Source: an uncultured Gammaproteobacteria bacterium | Lineage (GTDB): Bacteria; Patescibacteriota; Patescibacteriia; Buchananbacterales; UBA6539 | NCBI GenBank assembly: GCA_964540635.1 | Contig: CAZINP010000002.1 | Coordinates: 20,963 to 84,962, forward strand | DNA: 64,000 nt | Direction: 5' to 3' | Shown here: one piece after another, positions 1-64,000 of the stretch | How positions within the stretch are numbered: the stretch's first letter is position 1 | Layout: each line of letters opens with the position of its first letter | Position numbers and translations under genes: made by a program | The notes under the pieces: model-generated | What the model saw: the letters and a program-made list of their open reading frames with translations, nothing else | Told to the model about the DNA's origin: nothing | The model's database searches: none

Positions 1-95
1 AGCCATGAAATTATTATTTTAAAATTTGATTTAAGCTTATTTTATCATTTTTTGGCAGTTGTGTAAAAGTTTTTTTAATGATAAAATATTAATCT

Positions 96-1814
96 ATGAA
101 TGGGACAAAGCGCTGGGTCGTCTCGCCGGCAATGCCGACTGAATTTTCTGATAAATTTCCCGAAATCGATCCGATTACACTTCAGCTTTTATATAACCGC
201 GGCCTGAAAACTCAAAACCAGATCGACGAATTTTTATATCCGGATTATGCAAATTTGCATGATCCTTTTTTGTTTAATGATATGGAAAAGGCTGTTAAAC
301 GTATTTTGCAGGCTATAGAAAAAAAAGAAAAAATGGTCGTTTATGGTGATTATGATGCTGACGGCGTTACTTCGTCGGTAATTTTAATGCAAACACTAAA
401 GGCTTTGGGGGCCGAGGTTGATGTTTATATTCCGTATCGTGAAACAGAGGGTTATGGCTTAAACAAAGATGCTGCCAAAGAATTGGTTAAGAACCAAGTA
501 AAAGTTTTAATTACGGTTGATTGCGGTGTTTCTAACGTTGAGGAAGTTGAAATTTTGAATCAAGGCCAAGTTGATGTTATTATTACGGACCATCATCATG
601 AGCCGCCAATTTTGCCCAAAGCTTTTGCTTTAATCAATCCTCATTTGGAAAAAGAAAAATATCCATTTAAAGATTTGACCGGCTGCGGTGTGGCCTTCAA
701 GGTGGCCTGTGCTTTAATTGCTAAGCATAAAGAATATGAGGTTAATCAATTGGTGGAAAGTTGGGAGAAATTACTTTTAGACTTAGTTGCTATTGGTACT
801 ATTGCTGATTTACAGCCAATTCTTGGCGAAAATAGGACGCTAGTAAAATATGGGATAATTATTTTACAGATGACTAACCGTTTGGGCTTGCGTGAAATGG
901 CAAAAATTATGAGTTCAGAATTAAGAAATTTGGACGAAAAATCTATCGGTTGGCAGATTGCCCCAAGGTTGAATGCGGCCGGCCGAATGAAGCATGCCAG
1001 CACTGCATATGAACTTCTAATTACTAAGGATCAGAAACAAGCGCATGATTTATCTGAATCTCTTAATCAAACTAATCGCGAGCGCCAACAGATCACCGAT
1101 AAAATTTTTAATGAAGCCTTAAGCTCTTTGGGTGAAATAAAAGATCAAAAAATTTTGGTGGCCATAGGCCAGGGCTGGGCAACCGGCGTGGTTGGTTTGG
1201 TGGCCGGTCGATTGACGGATCAAAATAATCGTCCGAGCTTGGTTGTTTCACATTTTAATGGCGAAATTATCGGTTCTGGGCGCAGTATTGAAGAATTTAA
1301 TATTATTGAGGCCCTGGAAGAATGTCGCGAATATTTATCGCGTTTCGGCGGTCACGCTCAAGCTTGTGGTTTTACGGTTAAAGACGAAGCAAGCCTGGAA
1401 GCGTTTATTCAAAAAATGAATACATTGGCAACAAAGGCTCTTGAGGGTAAGGAGCTCTTGCCGTCTTTAAATATTGAAATGGAAGTAAAATTGGAAGAAA
1501 TAAATTGGAAACTGCAAGAAGCCTTGGAAAAATTTGAGCCTTTTGGCGAGGATAATTATAAGCCGATATTTTTAGCCAGAAATGTCAGTATAAATGAATT
1601 TCAAGCCGTGGGTACGGACGGCAAGCATTTGCGTCTTTTGGTTAACCACCACAGTTCGGCCATTAGAAAAACCATTGGTTTTTGTTTTGGCACCTGGTGT
1701 AGTAAAATTAAAAAAGGCGATAAGATGGATTTGGTTTTTGAGGTTGATGTTAACGAATGGAACGGCAACAGGGAATTACAACTTAAAATCGTTGATTTAA
1801 AGCATTCGGCTTAA
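96..1814 (+). CDS. recJ: single-stranded-DNA-specific exonuclease RecJ (DHH/DHHA1 phosphoesterase)
   Basis: DHH-family motifs 'VVYGDYDADGVTS' and 'ITDHHH' in a 572-aa ORF, with a DHHA1-like C-terminus ('GGHAQACGF'). Confidence 0.85.
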   Translation: MNGTKRWVVSPAMPTEFSDKFPEIDPITLQLLYNRGLKTQNQIDEFLYPDYANLHDPFLFNDMEKAVKRILQAIEKKEKMVVYGDYDADGVTSSVILMQTLKALGAEVDVYIPYRETEGYGLNKDAAKELVKNQVKVLITVDCGVSNVEEVEILNQGQVDVIITDHHHEPPILPKAFALINPHLEKEKYPFKDLTGCGVAFKVACALIAKHKEYEVNQLVESWEKLLLDLVAIGTIADLQPILGENRTLVKYGIIILQMTNRLGLREMAKIMSSELRNLDEKSIGWQIAPRLNAAGRMKHASTAYELLITKDQKQAHDLSESLNQTNRERQQITDKIFNEALSSLGEIKDQKILVAIGQGWATGVVGLVAGRLTDQNNRPSLVVSHFNGEIIGSGRSIEEFNIIEALEECREYLSRFGGHAQACGFTVKDEASLEAFIQKMNTLATKALEGKELLPSLNIEMEVKLEEINWKLQEALEKFEPFGEDNYKPIFLARNVSINEFQAVGTDGKHLRLLVNHHSSAIRKTIGFCFGTWCSKIKKGDKMDLVFEVDVNEWNGNRELQLKIVDLKHSA

Positions 1815-1867
1815 AGCCGCCGGCGAGATTTAGCCGGAAAATAATTAATAAATTATTTAAAAGTAAA

Positions 1868-2269
1868 ATGCCAAAAGCAACTTTGCACACCGACGGCGGC
1901 GCCAGAGGCAATCCCGGACCATCCGGCATTGGCGTGGTTTTGGATTTGGAAGGCAAGCAATATTTATTTAAAGAATTTATCGGTTCCGGTACCAACAACC
2001 AAGCCGAATATCGCGCAGTTTTATTGGGCCTGGAAAAAGCCAAAGAGCTTGGCGCCGACGAAGTAGATGTTTTTTTGGACAGCGAATTGGTCAAAGAACA
2101 GCTCTCGGGAAATTATAAGGTAAAAAATCCTGAATTAGGCAATCTCTTTGTTAAAATTTGGAATCTTTCTCGGGGTTTTAAAAAAATTAAATATGTTCAC
2201 ATTTATCGAACGGACAATAAATTAGCAGATAGGTTAGTAAACGAGGCAATTGACGAGGCGCTTAAATAA
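1868..2269 (+). CDS. rnhA: ribonuclease HI
   Basis: N-terminus 'HTDGGARGNPGPSGIGVV' and 'NNQAEYRAVLLGLE' are the RNase H type 1 catalytic signature. Confidence 0.85.
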   Translation: MPKATLHTDGGARGNPGPSGIGVVLDLEGKQYLFKEFIGSGTNNQAEYRAVLLGLEKAKELGADEVDVFLDSELVKEQLSGNYKVKNPELGNLFVKIWNLSRGFKKIKYVHIYRTDNKLADRLVNEAIDEALK

Positions 2270-2294
2270 TGCATTAATTCATAAAAATAAAACC

Positions 2295-2690
2295 ATGAAA
2301 ATTAACATCAAGTGGACAAACATTGAAAATAATCAAGAGTTGGAAAAATTTATTGACGAGAGAATAGGCGAATTAAAAAAATATTTGCCCGAGCGCACTG
2401 AGCCGATTGATGTCAGAGTTGAAATCGGACGCACCACCTTTCATCATCAATCGGGTGATATTTACCATGCGGTTTGTGATTTGCGTTTGCCGGGCAAGGT
2501 TTTAAGGGCTCAGGCTGACAGGGCGGATTTAAATCAAGCCATTACTGAGGTTAAAGAAGAATTGCAAGGCAAAATAAAAAATTATAAAGAAGCGAATGTT
2601 GCTAAAAATCGTCGCATGCAAAGATTGTGGAAGGCAATTAAAAATTCTTCACCGATGGAGTGGGGAAAAGGTAAATTTATTAAAAAATAA
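2295..2690 (+). CDS. hpf: ribosome hibernation promoting factor / RaiA (S30EA family)
   Basis: 'MKINIKWTNIENNQELEKFIDERIGELKKY...' matches the RaiA/HPF fold signature. The start is moved to the ATG at 2295 to avoid overlap with the rnhA stop; the tracked ORF starts at 2250. Confidence 0.7.
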   Translation: MKINIKWTNIENNQELEKFIDERIGELKKYLPERTEPIDVRVEIGRTTFHHQSGDIYHAVCDLRLPGKVLRAQADRADLNQAITEVKEELQGKIKNYKEANVAKNRRMQRLWKAIKNSSPMEWGKGKFIKK

Positions 2691-2699
2691 TCAAAAAAT

Positions 2700-3335
2700 A
2701 TGATTTGGAAAAATTTTCCTTACCCGCTCAGGGGGATGATAATTTTTGCAGCTTTCTTTTTAGTTGTTAATTTCGTGCCTCAGGCTTCATTTATTCTGAT
2801 GTTGCCTTATTTTCTTATTTCGATGCCATTATATTTTTTTCTATGGGCCCTTTCTTCAATAACAAATATACAACCGAACGATTCTTATTTTATTCATGAG
2901 GGCTTACTCTTTTTTTATTTTTTAATAATCGGAGCGGTTGCGGGTTTAATCTATGGGAAATTAAAGAGGAGAAGAATTAAAATTGAAAATGAGAATAGAA
3001 TCACTTGGTTTCGAAAATTTCCTATTTGGTTTAGGGCTTTGATTATTACTTGGATTATTTCAATTATACTTATCCTACCAGTTTTTGCTTTGTGGTCATG
3101 CGTCGGTTTAACTTGTCTGGGGGTCGGTATTTATATGATGCCATCACTTATTCTCTCAATGCCGGTCCTTGGGTTATTCAGCTTGGTAATAAAGGATTTC
3201 TCACTTGAAAGCAACCCACCAATGATTATGTTTTTTGCTTTTATTCAATTTTTATATTTTACGGTTTTCGGACTTATTTTAGGCGTGATTATTCAGAAAT
3301 ATAAAGAGAGAAAATTAAATAATAGCAAACAATAA
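2700..3335 (+). CDS. hypothetical polytopic membrane protein
   Basis: Multiple hydrophobic segments and no recognisable catalytic motif. Confidence 0.5.
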   Translation: MIWKNFPYPLRGMIIFAAFFLVVNFVPQASFILMLPYFLISMPLYFFLWALSSITNIQPNDSYFIHEGLLFFYFLIIGAVAGLIYGKLKRRRIKIENENRITWFRKFPIWFRALIITWIISIILILPVFALWSCVGLTCLGVGIYMMPSLILSMPVLGLFSLVIKDFSLESNPPMIMFFAFIQFLYFTVFGLILGVIIQKYKERKLNNSKQ

Positions 3336-3338
3336 TTT

Positions 3339-3809
3339 ATGTTTGTTAAAATAAATAAAGCCGGCCTATTTTTATTTCTAAGTTTTTTGTTTTTTATATT
3401 TTACCAATTGTCAATGGCACTTGTTTCCTCGATTTCATTTTTAGATTCTTCTGGCTTGTTGGGTAAAATTTTGGTTTGTTTTTCACTTTTGATTTTAGCT
3501 TTTTCACCATTATCATTTATCTTGTTTTTGGTCTTTGCAGTTTTCATTAAAACCCCCAAAAAAGCCAACCTTGGTGATTCGAAACCAACCCCGATACAAC
3601 CTAGGAAAATCAATAAAGCAGGCCTATTTTTTATCTTGACGATCGTTTTTCTCTTGATTAATGGTTATTTTATTTCTCTTGGTTTGGCCCCGTCATCAGC
3701 GCCTAAGTTTTTGGATATTATACCTGCTTATTTCACCCCGATTATCCTTTTTGGCTTGCCAATTTCTTTTTGTTTATTTTTATACTTTTGGGCTTTCGGT
3801 AAAAAATAG
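3339..3809 (+). CDS. hypothetical membrane protein with internal duplication
   Basis: Two copies of an 'INKAGLF(L/F)...' hydrophobic module, at nt ~3346 and ~3605. Confidence 0.45.
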   Translation: MFVKINKAGLFLFLSFLFFIFYQLSMALVSSISFLDSSGLLGKILVCFSLLILAFSPLSFILFLVFAVFIKTPKKANLGDSKPTPIQPRKINKAGLFFILTIVFLLINGYFISLGLAPSSAPKFLDIIPAYFTPIILFGLPISFCLFLYFWAFGKK

Positions 3810-3842
3810 TTAAATTTTAATTAATCAACATAGCGCCATTTA

Positions 3843-4469
3843 TTGGCGCTTTTGTTGTATAAATTATTATTGTATATTATGTCTTTTAATTCAATAAAAA
3901 ATCAGCGTCGTTCAATTCGTTTGCCATATTTTGATTATTCCCAGGACGGTCAATATTTTATTACCATTTGTTCATTTGAAAAGAAAGATATTTTTTCACG
4001 GGTTGAAAATAATATATCAATTTTGAATAATTTTGGAAAGATTGTGGAGGAGGAGTTGTTAAATACCCAAAAAATTCGTAAAAACGTCATGATTGGTAAA
4101 TATGTTATCATGCCAAATCATATTCACGTAATTATCACAATTACCCGTGGTAGGGGCGCATTGCAATACGATTTTGCAACAAAAAATGGAAATCGTGGTA
4201 GGGGCGTATTGCAATACGCCCCTACGTTTGATTTTAATTACAAAAAAATATTTAAATCACCGTCGCAATCAATCGGTTCAATCGTGCGTGGTTTCAAATC
4301 AATTACCACCAAACGTATCAATATTATACGTCAAACCCCGGGCGTGCCGGTTTGGCAACGCAATTTTTACGAACACATTATTCGCGATGAAAATGATTAT
4401 CATCGTATTGTTGATTATATAAAATTAAACCCGGAAAAATGGCAATTTGACCGTAATTTCCGGAAATAA
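3843..4469 (+). CDS. REP-associated tyrosine transposase (RAYT, IS200/IS605 TnpA-like HuH)
   Basis: HuH motif 'MPNHIHVII' and C-terminal 'VWQRNFYEHIIRDENDYHRIVDYIKLNP' match the RAYT/IS200 family. Palindromic REPs lie inside and downstream of the ORF. The true start may be M13 (nt 3879). Confidence 0.75.
   Translation: MALLLYKLLLYIMSFNSIKNQRRSIRLPYFDYSQDGQYFITICSFEKKDIFSRVENNISILNNFGKIVEEELLNTQKIRKNVMIGKYVIMPNHIHVIITITRGRGALQYDFATKNGNRGRGVLQYAPTFDFNYKKIFKSPSQSIGSIVRGFKSITTKRINIIRQTPGVPVWQRNFYEHIIRDENDYHRIVDYIKLNPEKWQFDRNFRK
4146..4226. repeat. two tandem REP-like palindromic units inside the RAYT ORF (second is a perfect 28-bp palindrome GTAGGGGCGTATTGCAATACGCCCCTAC at 4198-4225)
   Basis: Direct reading: a self-complementary 28-mer beginning with GTAG; the first copy is degenerate on its right arm. 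Both are in-frame, encoding 'RGRGALQYDFATKNGNRGRGVLQYAPTF'. Confidence 0.8.
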
Positions 4470-4483
4470 AAAAACCGCCACAT

Positions 4484-4547
4484 CGGGCGATTAAATGTAT
4501 GGGCGAATTCATGTGCGGGCGTATTGCAATACGCCCCTACGCCCGAT
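4484..4547. repeat. REP-like element (nested palindrome; core GGGCGTATTGCAATACGCCC enclosed by ATCGGGCG...CGCCCGAT)
   Basis: Same core palindrome as at 4198-4225; an outer 8-bp inverted repeat flanks it. Confidence 0.75.
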
Positions 4548-4600
4548 ATTAATTATGGAAAATTTTTTAAATAATCCTAATAATTTTAACAAATAAAAAA

Positions 4601-4650
4601 ACGCCCTATCGGGCGAATTCATGTGCGGGCGTATTGCAATACGCCCCTAC
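4601..4650. repeat. REP-like element (second copy of the ~43-bp unit ATCGGGCGAATTCATGTGCGGGCGTATTGCAATACGCCCCTAC)
   Basis: Near-identical to 4487-4540, preceded by the small hairpin CGCCCtatcGGGCG; it abuts the stop codon of the minus-strand ABC-F gene. Confidence 0.75.
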
Positions 4651-6114
4651 CTAATATTTCGTTAAATCAATTGTCTCATCGATGCGAATCTCTTTCACAA
4701 AATCCGGCATATGCGAAACCATGATCATGGCACCGTCATAATCATGAATGGCTTTGGCAATTATTGGAATGTGGCGAAAATTTATGTGATTGGTCGGCTC
4801 GTCTAAAATCAATAATCCCGGTTTCATCAAAACCAAACGGGCAAACGACAATAAGCCTTTTTGGCCCTCGGATAAATCTTTAATTTTATTACCCATCAAA
4901 TTGCCGGTAATCAAAAATCCGGCGGCAACTGAACGCATTTTTTCTTCGTTTATCACTTCGTCGGTATTTAAAGCACAAGCGCTTTTTAAGGAATCAAAAA
5001 CCGTTTGTTCAAAATCAAGGTGGGAAAAATCTTGGCTGTAATAGCCAACCACGACTTTGGGTGTGATGGTGGCGCCGTGCGATTTGCCGGCTACCAAACT
5101 GCGCAAAAAAGTGCTTTTACCCGCGCCGTTTGGGCCGGAAACTAAAACATGCATTTTCTTACGCACGGTCAGCTCAATATCTTTTTGCAAAGGCTGGTGG
5201 CCATAAAAAGTCAAAACCGATTTAATTTCCACCACCGGGCCAATTACGTTTTGCGCTTCAATTTGAAAATCGCGAATTGTTTTATCTTCTTTTCTGACAT
5301 CAACCATGCTTTCTTCAAGTTCCTCGGTTTCTTCCTTGAGCTTTGAGGCCAGCTTTCTCATCTTACCGCCTTTATTGGCAAAGAAATTAACTTTTTCTTT
5401 TCTATCCTTGATTAATTTCTGGGCGCGGGCGTTTTCCATTCTTTCGCGCTCAATGCGCGCAGCAATTTCTTCTACCACGGTATAGTAATCGCCATTATAT
5501 GTTTCAATTTTGTGGGTATGAACATCAAGATAAATAACGCCGTCGGTAAAACAATTTAAAAAATCGGCATCATGAGAAATAACAATCACAGTTTTTTCGT
5601 ACATGCACAAAAAAGTAATCAAGTGGTCAATCCCGGCTTGATCTAAATTATTAGTCGGCTCATCCAAAAGCAAAATATCCGGATCTTGAATTAAGGCATA
5701 AGCCAAAAGTAAGCGCGCTTGCTGGCCGCCGCTCATCTCACCGACTTTTCTTTCAAAGGGAATGGACAGATTGACGGCATCCATAACCTTGCTAATTTTG
5801 CTTTTTAGATTACCCGGTACCGGGTTGAAAGCTTTGGCAAAGTATTGCTCCAAGGTCAAATCAAAGTCGGCTCTACCCAAGGTTTGAGGTGCCGCACCAA
5901 TGCTGGCGTTATTAGTAACTGAAATTTGGCCTTTTTTTGGTTTGAGCTGGCCCTGCATTAAAGCAAAAATTGTGCTTTTGCCGGCGCCGTTTTGGCCCAT
6001 CAAAGTGATTTTAGAACCACGGCGCACGCTAAAACAGGCCTCGTCCAAAAGCGGTTTATTGTATGAATATTCAAATGTGACCTCGTTAAAACGCAGGATG
6101 ACTTCTTCTGGCAT
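4651..6114 (-). CDS. ABC-F family ATPase (tandem ABC domains, no TMD)
   Basis: Two Walker A motifs ('GQNGAGKST', 'GPNGAGKST'), two signature motifs ('LSGGQ', 'LSEGQ') and two Walker B motifs ('LLLDEPTN', 'LILDEPTN'). Confidence 0.8.
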   Translation of the reverse strand: MPEEVILRFNEVTFEYSYNKPLLDEACFSVRRGSKITLMGQNGAGKSTIFALMQGQLKPKKGQISVTNNASIGAAPQTLGRADFDLTLEQYFAKAFNPVPGNLKSKISKVMDAVNLSIPFERKVGEMSGGQQARLLLAYALIQDPDILLLDEPTNNLDQAGIDHLITFLCMYEKTVIVISHDADFLNCFTDGVIYLDVHTHKIETYNGDYYTVVEEIAARIERERMENARAQKLIKDRKEKVNFFANKGGKMRKLASKLKEETEELEESMVDVRKEDKTIRDFQIEAQNVIGPVVEIKSVLTFYGHQPLQKDIELTVRKKMHVLVSGPNGAGKSTFLRSLVAGKSHGATITPKVVVGYYSQDFSHLDFEQTVFDSLKSACALNTDEVINEEKMRSVAAGFLITGNLMGNKIKDLSEGQKGLLSFARLVLMKPGLLILDEPTNHINFRHIPIIAKAIHDYDGAMIMVSHMPDFVKEIRIDETIDLTKY

Positions 6115-6293
6115 AAATAATGATAATTAGGCCATAATTTTGGCCCATTAGATAACGAGTATAACATAAAAGTATTGGAATGGCAAGGATTAGTGCGGGT
6201 TTTTAGTAAGCAGTTTTTGGATTGTCTTGATTTTGACAAAAGCGCTGAAAAATGGGAAAATTAGATTGAAATATTTAAAATATTTATCAATAT

Positions 6294-6920
6294 ATGAAAA
6301 TAAAAAAACAACTTTCACTTTTAATTTTTACTGGCATTTTTGTTCTATTTATAGTTATCTTAAGCGGATGTGTTTCCTTAAAGCCGAGATCGAATGTGTG
6401 CACAAAGGAAGCAAAAATTTGTCCCGACGGCACGACTGTTGGAAGAACCGGTCCAAATTGTGAATTTGCACCGTGTTTGTCTAAGGTTGTTTTGCCTGAA
6501 GGCTGGTTGAAATCTGCCAGTGAAAAGCAAGATTTAACCTTTTACTATCCGCAAGATTTTCCCGCGGTTTATATGCGTCCAAAGTCTTGGCCGCCGCAAA
6601 TTTTTGTTTCAACCAGCACATATAATTGTTTGCAAACAGATCCGACAAGCAGTCTGTCTAACCGGATTACCGAAAAGATTGTGAATTCAAATGCTTATTG
6701 CATTGAAGCGTTAAGTGATGGTGCGGCTGGCAGTATTTTCACAGAATATAAATTTTCTCGTGAAATTTCCGGAAGATTGATTGATTTATCTTTTACTCTG
6801 CAGGCTGTTCAGTGCTACAATTATGATGATCCAAGGCAATCGGAATGTATTGATGAGCGAGAAAATTTTGATTTGATTGAGTTAGTTGATAAAATTTTTC
6901 AAACAATAAATTTTGATTAA
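6294..6920 (+). CDS. hypothetical lipoprotein (Cys-rich N-terminal region)
   Basis: Signal peptide with lipobox 'ILSGC'; no catalytic motifs. Confidence 0.5.
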   Translation: MKIKKQLSLLIFTGIFVLFIVILSGCVSLKPRSNVCTKEAKICPDGTTVGRTGPNCEFAPCLSKVVLPEGWLKSASEKQDLTFYYPQDFPAVYMRPKSWPPQIFVSTSTYNCLQTDPTSSLSNRITEKIVNSNAYCIEALSDGAAGSIFTEYKFSREISGRLIDLSFTLQAVQCYNYDDPRQSECIDERENFDLIELVDKIFQTINFD

Positions 6921-6925
6921 AGATT

Positions 6926-7654
6926 ATGTCTAAAATAATTATCCTCGACACCGAAACCACCAGCCTGGACGAGACATCTCGTTTAGTTCAGTTAGCGTAT
7001 AAAAATTTAGAGAATGGCGATTTAGTGAACGAATTATTCAAGCCACCAACGCCGATTTCGTATGGGGCGATGGCAACTCATCATATTACCAACGAAATGG
7101 TGACAAATAAGCCGTTATTTGAGGGCAGTCAAACCAAGCAAAATCTCGAAAAACTTTTGGATTCCGGCGTAATGGTTGCTCACAATGCGTCTTTTGATAT
7201 TGGCATTTTAAAAAATGAAAATATTTTGGTTAAAAAGTTTATTGACACTTTACGCGTTTCTAAACATTTGATGTCGTGCGAACGCTATGATTTGCAATAT
7301 TTGCGATATTTGTTGAATTTTAATGTGCCGGAAGCCACAGCTCACGATGCTTTAGGCGATATTTTGATTCTAGAAAAGTTGTTTTTACATCTAAGCTCGT
7401 TAATTAAAGAAAAATTATCGTTAACAAATGAAGATCAGATTATTGAAAAAATGATTGAATTAACCAATGAGCCGATTTTGCTTAACAAAATTAATTTTGG
7501 TAAATATAAAGGCAAAACTTTTGCTGAAATAAATCAGCTTGACCCCGGTTATTTAACCTGGTTATACAACAGTGAATCCAGCAAAAAAGAACGTGAACAA
7601 AATGAAGAGTTAATTTATACTCTCAAAAAACATTTATATTTGGATAAAGCCTAG
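6926..7654 (+). CDS. DEDDh 3'-5' exonuclease (DnaQ-like) with C-terminal KYKGKTF/DPGYLTWL domain
   Basis: Exo I 'ILDTETTSLD', Exo II 'AHNASFDIGIL' and Exo III 'HDALGD'; C-terminal domain like the Exo X C-terminal/DUF3820. Confidence 0.75.
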   Translation: MSKIIILDTETTSLDETSRLVQLAYKNLENGDLVNELFKPPTPISYGAMATHHITNEMVTNKPLFEGSQTKQNLEKLLDSGVMVAHNASFDIGILKNENILVKKFIDTLRVSKHLMSCERYDLQYLRYLLNFNVPEATAHDALGDILILEKLFLHLSSLIKEKLSLTNEDQIIEKMIELTNEPILLNKINFGKYKGKTFAEINQLDPGYLTWLYNSESSKKEREQNEELIYTLKKHLYLDKA

Positions 7655-7679
7655 TTTAATTTATCTTTAGACTAAAAAT

Positions 7680-8078
7680 ATGTACGAAACCGTCGCCTGG
7701 TATCAAAGTTTAACCAAGCCTTTTTGGGCGCCACCAAGTTGGCTTTTTGGTCCGGTTTGGACTTTTTTGTATTTAATCATTGCTTTTAGTTTTGGCGCAG
7801 TTTTGCAAAAAACGATTTCAAAAAAAATTTCTTGGGTAATTGCCTTGCCCTTTGGTTTAAACATTTTTTTTAATCTTATTTTTTCACCAATTCAATTTGG
7901 TTTGCAAAATAACTTATTGGCGGCCATTGATATAATTTTAGTTCTAGCTACTTTAATTTGGGCGATGGTGGTAATTTGGCCAAAGATGCGTTGGGTTGCC
8001 TTGGTTAATATTCCTTATTTAGTTTGGGTTTGCTTTGCTACCATTTTGCAATTAACCGTTACATATTTAAATTTTTAA
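7680..8078 (+). CDS. tspO: TspO/MBR family tryptophan-rich sensory protein (short form)
   Basis: 'WYQSLTKPFWAPPSWLFGPVWTFLY' matches the TspO consensus (WY..L.KP.W.PP...F..VW..LY). Confidence 0.7.
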   Translation: MYETVAWYQSLTKPFWAPPSWLFGPVWTFLYLIIAFSFGAVLQKTISKKISWVIALPFGLNIFFNLIFSPIQFGLQNNLLAAIDIILVLATLIWAMVVIWPKMRWVALVNIPYLVWVCFATILQLTVTYLNF

Positions 8079-8082
8079 TTTT

Positions 8083-8478
8083 ATGTTTTTAAGATTGTAT
8101 TTTATTGCCCTGCCGATCGCCTTGGTTTTTGATATGATTTGGCTTGGCTTTATTTCAAGAAGCTTTTATCAATCCGAACTTGGTTATTTGATGAAAAGCA
8201 ATGTAAATTGGACGGCGGCCATATTGTTTTATTTATTTTTTGTGGCGGCCCTGATCTTTTTTGTCGTTGATCCGGCCGTAGTAAAAGGCTCTTGGTTTAA
8301 TGCTTTGCTTTTTGGCGCATTTTTTGGGTTTATTTGCTATGCCACTTACGATTTAACCAATCAAGCAACTATCAAGGATTGGCCATTATTAGTGACGATT
8401 GTTGACTTGGCTTGGGGAACTTTCTTTTCCGCCATTGTCAGCTTAACTACATATTTTATATATCAAAAGTTTTTTTAA
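8083..8478 (+). CDS. hypothetical membrane protein (possibly DUF2177-like)
   Basis: Four predicted TM segments; co-operonic with tspO (5-nt gap). Confidence 0.4.
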   Translation: MFLRLYFIALPIALVFDMIWLGFISRSFYQSELGYLMKSNVNWTAAILFYLFFVAALIFFVVDPAVVKGSWFNALLFGAFFGFICYATYDLTNQATIKDWPLLVTIVDLAWGTFFSAIVSLTTYFIYQKFF

Positions 8479-8486
8479 GATAAAAA

Positions 8487-10013
8487 ATGGCCCTAACTGC
8501 TTCCAAATTATACGATTACACCCAATGTCCGCATCGCGTTTGGCGGGATTTATATGGACCCATGTCCGAAAAAAGCGAAGAGTCAAATCCCTTTGTTGAG
8601 CTATTGTGGGAAAGGGGGATTAAATACGAAGAAAAAGTAATCAGTGGTTTGGGAGATTTTCTTAATTTGCGCGGCGTGCCACAAAAGGAAAATAAAAAAC
8701 AAACGCTTCAGGCTATGTCTAACGGTGTTTCTTTGATTTATCAAGGTGTAATTGAGTATGATGGTTTGTTGGGCATACCTGATTTACTTAAACGTCAGCC
8801 GGATAGTACATATGTTCCCATTGAAATTAAATCCGGCATGGGCCGCGAAGGCACAGGGGATGATGAAAGCGAAGACGAAGGAAAATTAAAAAAACATTAC
8901 GCCATTCAGCTTGGGTTGTATTTGGAAGTTTTAGCCGGTATGGGTTTTTCCAAAAATCATGTTGGCTATATTTTGGACGGCCACGGAAAAACGGTTGAGT
9001 ATAATTTGGATCAGCCTATGGGAGCGAGGTTAAGACAGACTTTTTGGGAATACTACCAACAAGGCAGAGATAATGTTAAATTATTGCAATCAAACGAGGC
9101 AAAAAACGATCCGGCACTTTCGGGAATTTGCAAACTTTGTCCGTGGTATCAAAGTTGTAAAAAATGGGTTGAAAAAAATGAAGATCCAACCGGTCTGTTT
9201 TATGTCGGCCGAAGTAAGCGAGATTTGCTTAATCAGGAGTTGAATATAAGGCATATTGGCGATATTTTACTTCTTGACCCAAAAGAAATCCTGGCGCAAA
9301 AGAAAAAAGATAAAAATTTTATTAAAGGTTTAGGCGAAAAAACTTTAAATAAAATTATTGACAGAGCGCGAGTTTTAAAAGTCAAACAAAAGCCGGTTGT
9401 TTATGAAAAGATTGATTTTCCCAAAGTCTCGTACGAATTATTTTTTGACATTGAAGATGACCCGACTCAAGAATTCGTTTATTTACACGGCGTTTATGAG
9501 CGAAGCAAAAACGGCGAAAGATTTTTAGATTTTACCGCCAAGGAAGTCAGTCCAAAAGCTGAGGCTGCTGCCTGGAAAGATTTTTGGGATTATATTCGTT
9601 CGTTGCCCCAGAACGATTTTGCCGTTTATTATTATTCGGCCCATGAAAAAAACACTTATAAGAGAATGCAAAAAACCTACCCTGAAATTATTTCAGAAAA
9701 GGAATTGGAAAACTTTTTTGCCAATCCAAATGTGATTGACTTGTATACCAATGTTGTTTTGACTAAAACTGATTGGCCGCTTAGCAGTTATTCTATAAAA
9801 GCTATTGCCCAATATTTAGGTTTTAATTGGCGCGACGAAACGCCCTCCGGCGCTTTATCAATTCAGTGGTTTAATGATTATCTAGAAAAAAATGATCCGA
9901 AAATTTTAGAAAGAATTTTGTTGTATAATGAAGATGACTGCAAAGCCACAATGGTGGTTAAAGATGCAATTCAAAATATTTCTGATAAACAATATTTAAC
10001 TTTTCAAATATGA
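8487..10013 (+). CDS. RecB-family (PD-(D/E)XK) nuclease, TM0106-like, with C-terminal RNase-H-like domain
   Basis: N-terminus 'LYDYTQCPHRVWRD' plus internal Cys cluster 'CKLCPWYQSC'; C-terminus 'FFDIEDDPTQEFVYLHGV...YYYSAHEKNTY' is exonuclease/RNase H-like. Confidence 0.5.
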   Translation: MALTASKLYDYTQCPHRVWRDLYGPMSEKSEESNPFVELLWERGIKYEEKVISGLGDFLNLRGVPQKENKKQTLQAMSNGVSLIYQGVIEYDGLLGIPDLLKRQPDSTYVPIEIKSGMGREGTGDDESEDEGKLKKHYAIQLGLYLEVLAGMGFSKNHVGYILDGHGKTVEYNLDQPMGARLRQTFWEYYQQGRDNVKLLQSNEAKNDPALSGICKLCPWYQSCKKWVEKNEDPTGLFYVGRSKRDLLNQELNIRHIGDILLLDPKEILAQKKKDKNFIKGLGEKTLNKIIDRARVLKVKQKPVVYEKIDFPKVSYELFFDIEDDPTQEFVYLHGVYERSKNGERFLDFTAKEVSPKAEAAAWKDFWDYIRSLPQNDFAVYYYSAHEKNTYKRMQKTYPEIISEKELENFFANPNVIDLYTNVVLTKTDWPLSSYSIKAIAQYLGFNWRDETPSGALSIQWFNDYLEKNDPKILERILLYNEDDCKATMVVKDAIQNISDKQYLTFQI

Positions 10014-10696
10014 AAAAAGTTGCAATATTTGATATTGATGGAACAATTTTTCGTTCAAGCTTGGTCATTGAGGCGACTGAAGCGCTAATTAATGCCGGAA
10101 TTTTTCCTGCGTCATGTCGAAAAATTTATCTTCCTGCCAAAGAAAGCTGGCGCAATCGTCAGGGATCATACGAAAATTATATTCGTGCCGTTGTCTCGGC
10201 TTTTGAAAATAACATCAAAGGCGTAAAGCGATCAGATTTTTTGCGAATAGTACACTTGGTAATTGATCGCAACAAAGATTTACTTTATCGCTATACTCGC
10301 GATTTAGTTTTAGATTTGAAAAAGCAAGATTATTTTTTGTTAGCCATTTCCCATTCGCCGTTTGAATTGGTTAAAGAGTTTTCGGAAAATTTAGGTTTTG
10401 ATAAAATTTATGGTCGCATTTATGAAGTCGGCCCAAAGAAGAAATATACCAGTCAAGTTTTGTATCCCCAATTGATAGATAATAAATTTTTAATCGTCAG
10501 ACGTGCTTTGGAAAAAGAAAATTTAAGCCTTAAGGGTTCTATCGGTGTGGGGGACACAGAATCTGATATTTCTTTTTTAAAAAAAGTCAGCCGACCAATT
10601 TGTTTTAATCCCAATAAAAAACTTTATAATTACGCCAAACGCGTTGGCTGGTCAATTGTGGTTGAGCGAAAAGATGTGATTTATAAAATCAAATAG
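10010..10696 (+). CDS. HAD-superfamily hydrolase (subfamily IB-like phosphatase)
   Basis: Motif I 'VAIFDIDGTIF' (DxDGT); motif IV 'GVGDTESD'. Confidence 0.7.
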   Translation: MKKVAIFDIDGTIFRSSLVIEATEALINAGIFPASCRKIYLPAKESWRNRQGSYENYIRAVVSAFENNIKGVKRSDFLRIVHLVIDRNKDLLYRYTRDLVLDLKKQDYFLLAISHSPFELVKEFSENLGFDKIYGRIYEVGPKKKYTSQVLYPQLIDNKFLIVRRALEKENLSLKGSIGVGDTESDISFLKKVSRPICFNPNKKLYNYAKRVGWSIVVERKDVIYKIK

Positions 10697-10786
10697 TTTT
10701 TAACTTGACAATGAATTTTAAAGAGTTATAATGTATTTAGATGTAAATATAATTTTAACAACATAGCGCCTCGGGCGTTTTTATTT

Positions 10787-11363
10787 ATGAAAAAATATCT
10801 ATATTATTGCAATTTTATTATTTTTATTAACTGGCTGTAGTGATGGCAGTAGCTATATTCCTGAAAAACAGGAAGTGAAAGTAAACTTAGTATCCGATTC
10901 CGACGGTTGGAAAACATATACCAATAGGGAATGGGGTATTAAATTTAGGTTTGAGGATAAAGAAAATCAATATAAAGCCTATTCAGAAGACTCTTTTATT
11001 GATGTGCTTTATTTAAATGGATTAAGTGGGCCGCTTTATTTGCACAGAGGCAGCTTGAGTGATTTTTCTCCTGTGGCAATTGATCTTGAGGAGTATATAA
11101 CAAAGTATGCTTGGCGAGAAATTGAAAATGCAATTAAGCTTGAAGAATATAAGAAATTTGAAATAAATAAAAATATTAATGCTTATGAATTAGATATTTT
11201 ATCTAGGGGCGTACAACATCCAATTAATGTTCCCGATACATATTCAATTTTTACAATTTATTATTTGGAATATACAAAATTTAATACATTTGATTATATA
11301 AGTATTTTTGGTGAAACGGAACTGGTTGATCGGGTGTTAAAAAGTTTTGAATATATAGACTGA
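10787..11363 (+). pseudogene. frameshifted paralogue of the lipoprotein at 11404 (signal peptide/lipobox in +1 frame relative to the ATG)
   Basis: The ATG at 10787 gives 'MKKYLYYCNFIIFINWL*'. The next frame reads '...IYIIAILLFLLTGCSDGSSYIPEKQEVKVNLVSDSDGW...', which continues into ORF 10875..11363 (GTG start). The paralogue at 11404 has the same 'MKKYL' start, a lipobox, and a 'W.TY.N.E(Y/W)G..F' motif. Confidence 0.55.
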
Positions 11364-11403
11364 ATTATTATAAAAACTATCAACATAGCGCTTGATACAC
11401 TTT

Positions 11404-11985
11404 ATGAAAAAATATCTATTTATAACGATTTTATCGCTGATTTTAAGCGGTTGCCAGGGCGGGCAAGTGCCGGCCGAAACTGTACCTGATCTTTCGCTGA
11501 ATACGGTAACAACAACCGAAGAAATTGATACTTCGGATTGGCTGACGTACAAAAATGAAGAATACGGATTTGAGTTTAAGTATCCAAAAGAGTGGAATAT
11601 TAATTTTGAAAATTATACTAATATAAATTCTTTATTCAATTTAAATTTAGTATATTTGGGTCCTACGCAAATTACTGATACAGAAATTTACGATGGCGCA
11701 AGGCTGACTATAAATTTGCTTAGCTTAAAAGAATATAATATTGAATTTTATATTAACAGTTTCGATGCAGGGCTGGATTTTAGAGATGAGGAATTTTACG
11801 GTCATAAATCAAGTGTTTATAGTGGAAAGTTAAAGTATGGCGACATAGTAATTGATAACAGTAAAAGAAAAATAATATACATAAGTGATGAAAAGTACAT
11901 TTATCGATTAGAGACAGTGTCTTTTGGTGATAATGGTAACCAATATGATCAAATAATTAATTATATCCTAGCAGGTATTCCTTAA
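11404..11985 (+). CDS. secreted lipoprotein (paralogue family; 'WLTYKNEEYGFEFKYPKEW' motif)
   Basis: Signal peptide 'MKKYLFITILSLILSGC' (lipobox). Start set at ATG 11404; the tracked ORF starts at 11392. Confidence 0.6.
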   Translation: MKKYLFITILSLILSGCQGGQVPAETVPDLSLNTVTTTEEIDTSDWLTYKNEEYGFEFKYPKEWNINFENYTNINSLFNLNLVYLGPTQITDTEIYDGARLTINLLSLKEYNIEFYINSFDAGLDFRDEEFYGHKSSVYSGKLKYGDIVIDNSKRKIIYISDEKYIYRLETVSFGDNGNQYDQIINYILAGIP

Positions 11986-12108
11986 TTAGACGGAAAAAAA
12001 TTCCGATTTTCTAAAAAATAATCAACATAGCGTCGTGCTTATCAGTTAAGCAAGGCGCTATTTTTTATAGAAGGTTCTTTGACAATCCAACAAACAAGGA
12101 GATGAGAC

Positions 12109-15100
12109 ATGTTTAGAATTACGTTTTGTTGCTTTTTGTTCATGTGTTCGGCTTATTCAGAAAAGCCAATGCTCAAACTCCCGTTTTCAGCTGGTCAAAT
12201 TTGGTCAATCACTGTTGGTTACGGTGGTAGCGATTATCATCAAAATGATGATTTTTATGCGCTTGATTTCAATCTTCCTGGAGATTCTGATCTGGGACAG
12301 CCAATCTTGGCAGCGGCATCGGGAGAAATTTTCTACGCTGGTTGGATGAATGGCTACGGTTGGACCGTGATCATTGATCATGGCTATGGTTACAAAACCA
12401 GATATGCGCATTTGAATTTAGCGCCTACCGTATCCGGTAGAATTTTACAGGGTCAAGAGATTGGAAAATGTGGTTCGTCGGGTGGGACAAGTACCGGTCC
12501 ACATCTTCATTTTGTGATGTATTTTAATGGTGGTCCTGAAATCCCAGAGCCAATGTCGGGTTATGCAAATTTTCAGGTTGGTGGTCGATATGTTTCTGAT
12601 AACTTTTTTTATAGTCAGGAGTTAGTTATCGGCTACCATCCAGATGGCTCTATCTCTCAGCCAATCCTTGACTACTACAGTCGTCCGGAACAAAACCTTG
12701 GTCAGCCGTTTGATAACGGCGGTGGACTTTACGTTCATGACTGGTCAAGCCAAGACGGCACGACCAAAATTACGCTTCAGGATTTTTGCTTAGGCAGTCC
12801 TGGGGTTGGCACACATTGCGCCATTGTTGAGTCCGTTGATGGAAACGCATACTCGCTGAAAGGTGCTTTTCGCTGGTACTACATGCAAAAAACCTACGAC
12901 GGCATGCCTTTTGATGCCGTTAAACTGCTTGGACCGCCAATTAACGATGGCGGAGCCACAGTTTACTATCCGATTTTGCCTGACGGAACCTTTGATTGTG
13001 TTGCCGGAAAGACCAGATGCTATGTCACCCAGAGCTTTGCCAATGGGTATGACTTTGTCTGGGACGGTAGCAAGGTTTGGTTGGTTCAAAATGTTTGCGG
13101 CCTGAATAAGGCGTTGAAATCGGTGGATTTTGACTGTAATGGTCAGCCTTACGAATTTCAGATTGCCGGCAGTTTGCCGGCAGAACCGGGATGCATTACG
13201 CTTCACGGTGCGGCCAATTGCTCTACCGGCGTTTATTTGGAGTGGTCAGATACTTTGTATCAAAGCCAGTTCTATCGTTTGTGGTCAAACGGCCAGCTGA
13301 GGGCAAATGTCGGGGCCAGGGGATACAGTGATTATCCGCTTTGGCCTTCAACAACCTATCGCTATCAGGTGGAAGCAATAACTTTTTCGGGGATGTCGCT
13401 GGGTTTCAGCAATGAAATCGTGGTGACCACACCGGAAAGTGAGCAGGAACCCGGTGGCGATTTGGGCGAGCCCTTTCCAGCGCGAATTGAGGCAACTTTG
13501 TCCGAATGCCTTTGGGTGTGGGGACAAACCTCTTCGCAAAACGGGATTTATTTGACGGCTCAAGTTTTTGACCAATACGGTCAACTGATGCCAAACGAAG
13601 AGGTGGTTTTTACCTCATCAAAGCCTTTGGTTTTTTGCGTCAATTTTGATTCCGGTTGGTGCAGTGCTGATGATGTTGGTCAAGCTGAAGTCTGGGCTCA
13701 GCACCGCGATTGGAGCGGCATTCGCTCGCAGAGAATCGCGGTCACTGTGGTCAACCAACTTCCGCCCGAGCCGATTGAACCGGATGTTTATGAATCATCA
13801 GGCTTGAAGCTTGAAAACTTCAACCTTTTGAGCCAAGGGCCGTTTGTAGAGTATTGTGGGTTGTTTTATTCGGTTCTGATTAGCAACCCGACCGATCAGC
13901 CCATTACTTTTTATGGGCCTCAGCTTTACCATTTTGACTTGAACGGCAAAACGGTTGGGGATTCGCCCTACAGCATTATTCCCACCACATTGCAGCCGGG
14001 TCAGTCGCAAGGTTTTGCTGACAGCGGCGGTCAAATTGGAGCGGCCGGAGAGTATTACTTGATGGCTATGGTCAACTTTGATGGACAATATGCTTCGCCG
14101 CGATATGTGATTGACGATTGTGCGGCTGGCATCAGCAGTAAGATTTACGTCAAATCTGTTTCTCAGGACGATTTAAAGGCAGACCTACAGGCCTTTGATC
14201 TCTACCTGGATAACTCTGCTCCATCAACCAATGATTTGATTGGCCTTAACGCTCGAGTTTTTAACTTCGGGCGAAAAAAAGTTGACGCGTCCTTTTCGGT
14301 CAGTATTGAGATTCGTGGAATCGGCAGTCAGTTCTGTGAAGTCGCCGGACTTGAGCCAAACAGCTATGAGTCCTGCAATATGTTCTTTGGCCCTTTGCCG
14401 GCAGGAGCATATACGGCCGATCTGATTGTTGATTCGCAAAACTCCATTCTGGAGGAAAACGAAGGCAATAATGTGGCACATTTGCCTTTTACGGTTTCGT
14501 CAATGAATCTGCCGCCGGTTATTATTACCGATTTGGCAGATAAAACAGTGGCGCAAGGCTCCAAGGTGATTTTTGAGGTTTTAGCCACGATTGCCGATCC
14601 GCCGAATGATCAAACTGATTTGCCAATAAGCTATCAGTGGCAGCATAACGGGCAGGAGGTGATTGCCAACAATTCTTCCCAGTTAATTCTGGAAAATGTC
14701 GGTTTTGACCAGGCAGGAAGCTATGCCTGCGTGGTTACAACCGCCAATGGTTTTGCTGCATCTAGCCGCACGGCCATTCTCACGGTTTTGCCAAAATTGA
14801 AAATCACCTCTCAGCCACAAGTTCTCACCTTGTTTCAGGGTCAAGCTCTTGAGAATTGTTTGCAGGCGGTTGGTGCTGGAACCTTGTCGTACCAGTGGTA
14901 CAAAGATGGCAAGATCATCTCCGGACAGAATCAACCTTGCTTGAAAATCGCATCGGTTCTTACTTCCGACTCCGGGTTCTATCATTGTCGGGTGACTGAT
15001 GTGGCTGCTGGTTTAACGCAGCGACTAAACACAAAAGTTGTTCAGTTGTCGGTGCGTCAAGTTGGTTCTGGTGCGCCGGCCGTTTATCTGGAGTATGTGG

Positions 15101-16302
15101 ACGGTGAGAGTGTCATCACGGGACGTCTTCAGGCAAATCAATGGGCATTGGGCGGGCTTCTTTTGAATCCCTACTCTTTGCCGGCCAAAAAGACGTATGC
15201 TGATGTCCAAAATCTGGGCTTACGATTTACGCAGAGTAAGGAGCCCAAGGTTTGTCTTGATGACGGAGAGCAAATTTTGCTTGATGAAAACGGCAATTCG
15301 CTTAAAGACAATCTTTACGACGGAATTGGTTTTGACGCCACGCGCAGTTTTGAGGTCAACCTTTTCGTTGGCAGGACATTGTACTGCAGGCTAAGGCCCT
15401 ATCTGATCATTTCCGGCAAGGTTTATTACCTTAATCTGGAGGTGGTCAAGATTTATTTGAACGGGAACGAACTTGCTGTTTCAAACGGCCAAGCCTTACT
15501 CTATTTGGCCACCGTCAACCCGCAGTTGCAGATAACACTGCAACCAATTGATCGAACCGTTAAAACTGGCGCCAATTTGTATTTCAAGGTCGCTGCCGTC
15601 GGCGATCCGGTGATTACCTACGCCTGGTTTAAGGACGGTCAGGCTGTGCCCAGCGGAAATAAGGCAATTTTGCGTCTATTGGGCGTGTGTTTGGATGCAG
15701 CAGGCGAGTACTCGTGTTTGGTCAAGACTTCGGCCGGAAAAGAAGTTTGGTCATTGCCGGCCAGGTTGACTGTTTACCAGAAGTTGCAGATCCTAAGTCA
15801 GCCCGTTTCCGTTGCGCTTAGGGAAGGTGATTCTGGCTTTTTTGAAGTTGAGGCAATTGGGCAAGGAGAGCTTTTCTATCAATGGAGAAAAGACGGGAAA
15901 AAAATTCTTGGCGCAAATCAGTCTTGTCTTGAGTTTGAGTCTGTGGCAAAATCTCAGATTGGCAGCTATACCTGTTTAGTTTCAGACAGTTGTCCAGGAA
16001 CGGCTCAGCGGTTGCTGAGTCAAGCGGCTGATTTGTCAATTTTGCCTGAAATGCAAGTTGTGGTTTGCGTCGAAAAGATTGATTCGGAGTTTATTGAGTG
16101 CCAGCCATCGGCTCGCGCCAACCCGGGTCAGACCGTTCATTTTTCTTGCCAGGTGCAAAACGGCATCGCGCCATTTTCCTATCAATGGTTTTTCAATGGC
16201 GATGTATTGCCGGGTGAGATTGGATCAACTTTGGTCAAAACCGAGGTTTCAAACGACGAAGAGGGCGCTTATAATTGCCAAGTGACTGATTCGTCTGGTT
16301 GA
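12109..16302 (+). CDS. giant secreted multidomain protein: N-terminal M23 (LytM-type) metallopeptidase, two CARDB-like domains, about five Ig-like (I-set-like) domains
   Basis: M23 motifs 'HQNDDFYALDF' (HxxxD) and 'GPHLHFV' (HxH). CARDB-like 'ENEGNNVAH'. Repeated Ig hallmarks 'YQW(Y/F/R)KDG' plus 'YxC' ('SYACVV', 'FYHCRV', 'EYSCLV', 'SYTCLV', 'AYNCQV'). Strong SD 'AAGGAG' 8 nt upstream. GC is visibly higher than in the neighbouring genes. Confidence 0.75.
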   Translation: MFRITFCCFLFMCSAYSEKPMLKLPFSAGQIWSITVGYGGSDYHQNDDFYALDFNLPGDSDLGQPILAAASGEIFYAGWMNGYGWTVIIDHGYGYKTRYAHLNLAPTVSGRILQGQEIGKCGSSGGTSTGPHLHFVMYFNGGPEIPEPMSGYANFQVGGRYVSDNFFYSQELVIGYHPDGSISQPILDYYSRPEQNLGQPFDNGGGLYVHDWSSQDGTTKITLQDFCLGSPGVGTHCAIVESVDGNAYSLKGAFRWYYMQKTYDGMPFDAVKLLGPPINDGGATVYYPILPDGTFDCVAGKTRCYVTQSFANGYDFVWDGSKVWLVQNVCGLNKALKSVDFDCNGQPYEFQIAGSLPAEPGCITLHGAANCSTGVYLEWSDTLYQSQFYRLWSNGQLRANVGARGYSDYPLWPSTTYRYQVEAITFSGMSLGFSNEIVVTTPESEQEPGGDLGEPFPARIEATLSECLWVWGQTSSQNGIYLTAQVFDQYGQLMPNEEVVFTSSKPLVFCVNFDSGWCSADDVGQAEVWAQHRDWSGIRSQRIAVTVVNQLPPEPIEPDVYESSGLKLENFNLLSQGPFVEYCGLFYSVLISNPTDQPITFYGPQLYHFDLNGKTVGDSPYSIIPTTLQPGQSQGFADSGGQIGAAGEYYLMAMVNFDGQYASPRYVIDDCAAGISSKIYVKSVSQDDLKADLQAFDLYLDNSAPSTNDLIGLNARVFNFGRKKVDASFSVSIEIRGIGSQFCEVAGLEPNSYESCNMFFGPLPAGAYTADLIVDSQNSILEENEGNNVAHLPFTVSSMNLPPVIITDLADKTVAQGSKVIFEVLATIADPPNDQTDLPISYQWQHNGQEVIANNSSQLILENVGFDQAGSYACVVTTANGFAASSRTAILTVLPKLKITSQPQVLTLFQGQALENCLQAVGAGTLSYQWYKDGKIISGQNQPCLKIASVLTSDSGFYHCRVTDVAAGLTQRLNTKVVQLSVRQVGSGAPAVYLEYVDGESVITGRLQANQWALGGLLLNPYSLPAKKTYADVQNLGLRFTQSKEPKVCLDDGEQILLDENGNSLKDNLYDGIGFDATRSFEVNLFVGRTLYCRLRPYLIISGKVYYLNLEVVKIYLNGNELAVSNGQALLYLATVNPQLQITLQPIDRTVKTGANLYFKVAAVGDPVITYAWFKDGQAVPSGNKAILRLLGVCLDAAGEYSCLVKTSAGKEVWSLPARLTVYQKLQILSQPVSVALREGDSGFFEVEAIGQGELFYQWRKDGKKILGANQSCLEFESVAKSQIGSYTCLVSDSCPGTAQRLLSQAADLSILPEMQVVVCVEKIDSEFIECQPSARANPGQTVHFSCQVQNGIAPFSYQWFFNGDVLPGEIGSTLVKTEVSNDEEGAYNCQVTDSSG

Positions 16303-16322
16303 ACCAAAAAATTGTTCATTGT

Positions 16323-16357
16323 CTTTTTGCGGCTGCCGCTGGTGGCCGCTTTTTTTA
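16323..16357 (+). terminator. rho-independent terminator of the giant gene
   Basis: GCGGCtgccgctggtgGCCGC followed by TTTTTTT. Confidence 0.6.
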
Positions 16358-16365
16358 TAAAAAAA

Positions 16366-16604
16366 AGACCGCCAGCGAAAACACGGTGGTCTTCTGGTTG
16401 TGGAGCGGCCTTAGAGGAAGACTACGTTATCCGGTTTAGAGCCGGCGCGTTGTCTTAATGCCGCTTGTTCAAGCGATTTCGGGTATAGGCACCCGTAAGT
16501 GAATTGAGGGATTCGCTCGCCGCTACTACCCTCGGCTTGCCACAACTTTAACTGGCGTAGTCCCGTAAGCTCATGGCTGGATAGGGACCGGATTCCAGCT
16601 CGCT
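16366..16604 (-). ncRNA. unclassified GC-rich structured small RNA candidate (~240 nt), delimited by its own promoter and terminator
   Basis: On the minus strand there is a -35 TTGACA, a 17-nt spacer and a -10 TAAGAT (plus-strand coordinates 16611-16639), and a downstream hairpin AGACCACC..GGCGGTCT plus T9 (plus 16359-16393). The interval is far more GC-rich than the flanks and has many local hairpins. It is non-coding; only a random 60-aa ORF is present. Confidence 0.45.
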
Positions 16605-16610
16605 GAGAAA

Positions 16611-16639
16611 ATCTTATCTTTTAGAAATTAATTTGTCAA
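16611..16639 (-). promoter_or_regulatory. sigma70-like promoter (TTGACA-17-TAAGAT) driving the unclassified sRNA
   Basis: The reverse complement of plus 16634-16639 is TTGACA, and of 16611-16616 is TAAGAT; the spacer is 17 nt. Confidence 0.5.
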
Positions 16640-16645
16640 ACAAAA

Positions 16646-16672
16646 AAATATCTCAAAGAGATATTCTTTTTT
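16646..16672. terminator. bidirectional intrinsic terminator at the 3' end of rnpB
   Basis: AATATCTCaaaGAGATATT with an A-run on one side and a T-run on the other. Confidence 0.55.
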
Positions 16673-17049
16673 GTCCAAGTAAACTAGTAAGCCGAATTCT
16701 GTTTTTTGGTTTGCACCAAAATGATGATCATCTATCTGGGATCAATGTTGCCATTGACCTCAAGCTGCCTACCTAATTTGGCATTGCACCTGGCAGGGGT
16801 TTACCACGCAGACCGTCACCGGTCATTCGCGCGTGAGCTCTTACCTCACGTTTTCAACCTTACCGTTCTCGCAAGCGAGACTTAGGCGGTATGTTTTCTG
16901 TTGCACTTGCCCTAAGCTTGGCAAAAATTCAGAAGTCTTAAGAACTTCTGGCTTTTTGTTACTCTCGGTTCCCGTTAGGAACTGCCTTTTTGTGGTGTTC
17001 GGACTTTCCTCTCCGACGAGTCGGAGCGATCATCTTGTTTACTTGGACA
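16671..17049 (-). ncRNA. rnpB: RNase P RNA, bacterial type A
   Basis: The reverse complement contains P4 strands 'GAGGAAAGTCCGAAC' (5') and 'ACAGAATTCGGCTTAC' (3'). It has a 'GGTAAGAGCTCAC...GTGGTAAACCCC' block (E. coli: GGTAAGAGCGCACC...GGTAAACTCC). P1 pairing is TGTCCAAGTAAAC / GTTTACTTGGACA. Length is ~379 nt. Confidence 0.85.
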
Positions 17050-17161
17050 ATGGGAATAATATCATAAAATGAGTAAAAAGTCAATATTGAGCTTGCTTGA
17101 CTAATGTTTTAAATATTGAAATAATATGTGCTTTTTGTTATGATTAAATCTGAAATTACAT

Positions 17162-18565
17162 ATGAAGAGATCCGAATTAGCCTTAACGGCAGTTAAGCCG
17201 CCACTTGATTATTTTAACTTGATTTTGGCGGCTATTGTTGCATATATTTTACGTTACCAGCCATTTACTCAAAAAATTAGGCCGGTGGTTTTTGATTTAC
17301 CTTTTTCGGATTACATATCAATTGCTTTGCCTATTGCCATTGGTTGGATTGTAATTTTTGTAATTTCCGGCCTTTATTCCGTTGGCGGGTTTAAGTCATT
17401 GCGTGAAGAGTTGGCCAGAGTTTTTGTTGCCTGTTCGGCCGGCTTGGCCTTAGTTTTAGCGGTAATGGTTTTTACTCGTTTTTTATTTGATTCCCGTTTT
17501 ATTATTTTAACTTCCTGGATTCTGGCTTTTATTTTTGTAAGTTTGGGGAGAATAATTCTTCAGATTATAAAAAAACAATCATATAAATTTGGTATTGGTG
17601 TTCATCGCTTGGCCTTAATTGGCGATAGTAAAATTGCTCAATTGCTAAATGACGAATTTACCAGTCGACCGACCTTGGGTTATCGAGTAGTTTATCAGGC
17701 CGAAGAGTTTAGCGATACGGTTCAAAGCGAACTTTTTGAATTGAAGAAAAATGATGGCATTGATGAGTTGATCCAAATTAGACCAAATATGTGCGGCCAG
17801 AGAACCATTGATTTAATCAATTTTGCCGAGGAAAATCACTTTGACTTTAAGTATACTGCCGATTTATTAGGTGCACATTTGATAAATCTGGAAGTTAGCA
17901 CTTATGCCGGGCTGCCAATAATAGAAGTGAAGCGCACGCCACTTGATGGCTGGGGGAGGATTCACAAAAGAATTTTTGATATTGCCGTTTCCGGTGTCTT
18001 AATTATTTTATTTTCACCAATAATGTTGATCACTGCCTTGGCGGTTAAATTAACTTCGCCCGGTCCGATACTTTTTAAATATAAGCGTATTGGTCAAAAT
18101 GGTAAGGCGTTTACTTATTTTAAATTCAGATCAATGATTGATAAAGCGCATGAGCTGCGTTTTGATGAAAAGTTTGTCAGCCAGCATGATAATTTACGAG
18201 CCGGCAGTCCGATGATGAAATTTGCCAATGATCCCAGGATTACACCAGTCGGACGATTTATCAGGCGTTTTTCGATTGACGAATTAACGGAATTATTTTT
18301 AGTTTTTGGCGGAAAGATGAGTTTGGTTGGCCCCAGGCCGCATGAGGTTGAGGAGGTAGAGAAGTACAAGCATCACCACAAAAAGGTTTTAACCATCAAA
18401 CCCGGTATGTCTGGTTTGGCGCAAATTTCCGGTCGTTCAGATCTTAATTTTGAAGATGAAGTTAAATTAGATATTTATTATATTGAAAATTGGTCGTTGG
18501 GTTTAGACTTACAGATATTATTCAAAACCCCAATGGCGGTTTTAAGAAGGAGAAATGCAGAATGA
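17162..18565 (+). CDS. undecaprenyl-phosphate sugar phosphotransferase (bacterial sugar transferase, WbaP/CpsE-like)
   Basis: N-terminal TM block; C-terminal 'KRIFDIAVSGVLIILFSPIMLITALAVKLTSPGPILFKYKRIGQNGKAFTYFKFRSM' and 'MSLVGPRP'. Confidence 0.8.
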   Translation: MKRSELALTAVKPPLDYFNLILAAIVAYILRYQPFTQKIRPVVFDLPFSDYISIALPIAIGWIVIFVISGLYSVGGFKSLREELARVFVACSAGLALVLAVMVFTRFLFDSRFIILTSWILAFIFVSLGRIILQIIKKQSYKFGIGVHRLALIGDSKIAQLLNDEFTSRPTLGYRVVYQAEEFSDTVQSELFELKKNDGIDELIQIRPNMCGQRTIDLINFAEENHFDFKYTADLLGAHLINLEVSTYAGLPIIEVKRTPLDGWGRIHKRIFDIAVSGVLIILFSPIMLITALAVKLTSPGPILFKYKRIGQNGKAFTYFKFRSMIDKAHELRFDEKFVSQHDNLRAGSPMMKFANDPRITPVGRFIRRFSIDELTELFLVFGGKMSLVGPRPHEVEEVEKYKHHHKKVLTIKPGMSGLAQISGRSDLNFEDEVKLDIYYIENWSLGLDLQILFKTPMAVLRRRNAE

Positions 18566-19680
18566 AATTAGCCTTAGTGCACGATCATTTAATTCAGGAC
18601 GGCGGCGCAGAAAGAGTTTTGGATGTTTTTGCCGGAATGTACCCCGAAGCCTCAATTTATACCTTGCTTTATGATGAAAAAAAGATGGGTCACCTTTTTT
18701 CTAAGGAGAAAGTAAAAACTTCTTTTTTGCAAAATTGGCCCGGGTCGTTAACTCATTATCAGTGGTTTTTGCCGTTCATGCCTACGGCCACAGAAAGCTA
18801 CGATTTAATGGATTATGATGTTGTTTTATCAAGCTGTTCGGCAATGGCCAAGGGTGTAATTTCCAGATCAAATACCTTGCATTTTTGTTATTGTCATACG
18901 CCAACAAGATATTTATGGTCAGATACTCACAGATACCTTGAAGAGTTAAAATATAATCGTTTGATTAAAAAATTTATACCGACGGTTTTGACAAACTTGA
19001 GAACCTGGGATCAAATCGCGGCAAATCGCGTTGATTATTTTATTGCCAATTCAAAAAATGTGGCTGATCGCATTAAAAAATATTATCGTCGAGACAGCAT
19101 TATTATTCATCCTCCAGTTGAGACGGATAAATTTTTTATTTCAGATAAAATTGGGAACTATTTTTTGACCGGCGGCAGATTGGTGGCCTATAAAAGATTT
19201 GATATCGCAATTAAAGCTTTCAATCGTCTTGGAATCCCTTTGAAAATTTTTGGCACCGGGCCGGAAGAAGAAAATTTGAAAAAAATGGCAAAAGGCAATA
19301 TCGAATTTTTAGGTAAGATTGATTTTGAGGAATTGAAACTTCAATATTCAAAGGCGATTGCTTTCGTGCATCCGCAAATTGAAGATTTTGGAATTACGGC
19401 AGTAGAATCAATGGCTTCCGGTCGGCCCACCATTGCCTTTGCAGCCGGTGGCGCGTGCGAAACCGTGGTTGAAGGAAAAACCGGAACATTTTTTGAAGAT
19501 CAAACGTGGGAATCATTGGCTGACACAGTGGCCAGATTTAAGCCGGATGAATTTAATCCTCAGCAAATCAAAGATTATGCCCAGCAGTTTGGAGTAGAGA
19601 GATTCAAGTCAGAAATTAATACCCTGATTCAAACTGAATGGGAAAAATTAAAAAATTCACAAATTAAATGCGGCTTTTAG
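18562..19680 (+). CDS. glycosyltransferase family 4
   Basis: 'VHDHLIQDGGAERV'; C-terminal 'EDFGITAVESMASGRPTIA' (GT4 E-x7-E region). Start set at ATG 18562 (ATGA overlap with the upstream stop). Confidence 0.75.
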   Translation: MKLALVHDHLIQDGGAERVLDVFAGMYPEASIYTLLYDEKKMGHLFSKEKVKTSFLQNWPGSLTHYQWFLPFMPTATESYDLMDYDVVLSSCSAMAKGVISRSNTLHFCYCHTPTRYLWSDTHRYLEELKYNRLIKKFIPTVLTNLRTWDQIAANRVDYFIANSKNVADRIKKYYRRDSIIIHPPVETDKFFISDKIGNYFLTGGRLVAYKRFDIAIKAFNRLGIPLKIFGTGPEEENLKKMAKGNIEFLGKIDFEELKLQYSKAIAFVHPQIEDFGITAVESMASGRPTIAFAAGGACETVVEGKTGTFFEDQTWESLADTVARFKPDEFNPQQIKDYAQQFGVERFKSEINTLIQTEWEKLKNSQIKCGF

Positions 19681-19684
19681 GGCT

Positions 19685-20809
19685 ATGAGAATTGGTGTTG
19701 ACATTAGATGCCTTCTGGAATCAAAGTATTCCGGCATCAGCGAATATACTTATAATCTTTTAGATAATCTTTTTAAGATTGATCAGGACAATCAATACAT
19801 TTTATTTTACAATGCTTCAAAGAAATCAAAATTACCTGAATTTAATTATTCTAACGTAAAAATTGTTGGTTATAATTTTCCTAATAAATTTTTTAATTTA
19901 TCGCTTAGATTTTTAAAGATTGCTCAAGTTGATAAAATGATTGGCGGAGTTGATGTTTTTTTAATCCCAAATTATTTATTTTTAAATTTATCAAAAGATT
20001 GCAGAAAGGTTTTAATTGTTCACGATTTGTCATTTAAACTTTATCCTGAATTTTTTACCTTAAAGCGAAAACTTTGGCACAAGCTGATCTCTCCCAAAAA
20101 AATGTCACAATCGGTTGATCGAATTGTTGCAATATCAGAAAATACTAAAAATGATTTAATCAAGCACTATGGAATTCCTAAAGATAAAATTGAAGTGGTG
20201 TACCCGGGTATTAGCCAAGCATTTTTTAATAAAATTGATGATGAAGAAAAAATCAGAGTAAAGAATCGATACAATTTGCCTGAAAATTTTGTTTATTACT
20301 TAGGCAACCTTGAACCCAGAAAAAACGTTGAAAGCCTGATTATGGCTTTTGAGCAAATAGAAGATGAAAATCTATCACTTGTTTTAGCCGGAAGCCATGC
20401 TTGGAAATATAAAAAAATAAATCAATTATGGCAAAAATCACCAGCTAAAAAACGAATAAAATTTTTGGGTTATGTTGATTCGGCTGATAAACCAGCTCTA
20501 TATAGTTTGGCCAAAGTTTTTGTTTATCCTTCAATTTATGAGGGTTTTGGGCTGCCACCCGTGGAAGCGATGTCTTGCAATACACCAGTTATTTCAAGCT
20601 CAAATTCTTCTCTGGTTGAGTCGGTGGCTGACGCCGGCATTTTAGTTGACCCTAATAATATAAACGATATTTCCAAGGCGATAAATTTGGTAGTTGAAGA
20701 CGAACAATTGGCCAATAACTTAAGAATTGCCGGTGCCTCTCAGGCACAAAAATTTAAATGGGAATTTACAGCTGAAAAAATTAAAAAGATTTTGGAGGAA
20801 AGGGGATGA
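19685..20809 (+). CDS. glycosyltransferase family 4
   Basis: 'EGFGLPPVEAMSCNTPVISS'. Confidence 0.75.
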   Translation: MRIGVDIRCLLESKYSGISEYTYNLLDNLFKIDQDNQYILFYNASKKSKLPEFNYSNVKIVGYNFPNKFFNLSLRFLKIAQVDKMIGGVDVFLIPNYLFLNLSKDCRKVLIVHDLSFKLYPEFFTLKRKLWHKLISPKKMSQSVDRIVAISENTKNDLIKHYGIPKDKIEVVYPGISQAFFNKIDDEEKIRVKNRYNLPENFVYYLGNLEPRKNVESLIMAFEQIEDENLSLVLAGSHAWKYKKINQLWQKSPAKKRIKFLGYVDSADKPALYSLAKVFVYPSIYEGFGLPPVEAMSCNTPVISSSNSSLVESVADAGILVDPNNINDISKAINLVVEDEQLANNLRIAGASQAQKFKWEFTAEKIKKILEERG

Positions 20810-21921
20810 GGATCGGAATTGACGCGCGAATGTTTGGACCGGAGAGCACGACTGGCATTGGTGCTTATATTAAAAATCTGATTGAAGAACTGTTACTCAT
20901 TGATAATAAAAATGAGTATGTTTTATTTTTAAAAGAACCGGTTTATTCATCATACATTTGCCCGAACGAAAGAGTGAAAAAAGTAAAAGTAGATATACCG
21001 TGGTATTCTTTATCAGAGCAATTAAAGTTTCCCTTTATTTTGTTTAAAGAAAATTTGGATTTGGTACATTTTCCACATTTTAATGCGGCCGTTTTTTATC
21101 CGAAAAAATTTATCGTTACAGTTCACGACATCACGCCGAGATTCTTCCCCGGACCATTGGCTAAAAAAAATATTTTAAGAAGAATCGGCTATAATTTGGT
21201 TTTTAAATTAAGTGTTTTGCGTGCTAAAAAGATTATTACTATTTCAGAGCATACGAAAAATAATTTGATAAATTACTATAAAATTAATCCCAATAAAATT
21301 GAAATTACTTACCTCGGCGTCAATGATTCATTTCAGCCGGTTACTGACAGTCAGCAATTAGTAAATGTTAAAAATAAATATAGAATTTCTAAGCCCTTTA
21401 TTCTTTATCTTGGTGTTTGGCGCGATCATAAAAATTTACCAAATTTAATTCACGCTTTTGAAATTTTAAAAAAGGGTGGGTTGGACGCACAATTGGTTTT
21501 GGGCGGTCAGCCGGATGAACGTTATCCGGAAATAAATTTGACGATAGAAAAATCAGAATTTAAAGAAGACATAGTTTGCCCAGGTTTTGTGGATCAAATT
21601 GATTTGCCTGCCCTCTATACTGCGGCTGAAATTTTTGCCTTACCTTCATTTTGCGAAGGCTTTGGTCTCGTGGCTCTTGAGGCTTTATCTTGCAATACGC
21701 CCGTGGTTGCTTCAAATACAACCAGTTTACCCGAGATTTTAAAAGGAAATGCAAAATATTTTGATCCGCATAATTCAAAGCAAATGGCGGAGGTGATTTT
21801 AAATGTTTTGTCTGATGAGCTGTATCGCAAAAACGTTAGGAATGGCTATCAGGAACTAAGTAAAATATATAAATGGAAAAAAACAGCCGAGGAAACTTTA
21901 AATATTTACACCAAGACTTGA
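20806..21921 (+). CDS. glycosyltransferase family 4
   Basis: 'EGFGLVALEALSCNTPVVAS'; 4-bp overlap with the upstream gene. Confidence 0.75.
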   Translation: MRIGIDARMFGPESTTGIGAYIKNLIEELLLIDNKNEYVLFLKEPVYSSYICPNERVKKVKVDIPWYSLSEQLKFPFILFKENLDLVHFPHFNAAVFYPKKFIVTVHDITPRFFPGPLAKKNILRRIGYNLVFKLSVLRAKKIITISEHTKNNLINYYKINPNKIEITYLGVNDSFQPVTDSQQLVNVKNKYRISKPFILYLGVWRDHKNLPNLIHAFEILKKGGLDAQLVLGGQPDERYPEINLTIEKSEFKEDIVCPGFVDQIDLPALYTAAEIFALPSFCEGFGLVALEALSCNTPVVASNTTSLPEILKGNAKYFDPHNSKQMAEVILNVLSDELYRKNVRNGYQELSKIYKWKKTAEETLNIYTKT

Positions 21922-21965
21922 TTTATGTTATAATTTATTATTATCAATAGATAAAGATAAATATA

Positions 21966-24635
21966 ATGCCAGTCAAAAAACAAAAACAAAAAAAATCTGC
22001 CAAAATCACCAAGAAAAAGATTGTAAAAAAGGCTAAAAGTTTAAAGAATACGGCAAAAAATGCAAAACAGATGAAAGGCTCTAGTGCTAAGGTTGCAAAA
22101 AAGTTAATTAAAGCAAAAAAGACGTCAGTAAAGAAAGTAATTGCCAAAAGAATTAAACATGCAACAAAGTCGAAGGTAAATAAAGTAAAGTCAAGCGATT
22201 TTGTGGGTAAAGTAAATAACTTTAAAAAACAGGATTCATCTGATTCTGTTTTTTTTGCTAAAAAAAGCAAAAAAGCCGAAAATATTTTACAAGAAAAGGT
22301 CGTTAAAACACCCTTACTTTTGGCGCCTGTTAAGGAAAATCATACCGAAGAGTTAATCTTGAGTAAAATCGAGGAACGGGTTGTTCATTTGGAGGATGAG
22401 GTAAGGGAAGAAGATGTGGCTCAACTGGATATTTACCCCGCAAAAATCGAACCAACCTTACAGTATTTGCAAGAGTTAAAAGATGTGAGAATTTTACCGC
22501 AAAAGCATAAAGTGAATTTTTTATCCGGCAACAGTTTTGTTTCCAGATTGCGAGAGCTTGTTAATCCAACGTATAAGCCGGAATTGGTTTTTTCTAATCT
22601 TGATTACGTGCACGAATCAGAAGAAATTGAGGATGTTTTTGCTAAGCCGCAAAAAAATAATTTGTTCCAGTTTAATTATCAAAAAAATTGGCAGCTTAAG
22701 GTTGTCGGATTCTTTTTGGCCGCAATTTTGGTTGTGGCGCCACTGCAAACTTTTTCCTATTATCAAAATTTGGTAAGTACAAAAGACAGAATATTGTACA
22801 TGACTAACGAAGCGATCAATAATTTAAAACTGGGTGAATCGGCGGCAAGAAATTTGGATTTATTCGGTGCAAGCAACCAGTTCGGGCAAGCCAAAGATAA
22901 GTTCGGCCAAGCCCGCCAAGAAGTTGATAATTTAGGCGATTTGACCACGGAAATTTTAAAAATATTGCCCAATGAAAATAGAACAGTTGAATCCGGCGTT
23001 GCTCTTTTGGAGGCAGGGCAATTGATTTCAGAGTCGGGTGAAATTTTGGCAAAAAGCGTTGGAAATGTTTTAGATAATGGTAATTACGATAATTACTATC
23101 AATCTTTGCAGGTTTTTAGGGTTGATTTGTCAATTATAATCCAAAAATATTACCAGGCAAAAGAAAAACTCAAGTCGGTTGATCCGAAAAGTCTTCCAGC
23201 CGAACACCGTGAAAAAATGGCTACTTTGTTAAAATATTTACCGACCGTTGAAAATGGATTAACCGAACTTTATGGCATTACCGATTCAATGCTTTATGCG
23301 CTTGGCGATAAGCAGTGGCAACGCTATCTCTTTATTTTTGTAAACAATAATGAATTGCGAGCCACCGGTGGCTTTCAAGGCTCTTTTGCTTTGGTTGATG
23401 TTGACAGGGGAAAGATTAAAAATATGTCTATCCCGGCTGGTGGAACATATGATATTCAGGGTCAGCTTGTGCCAAGAGTTATTTCCCCAGAACCCCTTCA
23501 TTTAATCAATCCTCGCTGGGAATTTCAAGATTCAAATTGGTGGCCGGATTATCCGACTTCGGCCAAAAAAATCGCCTGGTTCTATACTAACGCCAATAAT
23601 CCTTCAGTTGATGGCGTGATTACCATTTCATCAAATATGATGATTGAATTATTAAAGATTTTTGGACCGATTGAAATGCCCGAATATAATCGCACAATTA
23701 CTGCTGAAAATTTTGAACTTGAAACCCAAAAAATCGTTGAGTTAGAATATGATAAAAAAGTAAATCGACCAAAACAATTTTTAGCAGATTTAGCGCCAAA
23801 ATTAATTGAGAAATTATTCACCGCCGACAAGGAACAGGCCAAAAAATTATTTGAAGCCGCCATTAAAGGCTTAAATGAAAGGCATTTGCTGGTTTATTTT
23901 AATCGGCCTGATTTACAGAAAATTGTTACTGATTTTGGTTGGAGCGGGGAATTGAGGCAAACACAAGGCGACTTTTTGTCTGTTATCCACACAAATATTG
24001 CCGGCGGTAAAACTGATGAAGTTATTGATGATGAAATTAGGCATATCGCTGAGGTTCAGTCTGACGGCTCAATTATTGATACAGTTACAATTATTCGCAA
24101 ACACAATGGTATTCCAAACTCAAATCCTTTTTATGGTGTCCAAAATAATGATTATGTAAGAATCTACGTACCTCTAGGCAGCAGTTTGCTTGAAGCGAGG
24201 GGATTCAAAAGACCGCCTGAAAAGCTTTTTGACAAGCCGTCGTCTGATTTGACTTATGACCAAGATTTGCTTGAAGTTGACACTCAGCAAGAAAAAGATC
24301 CGGTCTCGGGCACTGATATTTATAATGAAAGCGGAAAAACCGTTTTTGGCAATTGGCTAATGCTGCCCGCCGGTTCAATTGGAGAAGTTACCATTAAATA
24401 TAAACTTCCATTCAAACTTGATTCAAGTTCGGCCAATACTTATTTTTACAGTCTTTTGGTGCAAAAACAGTCTGGTACCAAGGACGTAAAAATTATGAGC
24501 AATTTAATTTTAAACGATAATTTTAAAATTGTTGCGAAATTTCCTTCCAATCTTGCGCAAGAAAATAATCAAGTAAATTTCAGTTCAGACTTAAATGTTG
24601 ATCAATTTTATGGTGTTGCATTGGTAAATAAATAA
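21966..24635 (+). CDS. DUF4012-like membrane-anchored surface protein with Lys-rich cytoplasmic N-terminus
   Basis: ~90-aa K-rich N-terminus, then one TM ('VVGFFLAAILVVAPL'), then 'FVNNNELRATGGFQGSFALVDVDRGKI' (the DUF4012 NNxELR.TGGF.GS motif). Confidence 0.55.
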   Translation: MPVKKQKQKKSAKITKKKIVKKAKSLKNTAKNAKQMKGSSAKVAKKLIKAKKTSVKKVIAKRIKHATKSKVNKVKSSDFVGKVNNFKKQDSSDSVFFAKKSKKAENILQEKVVKTPLLLAPVKENHTEELILSKIEERVVHLEDEVREEDVAQLDIYPAKIEPTLQYLQELKDVRILPQKHKVNFLSGNSFVSRLRELVNPTYKPELVFSNLDYVHESEEIEDVFAKPQKNNLFQFNYQKNWQLKVVGFFLAAILVVAPLQTFSYYQNLVSTKDRILYMTNEAINNLKLGESAARNLDLFGASNQFGQAKDKFGQARQEVDNLGDLTTEILKILPNENRTVESGVALLEAGQLISESGEILAKSVGNVLDNGNYDNYYQSLQVFRVDLSIIIQKYYQAKEKLKSVDPKSLPAEHREKMATLLKYLPTVENGLTELYGITDSMLYALGDKQWQRYLFIFVNNNELRATGGFQGSFALVDVDRGKIKNMSIPAGGTYDIQGQLVPRVISPEPLHLINPRWEFQDSNWWPDYPTSAKKIAWFYTNANNPSVDGVITISSNMMIELLKIFGPIEMPEYNRTITAENFELETQKIVELEYDKKVNRPKQFLADLAPKLIEKLFTADKEQAKKLFEAAIKGLNERHLLVYFNRPDLQKIVTDFGWSGELRQTQGDFLSVIHTNIAGGKTDEVIDDEIRHIAEVQSDGSIIDTVTIIRKHNGIPNSNPFYGVQNNDYVRIYVPLGSSLLEARGFKRPPEKLFDKPSSDLTYDQDLLEVDTQQEKDPVSGTDIYNESGKTVFGNWLMLPAGSIGEVTIKYKLPFKLDSSSANTYFYSLLVQKQSGTKDVKIMSNLILNDNFKIVAKFPSNLAQENNQVNFSSDLNVDQFYGVALVNK

Positions 24636-24644
24636 TTTATATAT

Positions 24645-26543
24645 ATGGCAAAAGATAAATTCAGAACAAAAAAGGAAGCTAAATTGATTTCGGAAAACGT
24701 CAAAAAGGGATTGATGTCAATTTATACAAACGGCGACGGGTCAATGCCGGATATTTCTCATTTAGAGGTTCAGCACAGATCAAGATTAAAAGCATTTTTT
24801 ATTGGTATCATCATTGTTTCTTTGGTTTTATCCTCGGTTACGTGGCTTGGCTTTATTTTATTTAATCCAAACAAGACAAATGCAAACAAAAGCATTCAGC
24901 TTCAATTTGACGCACCGCAAGATGTGGCCTCCGGTGACGAGGTTACTTATACTTTGAACTATAAAAATATTGATAAAGTCGGCCTAAAAAATGTTGAAAT
25001 AATGGTAAGATACCCCGATGGTTTTGAGTATATATCAGCCGATCCGGTGCCGGATAATACTTACAATACATCATGGAAAATTGGTGATTTATCAAAGGGT
25101 GATTCAGGAATGATAACCATAAAGGGCAAGTTAATTGGTTCGGTGGGTGAGATTAAGACAATCACAGCAACTGCCTCGTTTAGACCGGAAAATTTTAGTT
25201 CGGATTTTAAAGAGGGTTCTCAGTTTAGCCACCAGATAACATCGTCCATTCTTGAACTTGCCGTTGAAGGGCCCGACAAAGTATTGCCGCAGAAGAAATC
25301 AACTTATAAAATTACTTATAAAAATAATTCAGAGCAGGATTTAAGCAATATAAAAATAATTGCCGTTTATCCTGACAATTTTATTTTTCAAGAATCTGAC
25401 CCTAAAACTTACCAATCAGAAGGCGGTCAAGCTTTAAATAATGAGTGGCGCCTAGAGACTATCCCTAAAAAATCAGAAGGAGTAATTGAGATAACCGGCG
25501 GTTTCGTTACGGATCAGAAACAAAGTCTTGCCAATATGAAATTCCAAATCGGATTTATTGATGATAATTCTGATTTCTCACTCCAACACGAAAAAACATT
25601 CCAAACCGAAGTGATTGATGCAAATTTGAATTTGAATTTAATCATAAACGGATCAACTCAAAATCAACCGATTGTTTTCGGTCAGACATTAACATACTCT
25701 TTGACTTACAAAAATATTGGCCAAAAGGAGCTGGATGATGTTTCTTTTTCGGTCTCAATTGATTCGGATATTGTTGACTGGGAAACGCTTGAAGATAAAA
25801 ATGGCGGCAAAAGAGACGGCAATCAAATAACTTGGAATAAGGATCAAATATCTCAGTTTGATCTTATTAGGCCCTTGGATGAAGGTACGATTGATTTTTC
25901 AATTAAAGTTAAAGAAGGCGCTCGAGTTGATTTAAGTAAGGTTAAATTAATTGTTCTCAGTAAGGCAGTGGCAACAATTAGTAAGATTGGCGATATTGAA
26001 TCTCCGGATGTAAAAATAGAATCACCCGAAATTCAAAATAATGTTAACACGGATATTGATTTAAAAGTTGAGGGCAGATATTTTGATGACGACAATATGG
26101 CGGTTGGCACCGGTCCTTTGCCGCCGGTAGTTGGTCAAGAAACAACATTTAGAATTTATTGGTCGATCTCTAACAGTCTTCATGATGTCTCGGACGTGAT
26201 CGTAAAAGCCGTTTTACCGCAAGGGGTTGATTGGCATGACAAACAGTACATTAAAACCGGCAATTTAAAATATGACCCGTCAAGCCGCGAAGTGACTTGG
26301 ACTATCGGTAGAATTTCGCCAAATAAATCATACGAAGATGTAAATTGCTGGTTTGACCTTTCGGTTGTTCCAACCGAAAGTCAGGTTAAAAAGTTGATTA
26401 TTTTGATTGATCAGGCAACATTAACAGCCACCGACAAGTCAACCGATTCAGAAATTACAAAGACCGCCAAAGCCGTAACTTCAAATTTAGACGATGACGT
26501 GGTTGGCGGCGGTAAAGGGTTGGTGATTGATATTACCGAATAG
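24645..26543 (+). CDS. membrane-anchored surface protein with repeated DUF11/CARDB-like beta-sandwich domains
   Basis: One N-terminal TM; repeats 'YTLNYKNIDKVGLKNVEIMVRYPDGFEY', 'YKITYKNNSEQDLSNIKIIAVYPDNFIF', 'YSLTYKNIGQKELDDVSFSVSI'. Confidence 0.55.
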   Translation: MAKDKFRTKKEAKLISENVKKGLMSIYTNGDGSMPDISHLEVQHRSRLKAFFIGIIIVSLVLSSVTWLGFILFNPNKTNANKSIQLQFDAPQDVASGDEVTYTLNYKNIDKVGLKNVEIMVRYPDGFEYISADPVPDNTYNTSWKIGDLSKGDSGMITIKGKLIGSVGEIKTITATASFRPENFSSDFKEGSQFSHQITSSILELAVEGPDKVLPQKKSTYKITYKNNSEQDLSNIKIIAVYPDNFIFQESDPKTYQSEGGQALNNEWRLETIPKKSEGVIEITGGFVTDQKQSLANMKFQIGFIDDNSDFSLQHEKTFQTEVIDANLNLNLIINGSTQNQPIVFGQTLTYSLTYKNIGQKELDDVSFSVSIDSDIVDWETLEDKNGGKRDGNQITWNKDQISQFDLIRPLDEGTIDFSIKVKEGARVDLSKVKLIVLSKAVATISKIGDIESPDVKIESPEIQNNVNTDIDLKVEGRYFDDDNMAVGTGPLPPVVGQETTFRIYWSISNSLHDVSDVIVKAVLPQGVDWHDKQYIKTGNLKYDPSSREVTWTIGRISPNKSYEDVNCWFDLSVVPTESQVKKLIILIDQATLTATDKSTDSEITKTAKAVTSNLDDDVVGGGKGLVIDITE

Positions 26544-26558
26544 AATTAAAAGTTTGGT

Positions 26559-27635
26559 ATGTTTAAAGTTATAAAGAAATCAAAAAAATCTAAAGCCAGG
26601 TTAACTCAATTGGAAACGTCTCATGGTAAAATCATGGGGCCTTTCTTTATGCCGATTGCGACAAAAGCGGCGGTAAAAAACATATCTGTCAACGAAATTA
26701 CCAATTTGGGTTCGCCCATAATCCTTTCAAACACTTATCATCTTTTTTTAGCGCCAGGATCTAAGTTGGTTAAGAGGGCTGGTGGTTTACATAAATTCAT
26801 GAATTGGCGCGGAATAATATTGACTGATTCCGGCGGTTTTCAGGTATTTTCGCTTTCAAAGATAAGGAAAATAACCGAAAAAGGTGTAATATTTTCTGAT
26901 CCTGCAAGCGGAAAAAAACATTTATTAACACCGGAATTATCAATTAAGACTCAGACTGATTTAGGAGTTGATATTGCCATGGCCTTTGATGATGTTATTG
27001 GATTTCCGGCCACTCGCGAAGAAGTTAAAGAGGCAATGGAAAGAACGGCTCGGTGGGCAAAAAGATGTCTGGTAGCAAGAAAAAATAAAAAACCTTTACT
27101 CTTTGGTATTGTTCAAGGCGGCGTATATAAAGATTTAAGAATAAAATCCGCCCAGGATTTAACTGCTTTGAATTTTGATGGTTTTGCGGTCGGTGGCGTA
27201 GCCGTAGGTGAACCGCGAGAAAAAATGAAACAAATTTTAAATTGGACGGTTCCAATTTTACCCGAGAATAAATCTAGATATTTAATGGGTTTGGGGAAAC
27301 CGGAAGAAATAGTTTTGGCTGTAAAGCAGGGGATTGATATGTTTGATTGTGTCATTCCTACTCGCGAAGCGCGCCATGGTCGATTGTATATTTGGGTTAA
27401 CAAAAGCTTGAAGGGTAAATTTTATAAAACAATCAATATTACAAACGCGCGTTATAAAAACGATCTTAAGCCGATTAATGACTCAAACCTCAAGCAATAT
27501 TCAAAAGCATATCTTCATCATTTGTTTAAAACAAATGAGCCATTGGGAATGCGTCTGGCCACGCTTAATAATTTGGATTTTTATTTAACCTTAATGGCGG
27601 AAATTCGCAAACAGATTAAAAACAACAAATTATGA
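26559..27635 (+). CDS. tgt: queuine tRNA-ribosyltransferase homologue lacking the zinc-binding Cys triad
   Basis: 'ILTDSGGFQVFSL' (Asp102 region), 'GIDMFDCVIPTR' (Asp280 region), 'YLHHLFKTNEPLGMRLATLNNLDFY'. No CxCxxC is present before YLHHL. Confidence 0.75.
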   Translation: MFKVIKKSKKSKARLTQLETSHGKIMGPFFMPIATKAAVKNISVNEITNLGSPIILSNTYHLFLAPGSKLVKRAGGLHKFMNWRGIILTDSGGFQVFSLSKIRKITEKGVIFSDPASGKKHLLTPELSIKTQTDLGVDIAMAFDDVIGFPATREEVKEAMERTARWAKRCLVARKNKKPLLFGIVQGGVYKDLRIKSAQDLTALNFDGFAVGGVAVGEPREKMKQILNWTVPILPENKSRYLMGLGKPEEIVLAVKQGIDMFDCVIPTREARHGRLYIWVNKSLKGKFYKTINITNARYKNDLKPINDSNLKQYSKAYLHHLFKTNEPLGMRLATLNNLDFYLTLMAEIRKQIKNNKL

Positions 27636-28333
27636 CGGATTTAAAAAGATTAACCCTTGAACTGTTTGATTGTGCTAATCCAAAACAAGCTGCGATTTTG
27701 CAGCGTTTTTTTAAGACCGGCAAAGGTGAATACGGTTGGGGCGACAAATTTTTAGGCATCAAGGTTCCGACCCAAAGACGTATTGCAAAAAAATACGAAT
27801 CACTAAAATTTAATGAGCTTCAAACCCTGTTAAATAGTCGTTACCATGAGCATCGGCTCGTGGCACTCATAATTTTAACCACCAAATTTGCAAAAGCCGA
27901 CGATAAACTAAGAAAAAAAATATTTGATTTCTACTTGAAAAATTATAAAAATATCAATAATTGGGACCTGGTTGATTTAAGTGCGCCAAACATTGTTGGT
28001 ACTTTTTTATTAAATAGACCCAAAAAGACACTTTTCTCTCTGGCTAAATCAAATAATTTATGGAAGAAAAGAATTTCGATTGTCTCCACCCATGCTTTCA
28101 TAAGACAGGGTCGGTTTAAAGAAACTTTAGAGGTATCGCAGGTTTTAATTAACGATAACCACGATTTGATACATAAGGCAATCGGATGGATGCTGCGCGA
28201 GGTGGGAAAAAGAGACAAAAAAACTTTGTCTTTATTCTTGGACAAAAATATCAAAAAAATGTCGCGAACGACTTTGCGATATGCAATTGAAAAATTTCCC
28301 AAAACCGAAAGACTTTACTACCTTAAAAAATAG
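27632..28333 (+). CDS. DNA alkylation repair protein (AlkD/AlkC-like HEAT-repeat glycosylase family)
   Basis: 'NNWDLVDLSAPNIVG' and overall HEAT-like repeats; 4-bp overlap with tgt. Confidence 0.6.
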   Translation: MTDLKRLTLELFDCANPKQAAILQRFFKTGKGEYGWGDKFLGIKVPTQRRIAKKYESLKFNELQTLLNSRYHEHRLVALIILTTKFAKADDKLRKKIFDFYLKNYKNINNWDLVDLSAPNIVGTFLLNRPKKTLFSLAKSNNLWKKRISIVSTHAFIRQGRFKETLEVSQVLINDNHDLIHKAIGWMLREVGKRDKKTLSLFLDKNIKKMSRTTLRYAIEKFPKTERLYYLKK

Positions 28334-28384
28334 AATTTAGCCCCTTACCACAGCCAATGAATTTTGATATAATATAGATAGATT

Positions 28385-28744
28385 ATGAGCAATAGAATTT
28401 CAAAAAATATAGCCTTAGAGATTTTGCTTGATTTTTTGTTTTGGCCGATTTGGTGGTATTCTGCCGGTTTTTTAAAAGTTTTAACTTCGGCATTCGGACA
28501 AGTTGTCTATCAGTATGAATATCTTGGTTTGGGAGTGTGGATTAAAAATATATTTACGCCAATGTATGGCATGTATGATTGGGAAAGTCGGATTATTAGT
28601 TTTTTGGTCAGAATTGCCCAAATTTTTGTCAGAGGAATTTTATTGATTCTTTGGACGTTTTTCATTTTGTGTGGCGTTATTATTTGGTTGGTTTTGCCGA
28701 TTTTTATTGTCTTTCAAATTTATTCAATTATAATTGTGATTTAA
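28385..28744 (+). CDS. small hypothetical membrane protein
   Basis: Three hydrophobic segments. Confidence 0.4.
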   Translation: MSNRISKNIALEILLDFLFWPIWWYSAGFLKVLTSAFGQVVYQYEYLGLGVWIKNIFTPMYGMYDWESRIISFLVRIAQIFVRGILLILWTFFILCGVIIWLVLPIFIVFQIYSIIIVI

Positions 28745-31498
28745 ATGGACGCTAATAAGAGCCAAAAATTTGATTTGATAAATTGCCCGAAATGCAATGG
28801 TCTTGGTTATTTTGAGGGTAAAACTTGTCCGGTTTGCTCCGGGTGGCGTTTGGTTGCCGTTTCGGATAATCGTATTTTTGTTTGGGGAAATGAGATAAGT
28901 AATTTTGAGTTTTTGCGGGAAAGAACTCATAGCATAATTGCCGGTTTGGTAAATTTTATTTTTTTAGCTTTTGGTCTTTTTGGAATCATTGTTTTGGGTT
29001 TAAAAATTTATAATTCTGAACAATCGCCACTTTTTTTATGGAATGCGCTCAGTTCCAAAGACGCTTTAATGTTAGTGTTTTGGTTATCACTTCTCGCTGA
29101 TTTATATTTATTTTATAAATTTGAAAGAGACCAGGAGAAAATTAAGTACCTACCTTCGCTAAGAAAAAAATTAAAAAAGAGAATATCGCAGCCACTAAAT
29201 TTTGAAAAAATTAATCAGAGACATATTTTTAAAATTGAGCCTTACTTTTCTTCGGGTGCCAGAAATGTTATCTACCAGGCTTGGTTAAAGGCAAGAAAGT
29301 TCAATAACTTTGAAGTTTTACCTTTGCATCTACTGATTTCACTTCTTAAAACCCGCCAAATTGAAGTTGTTTTTGGAAGATTGGGCACTCCGTTTTCTTC
29401 TTTAAAATCTAGAATAGAAAGCAGTTTGAGCGGATTAATGATCGATAAAAGTAAAACAATATTAAGCGATAAGCTTATTGCTATTATCTATCAATCTTTT
29501 TTCTTTTCTTTAAACAATCGTCAGAAAAAGGTTGAGATCCTAAATCTTTTTGAGGAAATGGCACTTCAGGAAAATGAAGTTAAAACGATTTTTTACGATT
29601 TAGATATTACTGAGGAAAAATCAAAAAATATTGTTGCCTGGATAAGGGTTAATGATATTTTACGCGATCGTTGGCACCACTTTCGCCAACGGGCAATTTT
29701 AAGGCCGAAATCAGGTTTAAATCGTTCAATGACGGCTATTGCTACACCAACCCTAAATGCTTTTGCCCAGGATTTAACGATGTTGGCTCAGTTTGGCTAC
29801 TTGATGCCGTGCATTGGCCGAGAAAAAGAATTCGAAACGATTTTTAGCGTGCTTAGCGGCGGACCAAGGCGTAGCGTGCTTTTAGTTGGCAACCCTGGTG
29901 TCGGCAAAAATACAATCATTGAGGGTTTAGCCCAAAAAATGGTTGAAGAAGATGTACCGGAATTTTTGCAAGATAAACGTTTGGTGAGTTTGAGTATTGC
30001 CAAGGTGGTTAGCGGTGTGGATCCGTCCGTTGCTCAAGGTAGACTTTTAATGATTTTGAATGAAATTAGGCGCTCCGGTAATATAATTCTTTATATTAGT
30101 GAAATTCAAAATTTAGTCGGAATAACCTCGGGAATGCAGGGGAGCATGGATTTAAGTGATGTTTTAGCTCAATTTTTAAGTAACAATACTGTTCTTTGCC
30201 TAGCCTCAACCTTGCCCGGAGATTATAAGCGCTATATTGAAGATAAAACTTCAGTGGATAATGTTTTTGAAAAACTGGAAATTAATGAGACGTCCGGCGA
30301 TGAAGCAATTCAAATCTTAGAAGCTAAGGTTGGTTCAATTGAGTATAAGGAAAATATTTTCTTTTCCTATGATGCAATTGCCAGCACCGTTGAATTTTCA
30401 AGCCGATATTTACACGATAGATATTTGCCGGAAAAGGCAATTCAGATTTTGCAAGAAGTCGCAAATTTAGTTCATGCCCAAAAAGGAAAAAATGCTCTTG
30501 TAACCGGGAATGACGTCGCTCAGTTAATCTCAGAAAAAACTAATATTCCTTTAACTGAAATTACGGCCGAGGAATCACAAAAATTGTTAAATTTAGAAGA
30601 TCAGATTCACCAAAGAATGATTGACCAAGAAGAAGCGGTTAAGATGGTTTCTGACAGCTTAAGGCGAGCCAGGGCGGAGATGAGAGATATTAAGCGTCCA
30701 ATTTCCAATTTTCTTTTTCTCGGTCCTACTGGCGTTGGTAAAACCGAATTGGCAAAATCTGTTGCGGAAGTGTATTTTGGCTCGGAGAAAAATATGGTTC
30801 GCTTGGATATGTCAGAATATCAAGAAAAAACCTCGATTAATCGTTTAATTGGTGCGCCAGCTGGTTATTCGGGCAGTGAAACCGGGGGATTCTTAACTGA
30901 AGCAATCAGAAAAAATCCATTTTCATTAATTTTACTTGATGAAATTGAAAAGGCACATCCGGATATTTTGAATTTATTTTTACAGGTGATGGATGATGGA
31001 CGCCTAACCGATTCCAATGGCAAAACAATAGATTTTACCAACGCGATATTGATTGCAACCTCAAATGCCGGAACTAAATTGATCCAGCAAAGAGTTCGTG
31101 AAAACATTTCTGTAATTAAAATTAAAGAAGAGTTGGTTGCTGGTGAATTGTTAAATTATTTTAGGCCTGAATTTTTAAATCGTTTTGACGGCATTATTGT
31201 GTTTAAGCCCCTGGCTCTTGAAGACGTGAAAGCCATTGCTAAATTGATGATAAATAAAGTGGCCAAAGATTTAGACGAAAAAGGAATTGGTTTGGTGGCA
31301 ACCGAAGAGGGCATTGAGTCCTTGGCTCAATTGGGCTATGACCCGGAATTTGGCGCCAGACCCCTAAGACGAGTTATTCAAGAAAAGATTCAAGATGAAT
31401 TGGCAAATTTAATTATCTCAAAGTCATTAAACAGACGCGATGTTGTCACCATTGGTTTAGGCGCTGTTTTATCGGTTAATAAGGCAAGTAAAATTTGA
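28745..31498 (+). CDS. membrane-anchored Clp/Hsp100-family AAA+ protein with N-terminal C4 zinc ribbon and degenerate NBD1
   Basis: Zinc ribbon 'CPKCNGLGYFEGKTCPVC', then two TM helices and Clp_N-like repeats. NBD1 Walker A is 'GNPGVGKNT' (Thr to Asn) and Walker B is 'ILYISEIQ' (DE to SE). NBD2 is canonical ('GPTGVGKTE', '[12 protein letters not shown]'). There is no ClpB-type M-domain. Confidence 0.75.
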   Translation: MDANKSQKFDLINCPKCNGLGYFEGKTCPVCSGWRLVAVSDNRIFVWGNEISNFEFLRERTHSIIAGLVNFIFLAFGLFGIIVLGLKIYNSEQSPLFLWNALSSKDALMLVFWLSLLADLYLFYKFERDQEKIKYLPSLRKKLKKRISQPLNFEKINQRHIFKIEPYFSSGARNVIYQAWLKARKFNNFEVLPLHLLISLLKTRQIEVVFGRLGTPFSSLKSRIESSLSGLMIDKSKTILSDKLIAIIYQSFFFSLNNRQKKVEILNLFEEMALQENEVKTIFYDLDITEEKSKNIVAWIRVNDILRDRWHHFRQRAILRPKSGLNRSMTAIATPTLNAFAQDLTMLAQFGYLMPCIGREKEFETIFSVLSGGPRRSVLLVGNPGVGKNTIIEGLAQKMVEEDVPEFLQDKRLVSLSIAKVVSGVDPSVAQGRLLMILNEIRRSGNIILYISEIQNLVGITSGMQGSMDLSDVLAQFLSNNTVLCLASTLPGDYKRYIEDKTSVDNVFEKLEINETSGDEAIQILEAKVGSIEYKENIFFSYDAIASTVEFSSRYLHDRYLPEKAIQILQEVANLVHAQKGKNALVTGNDVAQLISEKTNIPLTEITAEESQKLLNLEDQIHQRMIDQEEAVKMVSDSLRRARAEMRDIKRPISNFLFLGPTGVGKTELAKSVAEVYFGSEKNMVRLDMSEYQEKTSINRLIGAPAGYSGSETGGFLTEAIRKNPFSLILLDEIEKAHPDILNLFLQVMDDGRLTDSNGKTIDFTNAILIATSNAGTKLIQQRVRENISVIKIKEELVAGELLNYFRPEFLNRFDGIIVFKPLALEDVKAIAKLMINKVAKDLDEKGIGLVATEEGIESLAQLGYDPEFGARPLRRVIQEKIQDELANLIISKSLNRRDVVTIGLGAVLSVNKASKI

Positions 31499-32541
31499 TG
31501 AAATATTTAATCCCATTTATTGTTTCCCTGGCTTTTTCTTTAATTCTAACGCCCATAGTAAAAAATATAGCTATGAAGTTGGGTGTTGTGGATATGCCGG
31601 GTGAAAGAAAAATACATAAAACCCCCATACCCCTAAGCGGCGGCTTAGCGGTATTTTTATCATTTTCGCTTTCGGTTATAATTTTTTGGCTTTTTGCCTC
31701 TTTAACTGATGCCAAAGTTAATGACTATTATATTTTATTAATATTAATCTCCGGACTCATTCTTATTATTGGCGGGTTATTGGATGATATTTTCAATTTA
31801 AAGCCGTGGCAGCAACTTTTTTTTCCAATATTGGCAATAATCATTGTTTTGCTTTCCGGCATAAGAATTAATTTCGTTACTAATCCATTGGGCGGGTATA
31901 TTCAGTTCCCGGTTTTTGTCGGAACGATTATTGCGTTTTTCTGGATCTTGGGAATGATTTACACGACAAAATTTTTAGACGGATTAGACGGCCTTGTCAG
32001 CGGCGTTACCGTCATTGGATCTCTTATTATTTTTGCATTAAGTCTTTCGTGGGATATAAGCGATTCAGCCACATCATATTTAAGTTTGATTTTAGCCGGT
32101 TCTTGTTTGGGATTTTTATTTTACAATTTTAACCCGGCCAAAATATTTTTAGGCGAAGGGGGGAGTGTATTTTGCGGTTTTATGCTTGGCTTATTGGCGA
32201 TTATTTCCGGATCAAAAATAGCCACGGCTTTATTAATAATGGGTATTCCAATTTTAGATGTAATCTGGGTGATTGCCAGAAGAATAATACAAAGAAAATC
32301 TCCGGCCTCGGCTGATCGCAAGCACCTCCATTTTCGGCTTTTGGATATTGGCTTAAGTCATAAACAAGCCGTGGTGTTTCTTTATTTGATTACCGCTGCT
32401 TTTGGTTTAACTTCATTATTTTTAAAATCAAAAGGAAAATTAATCGCCCTGGTGGTTTTGATTTTTTTTATGTTACTCTTGGCCGCCAGCTTGGTTTTTG
32501 CCTATAAACGAAAACAAAAAAATGAAAACACCGGAATTTAA
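31495..32541 (+). CDS. polyprenyl-phosphate N-acetylhexosamine-1-phosphate transferase (MraY/WecA/TagO family, GT4)
   Basis: Ten-TM protein with 'NFNPAKIFLGEGGSVFCGFMLG' and 'DGLDGL', typical of MraY/WecA. Confidence 0.7.
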   Translation: MMKYLIPFIVSLAFSLILTPIVKNIAMKLGVVDMPGERKIHKTPIPLSGGLAVFLSFSLSVIIFWLFASLTDAKVNDYYILLILISGLILIIGGLLDDIFNLKPWQQLFFPILAIIIVLLSGIRINFVTNPLGGYIQFPVFVGTIIAFFWILGMIYTTKFLDGLDGLVSGVTVIGSLIIFALSLSWDISDSATSYLSLILAGSCLGFLFYNFNPAKIFLGEGGSVFCGFMLGLLAIISGSKIATALLIMGIPILDVIWVIARRIIQRKSPASADRKHLHFRLLDIGLSHKQAVVFLYLITAAFGLTSLFLKSKGKLIALVVLIFFMLLLAASLVFAYKRKQKNENTGI

Positions 32542-34015
32542 ATCATATAAACTTGATTTTATTGTTTTAATCTCCGGCATCTCGGTTATGGTTCTTGAGT
32601 TGGTTGGCGCCAGAATTCTAGCGCCTTATGTTGGTACTTCAATGTTTGTTTGGGCCTCACTGATTGGCGTTGTTTTAGGCTCACTAACAATTGGCTATTA
32701 TTTAGGCGGCTATTTTTCTGAAAAAAATCCAAATTTGAATTTTCTTTCAAATATTTTATTGATTTCCGGTGTTGTAATTTTACTTCTTTGTTTTTTGAAA
32801 GACGATTTAATGAAGTTATCATTGTACTTTGGCGTTAAGAGCGGATCAATATTTTCTTCATTAATTTTATTTTCTGCACCAAGCATACTTTTAGGCATGG
32901 TCTCTCCCTATGCCATACGCTTAAAAATCATCGATGTTCATAGTTCCGGCGAGGTTGCCGGCAAACTTTATGCCTTATCAACCATCGGCAGTATTATTGG
33001 TACATTTTTGGCCGGTTTTTATCTTATCCCGACATTTGGCAGTTCGCAAATAATGTTTGGCATTGCCGGCACATTAATAATTTCGGCCTTGGCCGTTAAT
33101 TTCAATTTTTTAAAAATACTTATTTTTATTGTTTTTCTTGGGTCATCTTTTTTTGTTTTTGACAGCAACGATAATTTGATAATTTACGAAACAGATAGCG
33201 AGTATAACCATATCAGAGTCGCTGATTATATTGATCAGGATAATAGGCCAACGAGAATTTTGTATTTGGCAACCGAGGCTCACTCGGCTATTTATCGTGA
33301 TTCAGATGAGTTGTTTCCGGGTTACTTTCAATACTACCAACTTGATGAAATTTTCAAACCAGAAATCAAAACGGCACTTAATATTGGTGGTGGGGCTTAC
33401 GTTGGTCCAATTAACTTTTTAAAAAGATTTCCCGAAGCTAAAATTACGGTTGTTGAAATTGATCCAAAGGTAACCGAAGTTGCTAAAAAATATTTTAACT
33501 TAGAAGAAAACCCGCGTTTAAATATTGTTCATGCCGACGGCAGAATATTTTTAAATAACAATAAAGAAAAATTTGATGTGATTTATGGCGATGCTTTCGG
33601 TTCTTATTATTCCGTGCCTTTTCAGCTCACCACAAAAGAAGCAATGCAAAAAATATACAATTCTTTAAATGACGATGGTATTTTTTTGATGAATATAATT
33701 TCGTCAATTGCCGGCGATGGCTCTATTTTTTTTCAATCAGAATTTAAAACTTTATCCGAAATTTTTCCCCAGCTTTATGTTTTTCCCGTCAAATATCACG
33801 AAAAAGATGATATCAATAAACATCAAAACATAATTCTTGTGGCAACAAAAAGTTCGTTTAGATTAAGCCTTGAAGAGATGAAATCAAGAGCAAACGAAAA
33901 GCAAAAAGATCTTGTAAAAAGCTATTGGAGTGATGGAATTAATCTTGATCAAAACATTGAAGTACTAACTGATAATTTTGCTCCTGTCGATTATTACATC
34001 TCAAAAATATTATAA
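32522..34015 (+). CDS. spermidine-synthase-like methyltransferase-fold protein fused to an N-terminal polytopic membrane domain
   Basis: ~200-aa TM domain, then 'ALNIGGGAYVGPINFLKRFPEAKITVVEIDPKVTEVAKKYF' and 'IYGDAFGS' (spermine/spermidine synthase family). Confidence 0.6.
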   Translation: MKTPEFKSYKLDFIVLISGISVMVLELVGARILAPYVGTSMFVWASLIGVVLGSLTIGYYLGGYFSEKNPNLNFLSNILLISGVVILLLCFLKDDLMKLSLYFGVKSGSIFSSLILFSAPSILLGMVSPYAIRLKIIDVHSSGEVAGKLYALSTIGSIIGTFLAGFYLIPTFGSSQIMFGIAGTLIISALAVNFNFLKILIFIVFLGSSFFVFDSNDNLIIYETDSEYNHIRVADYIDQDNRPTRILYLATEAHSAIYRDSDELFPGYFQYYQLDEIFKPEIKTALNIGGGAYVGPINFLKRFPEAKITVVEIDPKVTEVAKKYFNLEENPRLNIVHADGRIFLNNNKEKFDVIYGDAFGSYYSVPFQLTTKEAMQKIYNSLNDDGIFLMNIISSIAGDGSIFFQSEFKTLSEIFPQLYVFPVKYHEKDDINKHQNIILVATKSSFRLSLEEMKSRANEKQKDLVKSYWSDGINLDQNIEVLTDNFAPVDYYISKIL

Positions 34016-34072
34016 TAAAAAAATCGCTAATTTTAAATGTTTTTTAATAAATATTTACTAAATTATTTATTC

Positions 34073-34101
34073 TTGACTTTTTGGATAAAATTGGTTATAC
34101 T
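34073..34101 (+). promoter_or_regulatory. sigma70-type promoter for rplU (TTGACT-17-TATACT)
   Basis: -35 at 34073-34078 and -10 at 34096-34101. Confidence 0.5.
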
Positions 34102-34132
34102 ACCTAAATCTAAATAATATTTAGCTTATTTT

Positions 34133-34438
34133 ATGTCATTATCAGTAATCAAAACCGGCGGGAAGCAATATGTTGTTTTGCCCGGACAGAAACTAAAGAT
34201 TGAAAAATTATCTTCAAAAACCGGCGATAGCGTTTCATTTGAAACTCTTTTGAGCGCCGATGTCGACGGTAAAGATGTCAAAATCGGTAAACCATTTTTG
34301 AGCGGCAAAGTTGAAGCCAAAGTTACCGGCGAAGGTAAGGCCAAAAAAGTTTTGGTTGTAAAATACAAACCAAAAACACGCTATAAAAAGCGCGTTGGTC
34401 ATCGTCAGCCATTCAGCCAAATTGAAATTTCAAAATAG
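34133..34438 (+). CDS. rplU: 50S ribosomal protein L21
   Basis: 'MSLSVIKTGGKQYVV' ... 'KYKPKTRYKKRVGHRQPFSQIEI'. Confidence 0.9.
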   Translation: MSLSVIKTGGKQYVVLPGQKLKIEKLSSKTGDSVSFETLLSADVDGKDVKIGKPFLSGKVEAKVTGEGKAKKVLVVKYKPKTRYKKRVGHRQPFSQIEISK

Positions 34439-34475
34439 TTGCAATAAAAATCACCCCGTCAAACGGGGTGATTTT

Positions 34476-35075
34476 TTATAACTCTCTTCGGCCTTTTAAG
34501 GCGTTTGTAAGGGTTATTTCATCGGCGTATTCTAAGTCGCTGCCGGTTGGCAATCCTTGAGCTAAACGGCTGACTTTTAATTGAGGGAATTGTTTTAAAA
34601 ATTTGAGAAGGTAAAGAATAGTCGTTTCGCCCGGTAAATCGGAATTCATTGCCAAGATTACTTCTTTAACATTTTCTTGTTTTATGCGCTGACCAAGTTC
34701 ACGAATTTTTAATTTTTCCGGGGTAATGCCTTCCAAGGCATCAATAACACCGCCCAAAACATGATAAGTGCCGTTGTATTCGCCGGTTTTTTCCAGGGCA
34801 TACAGGTCTTGTGGTTTTTCCACAATACAAATTGTTGTCTGACTTCTTTTTTTATCGCCGCAGATTTCACACGGGTTTGATTCGGCAAAATTATAACATT
34901 TTTGGCAAACCGTAATTTTGTCCTTAATGTGCTCAAGCGCCTCGCCAAATTGGGCTAAATCTGATTTTTGCTTTTTTAATAAATAATAAACCAACCTTTC
35001 TGCCGTTTTTGGACCGATGCCGGGCAGAGCAGAGAACTGATCTATTAAATTTTTTATTGAGGGAGGAAAAGCCAT
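34476..35075 (-). CDS. recR: recombination protein RecR
   Basis: HhH 'LPGIGPKTAERL', C4 zinc finger 'CQKCYNFAESNPCEIC', Toprim. Confidence 0.9.
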   Translation of the reverse strand: MAFPPSIKNLIDQFSALPGIGPKTAERLVYYLLKKQKSDLAQFGEALEHIKDKITVCQKCYNFAESNPCEICGDKKRSQTTICIVEKPQDLYALEKTGEYNGTYHVLGGVIDALEGITPEKLKIRELGQRIKQENVKEVILAMNSDLPGETTILYLLKFLKQFPQLKVSRLAQGLPTGSDLEYADEITLTNALKGRREL

Positions 35076-35078
35076 ATT

Positions 35079-36467
35079 TTAAAATGGAATATCTTTGCCG
35101 GCTTCGTCGTATGAAAGTTTTCCTTCAAGATTGCGAAAAGTTACGTTTTTGGCGTCAAAGAAAAGTTTTACTTTACCGGTTGGGCCGTTTCTGTGCTTGG
35201 CAATATGGATTTCGGCCGTATTGGCTTTTTCCGGCGGTAAATCTTGATGATACATTGCTTCGCGATAAATAAATAAAACCACGTCAGCATCTTGCTCAAT
35301 TGAACCGGATTCGCGCAAATCGGCCAAACGGGGGATATGAGTGTCTCGGCTTTCAACCGAACGAGAAAGCTGAGACAGGGCAATTACCGGAACATTTAAC
35401 TCACGCGCAATCGCTTTTAAATTTCTTGAAATTTCGGAAACTTCTTGGACACGGTTTTCTTTTGATCGACCTTCCATTAACTGCAAGTAGTCTATAACAA
35501 TCAAACCTAAACCGTGCTCTGACTGCAAGCGTCTGGCCTTAGTTCTGATTTCCATGATATTGGCATTGGCCGAATCATCAATAAAAATTCGGGCTTCTGA
35601 GAGTTTTGCCATTGCGTGATTAATTCGGGTAAAATCGTCATCCTCGCCGCTATCATTTAATTTTCCGGTTCTCATTTTCCAAAGATCAACTCCAGCCTCA
35701 GAGCATAATAATCTATCAACCAATTGCTCTTTTGACATTTCCAAAGAAAATATCCCGACCGTTTCCTTGCCCTTGATGGCTACATTTCGGGCAATATCAA
35801 GAGCAAAAGTTGTTTTACCGGCCGAAGGGCGAGCAGCAAGAATAATTAAATCCGATCTTTGTAATCCGGCCAGAACGTTATCCAAATCATTATAATAGGT
35901 TGGGATGCCTCTTAATTTTCCTGAACCGCGATGAAGTTCGTCAATTCTGTCAAATGCTTCAGTTAAAACATCATTGATTGAGATAAATGATCTTTTTAAA
36001 AATTTCTGCGAAACGCCAAATAATTTTTGTTCCGCCTGATCTAATAAAGTTTCTATTTCTAAATTTTGATCATATCCGAGTTCAGAAATTTCAGCGGACG
36101 CTTGCAAAAGACGCCTTAAGGTTGATTTACTTTGAACGACTTTGGCGTAGTGAACAATATGGCTTGAAGTTGGCACTAAATTGGCAAGAGATGTTAAATA
36201 TGATCTACCGCCCACAACTTCAAGTTTGCCCATTGAATCAAGCTTGGCGCTGACCGAAATCAAATCAATCGGCTCACGCTTTTCATAAAGCCCTTTCATG
36301 GCTTCGTAGATAAATCTATGGATTTCCTTATAAAAATCTTCGGGGGTAATTAAATCAGCCACTTTGAGCATGCCATCCTTGTCTAAAAGTAAGGCGCCAA
36401 GCAAGCTTTGTTCGGTTTCGATGTTCTGGGGTGGAATTTTTTCAAAATTGTCGTTGTTTTGATTCAT
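35079..36467 (-). CDS. dnaB: replicative DNA helicase DnaB
   Basis: N-terminal 'PPQNIETEQSLLGALL'; Walker A 'ARPSAGKTTFAL'; RecA-like C-terminal domain. Confidence 0.9.
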   Translation of the reverse strand: MNQNNDNFEKIPPQNIETEQSLLGALLLDKDGMLKVADLITPEDFYKEIHRFIYEAMKGLYEKREPIDLISVSAKLDSMGKLEVVGGRSYLTSLANLVPTSSHIVHYAKVVQSKSTLRRLLQASAEISELGYDQNLEIETLLDQAEQKLFGVSQKFLKRSFISINDVLTEAFDRIDELHRGSGKLRGIPTYYNDLDNVLAGLQRSDLIILAARPSAGKTTFALDIARNVAIKGKETVGIFSLEMSKEQLVDRLLCSEAGVDLWKMRTGKLNDSGEDDDFTRINHAMAKLSEARIFIDDSANANIMEIRTKARRLQSEHGLGLIVIDYLQLMEGRSKENRVQEVSEISRNLKAIARELNVPVIALSQLSRSVESRDTHIPRLADLRESGSIEQDADVVLFIYREAMYHQDLPPEKANTAEIHIAKHRNGPTGKVKLFFDAKNVTFRNLEGKLSYDEAGKDIPF

Positions 36468-36662
36468 ATTTTTTCTTATAGCAACTATATTTTACATTTA
36501 ATCGGGCCAAGATTCAAGGGTGTTTTATAGCACATTTTATCCACTATTTATTCATAAGAAGGGTTGTTTATATTACAAAAATATAAATATTCAAACAAAA
36601 TCCATCAACACTTGCAAAAAAATCTTTTTTTTGGTATTATATTTTTTGTTAAGAATATTTAT

Positions 36663-36738
36663 GGGTCGTTAGCTCAGTTGGTAGAGCAGCAGCCTTTTAA
36701 GCTGATGGTCGCAGGTTCGATCCCTGCACGACCCACCA
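36663..36738 (+). tRNA. tRNA-Lys (anticodon TTT), 3' CCA encoded
   Basis: Cloverleaf GGGTCGT/ACGACCC; D-arm GCTC..GAGC; anticodon loop CTTTTAA; T-loop TTCGATC; preceded by a TTGCAA-17-TATTAT promoter. Confidence 0.9.
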
Positions 36739-36743
36739 AAAGT

Positions 36744-36769
36744 CCGTCTGTTATTTCAGGCGGTTTTTT
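36744..36769 (+). terminator. intrinsic terminator after tRNA-Lys
   Basis: CCGTCTGttatttCAGGCGG followed by TTTTTT. Confidence 0.5.
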
Positions 36770-36804
36770 GATATAATAAGAATATAAAAAATAAATAAAA
36801 AAAT

Positions 36805-37539
36805 ATGACCCTAGAAAACAAAGTCGCTATTGTAACCGGCGCGGGCCAGGGGATTGGCCGAGGTATTGCTGAGGCTTTAGCTAAAGAAAAATGTTCGGTG
36901 GTTGTTGCTGATTTAAATATTAAAAACTGCAAAGCCGTTGCCGCTGAATTAGAAAAATATAATGTAAAATCGTTGGCAATAAAATGTGATGTTTCCAAAA
37001 AAGTTGAAGTGCAAAATCTTTTTAAACAAACGATTTCTAAGTTTGGTAAGGTTGATATTTTAGTTAACAATGCCGGCATCTTTCCCTTTGTTGCTTTTGA
37101 AAAAATGACCGAGGGTGATTGGGACAAAGTAATTAACGTCAACCTTAAGAGTATTTTTTTCACTTGCTCGCAAGCGGCCAAAGTTTTACCTGCTGGCGGC
37201 AGAATTGTTAATATTTCTTCAATCGCCGCTTTCGTTGGTTTTGCCGGTTTGACACATTATTGCGCTTCAAAAGGAGCAATTACCGGAATGATTAGAGCAC
37301 TGGCTTTGGAAATGGCACCTAAACAGATTACAGTCAATGCCGTTGCGCCCGGGGCAATTGAAACTCCCGGAGCAGCTCAGCCCGATGAAATGAAAAAACA
37401 AACTGTCAGCACAATTCCGTTGGCAAGAATGGGTAATCCGGAAGACATTGCCAATGCCGTAGTCTTTTTGGCTTCTGAAAAAGCAAGTTATATTACCGGT
37501 CAAACCATTATTGTTGACGGCGGGTGGACGCTAAAATAA
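36805..37539 (+). CDS. SDR-family oxidoreductase (3-oxoacyl-ACP reductase-like)
   Basis: 'VAIVTGAGQGIGRGIA' (TGxxxGxG), 'NNAGI', catalytic 'YCASKGA'. Confidence 0.8.
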   Translation: MTLENKVAIVTGAGQGIGRGIAEALAKEKCSVVVADLNIKNCKAVAAELEKYNVKSLAIKCDVSKKVEVQNLFKQTISKFGKVDILVNNAGIFPFVAFEKMTEGDWDKVINVNLKSIFFTCSQAAKVLPAGGRIVNISSIAAFVGFAGLTHYCASKGAITGMIRALALEMAPKQITVNAVAPGAIETPGAAQPDEMKKQTVSTIPLARMGNPEDIANAVVFLASEKASYITGQTIIVDGGWTLK

Positions 37540-37634
37540 ACATGGTCAGCCTTTTTGTTTTAGTTGCAATTTTATTACTAGTACTTTTTCTTATCTTTAT
37601 GGCAATTGTTGCCGCAAAAGATGATTCTTGAGAT

Positions 37635-38846
37635 TTGCTTATGTATAAAAAAATAATTTGTTTAGTTTTAGTATCATTTATTTTCGTCGGCGCAGCTAAC
37701 GCGGCTTCTTTGCCCTTGGCTAAACGTTTTTCCGGTCGCTTTCTGCTCCAAACCGAACTCTATGGTCGCATTTGGTATGTTAACCCAAATGATAGTCAAA
37801 GATATTACATAAATAAAGGCGCAGAGGGTTATAGGACGCTGCTTGATTTATCACTTAATATTTCCGAAAAAGATTTGTCTAAAATTCCGGAAAATAAAAA
37901 TCAAAGAGGCGATACAAAATTAGTTTCTCGTTTAAGTGGAATGCTTTTGTATTTAGAATCAAAAAACGAACTTTGGTATCTAAGTCCGGTTACAAAATTA
38001 AAATATTTAATCAATCAAGATGACCCAACGACATCTCTTCGGACATTGGTTTGCGGTATAAATAATAAAAATTTAGGGCAAATACCGATGAATAGCACGC
38101 AAATTGCTTTTGACGGCACATTTACCGGCGTTGCTCATGTAAAATTTGACGGGGAAAAATTTAGCAATGAATACTATGCGGATAAAATCTTACCCCCAGC
38201 CTCAATGACGAAATTAATGACAGCTTTAATTTTAACTGATTTAAAATTTGACTTTAATCAACTAATCCAGATTACTCAAGAAGAAATTGAATATCCGATT
38301 TATTACGCCGGAGATGATAAAACAAGTGAGATTGATTTAGCGGCCGGCGATTGGGTATCAGGCAAAGATTTGTTTGTCGCACTTTTAGTGGCATCTTCAA
38401 ATCAATCGGCGGCAATTCTAGCAGACGCTACCGGTTTAAGCCGGGAGGAATTTGTTGGTTTGATGAATAAGAAAGCACAAGAACTTGGACTAAAAAAAAC
38501 AATTTTTCACGATGTTTCCGGCCTTGATTCGCATAATTTAACCACACCAAAAGAAATGGCCTTAATTGCTCAAGCGGCTTTTTCCAAACCAGAGATCGCA
38601 AATACTTCGATTATTCGCCAGTACACCATTTCAGCGCAAGATAAAGATCTTAGACTCAAAAATATAGACGTTGCGAACAGAAATTATAGCCTTTTAGATT
38701 TTAATCCGGATGGTGTTAAAACCGGTTTTTTGGTTGAAGCCCAAAGAACGGCGGTTATAAAAAAGGGGGACGATATTTTAGTTGTAATGCATGCCAACAG
38801 TATGAATGAAAGAAATAAAATTTTTAACAATTTATTAAAAAATTAA
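37635..38846 (+). CDS. D-alanyl-D-alanine carboxypeptidase (S11 peptidase) with N-terminal extra domain
   Basis: Signal peptide; SxxK 'PASMTKLMTAL'; SxN 'ASSNQSA'. Confidence 0.7.
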   Translation: MLMYKKIICLVLVSFIFVGAANAASLPLAKRFSGRFLLQTELYGRIWYVNPNDSQRYYINKGAEGYRTLLDLSLNISEKDLSKIPENKNQRGDTKLVSRLSGMLLYLESKNELWYLSPVTKLKYLINQDDPTTSLRTLVCGINNKNLGQIPMNSTQIAFDGTFTGVAHVKFDGEKFSNEYYADKILPPASMTKLMTALILTDLKFDFNQLIQITQEEIEYPIYYAGDDKTSEIDLAAGDWVSGKDLFVALLVASSNQSAAILADATGLSREEFVGLMNKKAQELGLKKTIFHDVSGLDSHNLTTPKEMALIAQAAFSKPEIANTSIIRQYTISAQDKDLRLKNIDVANRNYSLLDFNPDGVKTGFLVEAQRTAVIKKGDDILVVMHANSMNERNKIFNNLLKN

Positions 38847-38848
38847 CT

Positions 38849-39160
38849 ATGGAAACCAGAGAAATTAAATTTAAAACAACCGGCGAAAACAACCCAAACA
38901 CCCCAAAAAATAAAGAAAAACTGCAGGAACTGCACGCCATCTTTAATCAAGTTTTTAATATTGATACTTCCGAGCAGTTTGCCGACCTAGCCGATGAATT
39001 AAAGGAAAAATATCCTGACTATAAAACCTATCGGTTATATCATCTTCTTGCCGGCAGTACGGTTGACAGTGGATTTGGCGATGTTGACAAATTTGATTTT
39101 CCCGATAATGAAGTTGAGAATTTTTTATTAAAAATGCGCAATTCAATATCCCAAAATTAA
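38849..39160 (+). CDS. hypothetical protein
   Basis: No recognisable motif; tightly coupled to the upstream gene. Confidence 0.35.
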   Translation: METREIKFKTTGENNPNTPKNKEKLQELHAIFNQVFNIDTSEQFADLADELKEKYPDYKTYRLYHLLAGSTVDSGFGDVDKFDFPDNEVENFLLKMRNSISQN

Positions 39161-39167
39161 AAAAAAT

Positions 39168-39989
39168 ATGTCAAAGCAATTAAAATATAAAAAAGTTGGT
39201 TTGGCTTTAGGAAGCGGTGGAGTTAAGGGCTTAGCACACATCGGTGTAATCAAAGCTTTGATAGAAAACGAAATCCCTATTGATTATTTGGCCGGAACAA
39301 GTATTGGCGCTTTAGTTGGCGCCCATTACGCTGCCTATCAAGATGTCCACTCTACAGAAAAAATTGTAAGCGATACCAGCTGGAGGAATGCTTTTGTTTT
39401 TATGGATCCGAGCTTGCGTGGTGGAATTATCAGAGGCAACCGAGCCGAAGCTTGGATTAAACAATTTTTGAACAATCACTCGTTTGAAACCTTAAAAATT
39501 CCCCTTACGGTTGTAGCCACCGACTTATTGAGCGGTCAAGAAGTTGATTTTTCTTCCGGCAATTTAATTAATGCTTTACGGGCAAGTATTTCCGTGCCAC
39601 CAATTTTTCAACCGGTGAAATTTCAAGGCTATATTCTTTGCGATGGCGGTTTAACAAATCCACTACCTGATGATATTGTCTCAAATATGGGCGCCGAAGT
39701 TGTCATAACGGTAAACCTGGATTCTGGAAAATTTATTGATCACAAAAAAGATTTTGACGCTTCATCAATGACAAAAGTAACAATAAGATCATTAAACATA
39801 TTGCGCCATCAACTCGCAAAAAAAACCTTAACTTCAACCAATATCATGATTGAACCGGATGTGGTAGAAATTGGCTTAATCGGTTGGAATCAGTTTTTCG
39901 ATAGCCGCCAGGCTAAAAAAATGATTGATGCCGGATACGAAGCAACAATTCCAAATATTAAACAAATTAAAAAATTAATAGAAAAATAA
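39168..39989 (+). CDS. patatin-like phospholipase
   Basis: 'GLALGSGGVKGLAHIGV' oxyanion Gly-rich loop; 'GTSIGA' (GxSxG); 'CDGGL' (catalytic Asp). Confidence 0.8.
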   Translation: MSKQLKYKKVGLALGSGGVKGLAHIGVIKALIENEIPIDYLAGTSIGALVGAHYAAYQDVHSTEKIVSDTSWRNAFVFMDPSLRGGIIRGNRAEAWIKQFLNNHSFETLKIPLTVVATDLLSGQEVDFSSGNLINALRASISVPPIFQPVKFQGYILCDGGLTNPLPDDIVSNMGAEVVITVNLDSGKFIDHKKDFDASSMTKVTIRSLNILRHQLAKKTLTSTNIMIEPDVVEIGLIGWNQFFDSRQAKKMIDAGYEATIPNIKQIKKLIEK

Positions 39990-40583
39990 ATGAAAAGAAC
40001 TTTACAATTTTTTTTGGTCGCTGCTCTTCTACTGACCGGTTGCACCAAAAATCCATCTACACAAAATGAAAACCTTGCAAATGTTCAGTCTCAGGAGGTT
40101 ACATCATATAAAACCGCAACGATTTATACGAATCTTGGAAAACTTCAAATAGAACTTTTTTCCAATGAAGCACCGAAGACAATAAATAATTTTGGTGATT
40201 TGGTAAAATCCGGTTTTTACGATGGAACAAAAATACATTATATTTCCAAAGATAAAATGGCTTTGGCTGGTGATCCAAATACTAGGGAGTCAAATAGATC
40301 AATGTGGGGATTTGGTACGCCTGGCTATAATATTCAAAATGAAATCAACAACAAGGAATTAGTTTATGGTTCGATTGCTACGGTACCCGTTGGCAATCAA
40401 GCACATGGCAGCCAATTTATGCTCGTTTTGACTGATAATCTTAGTGAATATAAAGGCAAAGTAACCAACTTTGGCAAAGTTATTTCCGGCCTTGATATTA
40501 TAGAAAAAATAAACGAAACCAGTACCGATTCGCAATCAAAGCCGCAGGAAGATATTATTATCCAAAGCGTAGAAATAAAATAG
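39990..40583 (+). CDS. ppiB: cyclophilin-type peptidyl-prolyl isomerase (lipoprotein)
   Basis: Lipobox 'LLTGC'; 'TNLGKLQIELFSNEAPKTINNFGDLVKSGFYDGTKIH'. Confidence 0.8.
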   Translation: MKRTLQFFLVAALLLTGCTKNPSTQNENLANVQSQEVTSYKTATIYTNLGKLQIELFSNEAPKTINNFGDLVKSGFYDGTKIHYISKDKMALAGDPNTRESNRSMWGFGTPGYNIQNEINNKELVYGSIATVPVGNQAHGSQFMLVLTDNLSEYKGKVTNFGKVISGLDIIEKINETSTDSQSKPQEDIIIQSVEIK

Positions 40584-40593
40584 CTTTAAATTA

Positions 40594-40620
40594 AAAAACA
40601 TTGCTTTGGCAATGTTTTTT
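40594..40620. terminator. bidirectional intrinsic terminator
   Basis: AAAAACATTGCtttgGCAATGTTTTTT. Confidence 0.6.
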
Positions 40621-40690
40621 AATTTATGTTATAATATATTATATTGAATTGTATTTTTCAAATGAGGTTTGATTAAAATTTTAGAAATTT

Positions 40691-41341
40691 ATGTCAAAGT
40701 TAATTATCAAGGATTTGATTTTAAATGATGGCGAAAATATTGTTAAAGTTGTTCGGCAATCAAAATTAATACTCTTTTCAACCTTGATACTTCCAACCTT
40801 ATTAATTTTGGCACCATTTTTTTTCTTGTTTTTATTATTTAGTTATGGTCAGTGGGGGGTGTATGCCTTCATTTTATCGCTTATTGTTGGCATCTTGTTG
40901 TTTTTGCGTGAGTTGATGATTTGGCGTTTTAAATTATTTATTATTACCACTCAGAGAATTATCGATATTGATCAAAAAGGATTATTCAAAAGAACGGTTT
41001 CAAATGTTTTATTTACGAAAATTGATGATATTTTTTACAAAATCAGCGGTTTGCCGCAAGTCATATTTCGTTGCGGAAATATATATATTACTTTGAGCGA
41101 TAATAAATCGGGCCTTGAATTAAAAAATATTCCGTCTCCACAGAGAATACAGCAACTGATTCTGCAGCTCAAATCAGATACAATCGGCGATAAGATAAAT
41201 GCTACAAATCTTTCTGCCAACGAGTTAATTGAGCTTATAAAAAAAATAAAGGCGGGAATTGGTGAAAAAAAATTATATGAAATCATCAATAAAACTGACA
41301 GCGTAGAAGATAATGACAAGGAAGATGTTGAAACTGTCTAA
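40691..41341 (+). CDS. membrane protein with bacterial PH (bPH_2/YdbT-like) domain
   Basis: Two TM helices, then 'TTQRIIDIDQKGLFKRTVSNVLFTKIDDIFYKISG'. Confidence 0.5.
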   Translation: MSKLIIKDLILNDGENIVKVVRQSKLILFSTLILPTLLILAPFFFLFLLFSYGQWGVYAFILSLIVGILLFLRELMIWRFKLFIITTQRIIDIDQKGLFKRTVSNVLFTKIDDIFYKISGLPQVIFRCGNIYITLSDNKSGLELKNIPSPQRIQQLILQLKSDTIGDKINATNLSANELIELIKKIKAGIGEKKLYEIINKTDSVEDNDKEDVETV

Positions 41342-41344
41342 GCG

Positions 41345-41749
41345 TTGGCAAACAAAAAAACAAAAAGTATGAAATATTTAAAAAACAAAAACTTAAAACA
41401 AAAGGCGATAATCCTTGTTTTGATATTTGTTTTATGTTTTGTTTTTTTTAATTTTTTGAGGGCCTGGCTTAAAGGAAATCAAGTTAATAAAGAAATAGAC
41501 GGGCTTGAGCAAGAAATTTCTGGCTTGCAAAAAGATACGGCTGAGTTAACCGAACTGATTCAATATTTTAATTCCAGCGCTTATGTGGAAGAAAAAGCCA
41601 GGGTTGATTTGGGTTTAAAAAAAGAAGGTGAAAAGGTGGTTTTAGTGACCGATGATTTAAAGAAAAATTTGCTGGAAAACGACAGCGCCAATAATGCCGA
41701 AGAATCCCAGTCTAATTTTAAAAAATGGTGGGGTTATTTTTTTAAATAG
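41345..41749 (+). CDS. septum formation initiator family protein (FtsB/DivIC-like)
   Basis: One TM; coiled coil 'EIDGLEQEISGLQKDTAELTELIQ'; 'YVEEKARVDLGLKKEGEKVV'. Confidence 0.55.
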   Translation: MANKKTKSMKYLKNKNLKQKAIILVLIFVLCFVFFNFLRAWLKGNQVNKEIDGLEQEISGLQKDTAELTELIQYFNSSAYVEEKARVDLGLKKEGEKVVLVTDDLKKNLLENDSANNAEESQSNFKKWWGYFFK

Positions 41750-41751
41750 AT

Positions 41752-42843
41752 ATGGAAAACGAACAAAAAATTGATGAGAATGAAATCAGCAAGATGCGAG
41801 AGGCTGTTTTGAAATCAATTACCCCCAAAAAAATTATAAAACAAGATGAGAAAAAAAATAGTCAACAATTGACGATTAAAAATGAGCAGAAAAATGTAAA
41901 AGTTGCTGAAAAAATTTCAAAAAAAGCCTTAAGAATTAATAAATCGAAATTTTTAAAAATATTTTTTATAGTTATAATTTTTATATTGTTGAGCCTTTCT
42001 TTTACCCAGGCCTATTTAACAATATTTAAACCCCAAAATTTTCTTATAGAAAAAATCACAAGAATCATCCCTTTTCCGGCCGCTTTTGTTAATGCGAGAG
42101 TAATAACTTATCATGAATGGCTTTCTCAAGTAATTGCTTTAGATCAATTTTATCAAAGCATTGATGTTGATGCGACAAATTCAACCTTATTGCCAATTGA
42201 ACAGTCCGAATCAAGAATAATGGAGAGATTGATTGAAGAAGAGATGCTCAGACAATTTGCAAATCAATTTTCTGTTACTGTCTCCGAAGAAGAGGTTGAT
42301 CAAGAAATGTCCAGATTGTTTGATCTTTTTGGAAAAGAAAATTTTTTAAATCAGATAAATGAGAAATACAAATGGGATTCACGGGAATTTGAAAAATTTA
42401 TTCTTAAACCCACGCTATTAAAGAATAAATTAAGTATTTATCTTTTAAATCATCCCGGGAATCAACAAGCAAAACTATTGGCCCAGAATCTTTTGAATAA
42501 GCTTGAGAATAAGGAGGATACGTTTGAGAACATTGCCCAAAGTTACAGTCAGGACGAGAGCGCTAAAGATGGGGGTCAAATCGGATATTTTGAGCTTAAA
42601 GACATGAATCCTGAGATTAAGAATGAAATCAGTCAACTCAAAGTTGGGGAAATATCAAAAATAATTAATACAAAATTTGGTTTTCACATTTTGCGTATTG
42701 ATGAAATTTTACTCGATGATGATGGTCAACCGGCAAAAGTTAAAATCTCACAAATTCTAATTAAGGCAGCTGATTTAAACGAGTATATGGATGATTTTAA
42801 AAAAAATTCTTCAATTTGGATTTTGATTAAATTTGACAATTAA
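41752..42843 (+). CDS. parvulin-type peptidyl-prolyl isomerase (PrsA/SurA-like)
   Basis: PpiC domain 'GGQIGYFELKDMNPEIKNEISQLKVGEISKIINTKFGFHILRIDE'. Confidence 0.7.
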   Translation: MENEQKIDENEISKMREAVLKSITPKKIIKQDEKKNSQQLTIKNEQKNVKVAEKISKKALRINKSKFLKIFFIVIIFILLSLSFTQAYLTIFKPQNFLIEKITRIIPFPAAFVNARVITYHEWLSQVIALDQFYQSIDVDATNSTLLPIEQSESRIMERLIEEEMLRQFANQFSVTVSEEEVDQEMSRLFDLFGKENFLNQINEKYKWDSREFEKFILKPTLLKNKLSIYLLNHPGNQQAKLLAQNLLNKLENKEDTFENIAQSYSQDESAKDGGQIGYFELKDMNPEIKNEISQLKVGEISKIINTKFGFHILRIDEILLDDDGQPAKVKISQILIKAADLNEYMDDFKKNSSIWILIKFDN

Positions 42844-42847
42844 AAAA

Positions 42848-42920
42848 AGCCAACGGTCGGAATCGAACCGACGACCACTCGCTTACGAAGCGATTGCTCT
42901 ACCGACTGAGCTACGTTGGC
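42848..42920 (-). tRNA. tRNA-Thr (anticodon CGT)
   Basis: Reverse complement GCCAACGTAGCTCAGTCGGTAGAGCAATCGCTTCGTAAGCGAG...GGTTCGATTCCGACCGTTGGCT; anticodon loop TTCGTAA. Confidence 0.85.
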
Positions 42921-42932
42921 ACACTAGTTCAA

Positions 42933-43004
42933 AGCGGGTGACCGGATTCGAACCGGCGATCTTCTGCTTGGGAAGCAGACATTCTACCACTGAACTACAC
43001 CCGC
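42933..43004 (-). tRNA. tRNA-Gly (anticodon CCC)
   Basis: Reverse complement GCGGGTGTAGTTCAGTGGTAGAATGTCTGCTTCCCAAGCAGA...GGTTCGAATCCGGTCACCCGCT; anticodon loop TTCCCAA. Confidence 0.85.
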
Positions 43005-43056
43005 AAAACTAACATAAGCATTATAAAGGAAAAAAATAAATAAGAAAAGACCGCAT

Positions 43057-43737
43057 ATGATAATTTTAAAAAACGTTTCTAAAATTTACCCCCCGGACAT
43101 TGCCGCCATTAAATCTCTCAATTTACATATCAAGCCGAAAGAATTTGTGGTTGTAGTTGGGCGTAGTGGGACGGGAAAAACGACAATGGTTAAGTTGTTA
43201 ACGGCTGAAGAAAGACCGACAAGAGGAAATATCATTATTGGCGGCTGGGATATTACAAATATCTCTTCTTCTGAAATTCCGCTGCTAAGAAGGCAGATTG
43301 GTGTGGTTTTTCAAGACTTTAAACTCTTAAGTAAAAAAACTATTTTTGAAAATATTGCATTTGCTCTCGAGGTTTGCGGGGCGGATAGAAAAAAAATAAA
43401 AGAAATTGTTCCGCAGGTAATAAAAATAGTCGGCCTAACAGGCAAAGAAGACAGGTATCCAAAGCAGCTATCGGGTGGAGAACAACAGAGAGTGGCTGTT
43501 GCCAGAGCGCTGGTTCATAGGCCAAAAATTTTAATCGCCGATGAGCCGACCGGCAATCTTGACTCTTTTAATACCAAAGAAATAATTGATCTTTTATTGA
43601 AAATCAATGAATTTGGAACCACGGTTGTTTTGGTGACTCACAACAAGGATGTAGTTAACTCATTAAATAAACGCGTAATTACTATCGATGGCGGCACGGT
43701 TGTGTCTGACCAAAAGGTAGGGAAGTACTTACTTTAA
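43057..43737 (+). CDS. ftsE: cell-division ABC ATPase FtsE
   Basis: 'GRSGTGKTT', 'LSGGEQQR', 'LIADEPTGNLD'; followed by ftsX. Confidence 0.85.
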   Translation: MIILKNVSKIYPPDIAAIKSLNLHIKPKEFVVVVGRSGTGKTTMVKLLTAEERPTRGNIIIGGWDITNISSSEIPLLRRQIGVVFQDFKLLSKKTIFENIAFALEVCGADRKKIKEIVPQVIKIVGLTGKEDRYPKQLSGGEQQRVAVARALVHRPKILIADEPTGNLDSFNTKEIIDLLLKINEFGTTVVLVTHNKDVVNSLNKRVITIDGGTVVSDQKVGKYLL

Positions 43738-43739
43738 AT

Positions 43740-44657
43740 ATGTTTTTAATTTCTCTTTATCGCATTTTTGTTTTTGCCAGCCAAAGTTTTTGGCGAAACT
43801 TTTGGCTCTCATTAGTCACCATTACAATAATTGTTTTAACCTTTGCGTCAATCAATTTTATTATCGTTTTGAATATTATCACTCAAGCCTCAATGGAAAT
43901 AGTGAAAGATAAAATTGATGTAAGTATATATTTTAAGACCGATGTAACGGAACCACAAGTAATGGAGGTAAAAAGCTATTTAAGTACTCTGGCGCAAGTA
44001 AAAGATATTACTTACATTTCCCAAGCTGAAGCTTTGGAAAGTTTTAAAGAGAAACATGAAAACGATAAAACAATTATTGAATCAATAGACGAATTAGATG
44101 TAAATCCGATCGGTGCCACTCTTAATGTGCGCGCCAAGGATATTGAAGATTATCCTTTAATTGTTGAGGTTTTATCAAATTCAAAATATGATGCCTTAAT
44201 CGCTGACAAGAACTTTGATGATCACAAATTTTTTATAAACAAAATAAAAGTAATTGCTGATAATATCAAGCAGTTCGGTCTAATGGCTTCGCTGGTTTTA
44301 AGTCTCATCGCACTCCTAATTGTTTTTAACACGATTAGGGTTGCAATTTATACTCATCGACAAGAAATAGCGATTATGAAGTTGGTTGGCGCGACAAATT
44401 GGTTTATTCGCGGGCCATTCTTACTTGAAGCCGTATTCTATGGAATTATCGCCTGCGTTGTTTCAATTATTATCGCTTATCCGTTTTTGAACATGATACA
44501 GCCATATTTGAACACTTTCTTTTTAACAGAAAATTTTAATATCTCAAGCTATTTTAATGATAATTTCTGGCAAATATTCGGATTTGAACTCATAATTGTT
44601 GTAATCTTAAATATCCTAAGCAGTTATGTGGCCATTAGGCGATACCTTAAGGTCTGA
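43740..44657 (+). CDS. ftsX: cell-division permease FtsX
   Basis: N-terminal TM, periplasmic domain and three C-terminal TMs; 'MKLVGATNWFIRGPF'. Confidence 0.8.
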   Translation: MFLISLYRIFVFASQSFWRNFWLSLVTITIIVLTFASINFIIVLNIITQASMEIVKDKIDVSIYFKTDVTEPQVMEVKSYLSTLAQVKDITYISQAEALESFKEKHENDKTIIESIDELDVNPIGATLNVRAKDIEDYPLIVEVLSNSKYDALIADKNFDDHKFFINKIKVIADNIKQFGLMASLVLSLIALLIVFNTIRVAIYTHRQEIAIMKLVGATNWFIRGPFLLEAVFYGIIACVVSIIIAYPFLNMIQPYLNTFFLTENFNISSYFNDNFWQIFGFELIIVVILNILSSYVAIRRYLKV

Positions 44658-44714
44658 TTCTGTTTGACATTAAGCCAAAATTGTTTTATTTTTAATTATC
44701 ATCGTTTGTAATTC

Positions 44715-44785
44715 TCGGGGATCGTCTAAGGGCAGGACAGCGGCCTTTGAAGCCGTTAATCGGGGTTCGAATCCCTGTCCCCGAG
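44715..44785 (+). tRNA. tRNA-Gln (anticodon TTG)
   Basis: TCGGGGA/TCCCCGA acceptor; D-arm GTCT/GGAC; anticodon stem-loop GCGGC-CTTTGAA-GCCGT; T-loop TTCGAAT. Confidence 0.8.
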
Positions 44786-44998
44786 AATTGCAAATGATGG
44801 AAAAAGTGGGCTTTGCGCCTATTTTTTTATTGTAATTTATTATAGTTATTCCTTATTCAATTTTTGACTAAACGACCAAAATTCAATATAATTATTTTAT
44901 TGATAATTATTTATTTAACACAAAATGTTATCGGAAAACAGACGGTTTTATGCCATACCAGATGAATCGAGGATACCGCCAGAAAAAAAGATACAGTA

Positions 44999-46306
44999 AT
45001 GTCAGAAGTTGGCAGGCTCGAAACCACTTTATCTTCTTTATTTCCAATGCCTTGTAAATACGGGGTTTGCAAGATCGGAGAATACTCGGGTTTAACGGTA
45101 CTTGATCTTCTAATTGATACCGATGAAACTAGAATTGGCCTAGCGCCAGAAGGGGAGGCTAGAAAAATGCTTGAAAACCAAGCTGATTTAGCCGTAAAAC
45201 ATGAGCAGCCAATAGTTTTAGTTGGTATTTACGGAACACCTAGGCACATTGATCATCCGGACTTAAATTCACCCCAGCTGGCGGATATGTCAGCGGTAAT
45301 GATGGTTCAGGCCGCTCTTGATCGTGTGCATTCGGCACATATTTCCGGCTCTCAATATCGCATGATTGACGAAAATCTTACCGCCCTTTGGCTTGATAGG
45401 GCTCAGCATCCTGAAGGAGATAAGGGTGTGACAAAATATAAATCCGTATATGAACAGTACTATAAAAATAGACTAAATCTACTTAAGACTTTACAGGCCG
45501 AAGGTTTAATTAATACTGGGGCCACAAAAATTGAGCTGCTTTCTGAATCTGAATTATATGAATCAGTTTACAAGAAGGCGGGTGTAACCGATAAAGTTCC
45601 AGAAGATGATTTCTTTGAAAAATGTGAGAGATATCGTCAAGAGATGCTTTCCTATTTAACCGCCAGTGGTGATATAATTAGAAAATATTACGGCCAAGAG
45701 GACCAATATTGGAATTCATCAATTGACGACGAGCAACTTTGGGATAAATGCAAAAAAGAAATTATTAATAGTCCGGAATATTCAGGGATTGCAAGTACGG
45801 GGTGGCAAGGTTTAATCCCGCCGGAAATGAGGAAATATTACCTAGAAAAATTTAGAAAAATTTTAGGCAACGCAAACTTGGCAGCAAATGATGAAATGTT
45901 ATTATTCCATGTGGCCACGTATTTATCTTCAACTTTAGCTAAGCATAATGCAAAAGTTCTTACAGAAGGGTTAAATGCCGGCGCACCTGTTATTAGAGTT
46001 CCACTCGCAAAACCCGTTGATGGTAGGCCACCAACTCATCAATCTTTAATACCCCAAAGAACGCTGCCGAAATTAAAAGGTAAAACAAGTAAAAAAGTAA
46101 GCAATTCAAATAGGGCGGCCTGGTTAAGTGTTGCGGTTCAAGGCGATTCAAAACTCAGATTAATTGACACAAAAAACTATTTAGATACACCGCCGGAATT
46201 AATAGTGCCAATTCAGATATATACTGTTGGCCCAGATAATTCACCGAAATCTTATTTGGTGGATTCTGCCATTATGCTTTCCGGCGCTAAAAAAAAGATA
46301 AATTAA
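44999..46306 (+). CDS. hypothetical protein (orphan; no recognisable domain)
   Basis: 435-aa ORF with no signal peptide or TM, ~200 nt downstream of tRNA-Gln after an AT-rich spacer; GC looks higher than in neighbours. Confidence 0.45.
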   Translation: MSEVGRLETTLSSLFPMPCKYGVCKIGEYSGLTVLDLLIDTDETRIGLAPEGEARKMLENQADLAVKHEQPIVLVGIYGTPRHIDHPDLNSPQLADMSAVMMVQAALDRVHSAHISGSQYRMIDENLTALWLDRAQHPEGDKGVTKYKSVYEQYYKNRLNLLKTLQAEGLINTGATKIELLSESELYESVYKKAGVTDKVPEDDFFEKCERYRQEMLSYLTASGDIIRKYYGQEDQYWNSSIDDEQLWDKCKKEIINSPEYSGIASTGWQGLIPPEMRKYYLEKFRKILGNANLAANDEMLLFHVATYLSSTLAKHNAKVLTEGLNAGAPVIRVPLAKPVDGRPPTHQSLIPQRTLPKLKGKTSKKVSNSNRAAWLSVAVQGDSKLRLIDTKNYLDTPPELIVPIQIYTVGPDNSPKSYLVDSAIMLSGAKKKIN

Positions 46307-46316
46307 TAATATATTT

Positions 46317-47039
46317 ATGGAAATCATCACATTCTTTTGGCATTACTATTTGTATGTTCCGCTTTTTAATTTTCTTGTTTGGCTTTATTTAAATTTTTCC
46401 AATTACAATTTTGGCGTTACCATCATAATTTTAACCGTCCTTCTAAGAATTATCCTTCTGCCTTTTTCAATTCTTACGGAAAAGGGTAAATTTACCGCCG
46501 AGGAATTAAGAAAAGAAGTAATGCAAATAAATCGTGATTTTGCCGGCGATCCGGTCAGAAAAAAAATTGCCATACGCCAGGCAATGAAAAAGAAAAAAAT
46601 AAGACCATGGGCAAAAACCATTGCTTTGGCCGCCCAAGGCTTGGTTCTTTTTCTTTTATATCAAGTTTTTATCGGTGGAATTAACACCCAAGAAAAACTT
46701 CATCAAATTTACCCCTTTATCCAAGCGCCGGACTTTATTAATACTTCATTTCTTTGGATGAACTTGGCAATAAGGGATTTTTTCATATCTTTTCTGGTTG
46801 GTATTTATCTTTTTGCCGGAATTGTTTTTGAGAGAAGAATTCATAACTACAAACCAAGCAGAAAAGAACAAATTTTTTCATTATTTTTCCCGATCTTTTG
46901 TTTTGTTCTTTTATATTATTTGCCTTCAGCCAAGTCACTTTTTGTTTTGACATCAATGATTTTTTCTTCTATAATTACCTTGATTTCATTTTTAATCAAA
47001 TTTAGTATTAAAAAAGCGGCATTAGCGTCGCAAGACTAA
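46317..47039 (+). CDS. yidC: membrane protein insertase YidC/Oxa1 (short form)
   Basis: 'GVTIIILTVLLRIILLPFSI' then amphipathic 'ELRKEVMQINRDFAGDPVRKKIAIRQAMKKKKIRPW' (YidC C1 helix hairpin); five TMs. Confidence 0.65.
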   Translation: MEIITFFWHYYLYVPLFNFLVWLYLNFSNYNFGVTIIILTVLLRIILLPFSILTEKGKFTAEELRKEVMQINRDFAGDPVRKKIAIRQAMKKKKIRPWAKTIALAAQGLVLFLLYQVFIGGINTQEKLHQIYPFIQAPDFINTSFLWMNLAIRDFFISFLVGIYLFAGIVFERRIHNYKPSRKEQIFSLFFPIFCFVLLYYLPSAKSLFVLTSMIFSSIITLISFLIKFSIKKAALASQD

Positions 47040-47043
47040 AAAT

Positions 47044-47604
47044 ATGGCAGAAGACGGTCTAGATAAATTAATGTATTCATTCGTCGTCGAAGACGTTTTG
47101 AAGGGTTTTTTTATTCACGTCCCACCCGGATATGTTGCCTGTGTTTATGATTTGGGTCGAGGCGTATTAAAAAAGATTTACAAACCAGGGCTGCATTTGA
47201 AAATTCCTTTTTGGCAAAGAGCCACGTTATTTAACACCCAAACACTGGAATATGATATCGGGAAAAGATACAACCAAGATAGACCGGAATTGCTTGGCGA
47301 TTCTCCTATCACGGCCACAAGTGCTGATGGCAAAAAAATCAGTATTGAGGGCACTATTTTAATGAGACTTGATCAAGAACAAATTCCTGAAATTTGGCAA
47401 AGTATCGGTCAGAATTTTGTTGAAAAAATTATTCGTCCTACCATCCAAAGCCGAATGAGAATGATTGCCGCAAAATATACTTTAAATGAAATGGGGACCA
47501 GCAAACGCGCGGAAGTAGAAATTGATGCCAGACAAGAACTTGAAAGGATCTTGTACCCAAGAGGTATTTTTGTTGAAAACGTTTTGCTGAAAGAAATATA
47601 CTAA
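47044..47604 (+). CDS. SPFH/band-7 domain protein
   Basis: 'KIYKPGLHLKIPFWQRATLFNTQTLEYDI...' and 'IRPTIQSRMRMIAAKYTLNEM', typical of the stomatin/prohibitin fold. Confidence 0.55.
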   Translation: MAEDGLDKLMYSFVVEDVLKGFFIHVPPGYVACVYDLGRGVLKKIYKPGLHLKIPFWQRATLFNTQTLEYDIGKRYNQDRPELLGDSPITATSADGKKISIEGTILMRLDQEQIPEIWQSIGQNFVEKIIRPTIQSRMRMIAAKYTLNEMGTSKRAEVEIDARQELERILYPRGIFVENVLLKEIY

Positions 47605-47613
47605 ATCCGATTT

Positions 47614-47638
47614 AAAACAGCCCCGCAAGGGGCTGTTT
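47614..47638 (+). terminator. intrinsic terminator
   Basis: AAACAGCCCCgcaaGGGGCTGTTT plus T-rich tail. Confidence 0.6.
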
Positions 47639-47649
47639 ATAATAATTTT

Positions 47650-48087
47650 ATGAAGATTATAAGTCCTGCCTTCAAAGATGGCGATATGATGCCGAAACAA
47701 TATACTTGTGACGGCATAGACATAAATCCGCCCCTTGAATTTATGGATGTGCCAATCCAATCACAAAGTCTTCTTCTGACAGTTATTGACCAGGAGGCTG
47801 TTGGGGGAGAGTGGGTTCACTGGTTAATCTGGAATATCGCTCCGACAATAAAAAAAATAGACGAGGGATCGGCCCCAATAGAATCCGTGTTAGGTCTAAA
47901 CAGTTTTAAAAGAGTAGAATGGGGCGGACCATGCCCACCAAGCGGTAAACATGACTATGTTTTTACTCTTTATGCCCTTGACTCAATGCTGGATTTGCCA
48001 ATTGATACCACCATCTTTAAAATTATGCAGATAATCAAAGACCATATTGTTGACAGGGCAGCAATAACCGCCCATTACGAACGTTAA
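47650..48087 (+). CDS. YbhB/YbcL-family PEBP (Raf-kinase-inhibitor-like) protein
   Basis: 'HWLIWNIAP' and 'GGPCPPSGKHDYVFTLYALD'. Confidence 0.8.
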   Translation: MKIISPAFKDGDMMPKQYTCDGIDINPPLEFMDVPIQSQSLLLTVIDQEAVGGEWVHWLIWNIAPTIKKIDEGSAPIESVLGLNSFKRVEWGGPCPPSGKHDYVFTLYALDSMLDLPIDTTIFKIMQIIKDHIVDRAAITAHYER

Positions 48088-48252
48088 AATTTTCCACAGT
48101 CAATTTAATAAAAATTGAAAAACTCTTTCCTAAAAACCTGTCAAGACCCAGAAACAAAGAGGATTATAAAATTGTTAATAAACTGTTTCTAAAATAAGCA
48201 TTTTAGGTCTTGCTAATTTTATTCGTATCTGATAAGATATTTTTATCATTTT

Positions 48253-49944
48253 ATGTTTGCAAAAAAAAATAAGATTCAAATTGCGTTAATCACAATAATA
48301 ATAATGGCGGTTTTGGCCATTATGATTGATTTTCCGCAACAATTACAAAAGTCGGGATTTCCCATTCCGTCGTTTTTGAATTTGCCTTATAGATTAGGGC
48401 TTGATTTACAGGGTGGAACACAGCTTATTTATACAGCTGATGTTTCAAATATTGCCACCGGAGACCAAGAAAGTGCGGTCGAAGGTGTTAGAGATGTTAT
48501 TGAACGCCGAGTTAATGCTTTTGGTGTAGCCGAACCATTGGTTCAAACTTCTAAAGTTGAAGATTCTTATCGAATTATAGTTGAATTGGCTGGCGTTTCC
48601 GATATCAATCAGGCAATAAAAATGATTGGCGAAACACCTCTTTTGGAATTCAAAGAATTAAACCCGGTTCAAGCAGTCAGCATTACAGAGGATCAAAAAA
48701 AGGAAATGGATGCCTATAATTCAGAAGCTCTTAAGAAAGCTCAAAGTACTCTAGCTGAAGCCTTAAAGCTTGGTTCTAATTTTAGCGATCTTGCCAAAAA
48801 ATACAGCGAGGATTCCGGCTCAAAAGACAACGGTGGTGATTTAGGCTTTGTAAAAAGAGGGGTTATGGTTTCAGAGTTTGAAAAGGCATGTTTTGATGAT
48901 CTTAATGATGGTGAAATCGATAAAAATTTAGTTAAAACTGAATACGGCTATCACATTATTAAACGCGTGGCTCATAAGGGAGAAGGGGATAATTTGGAAG
49001 TACAGTGCAGTCATATATTATTTTTGACAAAGTCGGAGGTTGATTTTGGCACGGTTCCTGATCAGTGGCTTTTAACCGGATTAAGCGGGAAACAATTAAC
49101 CAAGGCTCAGGTTACCTTTGATTCCAACACTCAGATGCCAATGATTAGTTTAGAGTTTAACAGTGAAGGCAAGGATTTATTTTCCGAAATAACTACAAGA
49201 AACATTGGAAAGCCGGTTGCGATTTTCTTAGACGGCGAACCGATAAGCACTCCAACCGTCCAAGAGGCGATTAAGGATGGTAAAGCGGTTATCAATGGTA
49301 AATTCACAATTCCAGAAGCAAAATTGTTGGCCCAAAGGCTTAATGCCGGTGCCTTACCCGTTCCAATCAACATGATTTCACAAAAAACAGTCGGGGCGAG
49401 CCTTGGAAGTGAATCCGTTAATCAAAGCGTAAAAGCTGGTATTTTAAGCTTGATTTTAATCTGCTTGTTCATGATTTTATATTATCGCTTACCCGGCTTA
49501 GTTTCTTCAATTGCTTTACTATTCTATGCCGTCGTGGTTGTTGCCGTTTTTAAGATTTTAAACGTTACCCTTACCTTATCCGGAATTGCCGGCTTTGTCC
49601 TGTCGTTAGGTATGGCTGTTGATGCCAATATTCTTATTTTTGAGCGCTTAAAAGAAGAAATTAGATGGGGTAAACCATTTTCCATGGCAATTGAAGAAGG
49701 ATTTAAGCGTGCCTGGTCTTCAATTTTAGACGGCCACGTTGCTACACTTATATCTTGTGGTATCTTAATTTGGTTTTCCACCAGCATGATTAAAGGCTTT
49801 GCCATAACTTTAGCAATCGGCACAATCATGAGTTTATTTTCGGCCATTGTTGTTACCCGCATCATCATCAAAGCATTAACCAAAATCAATAGCCTTAATA
49901 AAAACTGGCTTTACGGCGTTAGCAAAAAATCAATCAACAAATAA
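48253..49944 (+). CDS. secD: protein translocase subunit SecD with an inserted parvulin (PpiC) domain in the periplasmic loop
   Basis: N-terminal TM; P1 domain interrupted by 'LAKKYSEDSGSKDNGGDLGFVKRGVMVSEFEKACFDDLNDGEI...YGYHIIKR' (PpiC signature); C-terminal six-TM SecD core 'LGMAVDANILIFERLKEE'. Confidence 0.75.
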   Translation: MFAKKNKIQIALITIIIMAVLAIMIDFPQQLQKSGFPIPSFLNLPYRLGLDLQGGTQLIYTADVSNIATGDQESAVEGVRDVIERRVNAFGVAEPLVQTSKVEDSYRIIVELAGVSDINQAIKMIGETPLLEFKELNPVQAVSITEDQKKEMDAYNSEALKKAQSTLAEALKLGSNFSDLAKKYSEDSGSKDNGGDLGFVKRGVMVSEFEKACFDDLNDGEIDKNLVKTEYGYHIIKRVAHKGEGDNLEVQCSHILFLTKSEVDFGTVPDQWLLTGLSGKQLTKAQVTFDSNTQMPMISLEFNSEGKDLFSEITTRNIGKPVAIFLDGEPISTPTVQEAIKDGKAVINGKFTIPEAKLLAQRLNAGALPVPINMISQKTVGASLGSESVNQSVKAGILSLILICLFMILYYRLPGLVSSIALLFYAVVVVAVFKILNVTLTLSGIAGFVLSLGMAVDANILIFERLKEEIRWGKPFSMAIEEGFKRAWSSILDGHVATLISCGILIWFSTSMIKGFAITLAIGTIMSLFSAIVVTRIIIKALTKINSLNKNWLYGVSKKSINK

Positions 49945-49947
49945 TCT

Positions 49948-50862
49948 ATGATATCAATAATTAAAAAAAGAAAAATTTGGCTGACCCTTTCTTCAATAAT
50001 GGTTATTATCAGCATTGTTTCTTTTGCCCTATACGGCTTAAAGCTCGGCATTGATTTTACCGGCGGCAGTTTGCTTGAAGTTGAGTATTTTGTTGAAAGA
50101 CCAACCAATCAATTTGTCAGCGATGCTTTAGGTGAAATTGGCTTAACCAATGCCGTTATTCAACCCTTGGGTGATAATGGCATGACAATACGCCTTAAAG
50201 AAATCGATGAAAATACGCATCAGCAGATTATCTCAACCCTTAAGGAAAAACTTAAAACTAACGATTCTCCGGAAGTGGTGCTTGAAGAAAAACAATTTGA
50301 TTCTATTGGACCAACCATCGGACAAGAGTTAAAAAATAAATCTGTTTGGGCATTGATTATTGTGGGCGTCGCAATTATTACCTATATCGCTTGGGCATTC
50401 AGAAAAGTCTCAAAACCGGTTGCCTCCTGGAAGTATGGTTTAATTGTTACTATTGCTTTGTTTCACGATATTATTATCGTTGTGGGTGCATTTTCTTTGC
50501 TTGGACACTTTTATGGAATTGAAGTTAATGCTCCGTTTATCGCTGCGCTTTTAACAATTTTTGGTTATTCTAATAATGATACAATCGTTGTCTTTGATCG
50601 CATCAGAGAAAACCTCAAAAAGCATCACAATAAAGATTTTGAAGAAGTTGTTGAAAATAGCATCAGCGAAGTTATCGTTAGATCAATAAACACCTCTTTT
50701 ACCGTATTAATGGCGCTTTTGGCAATTTACATTTTTGGAGGTCGCTCAATTTCTGACTTTACCCTTGCTCTTATTATGGGTGTAATTGTTGGAACCTACT
50801 CCTCAATTTTCTTGGCAAGCCCGCTTTTGGTTGTTTGGGAAAAAATATCACAAAAAAAATAA
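49948..50862 (+). CDS. secF: protein translocase subunit SecF
   Basis: 'GIDFTGGSLLEV' ... 'FGYSNNDTIVVFDRIREN' ... six TMs. Confidence 0.85.
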   Translation: MISIIKKRKIWLTLSSIMVIISIVSFALYGLKLGIDFTGGSLLEVEYFVERPTNQFVSDALGEIGLTNAVIQPLGDNGMTIRLKEIDENTHQQIISTLKEKLKTNDSPEVVLEEKQFDSIGPTIGQELKNKSVWALIIVGVAIITYIAWAFRKVSKPVASWKYGLIVTIALFHDIIIVVGAFSLLGHFYGIEVNAPFIAALLTIFGYSNNDTIVVFDRIRENLKKHHNKDFEEVVENSISEVIVRSINTSFTVLMALLAIYIFGGRSISDFTLALIMGVIVGTYSSIFLASPLLVVWEKISQKK

Positions 50863-51041
50863 GTATATAAAAACAACAGCTATAACCTAGCTGCTGTTTT
50901 TTATTTTTAATTTCTATAGATGGCTATACTTGACATAGTCCTCTTTTTATGATATTCTTAAGGTGTTAAAAAATATCCACTCACATATTTAAGAATTATA
51001 GCTTATTTTAGCAAAATTTATTAGATATTTAGGTTAAAAAT

Positions 51042-52208
51042 ATGGAAAATAACAACTCAATATTGGATAAAATCATTGAAAGTCAAGAAAAAAGACAAGC
51101 ATCTCAATTTAATCCAAACGACCTCGTCTCTTTACTTTTAAAAAATCTTTCTTCTAAAGAAAGCGACATTTTAAGTCGCCGTTTTGGTATTTTGGGTAAA
51201 AAAAGAGAAACACTTGAAGAGATTGGTAAATATTATGAAATTACCAGAGAAAGAATTAGGCAGATTGAAATGTCTACCATTAAGAAACTCAAAGATTTAA
51301 AGAGTTTTAGACAAAATATTGAAGCGGCTGAACAACACATCACTCATTTACTTGAAAACCACGGCGGAATTATGGAAGAGGGTTTTTTGATGGAAGAAAT
51401 CGGTTATAACGATGAAACTCAAAATCAATCAATTAAATTCATCTTAAACCACCTTATTAACGATAAAGTTGAACCGATAAAAAGTGACTCGCATCTTTTG
51501 AGTGGTTGGAAATTGCCTGTTTTGCAGACAAATATTGTGAAAGACATGATAAATGAGTTAATGGAAATCATTAATCTTGAAAACAGGCTTTTAAAACTTG
51601 AGGAATTGCTTGGAAAAATGCGCGAGCGCGATTTTTATACGAACAACAAAGAACACTTTTTGGGTTTGAAACTTGGAACTGACGAAGAAAAACTTGAAAA
51701 TGAACTTGATAAAATAGTTCATTCATACTTAAGAGTTGCCAAAAATATTGATAAAAATATTCTTGGCGAATGGGGTTTAGCCAATTGGAATGCCGTTAAA
51801 CCCAAAAGAATGAGTGATAAGATTTACTTGGTTTTAAGAAAAGCCAATAAACCTTTACATTTTGTTGAAATTACCGATTTAATCAACCAATCAGAATTTG
51901 ATAAAAAAACCGCTTATCCGGCTACAATTCACAATGAATTAATCTTAGATGAAAGATTTGTTTTGGTCGGCCGCGGAATTTACGCCCTGAAAGAATGGGG
52001 TTATAAAAATGGCACAGTAATGGACATTATTGTTGATGTTTTAAAAAACTCTGATCAACCGATGACCAAAGATCAAATCACACAGGCTGTTTTAGACCAA
52101 AGAATTGTCAGAAAAAGCACAATTGACCTTGCTTTAACCAATAAAGCCAAAATCAAGAAAACCGCAGACGGCAAATATACTCTTGCCGAAGCCAAGATCG
52201 AGGCTTAA
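51042..52208 (+). CDS. hypothetical protein with sigma-70 region-4-like HTH
   Basis: 'SRRFGILGKKRETLEEIGKYYEITRERIRQIEMSTIKKLK' resembles sigma-70 r4; the remainder is unrecognised. A TTGACA-17-TATTCT promoter lies upstream (50922-50951). Confidence 0.4.
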   Translation: MENNNSILDKIIESQEKRQASQFNPNDLVSLLLKNLSSKESDILSRRFGILGKKRETLEEIGKYYEITRERIRQIEMSTIKKLKDLKSFRQNIEAAEQHITHLLENHGGIMEEGFLMEEIGYNDETQNQSIKFILNHLINDKVEPIKSDSHLLSGWKLPVLQTNIVKDMINELMEIINLENRLLKLEELLGKMRERDFYTNNKEHFLGLKLGTDEEKLENELDKIVHSYLRVAKNIDKNILGEWGLANWNAVKPKRMSDKIYLVLRKANKPLHFVEITDLINQSEFDKKTAYPATIHNELILDERFVLVGRGIYALKEWGYKNGTVMDIIVDVLKNSDQPMTKDQITQAVLDQRIVRKSTIDLALTNKAKIKKTADGKYTLAEAKIEA

Positions 52209-52246
52209 CCTTTGAATAAAAAACAAAAATAAAATATAATTGATAT

Positions 52247-53689
52247 ATGGAGTTTGTTATTGATTTATCTGGAATACCGACCGGCAGCCCAATCTTATTC
52301 GGCTGGTGGTTTTTTAAAACAATTGGCTGGATTTTTCCGGTCATTTTTGTTGTCATGGGGATTATTGATTATTGGCAGAGTCAACTTAAGGATAAATACA
52401 GAAAAACCCGCAAATACATTACTCTGGCCATAGACGTGCCCAAAAACTTAGAAATTGGCCCCTTGTCGGTTGAGAATATTTTTAATCAACTTGCCGGTGC
52501 ACAAATGGGTGTTGGTCGAATGGAAAAATGGTGGACGGGTGAAATCCCAGATAGCTTTTCGTTTGAAATTGTCAGTATTGGGGGGTATATCCAATTCCTG
52601 ATAAATTGCTGCGAACAATATCGTGATTTAGTCGAAGCAATTATTTATGCTCAATACCCGGACGCAGAAATAATGGAAGTTGAAGATTACACCAAAGATT
52701 ATAAAAAAATCAAATTTCCGAACAGTAAATATGAACTCTGGGGCACAGAAATTATTTTGGATAAAAAAGATTTTCTGCCCATCAGAACTTATACTGAATT
52801 TGAACATAATGTAGAAGGCTATCGCGACTCTATGGCCGGCCTACTTGAAGCCCTCACTAGAATTGCTCCGGGTGAACAAATATGGTTGCAATTCGTCGTA
52901 ACCCCAGCAGGAAACGACTGGGCAGAGAAAGGTAAGATTGAAATTAAAAAAATGATTGGCGAAAAGGTGGAAAAGAAAAAAGATATTTTTGATAAAATTT
53001 ACGATTTTCCACTATCAATTCTTAGTCTTGTTGGTGATTCAATCGGTTTTGGCGGTGAGGGTGGTGGAGACAAAAAATCGTCTGATTTAATCAATAAAGT
53101 TCCACATCTAACCGACGGCGAAAAACTTGTCGTTAAATCAGCTGGCCGTAAAATTAGTAAATTAGGTTTTTATACAAAAATTCGAGTAATATATTTAGCC
53201 GAAAAAGAACAATTCAAATCAATTGTTCCAAAGGTGATAATGGGGGGTTTCAAACAATTCAACACTTTGGACATGAACGCCTTTAAAACTGATTCAAAAA
53301 CTAAAACTGGCGGCATTGTATATCGAAAGAAAAAAAGGCTGGCTGAAAGAAAAAATAAAATCTTAAAAAGATTTTCGAGTCGTGGCCACGATTTAGAGCC
53401 AGGGACATATGGCAATGTTTTAAATAGCGAAGAACTTGCAACGCTTTATCATTTCCCAACCCTAAATGTTAAAGCGCCGATGTTAAAACATTCTGAAGCC
53501 AAGAAGGCTGAGCCGCCCATGACATTGCCGGTAGAAAACGGCAATCATTTTCTTTCCAAAAAACCGATATCGGCACCTTCAAGCATCGCGGCCGATACTG
53601 TTAGCGTTACTGAAAATCCAACCGTACAAATAATTGAGCCCCAAAGCTCAGCTAAGGCTGAGCCGCCGGCTAATCTCCCAATTGGATAA
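52247..53689 (+). CDS. hypothetical membrane-anchored protein (N-terminal TM hairpin, Gly-rich segment, C-terminal 'AKAEPP' repeats)
   Basis: TM 'PILFGWWFFKTIGWIFPVIFVVMGII'; 'GFGGEGGGDKKSS'; 'EAKKAEPP'/'SAKAEPP'; the next gene overlaps or abuts it. Confidence 0.4.
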   Translation: MEFVIDLSGIPTGSPILFGWWFFKTIGWIFPVIFVVMGIIDYWQSQLKDKYRKTRKYITLAIDVPKNLEIGPLSVENIFNQLAGAQMGVGRMEKWWTGEIPDSFSFEIVSIGGYIQFLINCCEQYRDLVEAIIYAQYPDAEIMEVEDYTKDYKKIKFPNSKYELWGTEIILDKKDFLPIRTYTEFEHNVEGYRDSMAGLLEALTRIAPGEQIWLQFVVTPAGNDWAEKGKIEIKKMIGEKVEKKKDIFDKIYDFPLSILSLVGDSIGFGGEGGGDKKSSDLINKVPHLTDGEKLVVKSAGRKISKLGFYTKIRVIYLAEKEQFKSIVPKVIMGGFKQFNTLDMNAFKTDSKTKTGGIVYRKKKRLAERKNKILKRFSSRGHDLEPGTYGNVLNSEELATLYHFPTLNVKAPMLKHSEAKKAEPPMTLPVENGNHFLSKKPISAPSSIAADTVSVTENPTVQIIEPQSSAKAEPPANLPIG

Positions 53690-53702
53690 TCGTACTTTAT
53701 TT

Positions 53703-55661
53703 ATGGAGGAACAAAATCAAACAATAAAACCAGAGCCAAAATTCCAGAAAGATATCTGTTTTTTTGGCGTAACAAATTTTCGAAATAGAAGAGTTAAATT
53801 TGGAATAAAAAAAGACGATAGAAGACGACACATGTATCTCATCGGTAAAACCGGTATGGGTAAATCAACGGTGATGGAAAATATGATCATCCAGGATATT
53901 TGGAATGGAGAGGGGGTTGCCCTTGTTGACCCGCACGGCGATTTTGCAGAAAAAATTCTTGATTGGATACCAAGTCACAGAATTAACGACGTAATCTATT
54001 TTAACCCATCAGATATAGACTATCCGATTGCTTTTAATGTAATGGAATCAGCCACCAGAGAACATAAGCACTTAATTGCCTCCGGGCTTATTGGCGTGTT
54101 TAAAAAGCTGTGGGCTGACTCTTGGGGCCCCAGACTTGAATATTTGCTTAGAAACGCAATTTTGGCCCTTTTGGACTACCCCGGCAGCACCCTGCTTGGT
54201 GTAATGAGAATTTTAGTCAACAAAGAATATCGGGAAAAAGTGATTGAAAAATGCCAAGATCCGGTTGTTAAGTCATTTTGGGTTGAAGAATATTCAAAAT
54301 ATACCCAACAATTTGCGGTTGAAGCCATTGCGCCTATTCAAAATAAAGTCGGCCAATTTTTGTCAACGGCCATGATTAGAAATGTGGTTGGTCAGGTAAA
54401 ATCAACAATTAACATCAGAGAGATCATGGACGAACAAAAAATCTTGATTATGAATCTCTCCAAGGGTAGGGTAGGCGAGGACGCTTCGGCTCTTTTGGGC
54501 GCAATGATGATCACCAAGATTCAATTGGCGGCTATGAGCCGAATTGATATTCCGGAAAGTGAAAGAAAAGATTTTTATCTATACGTTGACGAATTCCAAA
54601 ATTTTGCGACTGAGTCTTTCGCCAATATTTTATCTGAAGCCAGAAAATATCATTTGGATTTAATAATCGCGCACCAATACGTTGAACAGCTAGATGAAAT
54701 TGTCAGAGCAGCGGTTTTTGGCAACGTTGGAACCATCATGTGTTTTCGGGTGGGCGCGGCTGATGCGGAATTTTTAGAAACAGAATTTGCACCTTATTTT
54801 ACCCCGGAAGATTTGGTCAATTTAACCAAATTTGACAACTACATGAAACTGATGATTGATGGTGTTGCATCAAATCCATTTTCATCTTCTACTTTGCCGC
54901 CCTTAGACAAAGAAGTTTGGACCGGCAACAAACAAAAGGTAATCTCTGTTTCCCGAGAAAGATACGCCAAGCCACGAGAAGTGGTTGAAGACAAAATTAA
55001 TCGCTGGAGCGGCATAAGCGGCTTCATGGAAGATGACGATGACTCCACAACAACTCCTAAGTTTAAAAACGAGAAAACAACCACCCAAGCCCAACCGGCT
55101 AATAGGTCAGACAAAAGATCAGGCAAAAAGACTGAAAAAAAATCTGACAAAAAAAGTGATAACAGTAAGAAATCTAAATCTTTTGGTAAAGTTGAGTGTC
55201 ATGAGTGTGGCAAGTTGACTGAGATAAATTTCAAACCAGACGGTGTCAGGCCGGTTTACTGTCAGTCTTGCTTTCAAAAAATCAGAGAAAAATTGATGCG
55301 CGGCGAAGTTGTCCAGGACTTGATGCAAGAGGTGGAAAATGAATCTGCGCCAACTGTTTCTTTAATGGAAGCTCTTAAGAAAACCCCTCAAAGCTTTGAT
55401 AATAAACCGATAAAAAACAAATTGCACAAAGAAAAAAAGCTTAATAAAAATATTAAAAATGAAAAGGAAGAAGATAGGGAAGAAGATGAAGATGAGGAAG
55501 AGACCTTGGATTATACTCCGGAAATTGACCCGATCATAAACGAAAACAAAAACCCTGCTATCGAAGAAATAATTCAAGGCTCAATGGCATTGGGGTCACA
55601 CCAGCTAGAAGAAGGTAAGCCAGAAAAAAAAGTTTTACCGGGCCAAGTGGTCAAATTTTAA
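53703..55661 (+). CDS. soluble TrwB/TraD/VirD4-like (type IV coupling protein family) P-loop ATPase with C-terminal C4 zinc ribbon and K/E-rich tail
   Basis: 'HMYLIGKTGMGKST...VALVDPHGDF' matches the TrwB_AAD_bind pattern (H.LI.G.TGSGK...DPKGE). Walker B region 'LYVDEFQNF' and 'ARKYHLDLIIAHQYVEQL' resemble the TraG-D_C motif. Zinc ribbon 'CHECGK...CQSCFQK'. Start moved to ATG 53703. Confidence 0.5.
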   Translation: MEEQNQTIKPEPKFQKDICFFGVTNFRNRRVKFGIKKDDRRRHMYLIGKTGMGKSTVMENMIIQDIWNGEGVALVDPHGDFAEKILDWIPSHRINDVIYFNPSDIDYPIAFNVMESATREHKHLIASGLIGVFKKLWADSWGPRLEYLLRNAILALLDYPGSTLLGVMRILVNKEYREKVIEKCQDPVVKSFWVEEYSKYTQQFAVEAIAPIQNKVGQFLSTAMIRNVVGQVKSTINIREIMDEQKILIMNLSKGRVGEDASALLGAMMITKIQLAAMSRIDIPESERKDFYLYVDEFQNFATESFANILSEARKYHLDLIIAHQYVEQLDEIVRAAVFGNVGTIMCFRVGAADAEFLETEFAPYFTPEDLVNLTKFDNYMKLMIDGVASNPFSSSTLPPLDKEVWTGNKQKVISVSRERYAKPREVVEDKINRWSGISGFMEDDDDSTTTPKFKNEKTTTQAQPANRSDKRSGKKTEKKSDKKSDNSKKSKSFGKVECHECGKLTEINFKPDGVRPVYCQSCFQKIREKLMRGEVVQDLMQEVENESAPTVSLMEALKKTPQSFDNKPIKNKLHKEKKLNKNIKNEKEEDREEDEDEEETLDYTPEIDPIINENKNPAIEEIIQGSMALGSHQLEEGKPEKKVLPGQVVKF

Positions 55662-55730
55662 TTTTGACATATATTTTTTATTCCGATAAAATATAAAGAC
55701 AATTTTAAGTCTTTTTTTATTTAACAAACT

Positions 55731-57032
55731 ATGAAATTAGCCATTATCGGAACCGGATATGTCGGATTAACCACCGGCGTTTGTTTGGCAGAACTTGGCC
55801 AGGACGTAATCTGCATTGACAATGATCCCGAAAAATTAAACAAATTAAATTCCGGAAAATCACCAATTTTTGAAGTTGGACTGGAAGAATTAATTAAAAA
55901 AAACATGGAAAACGGTCGGCTAAAGTTTTCCAATGAAATTGCTTCTGCGGTAAAAGAATCAGAAGTTATTTTTATTTGCGTTAATACTCCGCCAAAAGAA
56001 GACGGCCACGCTGATTTAAAATTTGTTGAAAAAGTTGCCCGAGAAATTGCTGCAAATCTAAACGATAATTACCGAGTTATAGTAGATAAAAGCACGGTGC
56101 CTGTAAGAACCGCTGAAAAAGTTAAGGAAACTATCTTAAGATATAGACCAGAAGCTAATTTTGATGTTGTTTCTAATCCCGAATTTCTCAAAGAAGGCAC
56201 AGCAGTTAAAGACACAATGGAGCCGGACAGAATTGTAATTGGTGCTGATACAGAAAAGGCTAAAAATAAAATGCTTGAAGTATATAAGCCCCTTATTGAT
56301 TCAACTCACGCGCCGGTAAAATTGGTTTCGGTCAGAAGCGCTGAATTAATTAAACACGGGGCTAACACATTTTTGGCGACCAAAATTTCATTTGCCAATT
56401 TGATTGCTCAAACCTGCGAAGAAGCCGGCGCGGACGCGCTAGAAGTTTTGGAATCAATCGGTTTGGATGAAAGAATCGGCTCGCAATTCTTAAAGCCAGG
56501 CATTGGCTTTGGAGGAAGCTGCTTTCCTAAAGATATTGCTGCCTACAAAAAAACCTTAGAGGTACTTGGGATTGATAACTCGTTTGTACAGGCAGTTGAA
56601 AAAATAAACGCAATGTCATTAAATAATTTTTTAAGAAAAATAGAAAGAGAACTTTGGGTTTTGGACGGAAAAACAATTGGAGTTTTAGGCTTAGCCTTTA
56701 AGGCAAATACAGATGATATTAGAAATGCGCCAGCGCTTAAATTAATCAAAAGTTTGGCCGGTGACGGGGCAATAATTCAAACCTACGACCCGCAAGCCAT
56801 GGAAAATACTAAAAAATTACTACCGGATTTGCTTTATAAAAATGATCCTTACGAAGTCGCTGCCGGGGCAGAAGCTTTAATTATTTGCACCGAGTGGGAT
56901 GAATTTAAAAACCTTGACCTTCAAAAAATCAAAGGATTGATGGTGGCACCCATAATTTTTGACGGCAGAAATATTTTTCAGCCCGATATGATTAAAAAAA
57001 TCGGCTTCAAATATTTTGGTGTTGGAAGATAG
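55731..57032 (+). CDS. ugd: UDP-glucose 6-dehydrogenase
   Basis: 'MKLAIIGTGYVGLTTGVCLAELG' NAD-binding; catalytic 'GFGGSCFPKD'; TTGACA-17-TAAAAT promoter upstream. Confidence 0.85.
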   Translation: MKLAIIGTGYVGLTTGVCLAELGQDVICIDNDPEKLNKLNSGKSPIFEVGLEELIKKNMENGRLKFSNEIASAVKESEVIFICVNTPPKEDGHADLKFVEKVAREIAANLNDNYRVIVDKSTVPVRTAEKVKETILRYRPEANFDVVSNPEFLKEGTAVKDTMEPDRIVIGADTEKAKNKMLEVYKPLIDSTHAPVKLVSVRSAELIKHGANTFLATKISFANLIAQTCEEAGADALEVLESIGLDERIGSQFLKPGIGFGGSCFPKDIAAYKKTLEVLGIDNSFVQAVEKINAMSLNNFLRKIERELWVLDGKTIGVLGLAFKANTDDIRNAPALKLIKSLAGDGAIIQTYDPQAMENTKKLLPDLLYKNDPYEVAAGAEALIICTEWDEFKNLDLQKIKGLMVAPIIFDGRNIFQPDMIKKIGFKYFGVGR

Positions 57033-57051
57033 CTGAAGATAAAATATATAA

Positions 57052-57077
57052 AAAACTGCGATTTTTTGCAGTTTTTT
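57052..57077. terminator. bidirectional intrinsic terminator
   Basis: AAAACTGCgattttttGCAGTTTT. Confidence 0.5.
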
Positions 57078-57106
57078 ATTTTTAATTTTAATGCTATAAT
57101 TTATTT

Positions 57107-58249
57107 ATGAAAAATCAAATAACTTCATTTGCAACCTTTTGTGCAACCATAATCGGTGTCGGTCTTTTTGGCTTGCCGTTTGCTGCTTCAAAAATTGGAT
57201 ACTATCCGATGCTGGTTTATTTTGGCGTCCTGACAATCGCCTCAATATTAGTCAATCAAATTTATGCAGAAATTTGTTTGCGCACAAGCAGCAACCATCG
57301 TCTTCCCGGGTTTGCCGGAATATATCTTGGCAAAAGAGCAAAGATTATTTCAATTTTTTCTACAATTATTGGCCTTTTGGGCTCAAATTTAGCTTATATT
57401 GTTGTTGGCGGAACCTTCTTGTTCTATCTTTTAAATCCGGTTTTTGGTCAGAGTGAAACCGTATACATTATTGCTTTTTTCGTCCCCGGTGCAATTTTAG
57501 CCCTTCTTGATTCTAAATCTTTTTCTCGCACAGAACTTGGCGGTTTAGTAATAATTTCTTTGATCGTTATTTTTATGTTATTCAGCAGTCTGCCTAAGAT
57601 TGATATTGAAAACATGCTTTATTACGATTTCTCTTTTAGAAATTTATTCTTGCCCTACGGCGTTATTTTATTTTCCTTATCCGGCATGTCAATTATTCCT
57701 GAGGTAATTGAACGCCTTAAGCCTGAAACTAAAAACGCCAAAGAAATTATTGCTTTAGGTATAGTTTTTTGCGCGGCAATTTATATTGTATTTACTTTTT
57801 TAGTTTTAGGCGTTACCGGAAAAAATACAACCGAAGATGCCTTGACCGGATTAAATAATTTTTTAGGTAATAAAATTTTAATTGCCGGATACGCCTTGGG
57901 CGTGCTGGCAACTTTTACGTCATATATCAGTTCGGCCATTACCATAAAGAAAATATTTATTTACGATATAAATTTCAAACCACTTCTGGCCTGGGGATTA
58001 GCCATTTCAATTCCAATAATGCTGTTTCTGTTTGGCGTCAATGATTTTATTATGATTATCAGCTTTGTTGGGGCGGTAACCATGGGAATTGATAGCTTCA
58101 TGGTTTTTCTCATTTACCGTAAAGCGCTTAAAATGGGGGATAGAAAGCCAGAATTTGAGCTTAAATTGAGTCCAATCGTTATTTATTCATTGGGTGCCAT
58201 GTTTTTATTTGGTGCCGGTTTAGAAATATTTTTTACGGTTTTTAAATAA
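57107..58249 (+). CDS. amino-acid permease of the Trp/Tyr (HAAAP) family, putative
   Basis: 11 TMs; N-terminus 'MKNQITSFATFCATIIGVGLFGLPFAAS' resembles the TyrP/Mtr start (MKN..GS..IVAGT.IGAGMLAMPLA). Confidence 0.5.
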   Translation: MKNQITSFATFCATIIGVGLFGLPFAASKIGYYPMLVYFGVLTIASILVNQIYAEICLRTSSNHRLPGFAGIYLGKRAKIISIFSTIIGLLGSNLAYIVVGGTFLFYLLNPVFGQSETVYIIAFFVPGAILALLDSKSFSRTELGGLVIISLIVIFMLFSSLPKIDIENMLYYDFSFRNLFLPYGVILFSLSGMSIIPEVIERLKPETKNAKEIIALGIVFCAAIYIVFTFLVLGVTGKNTTEDALTGLNNFLGNKILIAGYALGVLATFTSYISSAITIKKIFIYDINFKPLLAWGLAISIPIMLFLFGVNDFIMIISFVGAVTMGIDSFMVFLIYRKALKMGDRKPEFELKLSPIVIYSLGAMFLFGAGLEIFFTVFK

Positions 58250-58337
58250 AAAAACAGAGAGACGCCAATAGGGTGTTTTTTTATTTAACAAAATATAATA
58301 TCTCTTGACACTTGTTAAATTGTTATATATTATATAA

Positions 58338-58364
58338 TTAGCACTCAAACACTAAGAGTGCTAA
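58338..58364 (+). promoter_or_regulatory. CIRCE operator (HrcA binding site) upstream of clpB
   Basis: TTAGCACTC-aaacactaa-GAGTGCTAA is a perfect match to the CIRCE consensus TTAGCACTC-N9-GAGTGCTAA; a TTGACA-17-TATTAT promoter lies immediately upstream. Confidence 0.85.
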
Positions 58365-58373
58365 TAAACAACT

Positions 58374-60989
58374 ATGCTAAATCCACAAAAATTAACAATA
58401 AAAGCTCAGGAAGCATTGCAAATTGCCCTGGAATTGGCCATGGAAAGAAATCAGCAGCAAATTTCCGTGGCGCATTTATTATTGGCTCTGATCGAGCAAG
58501 AAGATGGCGTTGTTTTACCCATTTTTAAAAAGCTGGAAGTTGACCTTGTCAAATTAAGAAATCAACTTCAAAAAATAATTGGCAATATACCGGAAGGTTC
58601 GACTAATGGCAGTATTCAGCCTTTTATGGAAGCATCATTACAAAAAAGTTTTATTTCCGCTGAAAATCAAGCAAAAAATTTAGGCGATGAATATATCAGC
58701 ACCGAACATTTTCTTTTGGGTATACTCGAGGTTAAATCTGAGACTTCCGATTATTTAAAAGCAATCAACATTGACTATCAAGAGGTTTTAAAAGTTTTGA
58801 AAGAAATCAGAGGAACTCACCGGGTTATTGATCAAGATCCCGAAAGCCAATATCAGGCCCTGAAAAAATACGGGATTAATTTAACCGATCAAGCCCGAGC
58901 CGGCAAATTGGATCCGATAATCGGCCGCGATCAAGAGATAAGACGGGTGATGCAAGTTTTGTCGCGCAAAACCAAAAACAATCCGGTTCTTATTGGTGAA
59001 CCAGGCACAGGTAAAACCGCCATCGTTGAAGGCTTAGCCCAAAGAATTGTGGCCGGTGATGTGCCTGAGAATATAAAAAGCAAGGAGGTTATCACTCTTG
59101 ATATCGGCAGCTTAGTGGCCGGCAGTAAGTTCAGAGGTGAATTTGAAAATCGCTTAAAAGCCGTTCTTAAAGAAGTTGAGGCTTCAGCCGGCAAAATTAT
59201 AATTTTTATTGACGAATTACACTTGGTGGTAGGCGCCGGCGGTTCCGAAGGAGCGGTTGATGCGGCCAATATGCTTAAACCCGCTTTGGCTCGCGGCACA
59301 CTTCATGCCATTGGCGCTACAACAATCAAAGAATATCAAAAATATATTGAAAAAGATGCGGCCCTGGAAAGACGCTTTCAGCCGGTTTTGGTCGGAGAAC
59401 CGACAATTGAAGATACAATTGCAATTCTTCGGGGCATTAAAGAAAAATATGAGGTTCATCACGGCGTTAAAATTACCGACAACGCTTTAGTGGCTGCCGC
59501 CAATTTATCAACCAGATATATTTCTGACAGATTTCTACCGGATAAAGCCATTGATTTAATTGATGAAGCGACTTCGGCGCTAAGAATGGAAATTGACTCG
59601 ATGCCGGACGAATTGGATACTTTAAAAAGAAAGATCATCCAGCTCGAAATTGAGAAACAAGCTCTTAAAAAAGAAAATAACGATCAAAGCAAAAAACGTC
59701 TTAGAGATCTGGAAAAAGAAATGGCCAATCTCAGGGAAAAGAGCAACCAAATAGAAATTCATTGGCAAAACGAAAAGAACCTGATTAAAAAAATTCAGGA
59801 GAACAAAAATCTTATTGACCAATTAAAAAATGAAGCTGAAATTGCCGAACGAAAAGGGGAGCTGGAACGTGTGGCAGAAATTAAATACGGAAAAATACCG
59901 AGCTTGGAAAAAGAGATTAAAAAACTCTACAACTCTTTGACCGAAATTCAAAGAGACAAAAAGATGCTTAAGGAAGAAGTCACGGCCGAAGATATTGCCG
60001 CGGTGGTTTCTCGCTGGACAGGCATTCCCGTTTCAAAAATGCTTGAAAGCGAAAGCCATAAATTGTTGAATTTGGAAGAAGAATTAAAACAACGCATTAT
60101 CGGACAAGACAAAGCGATTTCAGCCATTGCCAACGCCGTCAGACGTTCTCGGGCCGGAATTTCGGAAGAAAACAGGCCAATTGGCACATTTATGTTCCTT
60201 GGCCCAACCGGTGTGGGTAAAACCGAAACCGCCAAAGCCTTAGCGGAATTTATGTTCAACGACGACAAATCGCTTGTAAGAGTTGATATGTCTGAATATA
60301 TGGAAAAATACAGCGTAAGTAAAATCATCGGCTCACCTCCCGGATATGTCGGTTATGAAGAAGGTGGTCAACTTACCGAAATTATCAGACGCCGTCCCTA
60401 TGCGGTAATCTTGTTTGATGAAATTGAAAAAGCCCACCCTGACGTTTTTAACATTTTACTTCAAATTCTAGACGAAGGAAGATTAACAGATGCCAAAGGC
60501 AGGGTTGTTAATTTCAAAAATACGATAATTATTTTGACCTCAAACCTTGGCAGCGATGTTATCAAAGAATTTTCATTGGGATTTACCGACAAGGAAAGAG
60601 ACGGCAAAATTGACCAAAAAGAAATGGAGGCTCAAATCACTGATATTTTACATCGCTCATTCAAACCGGAATTCCTAAACCGCTTAGATGAATTAATTAT
60701 CTTTTCTTCACTCAAGCAGTCCGAGATCAGAAAAATTGTTGATTTGCAACTCAAAAAGATATCAACCAGATTATTGGAAAAAGAAATTAAAATTGATGCC
60801 ACCTCAAAGCTAAAAGATTATTTGGCCAAAACCGGTTATGATCCGATTTATGGCGCCAGGCCAATTAAGCGATTGATTCAGGAAAAAATTCTTGACGAGC
60901 TGGCCATGAAAATTATTGAGGGTAAAGTCACCCGAGGACAAAAAATCAAAATTGACCTTGGACCCAAAGACGAAATTATCATCAAATAA
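58374..60989 (+). CDS. clpB: chaperone ClpB (Hsp100, with M-domain coiled coil)
   Basis: Clp_N repeats; NBD1 '[17 protein letters not shown]' / 'IIFIDELH'; long coiled-coil middle domain; NBD2 '[16 protein letters not shown]' / '[13 protein letters not shown]'. Confidence 0.9.
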
Positions 60990-60990
60990 A

Positions 60991-61018
60991 AAATAGTCCC
61001 GTAAAACGGGACTATTTT
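60991..61018. terminator. bidirectional intrinsic terminator between clpB and the acidic-protein gene
   Basis: AAATAGTCCCGtaaaaCGGGACTATTT. Confidence 0.65.
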
Positions 61019-61030
61019 TATGATATACAA

Positions 61031-61183
61031 TTACGACCGATTAAAATTCTTCTTCACCATCACCCTCTTCAGCCTCATCTTCGTCTTCATCAAAATCCAT
61101 GTCATCATCGTCTTCTGAATAATCATCGTCACCCATATCGTCGGCTGGGGTGGTTGTTAATTCTTCATCATCGTTAAAATACA
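61031..61183 (-). CDS. small hyper-acidic protein (50 aa, ~60% Asp/Glu), not in ORF track
   Basis: Minus-strand ATG at 61183 preceded by SD 'GAGGAG' 8 nt upstream. Translation is MYFNDDEELTTTPADDMGDDDYSEDDDDMDFDEDEDEAEEGDGEEEF*. A terminator follows. Confidence 0.5.
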
Positions 61184-61341
61184 TTATTTTAACTCCTCTT
61201 AAGTCTCGCTTGCGCGGACTTTATTTATTAATAAAACTATTCTAAATTATATCTAATCCAATAGGCGTGTCAAGTGGAAAAATATAGATAAAATTTTAGC
61301 TAAAATTTGCCACAGAACAAAACAGCAAGTATAATAAAAAT

Positions 61342-62439
61342 ATGAAAAATAATGAAAAAAAATCAAAGAAAAAAAGGGTTTGCATCGCTCTCTCCGGCGG
61401 TGTGGACTCTTCGGTTGCCGCCGCTTTAATAAAAAAGTCAGGTTTTGAATGTATTGGAATTTTTATGAAACTCTGGCACGATCCGCTTTCAAAATCTTGC
61501 CGCGAAAATCTTTGCTGCTCCTCAGAAGCCTTTGAAGATGCCAGAAAAGTGGCACATAAACTTGGTTTTGCCTTATATACTTTTGATTATTCAAAACAAT
61601 TCAAAAAAGAAATTGTTGATTATTTTTTAAAAGAACACCAAAAGGGGAATACGCCTAACCCGTGCGTTGCCTGCAATAAATTTATCAAATTTGACCTCTT
61701 GCTTAAAACCGCACTCAATTTAAACTGCGACTACTTGGCTACCGGGCACTATCTTAAAATTAAACAAGACAAATCATCAAAAAAATATAAAGTTTTTCAG
61801 GGCAAAGATAAAAATAAGGACCAATCATATTTTTTATACAATCTCAAACAAAAACAATTAAAAAACTTGCTCTTCCCCTTGGGTGATTTGGAAAAAAGTC
61901 AGGTTAGAAAAATTGCCAAAAAACTCGGCTTAAGTGTTTATCAAAAAAAAGAAAGCCAAGAAATTTGTTTTATTTCAGAAAAAGATCGTTATCCATTTTT
62001 TAAAAACTATCTAAAAGCAAAAGCTGGTGAGATTATTGACCAAAAAGGAATTAAAGTGGGGGAGCATCTTGGCTATTCTCTATATACTCCCGGGCAAAGA
62101 AAGGGGTTAAAAATCGGCTCCGGCAACGGACCGTATTATGTTAATAAAATTTCACCGAGACAAAATATTGTTTTTGTCACAAACGATTCGCAAGATAAAA
62201 ATCTTTTTACCAAAAACTTTAAAATTAAAAATATAAACTGGATATCGCAAGAACCAAATTCCAAAAAAGCCCTTAAAGTCAAAATAAGGCACCAATCAAA
62301 ATTACTTGAAGCAAAAATATCAGGCAACAAAGTAACCTTAAAAAAACCGGCCCGTTCCGTAGTGCCCGGCCAATCTGCAGTTTTTTATCACAAAAACGAG
62401 CTCCTTGGTGGCGGGATAATCAGTTCAATTAATAAATAA
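61342..62439 (+). CDS. mnmA: tRNA-specific 2-thiouridylase
   Basis: PP-loop 'CIALSGGVDSSVAAAL'; 'NPCVACNKFIKFD'. Confidence 0.85.
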   Translation: MKNNEKKSKKKRVCIALSGGVDSSVAAALIKKSGFECIGIFMKLWHDPLSKSCRENLCCSSEAFEDARKVAHKLGFALYTFDYSKQFKKEIVDYFLKEHQKGNTPNPCVACNKFIKFDLLLKTALNLNCDYLATGHYLKIKQDKSSKKYKVFQGKDKNKDQSYFLYNLKQKQLKNLLFPLGDLEKSQVRKIAKKLGLSVYQKKESQEICFISEKDRYPFFKNYLKAKAGEIIDQKGIKVGEHLGYSLYTPGQRKGLKIGSGNGPYYVNKISPRQNIVFVTNDSQDKNLFTKNFKIKNINWISQEPNSKKALKVKIRHQSKLLEAKISGNKVTLKKPARSVVPGQSAVFYHKNELLGGGIISSINK

Positions 62440-62476
62440 GTTGATTTTTAAGGATATTTAAGCTAATATATTTGAT

Positions 62477-64000
62477 ATGATTACAAGAAATGAATTAATT
62501 GAAAAATATTTAAACTTCTTTAAAGAGCGCAAACACTCAATAATTCCGAGTGCTTCTTTAATTCCCGAAAATGACCCAACCGTCCTTTTTACGACAGCCG
62601 GTATGCACCCGCTTGTCCCTTATCTTTTGGGCGAAAAGCATCCTCAAGGCACCAGATTGTGTGATACGCAAAAATGCATTCGTACCGGCGATATTGATGA
62701 TGTGGGCGATAACACCCATCTGACCTTTTTTGAAATGCTGGGCAATTGGTCGCTTGGTGACTACTGGAAAAAAGACATGATTACCTGGAGTTTTGAATTT
62801 TTAACCAAAGAATTAAACATTCCGCTTGAGAAATTGGGCGTCACTTGTTTTGCCGGCGATGACGACGCGCCACGTGATAACGAATCAGCGGAAATCTGGA
62901 AAAGCTTGGGTGTAAATGAAAAAAGGGTTGCCTTTTTACCCAAAGAAGATAATTGGTGGGGCCCAGCCGGCTTAACCGGACCTTGCGGGCCGGACTCGGA
63001 AATGTTTTATTGGACCGGAACCGAAGCGGCACCGGAAATTTTTGATCCCAAAGACAAAAGATGGGTTGAGATTTGGAATGACGTTTTCATGCAATATAAC
63101 AAGACATCTGAGGGAAAATATATTGAGTTAGAGCAAAAAAATATTGATACCGGCATGGGCGTGGAAAGAACAGTTGCTGTTCTGAATGGATTTAATGACG
63201 TTTATTCGGACGCAAACATGCTTCCCATTATTACTAAAATAAAAGAGCTAAGCAAATCGGAAAATGAAAAATCAAGCCGAATAATTGCCGATCATTTAAG
63301 GGCGGCCACCTTCATTTTAGGCGATAAAAAAGGGATTGTTCCCTCAAATTTAGGCCAAGGTTATGTTTTAAGACGTTTAATCAGACGAGCGATTAGGCAC
63401 GGGAAACAAATAGGAATTGATAAAAATTTTACATCCTTGATTGCCCAAGAAGTAATTAATATTTTCCATCATGACTATCCGGAATTAAAACAAAACGAGA
63501 GGTTTATGATTTCTTCACTTGATGCCGAAGAAGAAAAATTTACAAAAACACTGGAAAACGGCCTAAAAGAATTTGATAAAATTTCAAAAAAAGACATAAC
63601 GGGAAAAGATGCTTTTATTTTGTTTACAACTTACGGCTTTCCCTTGGAAATGATAATTGAATTGGCGAAAGAAAAGATGATTAATGTTGATATAGTCGGA
63701 TTCGAAGAAGAGTTCAAAAAACACCAAGACTTATCTCGCCAAAGCGCTGAGGGAAAATTTAAAGGCGGCCTGGCTGATAATACCGAAGAAACCGCTAAAT
63801 TACACACCGCTACTCATTTGATGCTGGCGGCTCTCAGAAAAGTTTTGGGTGATCAGGTTTACCAAAAAGGCGCAAACATCACTGCCGAACGAATCAGATT
63901 TGACTTTTCTTATCCGGAAAAAATGACACCGGATCAAATAGAGAAAGTCCAAGACTTGGTTAATGAGCAAATCAAGAAGAAAATTGAAGTAAAATGCGAA
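62477..64000 (+). CDS. alaS: alanine--tRNA ligase (5' portion; continues beyond the window)
   Basis: 'MITRNELIEKYLNFFKERKHSIIPSASLIPENDPTVLFTTAGM' and 'FFEMLGNWSLGDY' are class II AlaRS N-terminal motifs; no stop codon before the window end. Confidence 0.85.
   Translation, partial: MITRNELIEKYLNFFKERKHSIIPSASLIPENDPTVLFTTAGMHPLVPYLLGEKHPQGTRLCDTQKCIRTGDIDDVGDNTHLTFFEMLGNWSLGDYWKKDMITWSFEFLTKELNIPLEKLGVTCFAGDDDAPRDNESAEIWKSLGVNEKRVAFLPKEDNWWGPAGLTGPCGPDSEMFYWTGTEAAPEIFDPKDKRWVEIWNDVFMQYNKTSEGKYIELEQKNIDTGMGVERTVAVLNGFNDVYSDANMLPIITKIKELSKSENEKSSRIIADHLRAATFILGDKKGIVPSNLGQGYVLRRLIRRAIRHGKQIGIDKNFTSLIAQEVINIFHHDYPELKQNERFMISSLDAEEEKFTKTLENGLKEFDKISKKDITGKDAFILFTTYGFPLEMIIELAKEKMINVDIVGFEEEFKKHQDLSRQSAEGKFKGGLADNTEETAKLHTATHLMLAALRKVLGDQVYQKGANITAERIRFDFSYPEKMTPDQIEKVQDLVNEQIKKKIEVKCE

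Follow-up and report, generated by a model that had tools for sequence, protein, structure and literature searches.

Motif copies in the window

The window analysed here, that is, the whole stretch of 64,000 nucleotides (64 kb), contains an ORF for a 156-aa membrane protein, a RAYT gene, two lipoprotein genes and a gene for a 1397-aa M23/Ig protein. The initial annotation had placed four copies of a short motif in front of the last four of these genes, and all four copies, c1 to c4, were confirmed at these sites (Table 1). An exact search of the whole window for CAACATAGCG returned four matches, at 3826-3835, 10759-10768, 11381-11390 and 12023-12032. All of them are intergenic and on the + strand, and the calculated expectation for both strands at the window G+C of 37% is ~0.09. 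The 8-mer ACATAGCG also occurred four times; 100 shuffles gave 0.83 on average and never more than 3. When one mismatch was allowed, six matches were obtained against a mean of 2.0, the two extra ones (30230 and 31436) being minus-strand matches. The annotation had found no further copy in the window, and this holds: scanning the whole 64 kb with the covariance model R1, filters off, revealed no fifth copy above noise.

Table 1. Positions of the four motif copies and their associated features, counted from the first nucleotide of the window.
Feature	Sequence	Position	Strand	Remarks
c1 motif	AATCAACATAGCG	3823..3835	+	exact search; R1 score 48.3 bits
c1 hairpin	AGCGCCA/TTTAT/TGGCGCT	3832-3850, with T-run to 3853	+	then TTTG; -20.3 kcal/mol, z = -4.9
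Promoter	TTGACA-16-TATAAT	10705..10732	+	consensus sigma-70-type; upstream of c2; conserved in orthologue L220
c2 motif	TAACAACATAGCG	10756..10768	+	R1 score 38.1 bits; two changes at 5' edge
c2 hairpin	AGCGCC/TCG/GGCGTT	10765-10779, T-run (TTT to TTTTT) to 10782	+
c3 motif	TATCAACATAGCG	11378..11390	+	R1 score 13.8 bits; 14 nt past TGA stop 11361-11363
c4 motif	AATCAACATAGCG	12020..12032	+	R1 score 38.7 bits; 34 nt past TAA stop (11983-11985) of lipoprotein 2
c4 hairpin	TAGCGTCGTGCTTA-TCAG-TTAAGCAAGGCGCTA	12028-12060, TTTTTT 12061-12066	+	14-pair stem, one mismatch

The GC hairpin and T-run noted earlier for three copies were present at c1, c2 and c4 and missing at c3, and the location of c2 to c4 within 10-90 nt of the following start codons was borne out by distances of 18, 13 and 76 nt, respectively. 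The c1 motif begins 13 nt past the TAG stop (3807-3809) of the membrane-protein ORF, its hairpin is lengthened by an outer CAACA/TGTTG pairing, and the ATG of the RAYT gene (3879) follows 43 nt downstream. The promoter upstream of c2 would place the motif ~20 nt into the transcript, with the T-run ending only ~4-5 nt before the ATG (10787) of lipoprotein paralogue 1, an ORF that carries a frameshift between the ATG and the lipobox. At c3, which precedes the ATG (11404) of the PsbP_2-like lipoprotein paralogue 2, the sole possible fold is UAUCAA/UUGAUA around the motif. This copy is probably a decayed duplicate of c2, and since the lipoprotein genes are tandem paralogues with common 5' ends, c2 and c3 are not independent. 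The gene behind c4 (ATG at 12109) has an AAGGAG Shine-Dalgarno sequence, and the c4 hairpin is orthologous to that of L220 (1337 onward), from which it differs by two pair-preserving changes.

Anatomy and conservation of the element

The element can be written as (A)ATCAACAT followed by AGCG(C)-variable stem-loop-(G)CGCT and TTTT, with an invariant (A)ATCAACATAGCG that leads into a variable GC hairpin with a short T-run behind it. In a base-anchored alignment of 34 copies, 12-13 nt were invariant, although partly by construction, since the search pattern behind most examples already prescribed the 12-13-mer and a 4-bp stem foot; the sites obtained without recourse to the motif number only ~7. 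In the same alignment the stem was 94.9% paired, with compensatory changes at stem pairs 5-7, and was followed by TTTT; none of 500 shuffles reached the observed values and slid controls were far lower. The stem foot AGCGC...GCGCU is invariant and the top is free to vary, giving hairpins of 15-32 nt. The U-tract is weak, with 4-6 U before an interruption, and a terminal A-U pair is present. Sequences upstream of the element are not conserved. A form (A/T)TCAACATAGCG was observed as a dialect of the motif.

Directly 5' of the hairpin lies the 9-mer AAUCAACAU. No systematic complementarity beyond chance was detected between this 9-mer and the 3' flank, so the 9-mer is probably single-stranded, and a model of the element as an extended palindrome was rejected. 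In the c2 leader no alternative antiterminator fold was predicted; with no RNA-only switch predicted there, control would need a trans factor.

Among the matches listed, the element recurred in Candidatus Buchananbacteria, Parcubacteria and other Patescibacteria MAGs and in metagenome contigs, and the motif was invariant across genomes of 35-57% G+C. Viral contigs yielded 15 matches, one of them terminator-like and located after a capsid gene, which we judged to be chance. The number of copies was low, with four per 64 kb in the window and one per 17-20 kb locus elsewhere. Two sets of loci had been fetched independently of the motif. In the first, all four loci encoding a 133-aa membrane protein (55-62% protein identity to the query) carried TCAACATAGCGC just before yraN-nusA; directly in front of these genes lies the most widely conserved copy. 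In the second, two of the three orthologues of the lipoprotein/M23 cluster, L220 and L223, carried the element at the c2 and/or c4 positions, and no standard copy was found in L221/L222, an orthologous lipoprotein locus at 38% identity. The motif is thus present at orthologous loci and is not scattered through coding DNA.

These data bear on whether the copies are just ordinary terminators, whose common 5' flank would be a functionless product of local duplication and shared ancestry. The c2/c3 duplicates fit such an origin, as does the close relation between the window and L220, in which whole intergenic regions are conserved. However, at the 133-aa-protein loci TCAACATAGCGC is invariant between flanks and hairpin tops that cannot be aligned, the same 12-mer stands behind the unrelated genes ahcY, rpoC and asd in several genera-level MAGs, and other terminators of the window, e.g., that at 16329-16349, lack the motif. 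We therefore consider this the least probable of the explanations. The earlier suggestion of a small mobile repeat fares no better, as the copies have only the 12-13 nt and the stem foot in common and the element keeps the same orthologous junctions across species, with hairpin tops that vary even there. A MITE was likewise rejected, given the lack of full-length similarity and the presence at orthologous sites in four of four and two of three independently fetched loci.

We conclude that the four copies in the window genuinely belong to a low-copy family, so far undescribed, of Buchananbacteria-like CPR bacteria. No Rfam family matched the window, any of the copies or the six related loci searched, either at the gathering threshold or in E-value mode, where only sub-threshold noise appeared (atoC 28 bits vs 50, rimP 29 vs 47), so a known riboswitch, leader or sRNA family was discarded. 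The full-text literature search returned no relevant report of the motif or of a CPR terminator motif. The element appears to be a cis-regulatory RNA motif of a new kind.

Gene context and possible function

The orientation of the element follows that of transcription. Among the matches listed, 27 standard copies lay between two co-oriented genes (++), eight in a -+ and five in a +- arrangement, and none was antisense to both neighbours. The copies sit 8-85 nt past a same-strand stop or, where the upstream gene is transcribed divergently, in a 5' leader downstream of a consensus promoter (c2 of the window, L220, L082, L080, L150 and L181). The next start codon often lies 3-13 nt beyond the T-run without a Shine-Dalgarno sequence; in four loci the RAYT start lies 3-25 nt past it, and GIY-YIG, DUF559-like and IVS-protein genes are also found directly downstream of copies. 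At some junctions the upstream orthologous gene keeps the element while the downstream gene changes.

This context does not agree with the idea, put forward in the initial annotation, of an operator specific to a regulon of secreted-protein genes. In related genomes the element occurs after ahcY, rpoC, asd and the 133-aa membrane-protein gene, and it also precedes yraN-nusA, RAYT, GIY-YIG, 23S-IVS-protein and DUF559-like genes, while the five copies with a convergent gene next have nothing downstream to regulate. More broadly, the element could be a site acting at the DNA level, whether as a regulator operator, as an uptake or recombination site, or as a mobile-element end tied to RAYT, GIY-YIG and IVS-type genes. 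The frequent location of selfish nuclease-type genes directly downstream would suit such a site, as would the full inverted repeats at L152 4712 and L223 10596 and the TAGCG that the motif and the RfaH ops have in common. On the other hand, the orientation is tied to transcription, the copies are few and none lies in coding DNA, the RAYT gene has its own, different REP-like palindromes, the 3' GTT of attC is not conserved, and the element follows the upstream orthologous gene when the downstream gene changes. Since the hairpin tops are not conserved, there is also no common transposon end. A DNA-level site is thus largely refuted by orientation and context, and we regard it as very unlikely.

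The third earlier suggestion, a terminator or attenuator module, is supported by the GC hairpin and T-run, the orientation with transcription and the placement at gene ends and in leaders, all of which point to such a function as a prediction. Most likely, the element marks points of factor-controlled transcription stop or read-through. The reading we favour, although tentatively and with somewhat less than even confidence, is a lineage-specific, transcript-level signal consisting of an intrinsic terminator or attenuator whose 9-mer would dock a trans-acting factor, with NusA as the candidate. The element would take effect on the nascent RNA, stopping or partly stopping transcription at gene ends and, in 5' leaders or between cistrons, serving as an attenuator that sets the read-through into the next gene. 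Most plausibly, the 9-mer and the first stem bases form the dock, where a bound factor would help or block the closure of the stem foot. NusA could bind there via its two KH domains, and the copy before yraN-nusA could then provide for NusA autoregulation.

The candidate site is 9-13 nt long, contains AUA and is predicted to be single-stranded; it may resemble the M. tuberculosis NusA-KH RNA sequence, for which a literature search returned no paper. The link to NusA draws on this suitable length with AUA and on one genomic position. In M. tuberculosis, the KH domains of NusA bind ~11 nt of extended single-stranded RNA from the rrn boxC region, with AUA being critical (PMC2724277; PMC11261784). 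In Bacillus subtilis, NusA/NusG-dependent terminators are associated with a weak, interrupted U-tract and a terminal A-U pair (PMC8060035).

The same arrangement could also mark a site of RNA processing or stability, at which an endoribonuclease akin to RNase Y or E/G would cut the single-stranded AAUCAACAU, guided by the downstream stem-loop. The upstream mRNA would then be left unprotected, the downstream mRNA would gain a stabilising 5' hairpin and a U-rich stretch for ribosome loading, and neighbouring cistrons would be uncoupled. The conserved single-stranded stretch that immediately precedes a stable hairpin, the starts 3-13 nt past the U-run without Shine-Dalgarno sequences and the dominance of co-oriented gene pairs (27 among the matches listed) all agree with this. 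We consider it unlikely, however, as the five copies that face a convergent gene have no downstream cistron to stabilise, and as known RNase Y/E sites are degenerate, whereas 12-13 nt are invariant here.

The core of the motif was also found in two non-standard architectures, an sRNA-like gene and an inverted-repeat ("type 3") element. In L080, L150 and L181, a consensus promoter drives a ~58-nt hairpin-CAACAUAGCG-terminator unit (2894-2950 in L080). A leader peptide, MSLGST*, was dismissed for this unit because L150 has no ATG and an in-frame TAA. The type 3 elements, found in L152, in L221/L222 and twice in L223, are antisense to the flanking genes and hold the reverse complement of the core; at L152 4712 and L223 10596 the motif is paired with its own reverse complement. 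The sRNA-like unit and the type 3 elements have a 22-nt core, UAGGCUCAACAUAGCGCGAAAAGC, in common, the central 11 nt of which (UCAACAUAGCG) are the tag of the tagged terminators. A simple terminator model does not explain c3, which has no hairpin, nor the motif/reverse-complement pairs, the sRNA-like forms or the inverted repeats.

A family of small RNAs, or of 3'-UTR-derived sRNAs, could account for some of these forms, with the seed AAUCAACAUAGCG and the terminator hairpin pairing with GCGCUAUGUUGAUU targets, e.g., in the type 3 elements. If co-transcribed with the flanking genes, the type 3 elements would expose a perfect 22-nt complement of the core of the ~58-nt promoter-driven unit, and c2, L220 and L082 also lie behind strong promoters. 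Yet in the window, complements of the motif did not exceed the background of two-mismatch matches, no significant complementarity to RNase P RNA, the four window tRNAs, the L080 tRNA or the 5' part of 23S was detected, and most copies are promoterless and located at gene ends. We therefore hold this to be decidedly unlikely. Possible, but doubtful, is a wider proposal in which the 12-nt core belongs to an undescribed RNA-based control circuit of Buchananbacteria-like CPR bacteria, comprising tagged terminators/attenuators (~1 per 15-20 kb), a ~58-nt promoter-driven sRNA divergent from a tRNA gene, and antisense inverted repeats. One trans factor, a Nus-type protein or the sRNA itself, would read them all and set the read-through into genes without Shine-Dalgarno sequences. 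Should such a circuit exist, the genes set by it would include nusA, the genes for surface lipoproteins and M23 proteins, and the selfish nuclease genes situated behind terminators.

An invariant tag on terminator feet, present also before nusA, would offer a handle on factor-dependent termination or antitermination in the tiny uncultured CPR/Patescibacteria and would give genome annotation a further cis-regulatory RNA family. The tag may also help to explain how downstream genes without promoter or Shine-Dalgarno sequence are expressed, including the selfish nuclease genes behind terminators.

Comparison with known systems

Several identities were rejected. In integron attC sites (R'' RYYYAAC / R' GTTRRRY) the two boxes are complementary and GTT is invariant at the 3' end, and the 3' flank past the T-run of the element is neither conserved nor significantly complementary to the 9-mer, with GTT lacking in many copies. 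A DNA uptake sequence (DUS/USS) was discarded because of the few copies, their intergenic location and their one orientation relative to genes. A recoding signal, UAG followed by a hairpin, was excluded as the TAG of the motif stands in no constant frame to the preceding stop. Reading TCAACA as a -35 or CAACAT as a -10 promoter box is incompatible with the 15-32-nt hairpin, the unconserved upstream sequence and the five copies facing a convergent gene. As regards REP/RAYT systems, the c1 hairpin lies directly upstream of a RAYT gene and REPs double as terminators or stabilisers, but REP copies repeat one imperfect palindrome with a conserved 5' tetranucleotide on either side of the RAYT gene, while copies of the element repeat only the 5' flank and the foot, and the hairpin tops differ in every copy. 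For the window RAYT gene, different REP-like palindromes of its own, GTAGGGGCGTATTGCAATACGCCCCTAC, lie within the gene and behind it and cluster at 4154-4646.

The RfaH ops, GGCGGTAGnnTG, acts in the non-template strand of operon leaders together with a NusG paralogue, and shares the pentamer TAGCG with the motif. Like the element, it is ~12 nt long, orientation-dependent and found in leaders of some large surface- or secreted-protein genes without Shine-Dalgarno sequences. However, the motif does not fit the ops consensus, most copies lie at the 3' ends of unrelated housekeeping genes, and no NusG-like domain was found in the 38 window ORFs scanned, which comprise every ORF of 80 aa or longer up to position 49944.

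RAT/terminator systems of the BglG/LicT type resemble the element in that a conserved RNA overlaps the 5' side of the stem, where a bound protein could block closure. They differ in that the conserved part of the element has no RAT-like alternative hairpin and the genes concerned do not form a single metabolic operon; no gene for a PRD-type or other antiterminator turned up in the vicinity. In nut-like boxA/boxC antitermination signals, which are binding sites of NusB-NusE and NusA-KH, a single-stranded box of ~9-12 nt stands by a stem-loop and Nus factors read the nascent RNA, and the element contains the AUA that is critical for M. tuberculosis NusA-KH binding (PMC2724277). The element differs in that it is absent from rRNA leaders and lies across the foot of a terminator instead of ahead of a long operon. 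The boxA (NusB-NusE site) of rRNA leaders (GCUCUUUAACAA-like) does not fit the motif, and a separate boxA-like GCUGUUCUUUAAAC is present in the 23S leader of L080.

With intrinsic terminators in general, c1, c2, c4 and the 34 aligned copies, but not c3, share the GC stem-loop and the U/T-run, and the copies are co-oriented at gene ends and in leaders. The element occurs on only a small subset of terminators. With NusA/NusG-stimulated terminators and leader attenuators, including autoregulatory ones before nusA, the element has in common the GC hairpin, the short interrupted U-tract, the terminal A-U pair and the placement both in 5' leaders and behind genes; a conserved copy stands directly before yraN-nusA. 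What sets it apart from the known NusA/NusG-dependent terminators, for which no such sequence was found, is its defining feature, the invariant 12-13 nt 5' of the stem.

Copies of the motif in the window

The exact 10-mer CAACATAGCG was found four times in the window by sequence reading and pattern search, each time on the plus strand and between genes, against about 0.09 occurrences expected by chance at the window's composition of 37% G+C. The 8-mer ACATAGCG was also observed four times, compared with a mean of 0.83 and a maximum of 3 in shuffles of the window. In copies 1, 2, and 4, the AGCG of the motif forms the 5' foot of a GC hairpin that is entered directly and followed by a T-run; copy 3 has no GC hairpin of this type. 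The covariance model R1 was run across the whole window with filters off and returned these four copies (48.3, 38.7, 38.1, and 13.8 bits) and no others. The copies, the hairpin and T-run behind three of them, their gene context and the absence of another copy are thus as the initial annotation had claimed. Copies 2 and 3 do not count as independent, since the two lipoprotein paralogues have their 5' ends in common.

Positions of the motif copies, related elements and nearby features (window coordinates, or those of a related locus, L, fetched from other genomes, metagenomes or viral contigs)
Feature	Position	Strand	Setting
Copy 1	3826	+	13 nt past stop of 156-aa membrane protein gene; RAYT (Y1_Tnp) gene next
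Four REP-like palindromes, (GTAG/GTGC)GGGCGTATTGCAATACGCCCCTAC	4154-4225 and 4517-4646		two in frame within RAYT ORF (HUH motif to C-terminal part), two just downstream
Copy 2	10759	+	downstream of perfect TTGACA-16-TATAAT promoter, just ahead of ATG of lipoprotein paralogue 1
Copy 3	11381	+	between lipoprotein paralogues 1 and 2
Second small terminator-like hairpin, CGGAAAAAAATTCCG + ATTTT	11991-12010		directly past stop of lipoprotein paralogue 2, upstream of copy 4
Copy 4	12023	+	ahead of gene for 1397-aa M23/Ig protein
M23/Ig gene 5' UTR	12061-12111		T-run to ATG, including TTCTTTGACAATCCAACAAACAAGGAG
Bacterial class A RNase P RNA (220 bits)	16672-17045	-	between giant M23/Ig gene and sugar-transferase/glycosyltransferase cluster
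Type 2 sRNA-like unit, ~58 nt	L080 2894-2950	+	
Type 2 units	L150 4501; L181 2048 (reverse-complement coordinates)	-	
Type 3 element	L221 about 3250-3340; also L222		
Type 3 elements	L223 about 9300-9365 and 9905-9965		
Type 3 element	L152 about 2300-2364		
Self-paired motif copies	L152 4712-4770; L223 10596-10660		between lipoprotein gene and M23 peptidase gene
Fused RAYT-like/YraN ORF	L104 3053-4033		directly behind motif at 133-aa-gene junction
Viral match	L002 2033-2071; also L015		directly past stop of major-capsid-like gene

Several features of the neighbourhood were recorded alongside. The cognate REPs of the RAYT look like the four palindromes in and behind its gene, not the motif studied here. 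Lipoprotein paralogue 1 carries a frameshift: its ATG (10787) does not share a reading frame with the lipobox (LTGC) and the remaining ORF (10875..11363). The shift comes from CTATATTATT, which contains one A more than paralogue 2 and the orthologue in the related locus L220; the gene is a pseudogene, or else the assembly is wrong here. The hairpin ahead of copy 4 is missing from the L220 orthologue. Between the window and L220, the M23/Ig gene's 5' UTR shows about 90% identity, and the adjoining lipoprotein only 56% protein identity.

Distribution and anatomy of the family

The copies in the window belong to a wider family rather than being peculiar to this locus. By the names of its homologues, the window derives from a Patescibacteria/CPR organism. 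The window locus is also present on Logan contig SRR8925758_10380, and a scan of GTDB genomes with ATCAACATAGCG-N3-33-CGCTWTT gave at least 119 loci. Among the matches listed, most were single chance matches in coding DNA of unrelated bacteria, and in about 15 a true extended hairpin lay within AT-rich intergenic sequence; the latter cluster, often two per genome. Carriers were Candidatus Buchananbacteria MAGs (JBAYMO01, MHIL01, MHIR01), Parcubacteria ARS52 (NYZP01), Patescibacteria MAG DATDWV01 and MAG CAZCCC01, labelled Gammaproteobacteria and CPR-like in gene content. Scanning metagenomes with AATCAACATAGCG-N3-33-CGCTTTT yielded 84 loci, roughly half of them with a strong hairpin. The exact 12-mer occurred 37 times in 277 kb of metagenome loci plus the window versus 0.07 times for shuffled 12-mers, a figure that is ascertainment-biased because the loci had been selected by the motif. 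On two viral contigs (IMG/VR, 35-36% G+C), the 12-mer is followed by a hairpin and TTTTTTTT; this was the sole terminator-like case among 15 viral matches and is probably due to chance.

Base-anchored alignment of 34 copies gave the form (A)ATCAACAT + AGCG(C) - variable top - (G)CGCT + TTTT. Stem pairing reaches 94.9%, with compensatory changes at pairs 5-7, the pairs left free by the search patterns; none of 500 shuffles matched the observed stem values and slid controls were much lower. No conservation was found further upstream or downstream of the element. The 9-mer 5' of the stem foot is no more complementary to the 3' flank than expected by chance, and is therefore probably single-stranded. 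In two self-paired copies (Table), the motif instead pairs with its own reverse complement (CAACATAGC...GCTATGTTG) and a long hairpin replaces the short GC stem.

Orthologous loci were also gathered via proteins only, independently of the motif. L220, with its 56% identical lipoprotein, has the promoter, ATCAACACAGCG, hairpin and TTTTATTTATG all present at the copy 2 position, and the exact motif with a related hairpin differing by two pair-preserving changes at the copy 4 position. The exact motif also lies between the lipoprotein and M23 genes of the Buchananbacteria MAG locus L223, and no standard copy was found at the lipoprotein/M23 cluster of L221 and L222 (38% identity). For a 133-aa protein family of 35 members (34 sharing 51% or more identity with the query), (A/T)TCAACATAGCG + hairpin + TTTT was present 8-10 nt past the stop in all four fetched loci, with the order rnhB - methyltransferase - 133-aa gene - element - yraN - nusA. 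TCAACATAGCGC is an invariant block across the four, with unalignable flanks and differing hairpins, and this invariance across diverged sites contradicts the idea that the shared 5' flank is functionless. None of these 17-20 kb loci has a second copy, indicating a low copy number.

Orientation and gene context

Standard copies are always oriented with transcription, 8-85 nt past a stop codon. Both neighbours are co-oriented at 27 copies, the upstream gene is divergent and the downstream one co-oriented at eight, and a gene end faces a convergent gene at five; among these, no copy is antisense to both neighbours. A divergent upstream gene goes with a consensus promoter about 20-25 nt ahead of the element (copy 2, L220, L082, L080, L150, L181), so that the hairpin falls in the 5' leader. 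Recurrent upstream genes are those for the 133-aa membrane protein (...RKFxKYIP*; eight loci), adenosylhomocysteinase (ahcY; six loci), rpoC and asd. Downstream genes vary and include yraN(-nusA), comM, GIY-YIG, RAYT (four loci) and those for 23S-IVS four-helix-bundle proteins, a DUF559-like protein, a 65-aa protein, PsbP-like lipoproteins and M23 peptidases; their start codon is often just 3-13 nt beyond the T-run, lacking a Shine-Dalgarno sequence. At one 133-aa-gene junction, a single 326-aa ORF joins an RAYT-like (Y1_Tnp) N-terminal part to a YraN (UPF0102) C-terminal domain.

Such varied neighbours (ahcY, rpoC, asd, yraN-nusA and others) speak against the proposed operator for secreted-protein genes. 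The small mobile repeat, also proposed, disagrees with the unconserved hairpin tops and the persistence of the element with its upstream orthologue. All readings at the level of DNA (operator, uptake sequence, attC, REP, MITE) fail on these two points, on the unconserved 3' flank, and on the orientation and number of copies. The anatomy also fits processing by an RNase of the Y/E type, with the hairpin as a 5' stabiliser, but this reading is weakened by the five copies facing convergent genes. The remaining proposal, a terminator/attenuator, is supported by the hairpin and U-run, co-orientation and position.

Two related architectures lend encouragement to the reading as a multi-copy sRNA or seed family. 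Type 2, a consensus promoter followed by (AU)GAGCUUAGGCUCAACAUAGCGCGAAAAG-hairpin-UUUU, occurs in three genomes at an orthologous locus, where it diverges from a tRNA gene and precedes a standard copy by 50-120 nt. It consists of a TTGACA-N16/17-TATAAT-like promoter, a 5' hairpin GAGC-UUAG-GCUC, AACAUAGCG and a terminator CGAAAAGCCCC...GGGGCUUUUCG-UUUU, and had no match in Rfam. Type 3 is a long inverted repeat with a 13-14-bp outer stem, inside which lies the 22-nt core TAGGCTCAACATAGCGCGAAAAGC that it shares with type 2. It runs antisense to both neighbours and closely precedes IVS-protein, GIY-YIG and lipoprotein genes; co-transcription with these genes, if it occurs, would present a sequence exactly complementary to the core of the sRNA-like unit. 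Against this reading, searches of the window and of stable RNAs turned up no complementary target.

Possible mechanism and relation to known signals

The conservation, structure, orientation and position of the element are direct observations. Its anatomy matches an intrinsic terminator: the U-tract is short and interrupted, and there is a terminal A-U pair, both of them features associated in B. subtilis with NusA/NusG-dependent terminators (PMC8060035). Termination may be partial, or under the control of a trans factor rather than of RNA alone, because genes such as yraN-nusA and the lipoprotein gene behind copy 2 start a few nt past the U-run, these genes have neither their own promoter nor a Shine-Dalgarno sequence, and no alternative antiterminator fold was predicted in the copy 2 leader. 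The 9-nt single strand running into the first stem bases could be where a bound protein promotes or prevents closure of the foot. We consider this factor-assisted mechanism a serious possibility, just short of probable. NusA is a candidate factor and a lead: its tandem KH domains bind an extended RNA stretch of about 11 nt from the M. tuberculosis rrn boxC region, in which AUA is critical (PMC2724277; PMC11261784). The motif includes AUA, and its best-conserved copy is in the nusA leader, which would mean NusA autoregulation.

The element matched no Rfam family, and a full-text search of the literature found no mention of the motif. It behaves like a factor-dependent terminator/attenuator or nut-like signal, but differs in sequence from boxA, ops, REP and attC as these are defined; it is therefore filed as an intrinsic terminator/attenuator with a lineage-specific invariant tag.

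Follow-up and report, generated by a model that had tools for sequence, protein, structure and literature searches.

A REP/RAYT locus with a REP palindrome in frame inside the putative transposase gene of a Buchananbacteria-like Patescibacterium

The window analysed here is a 64-kb stretch of DNA from a Buchananbacteria-like Patescibacterium of the Candidate Phyla Radiation (CPR), and it holds a single copy of a gene for a predicted REP-associated tyrosine transposase (RAYT, or TnpA_REP), with palindromes both within the reading frame and downstream of it (Table 1). Although the listed open reading frame extends to a TTG codon further upstream, the ATG is most likely the start codon, since the N-terminus that it gives aligns with those of homologues.

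Table 1. Features of the RAYT locus and of the region downstream, in window coordinates.
Feature	Position	Strand	Remarks
RAYT / TnpA_REP gene	3879-4469	+	196 aa from ATG 3879; listed ORF reaches up to TTG 3843
HuH motif N80-H81-I82-H83 (NHIH)	4116-4127	+	aligns to HMH of E. coli TnpA_REP
REP-encoded loop R90-F117, RGRGALQYDFATKNGNRGRGVLQYAPTF	4146-4229	+	in frame; between strand β3 (HuH) and helix αC
Truncated intragenic REP, GTAGGGGCGCATTGCAATACG	4150-4170	.	left foot, left arm and centre, 1 mismatch
Complete 28-bp 'double-foot' REP, GTAGGGGCGTATTGCAATACGCCCCTAC	4198-4225	.	perfect palindrome, 14+14 nt arms
W159-Q160-R161-N162 (WQRN) motif	4353-4364	+	alignment to 4ER8 residues 93-123
Catalytic tyrosine Y180 (Y-IKL-NP)	4416-4418	+	invariant in alignment; equals Y115 of 4ER8
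Terminator-like hairpin and T-run, within repeated unit A	4473-4492	-	
Downstream REP 1, single foot	4513-4540	-	GTAG on minus strand; GTGC on plus side
Terminator-like hairpin CGCCC-GATA-GGGCG and T-run, within repeated unit B	4602-4615	-	
Downstream REP 2, single foot	4623-4650	-	adjoins convergent ABC-F stop codon, TAG/GTAG on minus strand

The first-pass annotation had called the product a HuH protein typical of RAYTs, and this identity is supported by the HuH motif, Tyr180, the WQRN motif, the closest structural match and the best profile match. A total of 7488 homologues were recovered at E<=1e-5, many of them titled 'REP element-mobilizing transposase RayT', and the sole NCBIfam match was NF047646 REP_Tyr_transpos, at 72.8 bits against a curated cut-off of 80 and in two stretches that the insert separates, with Pfam Y1_Tnp scoring 23.2 (cut-off 23). 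Using a 40-sequence alignment we found H81, H83, Y180 and N184 to be invariant, and all invariant residues of the family (22/22) are kept in the window protein, including H81, H83, W159, R161, N162 and Y180. The sequence Y180-IKL-N184-P185 fits the class-2 signature Y-x3-NP and matches Y115...N119-P120 of 4ER8, while WQRN opens the region equivalent to the GTAG-foot contacts of E. coli TnpA_REP and is followed by E165, H166 and R169. Likewise, the AF2 model of the protein (pLDDT 81.6; core >90) gave 4er8_A as the top PDB match in Foldseek (E = 3.3e-7, TM 0.52/0.61), with IS200/IS605 transposases next at ranks 2-30.

The complete intragenic palindrome was confirmed as described in the first-pass annotation; its layout is GTAG-GGGCGTATTGCAATACGCCC-CTAC, the frame used reads RGVLQYAPT, and as single-stranded DNA it has a computed hairpin energy of -13.5 kcal/mol (z = -6.0). 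The degenerate copy reported just before it is also present, 48 bp (16 codons) away, but this copy is truncated and lacks the right foot, so of the two REP units proposed for the gene only one is complete. Slippage or recombination at the hairpin would be the simplest account of such partial tandem copies. When the whole 64 kb was scanned the 20-nt core started at 4202, 4517 and 4627, which upholds the downstream recurrences, and the expectation by chance was 0 in 100 shuffles. No further core copies were detected in the 64 kb with up to 3 mismatches allowed, and no REP lies upstream of the gene within the window, both extragenic copies being downstream.

The plus-strand reading of these two downstream copies, GTGC...CTAC, makes them single-foot REPs whose GTAG lies on the minus strand. 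The direct repeat that embeds them, previously put at ~43 bp, does exist, but its exact length is 40 nt (4501-4540 identical to 4611-4650) and it is nested in a longer, diverged tandem duplication (~4454-4540 versus 4581-4650). The hairpin of unit B probably terminates transcription of the convergent ABC-F gene, and the two REPs occupy a typical REP place, in a convergent-gene gap with a terminator adjoining.

Within the gene, the REP DNA adds ~28 residues in frame, as had been claimed, and alignment bore out that the segment is an insertion relative to E. coli TnpA_REP (YafM) and to short-looped members of the family. Residues 93-127 were modelled at pLDDT <50, between a strand at 81-88 and a helix at 132-151, and the REP-encoded segment is thus predicted to be a disordered loop. 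Tyr180 lies in a confidently modelled helix (171-183) and the HuH strand is likewise confident. Among homologues, whose loops we gathered by tblastn and MAFFT, loop length ranges from 9 to 77 aa, and this β3/αC loop, probably disordered, at the surface and variable in length throughout the family, would be the site at which an insert is tolerated.

The first-pass annotation had left open whether the REP is a tolerated insertion or whether the RAYT was recently inactivated by it and only looks intact. The weak HMM scores, the absence of other REP copies from the 64 kb and the thought that reduced CPR genomes might be losing the system would fit inactivation; however, the frame is open throughout, all 22 invariant family residues are kept and the core is modelled at pLDDT >90. 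Furthermore, the truncated-plus-full REP arrangement recurs in a sister Buchananbacteria genome, partly decayed (by 2 nt in the internal REP), within a full-length ORF that aligns end to end with the window protein, and because this arrangement is common to both genomes the insertion is not recent. The insert architecture is also found family-wide, which points to an old feature compatible with long-term retention. We therefore consider recent inactivation to be very unlikely, and a pseudogene is ruled out as the main explanation by the complete set of invariant residues together with the architecture common to the sister genome. The gene looks intact, and toleration is the half of the earlier proposal that found support.

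We also assessed whether homologues carry palindromic DNA at the same loop. A perfect-armed GTRG hairpin was present there in 55 of 80 metagenomic homologues, which had been ascertained by protein, and under a strict double-foot criterion 48/89 genes had one, comprising 35 distinct palindromes with compensating changes in the arms. One of the three frames of the window palindrome contains TAG, and the other two encode RGVLQYAPT or VGAYCNTPL; across the 48 genes the frames through the internal palindrome were VGA..PL in 27, RG..APT in 21 and the stop frame in none. Similarly, among the 120 closest homologues a GVLQYAPT-like peptide occurs in 84 and a GAYCNTPL-like one in 13, and in homologues picked by protein alone (Stahlbacteria, Chloroflexi, Armatimonadetes, Buchananbacteria and one more record) the 28-mer of the window underlies the peptide, at 0-2 mismatches. 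At loci having both internal and nearby extragenic REPs, 12/23 use the same 8-nt arm in the two. The first-pass annotation had named, as refuting its reading, related RAYTs in which the segment is present but the palindromic DNA is not; the homologues instead have segment and palindrome together, and in two reading frames, which favours that reading.

These data bear on the suggestion that RGVLQYAPT is a conserved functional peptide, with the extragenic palindromes as its by-products or as gene fragments. RGVLQYAPT is indeed the majority consensus at the loop position in the 40-sequence alignment, but the second frame of the same DNA is read in 13/120 of the closest homologues, the peptides of other clades are unrelated and have only the palindromic DNA design in common, and a single DNA sequence is used out of ~10^5 possible encodings. 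In addition, disorder is predicted for the region, and dispersed copies of the unit end sharply at 28 bp without flanking gene sequence. Use of both open frames across the family shows that it is the DNA palindrome and not the peptide that is maintained; the peptide reading is hardly credible and is ruled out by this two-frame use and by the different palindromes of the same design in other clades.

Analysis of the exact 28-mer GTAGGGGCGTATTGCAATACGCCCCTAC beyond the window showed that it recurs across ~20 phyla, and that it is dispersed within other genomes. In 131 dispersed copies the feet read GTAG in 109-122 and CTAC in 110-124, with conservation stopping at the 28-bp unit. The GTAG feet and this dispersal of the same unit agree with the earlier identification of the palindromes as REPs. 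An artefact or adapter origin was ruled out, as the 28-mer lies in frame inside ORFs and occurs both in MAGs and in assemblies without a MAG label (Trichormus, Capnocytophaga canis, Dolichospermum). A literature search for the 28-mer sequence or its peptides found nothing, and within one portion of the supplementary REP table of Quentin et al. 2018 the exact 28-mer is absent, the nearest entry there being GTAGGGGCGTATTGCATACGCCC of 'BtreA01' (PMC6006769). Likewise, no REP/RAYT paper on the Candidate Phyla Radiation was found in the literature searched, in line with the first-pass remark that none was known to be documented in CPR-like genomes; a 2026 preprint that names both RAYT and Patescibacteria deals with an archaeal locus and has no bearing here.

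Toleration alone would not account for a perfect palindrome being kept in the loop by ~70-90% of the family, whereas no other REP-rich RAYT subclass does so. The intragenic REP could instead have been selected as a cis-acting element and not simply have hitch-hiked, the family having kept its own 28-bp substrate across ~20 phyla, and it might serve as an autoregulatory hairpin in mRNA or single-stranded DNA, as an intragenic attenuator, or as a template carried along with the gene, from which REPs would be seeded anew after horizontal transfer. The palindrome stays near-perfect (0-2 mismatches in 28) despite only ~40-60% identity between the RAYT proteins that share it across phyla, an internal palindrome is present in most family members, and compensating arm changes preserve palindromy. 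In the window the full hairpin, with GTTTGATTTT after it, also scored as terminator-like on the coding strand, and the insertions have been termed 'predominant' and are unique to one RAYT subclass, 2.4, for which a peripheral loop model was proposed (PMC6006769). However, a perfect internal hairpin is missing from 25/80 homologues. REP hairpins nonetheless occur near the gene in 11 of these 25, so extragenic REPs do not need the internal copy, which weakens the idea of an obligatory master copy. In the sister genome a full-length ORF holds an internal copy with 2 nt of decay, the T-rich tail after the REP is not conserved in homologue peptides, and recurrent re-copying from extragenic REPs would keep the palindrome perfect equally well. 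Both selection as a cis-acting element and the roles listed for it are therefore tentative, and we consider them unlikely, if worth bearing in mind.

We conclude, with a probability of about 85%, that the locus represents a REP/RAYT system ('REPtron') of TnpA_REP subclass 2.4 (RAYT Group 4), hosted by a Buchananbacteria-like Patescibacterium, with an intact enzyme and a REP tolerated in a loop. The product would be an intact HuH/Tyr single-strand DNA endonuclease-ligase, with the 28-bp double-foot palindrome as its putative cognate REP. E. coli TnpA_REP suggests by analogy a mechanism in which the protein would bind single-stranded DNA at the REP hairpin and read the GTAG foot; cutting and rejoining would proceed via a 5'-phosphotyrosine at Y180, and the HuH histidines would hold a metal ion. 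As the copies in 64 kb are confined to this locus, any abundance or mobility of the REP within this genome would be hypothetical.

The locus is an ordinary further member of a described class. The in-frame REP, which the first-pass annotation had singled out as the unusual feature, is not new, as Quentin et al. 2018 describe the same for subclass 2.4, of which it is a published hallmark (PMC6006769). The additions made here are modest, namely the CPR host, which extends the published oddity of subclass 2.4 genes carrying their own REP in frame to reduced CPR genomes, and the exact 28-mer recurring in ~20 phyla. The published description is also sharpened in two respects: both open frames of the palindrome are used within the family, and one exact 28-mer is found both in RAYT genes and dispersed through genomes of very distant phyla, whereas REPs are commonly deemed lineage-specific. 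Were the internal copy functional, it would offer a handle on the control and spread of these poorly understood domesticated transposases.

TnpA_REP subclass 2.4, equivalent to RAYT Group 4 (PMC6006769; Bertels, Gallie, Rainey 2017, PMC5581495), is defined by a HuH motif NH[IFV]H, a WQ motif, a median length of ~194 aa and a Y motif YIxNNP (Table 1 of PMC6006769), and has in-frame 'double-foot' REPs (GT[AG]G...C[TC]AC) between its HuH and Tyr motifs, whereas other REP-rich RAYT subclasses never have a REP inside the gene (Quentin, Siguier, Chandler, Fichant 2018, BMC Genomics 19:475, PMC6006769). The window protein likewise has NHIH, W159-Q160 and a length of 196 aa, with a variable β3/αC insert of in-frame REP DNA that here comprises one truncated and one full, double-foot (GTAG...CTAC) REP, and it also resembles the subclass in having REPs near the gene and a patchy distribution over phyla; our assignment rests on these motifs, the length, the insert and the double-foot REP, as distinct from the authors' HMM/MCL clustering. 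It differs in its Y motif, YIKLNP, where L183 replaces N (many close homologues have YIxNNP), in its extragenic REPs, which lie only downstream of the gene where those of subclass 2.4 lie on both sides, and in its host, the surveyed hosts being Cyanobacteria, Bacteroidetes and 'various phyla' (PMC6006769).

E. coli TnpA_REP (YafM; structure 4ER8, Messing et al. 2012, PMC3479197; Ton-Hoang et al. 2012) has the same predicted fold (Foldseek E = 3e-7) with a HuH motif, the catalytic tyrosine (Y115 = Y180) and N119 (= N184), and its substrate is a GTAG-footed hairpin, as is putatively the case here. Its GTAG guide contacts are W94, Q95, W99, E100, H101 and R104 (PMC6006769), of which W94, Q95, E100, H101 and R104 are identical in the window protein (W159, Q160, E165, H166, R169) and W99 is replaced by another aromatic residue, Y164. 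However, the two proteins have ~19% identity and fall in different subclasses (2.2 for E. coli, 2.4 here), the E. coli β3/αC loop is short, and the E. coli REP/BIME repeats are imperfect, bulged and single-foot, number hundreds and never lie inside the gene.

The Pseudomonas REPIN-RAYT systems (RAYT Groups 2 and 3; Bertels and Rainey 2011, PMC3116915) similarly combine a tyrosine transposase gene, single-copy there and with one copy in our 64-kb window, with short genome-dispersed GTAG palindromes. Their mobile unit is an inverted REP doublet in hundreds of copies, and their REPs are lineage-specific and extragenic, whereas the unit here is a single 28-bp double-foot palindrome with one copy inside the gene and a copy number that appears low. 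The TnpA proteins of IS200/IS605 elements (IS608, ISDra2) have the HuH/Y1 fold and recognise subterminal hairpins in single-stranded DNA, as the window protein may by analogy, but these elements are genuine insertion sequences, whose hairpins lie on either side of the gene and are mobilised with it; the hairpins in the window are independent short repeats, and the RAYT gene has no sign of self-copying. Finally, intragenic GTAG/CGTC REPs and Rickettsia RPEs (Di Nocera et al. 2013, PMC3733652) also place a palindromic repeat in frame within a gene and add a tolerated peptide, but those insertions strike unrelated genes, for example in DNA replication and repair, whereas here the host gene encodes the REP's own presumed enzyme, and does so family-wide.

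The perfect palindrome GTAGGGGCGTATTGCAATACGCCCCTAC (the 28-mer), with GTAG and CTAC feet, lies within the gene for a REP-associated tyrosine transposase (RAYT), and the description of this palindrome and its copies in the first-pass annotation was confirmed in the window sequence. With up to three mismatches allowed, the 20-nt core of the 28-mer (lacking both feet) was detected three times in the 64-kb window against a chance expectation of zero, with no further copies. A degenerate copy had been reported just ahead of the palindrome; such a copy does exist, preceding the full REP by 48 bp (16 codons), but it represents the left part and centre only. Both downstream copies fall within an exact 40-nt repeat, itself nested in a longer, diverged tandem duplication. 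On the plus strand they read GTGC...CTAC and are therefore single-foot REPs with GTAG on the minus strand, and the second abuts the stop codon of a convergent ABC-F gene without a gap.

Features of the RAYT locus, of the window around it and of the loci compared with it
Sequence	Feature	Position	Strand	Remarks
Window	Membrane-protein ORF	3339-3809
Window	Hairpin AGCGCCA-TTTAT-TGGCGCT, then T-rich DNA	3832-3850		Terminator-like on both strands
Window	RAYT gene	3879-4469	+
Window	Truncated intragenic REP	4150-4170		Left foot, left arm and centre, 1 mismatch; no right foot
Window	Full intragenic REP	4198-4225
Window	Intragenic REP with T-rich tail	4198-4235	+	Intrinsic-terminator-like
Window	20-nt core copies	4202, 4517, 4627
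Window	Tandem duplication	4454-4650
Window	Exact 40-nt repeat	4501-4540, 4611-4650
Window	REP abutting ABC-F gene	4623-4650
Window	RNase P RNA	16672-17045	-	Bacterial class A, 220 bits
Window	RNA gene	36663-36735	+
Window	RNA gene	42848-43004	-
Window	RNA gene	44715-44785	+
L203 (sister Buchananbacteria contig)	Hairpin	2014-2028
L203	Orthologous RAYT locus	2037-2959
L126	Two tandem RAYT paralogues	560-1963
L174	RAYT with very long loop	6001-6639

Each unit of the tandem duplication holds a REP, a degenerate RAYT 3' end and, on the minus strand, a terminator-like hairpin followed by a T-run; unit A has an additional 16-nt internal repeat (GGGCGATTAAATGTAT). The intragenic REP is followed by GTTTGATTTT and scores as terminator-like on the coding strand, midway through the RAYT ORF, although this T-rich tail may have arisen by chance in an AT-rich genome, because it is not conserved in homologues. 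A further hairpin sits between the membrane-protein ORF and the RAYT start, and a similar one precedes the RAYT gene of L203. The window also carries four tRNA genes.

RAYT most likely starts at the ATG at position 3879, because the resulting N-terminus aligns with homologues, and would encode a 196-aa product. Its sole NCBIfam match is REP_Tyr_transpos (72.8 bits against a cut-off of 80), broken in two by the insert, and its Pfam Y1_Tnp score is at threshold. At E<=1e-5 the protein has 7488 homologues, many of which JGI names 'REP element-mobilizing transposase RayT'. All 22 residues invariant in a 40-sequence alignment are present, including H81 and H83 (HuH), W159, R161, N162 and Y180. When aligned with E. 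coli TnpA_REP (4ER8), Y180 corresponds to the catalytic Y115 and N184 to N119, while five of the six GTAG-foot contact residues, whose roles in the E. coli enzyme are described in PMC6006769, are conserved unchanged, with an aromatic substitution at the sixth. The top match in a PDB fold comparison was 4er8_A. The AlphaFold model (pLDDT 81.6) has a confident core and an intact Tyr helix (171-183), with pLDDT <50 at residues 93-127, which comprise the REP-encoded segment and the sequence after it and are flanked by the HuH strand (81-88) and helix 132-151. From the invariant residues, the 4ER8 match and this model, the RAYT gene looks intact, with the insert in a predicted disordered surface loop.

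One of the three palindrome frames contains TAG and the other two encode RGVLQYAPT and VGAYCNTPL. In the 40-sequence alignment the consensus at the insert is RGVLQYAPT, and some homologues read the same DNA in the other frame, as VGAYCNTPLR or VGAYCDTPLH. Among the closest 120 homologues, the peptide is GVLQYAPT-like in 84 and GAYCNTPL-like in 13; a further 12 have some other REP-type peptide, and 11 lack one. Using DNA retrieved for homologues picked by protein alone (organism names as in the source records), we observed the 28-mer beneath the peptide, unaltered in Stahlbacteria and Chloroflexi, with 1 mismatch in a further homologue that reads it in the VGA frame, and with 2 mismatches in Armatimonadetes and in Buchananbacteria. 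By a loose criterion (a GTRG foot then perfect 8-nt arms), 55 of 80 metagenomic genes, from loci found via protein motifs, have such a hairpin within the loop. When these 80 genes, the RAYT genes among pattern-matched loci and the window gene (n=89) were held to a strict double-foot criterion, 48 qualified, representing 35 different sequences in which both arms co-vary, with 27 in the VGA frame, 21 in the RG..APT frame and 0 in the stop frame. Judged from these sequences, the conserved entity in the loop is DNA, not peptide, and the REP is maintained at the DNA level across the family. Loops of REP-less homologues are as short as 9-15 aa; measured in the same way, the window loop has 43 aa, which marks the REP segment as something added to the family core.

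Tandem extra partial left arms are present in many homologue loops, as in the window. The paralogues of L126 differ in their double-foot loop REP (GTAGGGGCGACCGGCCGGTCGCCCCTAC versus GTAGGGGCAATTCATGAATTGCCCCTAC), and the second gene carries five partial left arms in tandem. In L174, L146, L156, L195 and L200 the loop is very long and is built of many partial REP arms in tandem or of short repeats rich in proline, with about a dozen NVGxT or NMGxT units ahead of the full palindrome in L174.

The host had been described as CPR-like, which proved right, the ABC-F neighbour being 86% identical to a Candidatus Buchananbacteria protein, with Patescibacteria as next matches. In the sister Buchananbacteria genome (L203) a RAYT homologue, 61% identical, is likewise convergent with an ABC-F gene, and its loop has the same truncated-plus-full REP arrangement; the insert is therefore older than the split of both lineages. 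The internal palindrome of L203 has two substitutions (GTAGGGGCGTATGGCAATACGCCCCAAC) and no REPs flank its RAYT within 12.6 kb, so this genome shows that the internal REP can degrade in an ORF that remains full-length and alignable from end to end. An 82-aa GIY-YIG ORF lies between its RAYT and ABC-F genes, and recA lies upstream of RAYT, compared with membrane-protein ORFs in the window. Two independent short-read Logan contigs (L201 and L202) encode a RAYT protein identical to that of the window and both end ~61 bp past the stop codon, inside the first downstream REP, which suggests an assembly break at the repeat.

The locus combines an intact-looking RAYT with its cognate double-foot REP in the loop and downstream of the gene, supporting the earlier interpretation as a REP/RAYT locus with an in-frame REP. 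By analogy with E. coli TnpA_REP, the enzyme would bind the REP hairpin in single-stranded DNA, read the GTAG foot, and cut and rejoin DNA through Y180. The loop would be a place where an insert survives selection, and slippage or recombination at the hairpin may have produced the tandem partial arms. The main alternative is selection on the internal hairpin itself, which might serve autoregulation or attenuation or act as a portable template. It would fit the presence of the hairpin, in perfect form, in most family members and its terminator-like score in the window, but of the 25 homologues that lack an internal hairpin 11 still have REPs nearby, and the sister copy is decaying, making this the less probable explanation, at odds we would put well short of even.

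Scanning one genome per species with the 20-nt core listed at least 120 loci, covering about twenty phyla and candidate divisions. Those listed include Cyanobacteria, Planctomycetes, Omnitrophota, Atribacterota, Sumerlaeota, Ignavibacteria, Nitrospirota, Chloroflexi, Zixibacteria, Bacillota, Deinococcota and Acidobacteria, together with the CPR groups Kuenen-, Falkow- and Peregrinibacteria. Across 131 copies the four bases beside the core are GTAG and CTAC in 83-95%, with conservation at background level right outside the feet, and this sharp loss defines the unit as a discrete 28-mer. A RAYT homologue lies within 8 kb at only about 7 of the 120 core loci listed; most copies are thus dispersed, and several genomes each contain many. 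At 23 loci an internal REP occurs together with extragenic GTRG hairpins nearby; the 8-nt arm is the same in 12 of them, and in several others the two are close variants. The window protein shares only 40-48% identity with RAYTs of Salinibacteraceae, Zixibacteria, Bacillota and Anaerolineales; the 28-mer is identical in all of these genes except that of Bacillota, where the core is identical but the left foot carries one change. REPs are generally regarded as specific to a lineage, and conservation of an exact 28-mer over about twenty phyla seems unusual for them; no statement of such conservation of GTAGGGGCGTATTGCAATACGCCCCTAC was found in the literature searched.

The 7030-bp locus L136 holds a locally dense REP cluster, the core GGGCGTGCGCGGCACGCCC occurring seven times within 7 kb around its RAYT homologue. 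Among the matches listed (L001-L120), 46 of 135 dispersed core copies lie within stop-free stretches of at least 120 codons, including very long ones of 1675 aa (L029) and 1041 aa (L068), and these copies may be in-frame REP insertions in other genes.

Our literature search found no paper on the 28-mer or its peptides, or on REP/RAYT in CPR, and REPs inside RAYT genes are not mentioned in Nunvar et al. 2010 or Di Nocera et al. 2013. Quentin, Siguier, Chandler and Fichant 2018 (PMC6006769) split TnpA_Y1 proteins into subclasses, of which subclass 2.4 (NH[IFV]H, WQ and YIxNNP; median 194 aa) occurs in Cyanobacteria, Bacteroidetes and various phyla, can have 'double foot' REPs and carries REPs inserted in the reading frame between HuH and Y, which a model puts in a peripheral extension; it equals RAYT Group 4 of Bertels et al. 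2017. An in-frame REP in RAYT is thus already published as a hallmark of TnpA_REP subclass 2.4 and is found here in a CPR host; the use of both open frames and the identity of one 28-mer across phyla are modest additions to what was published.

What the first reader, a model, noticed from the sequence alone, without database searches (positions are those of the whole stretch)
12109..16302. GC-enriched 4.2-kb gene for a giant secreted M23-peptidase/CARDB/Ig-like protein
Seen in sequence: a 1397-aa ORF with a signal peptide, an M23 metallopeptidase module (HxxxD 'HQNDD', HxH 'HLHFV'), CARDB-like modules, and at least five C-terminal domains carrying the I-set immunoglobulin hallmarks W-(Y/F)-K-D-G ... 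Y-x-C ('YQWYKDG...FYHCRVTD', 'YAWFKDG...EYSCLVKT', 'YQWRKDG...SYTCLVSD', 'YQWFFNG...AYNCQVTD'). The nucleotide composition of this gene is markedly more GC-rich than every flanking gene, judged by eye. Many long antisense ORFs in the track (12790-13206, 13348-13594, 13798-14088, etc.) are a side effect of this. The gene sits directly after two paralogous lipoprotein genes carrying the shared upstream motif. Taken together this suggests a horizontally acquired cell-surface lytic/adhesion factor, plausibly used against or for attachment to a host cell in an episymbiotic lifestyle (inference).
Basis: partly seen in the sequence, partly recalled or inferred. Interest (0 to 1): 0.6.

Follow-up and report, generated by a model that had tools for sequence, protein, structure and literature searches.

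The report
Modular secreted cell-wall hydrolase of Parcubacteria
This GC-rich 4.2-kb gene encodes a secreted cell-wall-cutting enzyme on a long stalk of adhesion-type domains, from a small family of ultrasmall (CPR) bacteria that swaps enzyme heads and always sits beside a partner lipoprotein; its odd composition marks the whole family, not a recent foreign import.

Summary
ORF 12109-16302 (+) encodes 1397 aa with a signal peptide, an intact M23 peptidase, one Pfam-supported CARDB domain and five Ig_3/I-set domains. GC is 0.476 against about 0.36 in the flanks. GC3 is 0.484 against 0.365 expected from its amino acids (z=3.5).

The "recent horizontal acquisition" reading is not supported. The host is a Candidatus Buchananbacteria-like Parcubacterium. 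Relatives in at least 12 other loci, mostly labelled Patescibacteria, show the same layout: a small PsbP_2-like lipoprotein gene next to a hydrolase gene. In 12 of 13 loci the N-terminal catalytic "head" has lower GC3 than the rest of the gene.

A 44%-identical relative (P0174) is collinear from residue 175 to the last Ig domain but carries an unrelated head. Other members carry CHAP or C39-like heads.

Most likely function: a Sec-exported peptidoglycan endopeptidase targeted by LGFP. Whether it cuts the host's wall or its own is undecided.

The GC-rich tract beyond the stop codon comes from RNase P RNA and a candidate new RNA.

The parts
10705..10732 (+). Perfect sigma-70-like promoter (TTGACA-16-TATAAT), upstream of the lipoprotein/hydrolase cluster. 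Possible operon promoter (inference).
   Evidence: 12 of 12 matches
10759..10786 (+). Copy 1 of the CAACATAGCG hairpin plus T-run, in the leader of lipoprotein gene 1.
10787..11363 (+). Lipoprotein paralogue 1. The signal peptide and lipobox (LLTGC) are out of frame with the body; the ORF as called is 10875-11363. Probably a pseudogene or an unexported copy.
   Evidence: Identical in strain L018.
11381..11390 (+). Copy 2 of CAACATAGCG, immediately upstream of lipoprotein gene 2.
11392..11985 (+). PsbP_2-like lipoprotein (197 aa; lipobox LILSGC; motif TEEIDTSDWLTYKNEEYGFEFKYP). Conserved partner of the hydrolase family.
   Evidence: Pfam PsbP_2 1.3e-5, below cutoff, and LPAM_1; alignment A4; motif in 12+ loci
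12023..12066 (+). Copy 3 of CAACATAGCG. Hairpin (AGCGTCGTGCTTA..TAAGCAAGGCGCT) plus T-run between lipoprotein 2 and the hydrolase gene. REP-like element or attenuator.
12096..12101 (+). Shine-Dalgarno AAGGAG, 7 nt before the ATG.
   Evidence: read from the sequence
12109..12159 (+). Sec signal peptide (aa 1-17; cleavage AYS|E inferred).
   Evidence: by eye; no predictor available
12172..12603 (+). M23 metallopeptidase head (aa ~22-165). H44, D48, H101, H132 and H134 are present. GC3 is native (0.335).
12610..13098 (+). Divergent LGFP-repeat domain ('domain X', aa 168-330). Predicted cell-wall binding.
13171..13443 (+). fn3-like domain (aa ~355-445), assigned by homology to family members that carry Pfam fn3 hits.
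13471..13758 (+). Big-like beta-sandwich (aa ~455-550). Only a weak Big_1 hit.
13801..14163 (+). Unassigned beta-rich module (aa ~565-685), conserved in P0002, P0171, P0174 and P0185.
14179..14478 (+). CARDB domain (aa 691-790).
14509..15063 (+). Ig_3/I-set domains 1-2 (aa 801-985).
15079..15507 (+). 143-aa insert of unknown fold between Ig2 and Ig3. Conserved in P0174. No Pfam hit.
15508..16302 (+). Ig_3/I-set domains 3-5 and the stop codon. The protein ends 7 residues after the F-strand Cys, with no G strand and no anchor motif. P0174 ends at the same place.
16329..16359 (+). Intrinsic terminator of the gene (9-bp GC stem plus T7).

Best explanation
The gene encodes a Sec-exported, modular peptidoglycan hydrolase. 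It belongs to a small family found so far almost only in Parcubacteria/Patescibacteria.

Order of modules:
- signal peptide;
- catalytically intact M23 (LytM/lysostaphin-type Zn endopeptidase) 'head';
- a divergent LGFP-repeat cell-wall-binding domain;
- an fn3-like domain, a Big-like domain, an unassigned module and a CARDB domain;
- two Ig_3/I-set domains, a 143-aa unknown insert, then three more Ig_3/I-set domains;
- no membrane or wall anchor motif at the C-terminus.

Proposed mechanism (inferred). After export, the LGFP domain docks the adjacent M23 head onto a peptidoglycan sacculus. The head cleaves peptide cross-links. The roughly 1000-residue chain of beta-sandwich domains acts as a spacer and adhesin.

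The gene works together with the PsbP_2-like lipoprotein encoded directly upstream. That lipoprotein is conserved next to family members whatever their head type. Its role (membrane tether, regulator or protective factor) is not established.

Within the family the head is exchangeable (M23, CHAP, C39-like, one unrecognised type) on a conserved scaffold. This modularity resembles endolysins and polymorphic effectors.

The high GC and GC3 is a property of the scaffold part of this family across genomes. It is not a footprint of a recent foreign acquisition by this genome.
For: Domains: Pfam M23, CARDB and Ig_3/I-set above curated cutoffs. M23 matches solved LytM, lysostaphin, ShyA and zoocin A and NCBIfam peptidoglycan hydrolase models. 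The Zn-binding and catalytic residues are invariant in alignments A1 and A3.

LGFP assignment:
- A profile of residues 168-330 finds 305 representative proteins in 1.84 billion. Of 70 scanned, 31 have M23, 13 CHAP, 2 C39_2 and 7 LGFP.
- 19 of 54 excised domain segments hit Pfam LGFP, and no other family.

Family, synteny and head swapping:
- Family and synteny. The lipoprotein motif sits adjacent in 12+ loci.
- P0174 is 44% identical over residues 175-1395 with an unrelated head.
- L014 and P0181/P0183 carry CHAP; L010 and L008 carry C39-like heads.
- Identities are incongruent between modules.

Composition:
- GC3 excess, z=3.5.
- The head has lower GC3 than the scaffold in 12 of 13 loci (my sign test, two-sided p about 0.003).
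- The scaffold is native-like in GC-richer hosts.

The gene is intact and identical in length in a second strain (99.5% aa). All 13 differences (7 nonsynonymous, 6 synonymous) lie after codon 565.

Host lineage: ClpB is 77% identical to Candidatus Buchananbacteria.
Against: - No biochemical evidence. The substrate (own wall or host wall) is unknown.
- The window protein's own LGFP-like segment gets no direct Pfam LGFP hit. The assignment rests on transitive profile hits and on a predicted structure.
- Signal-peptide cleavage is judged by eye.
- About 300 residues (565-685 and 991-1133) have no assigned fold.
- The cause of the scaffold's GC3 excess is unexplained. Intra-lineage lateral transfer from GC-richer Buchananbacteria followed by partial amelioration would give a similar picture.
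- Three related loci are labelled 'uncultured Gammaproteobacteria' by their depositors, so restriction to CPR is not proven.
- The L019 contig changes composition exactly at the head/scaffold junction. It could be a chimeric assembly.
Confidence: 0.7

Rival explanations
1. Recent horizontal acquisition of the whole gene from a GC-richer, non-CPR donor. The gene is a foreign island next to rnpB.
For: - GC 0.476 vs 0.36. GC3 0.484 vs 0.365 expected. Largest codon-usage deviation in the window.
- Very few homologues in 5.8 billion clusters.
- The nearest non-family Ig-array matches are proteins from Verrucomicrobia- or Bacteroidota-type organisms (P0009, P0011).
- The gene lies beside a stable RNA gene.
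Against: - The N-terminal 170 codons have native GC3.
- Family members at 31-48% identity occur in other Patescibacteria with the same lipoprotein neighbour and the same GC excess.
- P0174 shares the entire scaffold including the Ig array.
- Non-family Ig matches are only 25-32% identical.
- No integrase, direct repeats or tRNA target.
- The flanks are housekeeping genes and are the same in a second strain.
Confidence: 0.08
2. Lateral exchange within the lineage. The scaffold (domain X to Ig5) was imported from a GC-richer Buchananbacteria relative and is partly ameliorated. A local AT-rich head and lipoprotein were joined to it by recombination, possibly at the REP-like hairpins.
For: - In GC-richer hosts the scaffold matches host codon usage: r 0.89 in L004, and 0.93 with the L019 downstream genes.
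- The window scaffold is intermediate: r 0.77 to its own background, 0.72 to the GC-rich backgrounds.
- Identities are incongruent between modules.
- There is a sharp composition break at the head/scaffold junction.
- Conserved hairpin repeats flank the genes in several genomes.
Against: - The closest scaffold relative is only 44% identical. That is time enough for full amelioration of synonymous sites.
- The opposite anomaly (AT-rich lipoprotein and head in GC-rich hosts) would require reciprocal transfers in every genome.
- The same polarity in 12 of 13 loci looks like an intrinsic constraint rather than history.
Confidence: 0.3
3. Housekeeping autolysin. The enzyme remodels the producer's own wall (growth, division, pilus or secretion-system insertion). 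LGFP anchors it to the producer's sacculus as in C. glutamicum PS1, and the Ig stalk projects outward.
For: - M23 enzymes such as ShyA, MepM and DipM are endogenous wall enzymes.
- The LGFP domain of PS1 is proposed to anchor a protein to the producer's own envelope (PMC3314691 quoting the PS1 work; 6swz).
- The gene is chromosomal and sits among housekeeping genes.
Against: - The family is rare (305 representatives for the LGFP-like profile; only a handful with this scaffold), not universal as a division enzyme would be.
- Heads of unrelated chemistry are interchangeable, and several pairs can sit in tandem (L008 has three).
- Strain differences concentrate in the outer domains.
- A 1000-aa adhesin-like stalk is unnecessary for self-remodelling.
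Confidence: 0.3
4. Non-catalytic adhesin. The M23 domain is a degenerate LytM-type regulator (like EnvC or NlpD), and the protein is simply a surface adhesin.
For: NCBIfam and PDB searches also hit EnvC, NlpD and ActS activators.
Against: All metal-binding and catalytic residues (H44, D48, H101, H132, H134) are retained and are invariant or nearly so in the family. In paralogues the M23 domain is replaced by other hydrolase folds (CHAP, C39-like), which argues that catalysis is the selected function.
Confidence: 0.07

Closest known systems
Lysostaphin / LytM / zoocin A (M23 glycyl-glycine or D-Ala-L-Ala endopeptidases with a wall-targeting domain)
   Same: Secreted Zn endopeptidase of family M23 with HxxxD and HxH motifs, joined to a separate cell-wall-binding module.
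   Different: Here the targeting module is LGFP-like rather than SH3b. The catalytic domain comes first, directly after the signal peptide. About 1050 residues of fn3, Big, CARDB and Ig domains follow. There is a conserved lipoprotein partner gene.
C-terminal LGFP-repeat domain of Corynebacterium glutamicum PS1 / mycoloyltransferase A (PDB 6swz, 6sx4; Pfam PF08310)
   Different: 17% identity. The window sequence itself is below Pfam detection. It lies internal to the protein (after the head) rather than at the C-terminus. It is in a CPR organism without a mycolate envelope, so the ligand is probably different.
Modular mycobacteriophage endolysins (Payne and Hatfull 2012, PMC3314691)
   Same: Combinatorial shuffling of N-terminal peptidase domains (including M23) with wall-binding motifs (including LGFP in Barnyard gp39). 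This parallels the M23 / CHAP / C39-like head swapping seen here.
   Different: The proteins here are cellular and Sec-exported, 500-1450 aa long, with long beta-sandwich arrays. They lie in chromosomal housekeeping contexts, not lysis cassettes.
Giant bacterial Ig_3/I-set repeat surface proteins (Verrucomicrobia, Bacteroidota; e.g. P0009 with SprB/CHU_C domains, P0011 'lamin tail domain-containing protein')
   Same: The same Pfam Ig_3/I-set repeat type with the Y-Q-W-x-K-(D/N)-G and Y-x-C signatures. The best non-family matches of the C-terminal half.
   Different: Only 25-32% identity. Those proteins lack the hydrolase head and the LGFP domain, and often carry T9SS or other sorting signals that are absent here.
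Peptidoglycan-hydrolase effector / immunity pairs of contact-dependent antagonism (own knowledge of T6SS Tae/Tse and T7SS systems; not tested here)
   Same: Polymorphic wall-degrading domain on a conserved carrier, encoded next to a small exported or lipid-anchored protein.
   Different: The variable domain is N-terminal. No dedicated secretion system is seen. The neighbouring lipoprotein belongs to one family regardless of head type, which is not what a cognate immunity protein would predict.

Membership tests
Peptidase family M23 (LytM/lysostaphin type) | Match to PF01551 above the gathering score | tested here: met
   77.5 bits vs cutoff 28.7, residues 62-142. PDB M23 chains hit down to 1.5e-14.
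Peptidase family M23 (LytM/lysostaphin type) | Zn ligands HxxxD ... HxH and the catalytic His retained | tested here: met
   H44-QND-D48, H101 and H132-L-H134 are present. H44, D48, H101 and H132 are invariant in A3. H134 is replaced by D only in P0039. The motif definition comes from established knowledge of LytM and lysostaphin.
Peptidase family M23 (LytM/lysostaphin type) | Cleaves peptidoglycan cross-bridges | not testable with these tools
   Needs an enzyme assay.
LGFP repeat domain (PF08310; PS1 C-terminal domain) | Direct Pfam LGFP match on the window sequence | tested here: not met
   No hit for residues 168-330 even at E<=10.
LGFP repeat domain (PF08310; PS1 C-terminal domain) | Homologues reached by profile are recognised as LGFP | tested here: met
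   19 of 54 excised domain segments hit LGFP (best 1.3e-9), the only family hit. 7 of 70 full-length hits also match.
LGFP repeat domain (PF08310; PS1 C-terminal domain) | Same fold as the solved LGFP domain | tested here: met
LGFP repeat domain (PF08310; PS1 C-terminal domain) | Binds the cell wall | not testable with these tools
   Proposed for PS1 in the literature (PMC3314691). Not tested for this protein.
Immunoglobulin I-set / Ig_3 | Match above the Pfam gathering scores, repeated | tested here: met
   Ig_3 141.3 bits (cutoff 30), 5 stretches. I-set 100.8 bits (cutoff 23.7), 5 stretches.
Immunoglobulin I-set / Ig_3 | Canonical B-strand/F-strand cysteine pair and C-strand Trp | tested here: inconclusive
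   The Trp and the F-strand Y-x-C are in all five domains. The B-strand Cys is present only in Ig2 (ENCLQ) and Ig5 (FSCQV). Ig5 lacks a G strand.
CARDB | Match to PF07705 above the gathering score | tested here: met
   39.5 bits vs cutoff 22.7, residues 691-790; one copy only.
Horizontally acquired genomic island | Composition and codon usage deviate from the host, including synonymous sites | tested here: met
   GC3 0.484 vs 0.365 expected, z 3.5. This holds only from codon 171 on.
Horizontally acquired genomic island | Absent from relatives, with no conserved synteny in the lineage | tested here: not met
   The lipoprotein + hydrolase pair is conserved in 12+ loci. The scaffold orthologue P0174 is 44% identical.
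Horizontally acquired genomic island | Mobility genes, integration-site repeats, or an identifiable donor | tested here: not met
   The flanks are RNase H-like, HAD, rnpB and sugar-transferase genes. The only mobile-type gene is a RAYT-like ORF 8 kb upstream. The best outside matches are <=32% identical.
Polymorphic effector with adjacent immunity gene | Variable catalytic domain on a conserved carrier | tested here: met
   M23, CHAP, C39-like and an unrecognised head sit on a homologous LGFP-fn3-CARDB scaffold.
Polymorphic effector with adjacent immunity gene | The neighbouring small protein co-varies with the toxin type | tested here: inconclusive
   The same lipoprotein family (nearly invariant N-terminal motif, variable C-terminal half, 19-27% identity) sits next to all head types. 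Co-variation of the variable half with head type was not analysed.

The most novel reading that the evidence does not exclude
The lipoprotein + swappable-head hydrolase pair is a CPR-specific, host-directed attachment and wall-breaching module.
- The membrane lipoprotein tethers or restrains the enzyme through its nearly invariant TEEIDTSxWKTYRNEEYGFEFKYP motif.
- The LGFP domain and the Ig stalk recognise the host wall.
- Heads are exchanged between genomes as cassettes bounded by conserved REP-like hairpins (CAACATAGCG...).
- The stable compositional split (AT-rich lipoprotein and head, GC-rich scaffold) is a by-product of this recombination, for example GC-biased gene conversion in the scaffold.
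Probability: 0.2. Interest if true: 0.7.

Novelty: new variant of a known kind. Interest (0 to 1): 0.45.

Why it matters
How ultrasmall CPR/Patescibacteria attach to other cells and draw resources from them is largely unknown outside Saccharibacteria, where type IV pili have been implicated (PMC9894109, PMC12206443).

This locus defines a concrete, testable candidate in Parcubacteria. It is a secreted peptidoglycan hydrolase family with interchangeable catalytic heads, an LGFP-type wall-binding domain not previously recognisable by sequence in these proteins, a long Ig-rich stalk, and an obligatory lipoprotein partner.

It is also a caution for island-calling by composition. Here a strong GC3 anomaly is a family-intrinsic, part-of-gene feature that recurs across genomes of different base composition. 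That pattern is itself unexplained and worth a genome-wide look.

Tried and rejected
- The look-up of encoding contigs for the window protein itself found nothing. The listing of cluster members gave no organism names. Taxonomy was therefore inferred from ClpB hits.
- The window's genome is not among the GTDB representatives scanned.
- AlphaFold on the N-terminal 400 aa with a 6-sequence alignment failed for domain X (pLDDT 46.6). It worked with a 54-sequence alignment.
- Direct Pfam and PDB sequence searches with domain X gave nothing useful. Foldseek against PDB gave no match. The afdb50 library was unavailable.
- P0174's head has no Pfam or PDB relative. Calling it papain-like rests only on Cys/His motifs seen by eye.
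- TGA read-through or recoding was considered because the in-frame continuation (TKKLFIVFLRLPLVAAFFIKKRPPAK) looks like a membrane anchor. It was rejected for three reasons. TGA ends 9 of 53 ORFs. That stretch is the terminator hairpin. P0174 ends at the equivalent residue.
- The idea that the GC-rich DNA after the stop is a decayed continuation of the gene was rejected. No Ig-like frame is present. The region holds RNase P RNA and a separately terminated minus-strand transcript candidate.
- Rfam finds no family for that candidate RNA.
- No M23-domain phylogeny was built. The core is about 100 aa, and family and non-family hits are similarly distant (44-49%), so it would not resolve origin.

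Full report

Yes. The ORF listing gives one ORF, 12109..16302 on the plus strand, ATG start, 1397 aa.

Pfam confirms four domain types:
- Peptidase_M23, residues 62-142, 77.5 bits;
- one CARDB domain, residues 691-790;
- five stretches of Ig_3 (1.3e-41);
- five stretches of I-set (4.4e-29).

They are invariant in alignments with relatives.

The composition signal is also real. Sliding windows rise from about 0.30 just upstream to 0.42-0.51 across the gene. The gene has GC 0.476 and GC3 0.484. The other 52 ORFs of the window have GC3 between 0.23 and 0.45.

I recomputed the GC3 expected from the gene's amino-acid content under the window's own synonymous codon table. That gives 0.365, so amino-acid composition explains only a small part. 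The excess is the largest in the window (z=3.5) and consists mainly of A-ending codons replaced by G-ending ones.

Two refinements:
- The first 170 codons (signal peptide + M23) have native GC3 (0.335). The anomaly begins after the M23 domain.
- The GC-rich tract runs on to about 17045 for unrelated reasons. These are RNase P RNA at 16672-17045 on the minus strand (220 bits) and a structured, ORF-free stretch before it.

**2. Which organism, and is the gene foreign to it?**

The window carries recJ, dnaB, secD, two clpB-like genes and rnpB, so it is chromosomal. Its ClpB is 77, 72 and 71% identical to ClpB of Candidatus Buchananbacteria MAGs, followed by other Parcubacteria and Patescibacteria. 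Stop-codon usage is standard: TAA 34, TAG 10, TGA 9.

The protein has very few relatives. A search of 5.8 billion clusters found itself, two N-terminal-half homologues (P0002 31%, P0003 37%), and otherwise only M23-only or Ig-only matches. A profile of the middle region added P0037 (Candidatus Buchananbacteria), P0038 and P0039. A scan of one genome per species added loci from Patescibacteria, Buchananbacteria and Liptonbacteria. Three of those MAGs are labelled "Gammaproteobacteria" by their depositors.

In essentially all of these loci the hydrolase gene is preceded by a small gene. In L005 it is followed by two such genes instead. The small gene encodes a lipoprotein with a nearly invariant motif, (T)EEIDTSxWKTYRNEEYGFEFKYP. 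L008 has three such pairs in tandem. The two genes upstream of the window ORF belong to this family (A4). Pfam gives a sub-threshold PsbP_2 hit.

The compositional oddity travels with the family:
- In AT-rich relatives the homologue is GC-richer than its flanks: L001 0.44 against 0.28-0.35; L003 0.43-0.47 against 0.33-0.40; also L005, L007, L010.
- In GC-richer Buchananbacteria (L004, and the downstream half of L019) the scaffold fits the host. Codon-usage correlations are 0.89 and 0.93. There it is the lipoprotein and the head that are AT-rich outliers.
- The head has lower GC3 than the rest of the gene in 12 of 13 loci (my sign test, two-sided p about 0.003).

A pattern that recurs with the same polarity in genomes of different base composition is not the footprint of one recent import into this genome. 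No integrase, tRNA target or flanking direct repeat is present. A second strain (L018, 99.15% nt identity over 16 kb) has the identical arrangement.

**3. What the protein is made of**

Alignments define a common plan. A signal peptide is followed by a catalytic head, a conserved ~160-aa "domain X", fn3-like and Big-like domains, CARDB-type domains, and then a variable C-terminal array.

Domain X had no Pfam or PDB sequence match. Three results identify it.
- A profile search of 1.84 billion representatives found 305 proteins, usually with the domain starting near residue 160-250. Of 70 scanned, 31 carry M23, 13 CHAP, 2 C39_2, 12 CARDB and 7 LGFP.
- Of 54 excised domain-X segments, 19 hit Pfam LGFP and nothing else.

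Domain X is therefore a divergent LGFP-repeat domain. That module is proposed to anchor PS1 to the cell wall and occurs as a putative wall-binding motif in a mycobacteriophage endolysin (PMC3314691; repeat first defined in PMC2447325).

The five Ig domains are 29-47% identical to each other, so they are old duplications. Only Ig2 and Ig5 keep the B-strand cysteine. Ig5 stops 7 residues after the F-strand cysteine. There is no LPXTG-like or hydrophobic anchor at the C-terminus.

**4. Head swapping**

The profile search turned up P0174 (1401 aa, locus L019). It is 44% identical and collinear with the window protein from residue 175 to 1395. The shared region covers the LGFP domain, fn3, Big, CARDB, Ig1-2, the 143-aa insert and Ig3-5, and the protein ends at the same place.

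Its first ~187 residues are unrelated to M23. They have no Pfam or PDB match. They do have relatives in other domain-X proteins.

Other members carry CHAP heads (L014, P0181, P0183) or C39-like heads (L010/P0172, L008).

Identities differ between modules. The window's head is closest to P0003 and P0169 (48%). Its scaffold is closest to P0174, P0171 and P0185.

So the Ig array is not a private, recently bolted-on foreign piece. What is mobile in this family is the catalytic head.

**5. Likely mechanism**

Shown here:
- an exported protein, with the signal peptide judged by eye;
- an M23 domain that retains all catalytic residues and matches solved LytM, lysostaphin, ShyA and zoocin A structures and NCBIfam peptidoglycan-hydrolase models;
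- an adjacent LGFP-fold domain;
- a long chain of beta-sandwich domains;
- a conserved lipoprotein neighbour.

Inferred:
- LGFP docks the head on peptidoglycan and the head cuts cross-links.
- The stalk spaces or adheres.
- The lipoprotein tethers, regulates or protects.

Self or host target is undecided. Several features favour an outward, antagonistic or attachment role:
- interchangeable heads of unrelated chemistry;
- tandem pairs;
- rarity of the family;
- strain differences confined to the outer domains (13 differences, 7 nonsynonymous, all after codon 565, against 2 differences in the 7.5 kb upstream).

The M23/LGFP precedents and the chromosomal housekeeping context keep an autolysin role alive.

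**6. What remains unexplained**

The cause of the scaffold's GC3 excess and the head's deficit is unknown. Three options remain:
- lateral exchange of scaffold segments among Parcubacteria of different GC content;
- biased gene conversion in a recombining region;
- selection on the mRNA.

The window scaffold's codon usage is intermediate: r 0.77 to its own background, 0.72 to GC-rich Buchananbacteria backgrounds, and 0.85 to the L001 scaffold. L019 switches composition exactly at the head/scaffold junction and should be checked for chimerism.

**7. Comparison with the known, and novelty**

Each domain is known. M23 hydrolases with targeting domains, LGFP anchors, modular endolysins and bacterial Ig_3 giants are the closest analogues.

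My literature searches found no description of the following:
- this Parcubacteria family as a unit, with an N-terminal exchangeable head, a cryptic LGFP domain and a long array;
- its obligatory lipoprotein partner;
- its part-of-gene compositional split.

I rate it a new variant of a known kind, of moderate interest.

Noticed in passing
window 3826-3835, 10759-10768, 11381-11390, 12023-12032; also L001 4570, L005 435/2302/4979, L008 3233, L019 7257: The exact 10-mer CAACATAGCG occurs 4 times in the window (about 0.1 expected for a random 10-mer). Each copy lies 1-130 nt upstream of a gene start. It forms the 5' arm of a hairpin (AGCG..CGCT, sometimes the full CAACATAGCG..CGCTATGTTG) followed by a T-run. 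The same 10-mer sits upstream of lipoprotein and hydrolase genes in distantly related genomes. It may be a REP-like element or a shared leader/attenuator.
   Followed up: partly
window 3885-4469 (+): This ORF matches the NCBIfam REP-associated tyrosine transposase model (2.5e-20, 72.8 bits, just under the cutoff of 80) and Pfam Y1_Tnp (7.7e-5). One CAACATAGCG hairpin lies upstream of it, at 3826. This suggests a RAYT/REP system in a CPR genome.
   Followed up: partly
window 10787-10877: Lipoprotein paralogue 1 is frameshifted. ATG 10787 opens MKKYLYYCNFIIFINWL*. The signal-peptide h-region and lipobox (..ILLFLLTGC|SDG) continue in the frame of the called ORF (GTG 10875). The sequence is identical in the second strain L018, so this is probably a real pseudogene or an unexported copy.
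   Followed up: partly
window ~16360-16605 (-): Candidate ~240-nt non-coding RNA between the hydrolase gene and rnpB. It has a promoter-like site at 16639-16611, a terminator hairpin at 16393-16363 plus U7, GC of about 0.5, and a folding z-score of -2.6 (plus strand -1.6). No Rfam family matches at E<=10. It contains a hairpin, GAGGG-UAGUAGCGGCGAGCGAA-UCCCUC, whose loop resembles (from memory, not verified) a conserved 23S rRNA domain I loop.
   Followed up: partly
window 17162-19680 vs L018 12541-15059: Between two strains that are otherwise about 99.97% identical upstream, the sugar transferase gene is 5.1% diverged and the GT1 glycosyltransferase gene 3.4%. This is a recombination or diversification hot spot in surface-glycan genes, immediately downstream of the hydrolase/rnpB region.
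   Followed up: no
L019 1-20206 (ENA ERZ27247363 k141_1755920): The contig switches from AT-rich genes (GC 0.30-0.40) to GC-rich genes (0.48-0.56) exactly at the head/scaffold junction of the P0174 gene. Codon-usage r for the head is 0.88 with the upstream genes; for the scaffold it is 0.93 with the downstream genes. This is either a true recombination junction or a chimeric assembly.
   Followed up: partly
L008 144-7335 (Candidatus Buchananbacteria MHIE01000013.1): Three consecutive pairs of AT-rich motif-bearing small protein + GC-rich secreted hydrolase, with M23, C39-like and M23 heads. The module can be amplified in tandem with different heads.
   Followed up: partly
L001/L009, L011, L014 (TPA MAGs): Loci that carry the same lipoprotein + hydrolase pair are labelled 'uncultured Gammaproteobacteria' by the depositor. 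Their gene content and composition look like Patescibacteria, so the labels may be wrong.
   Followed up: no
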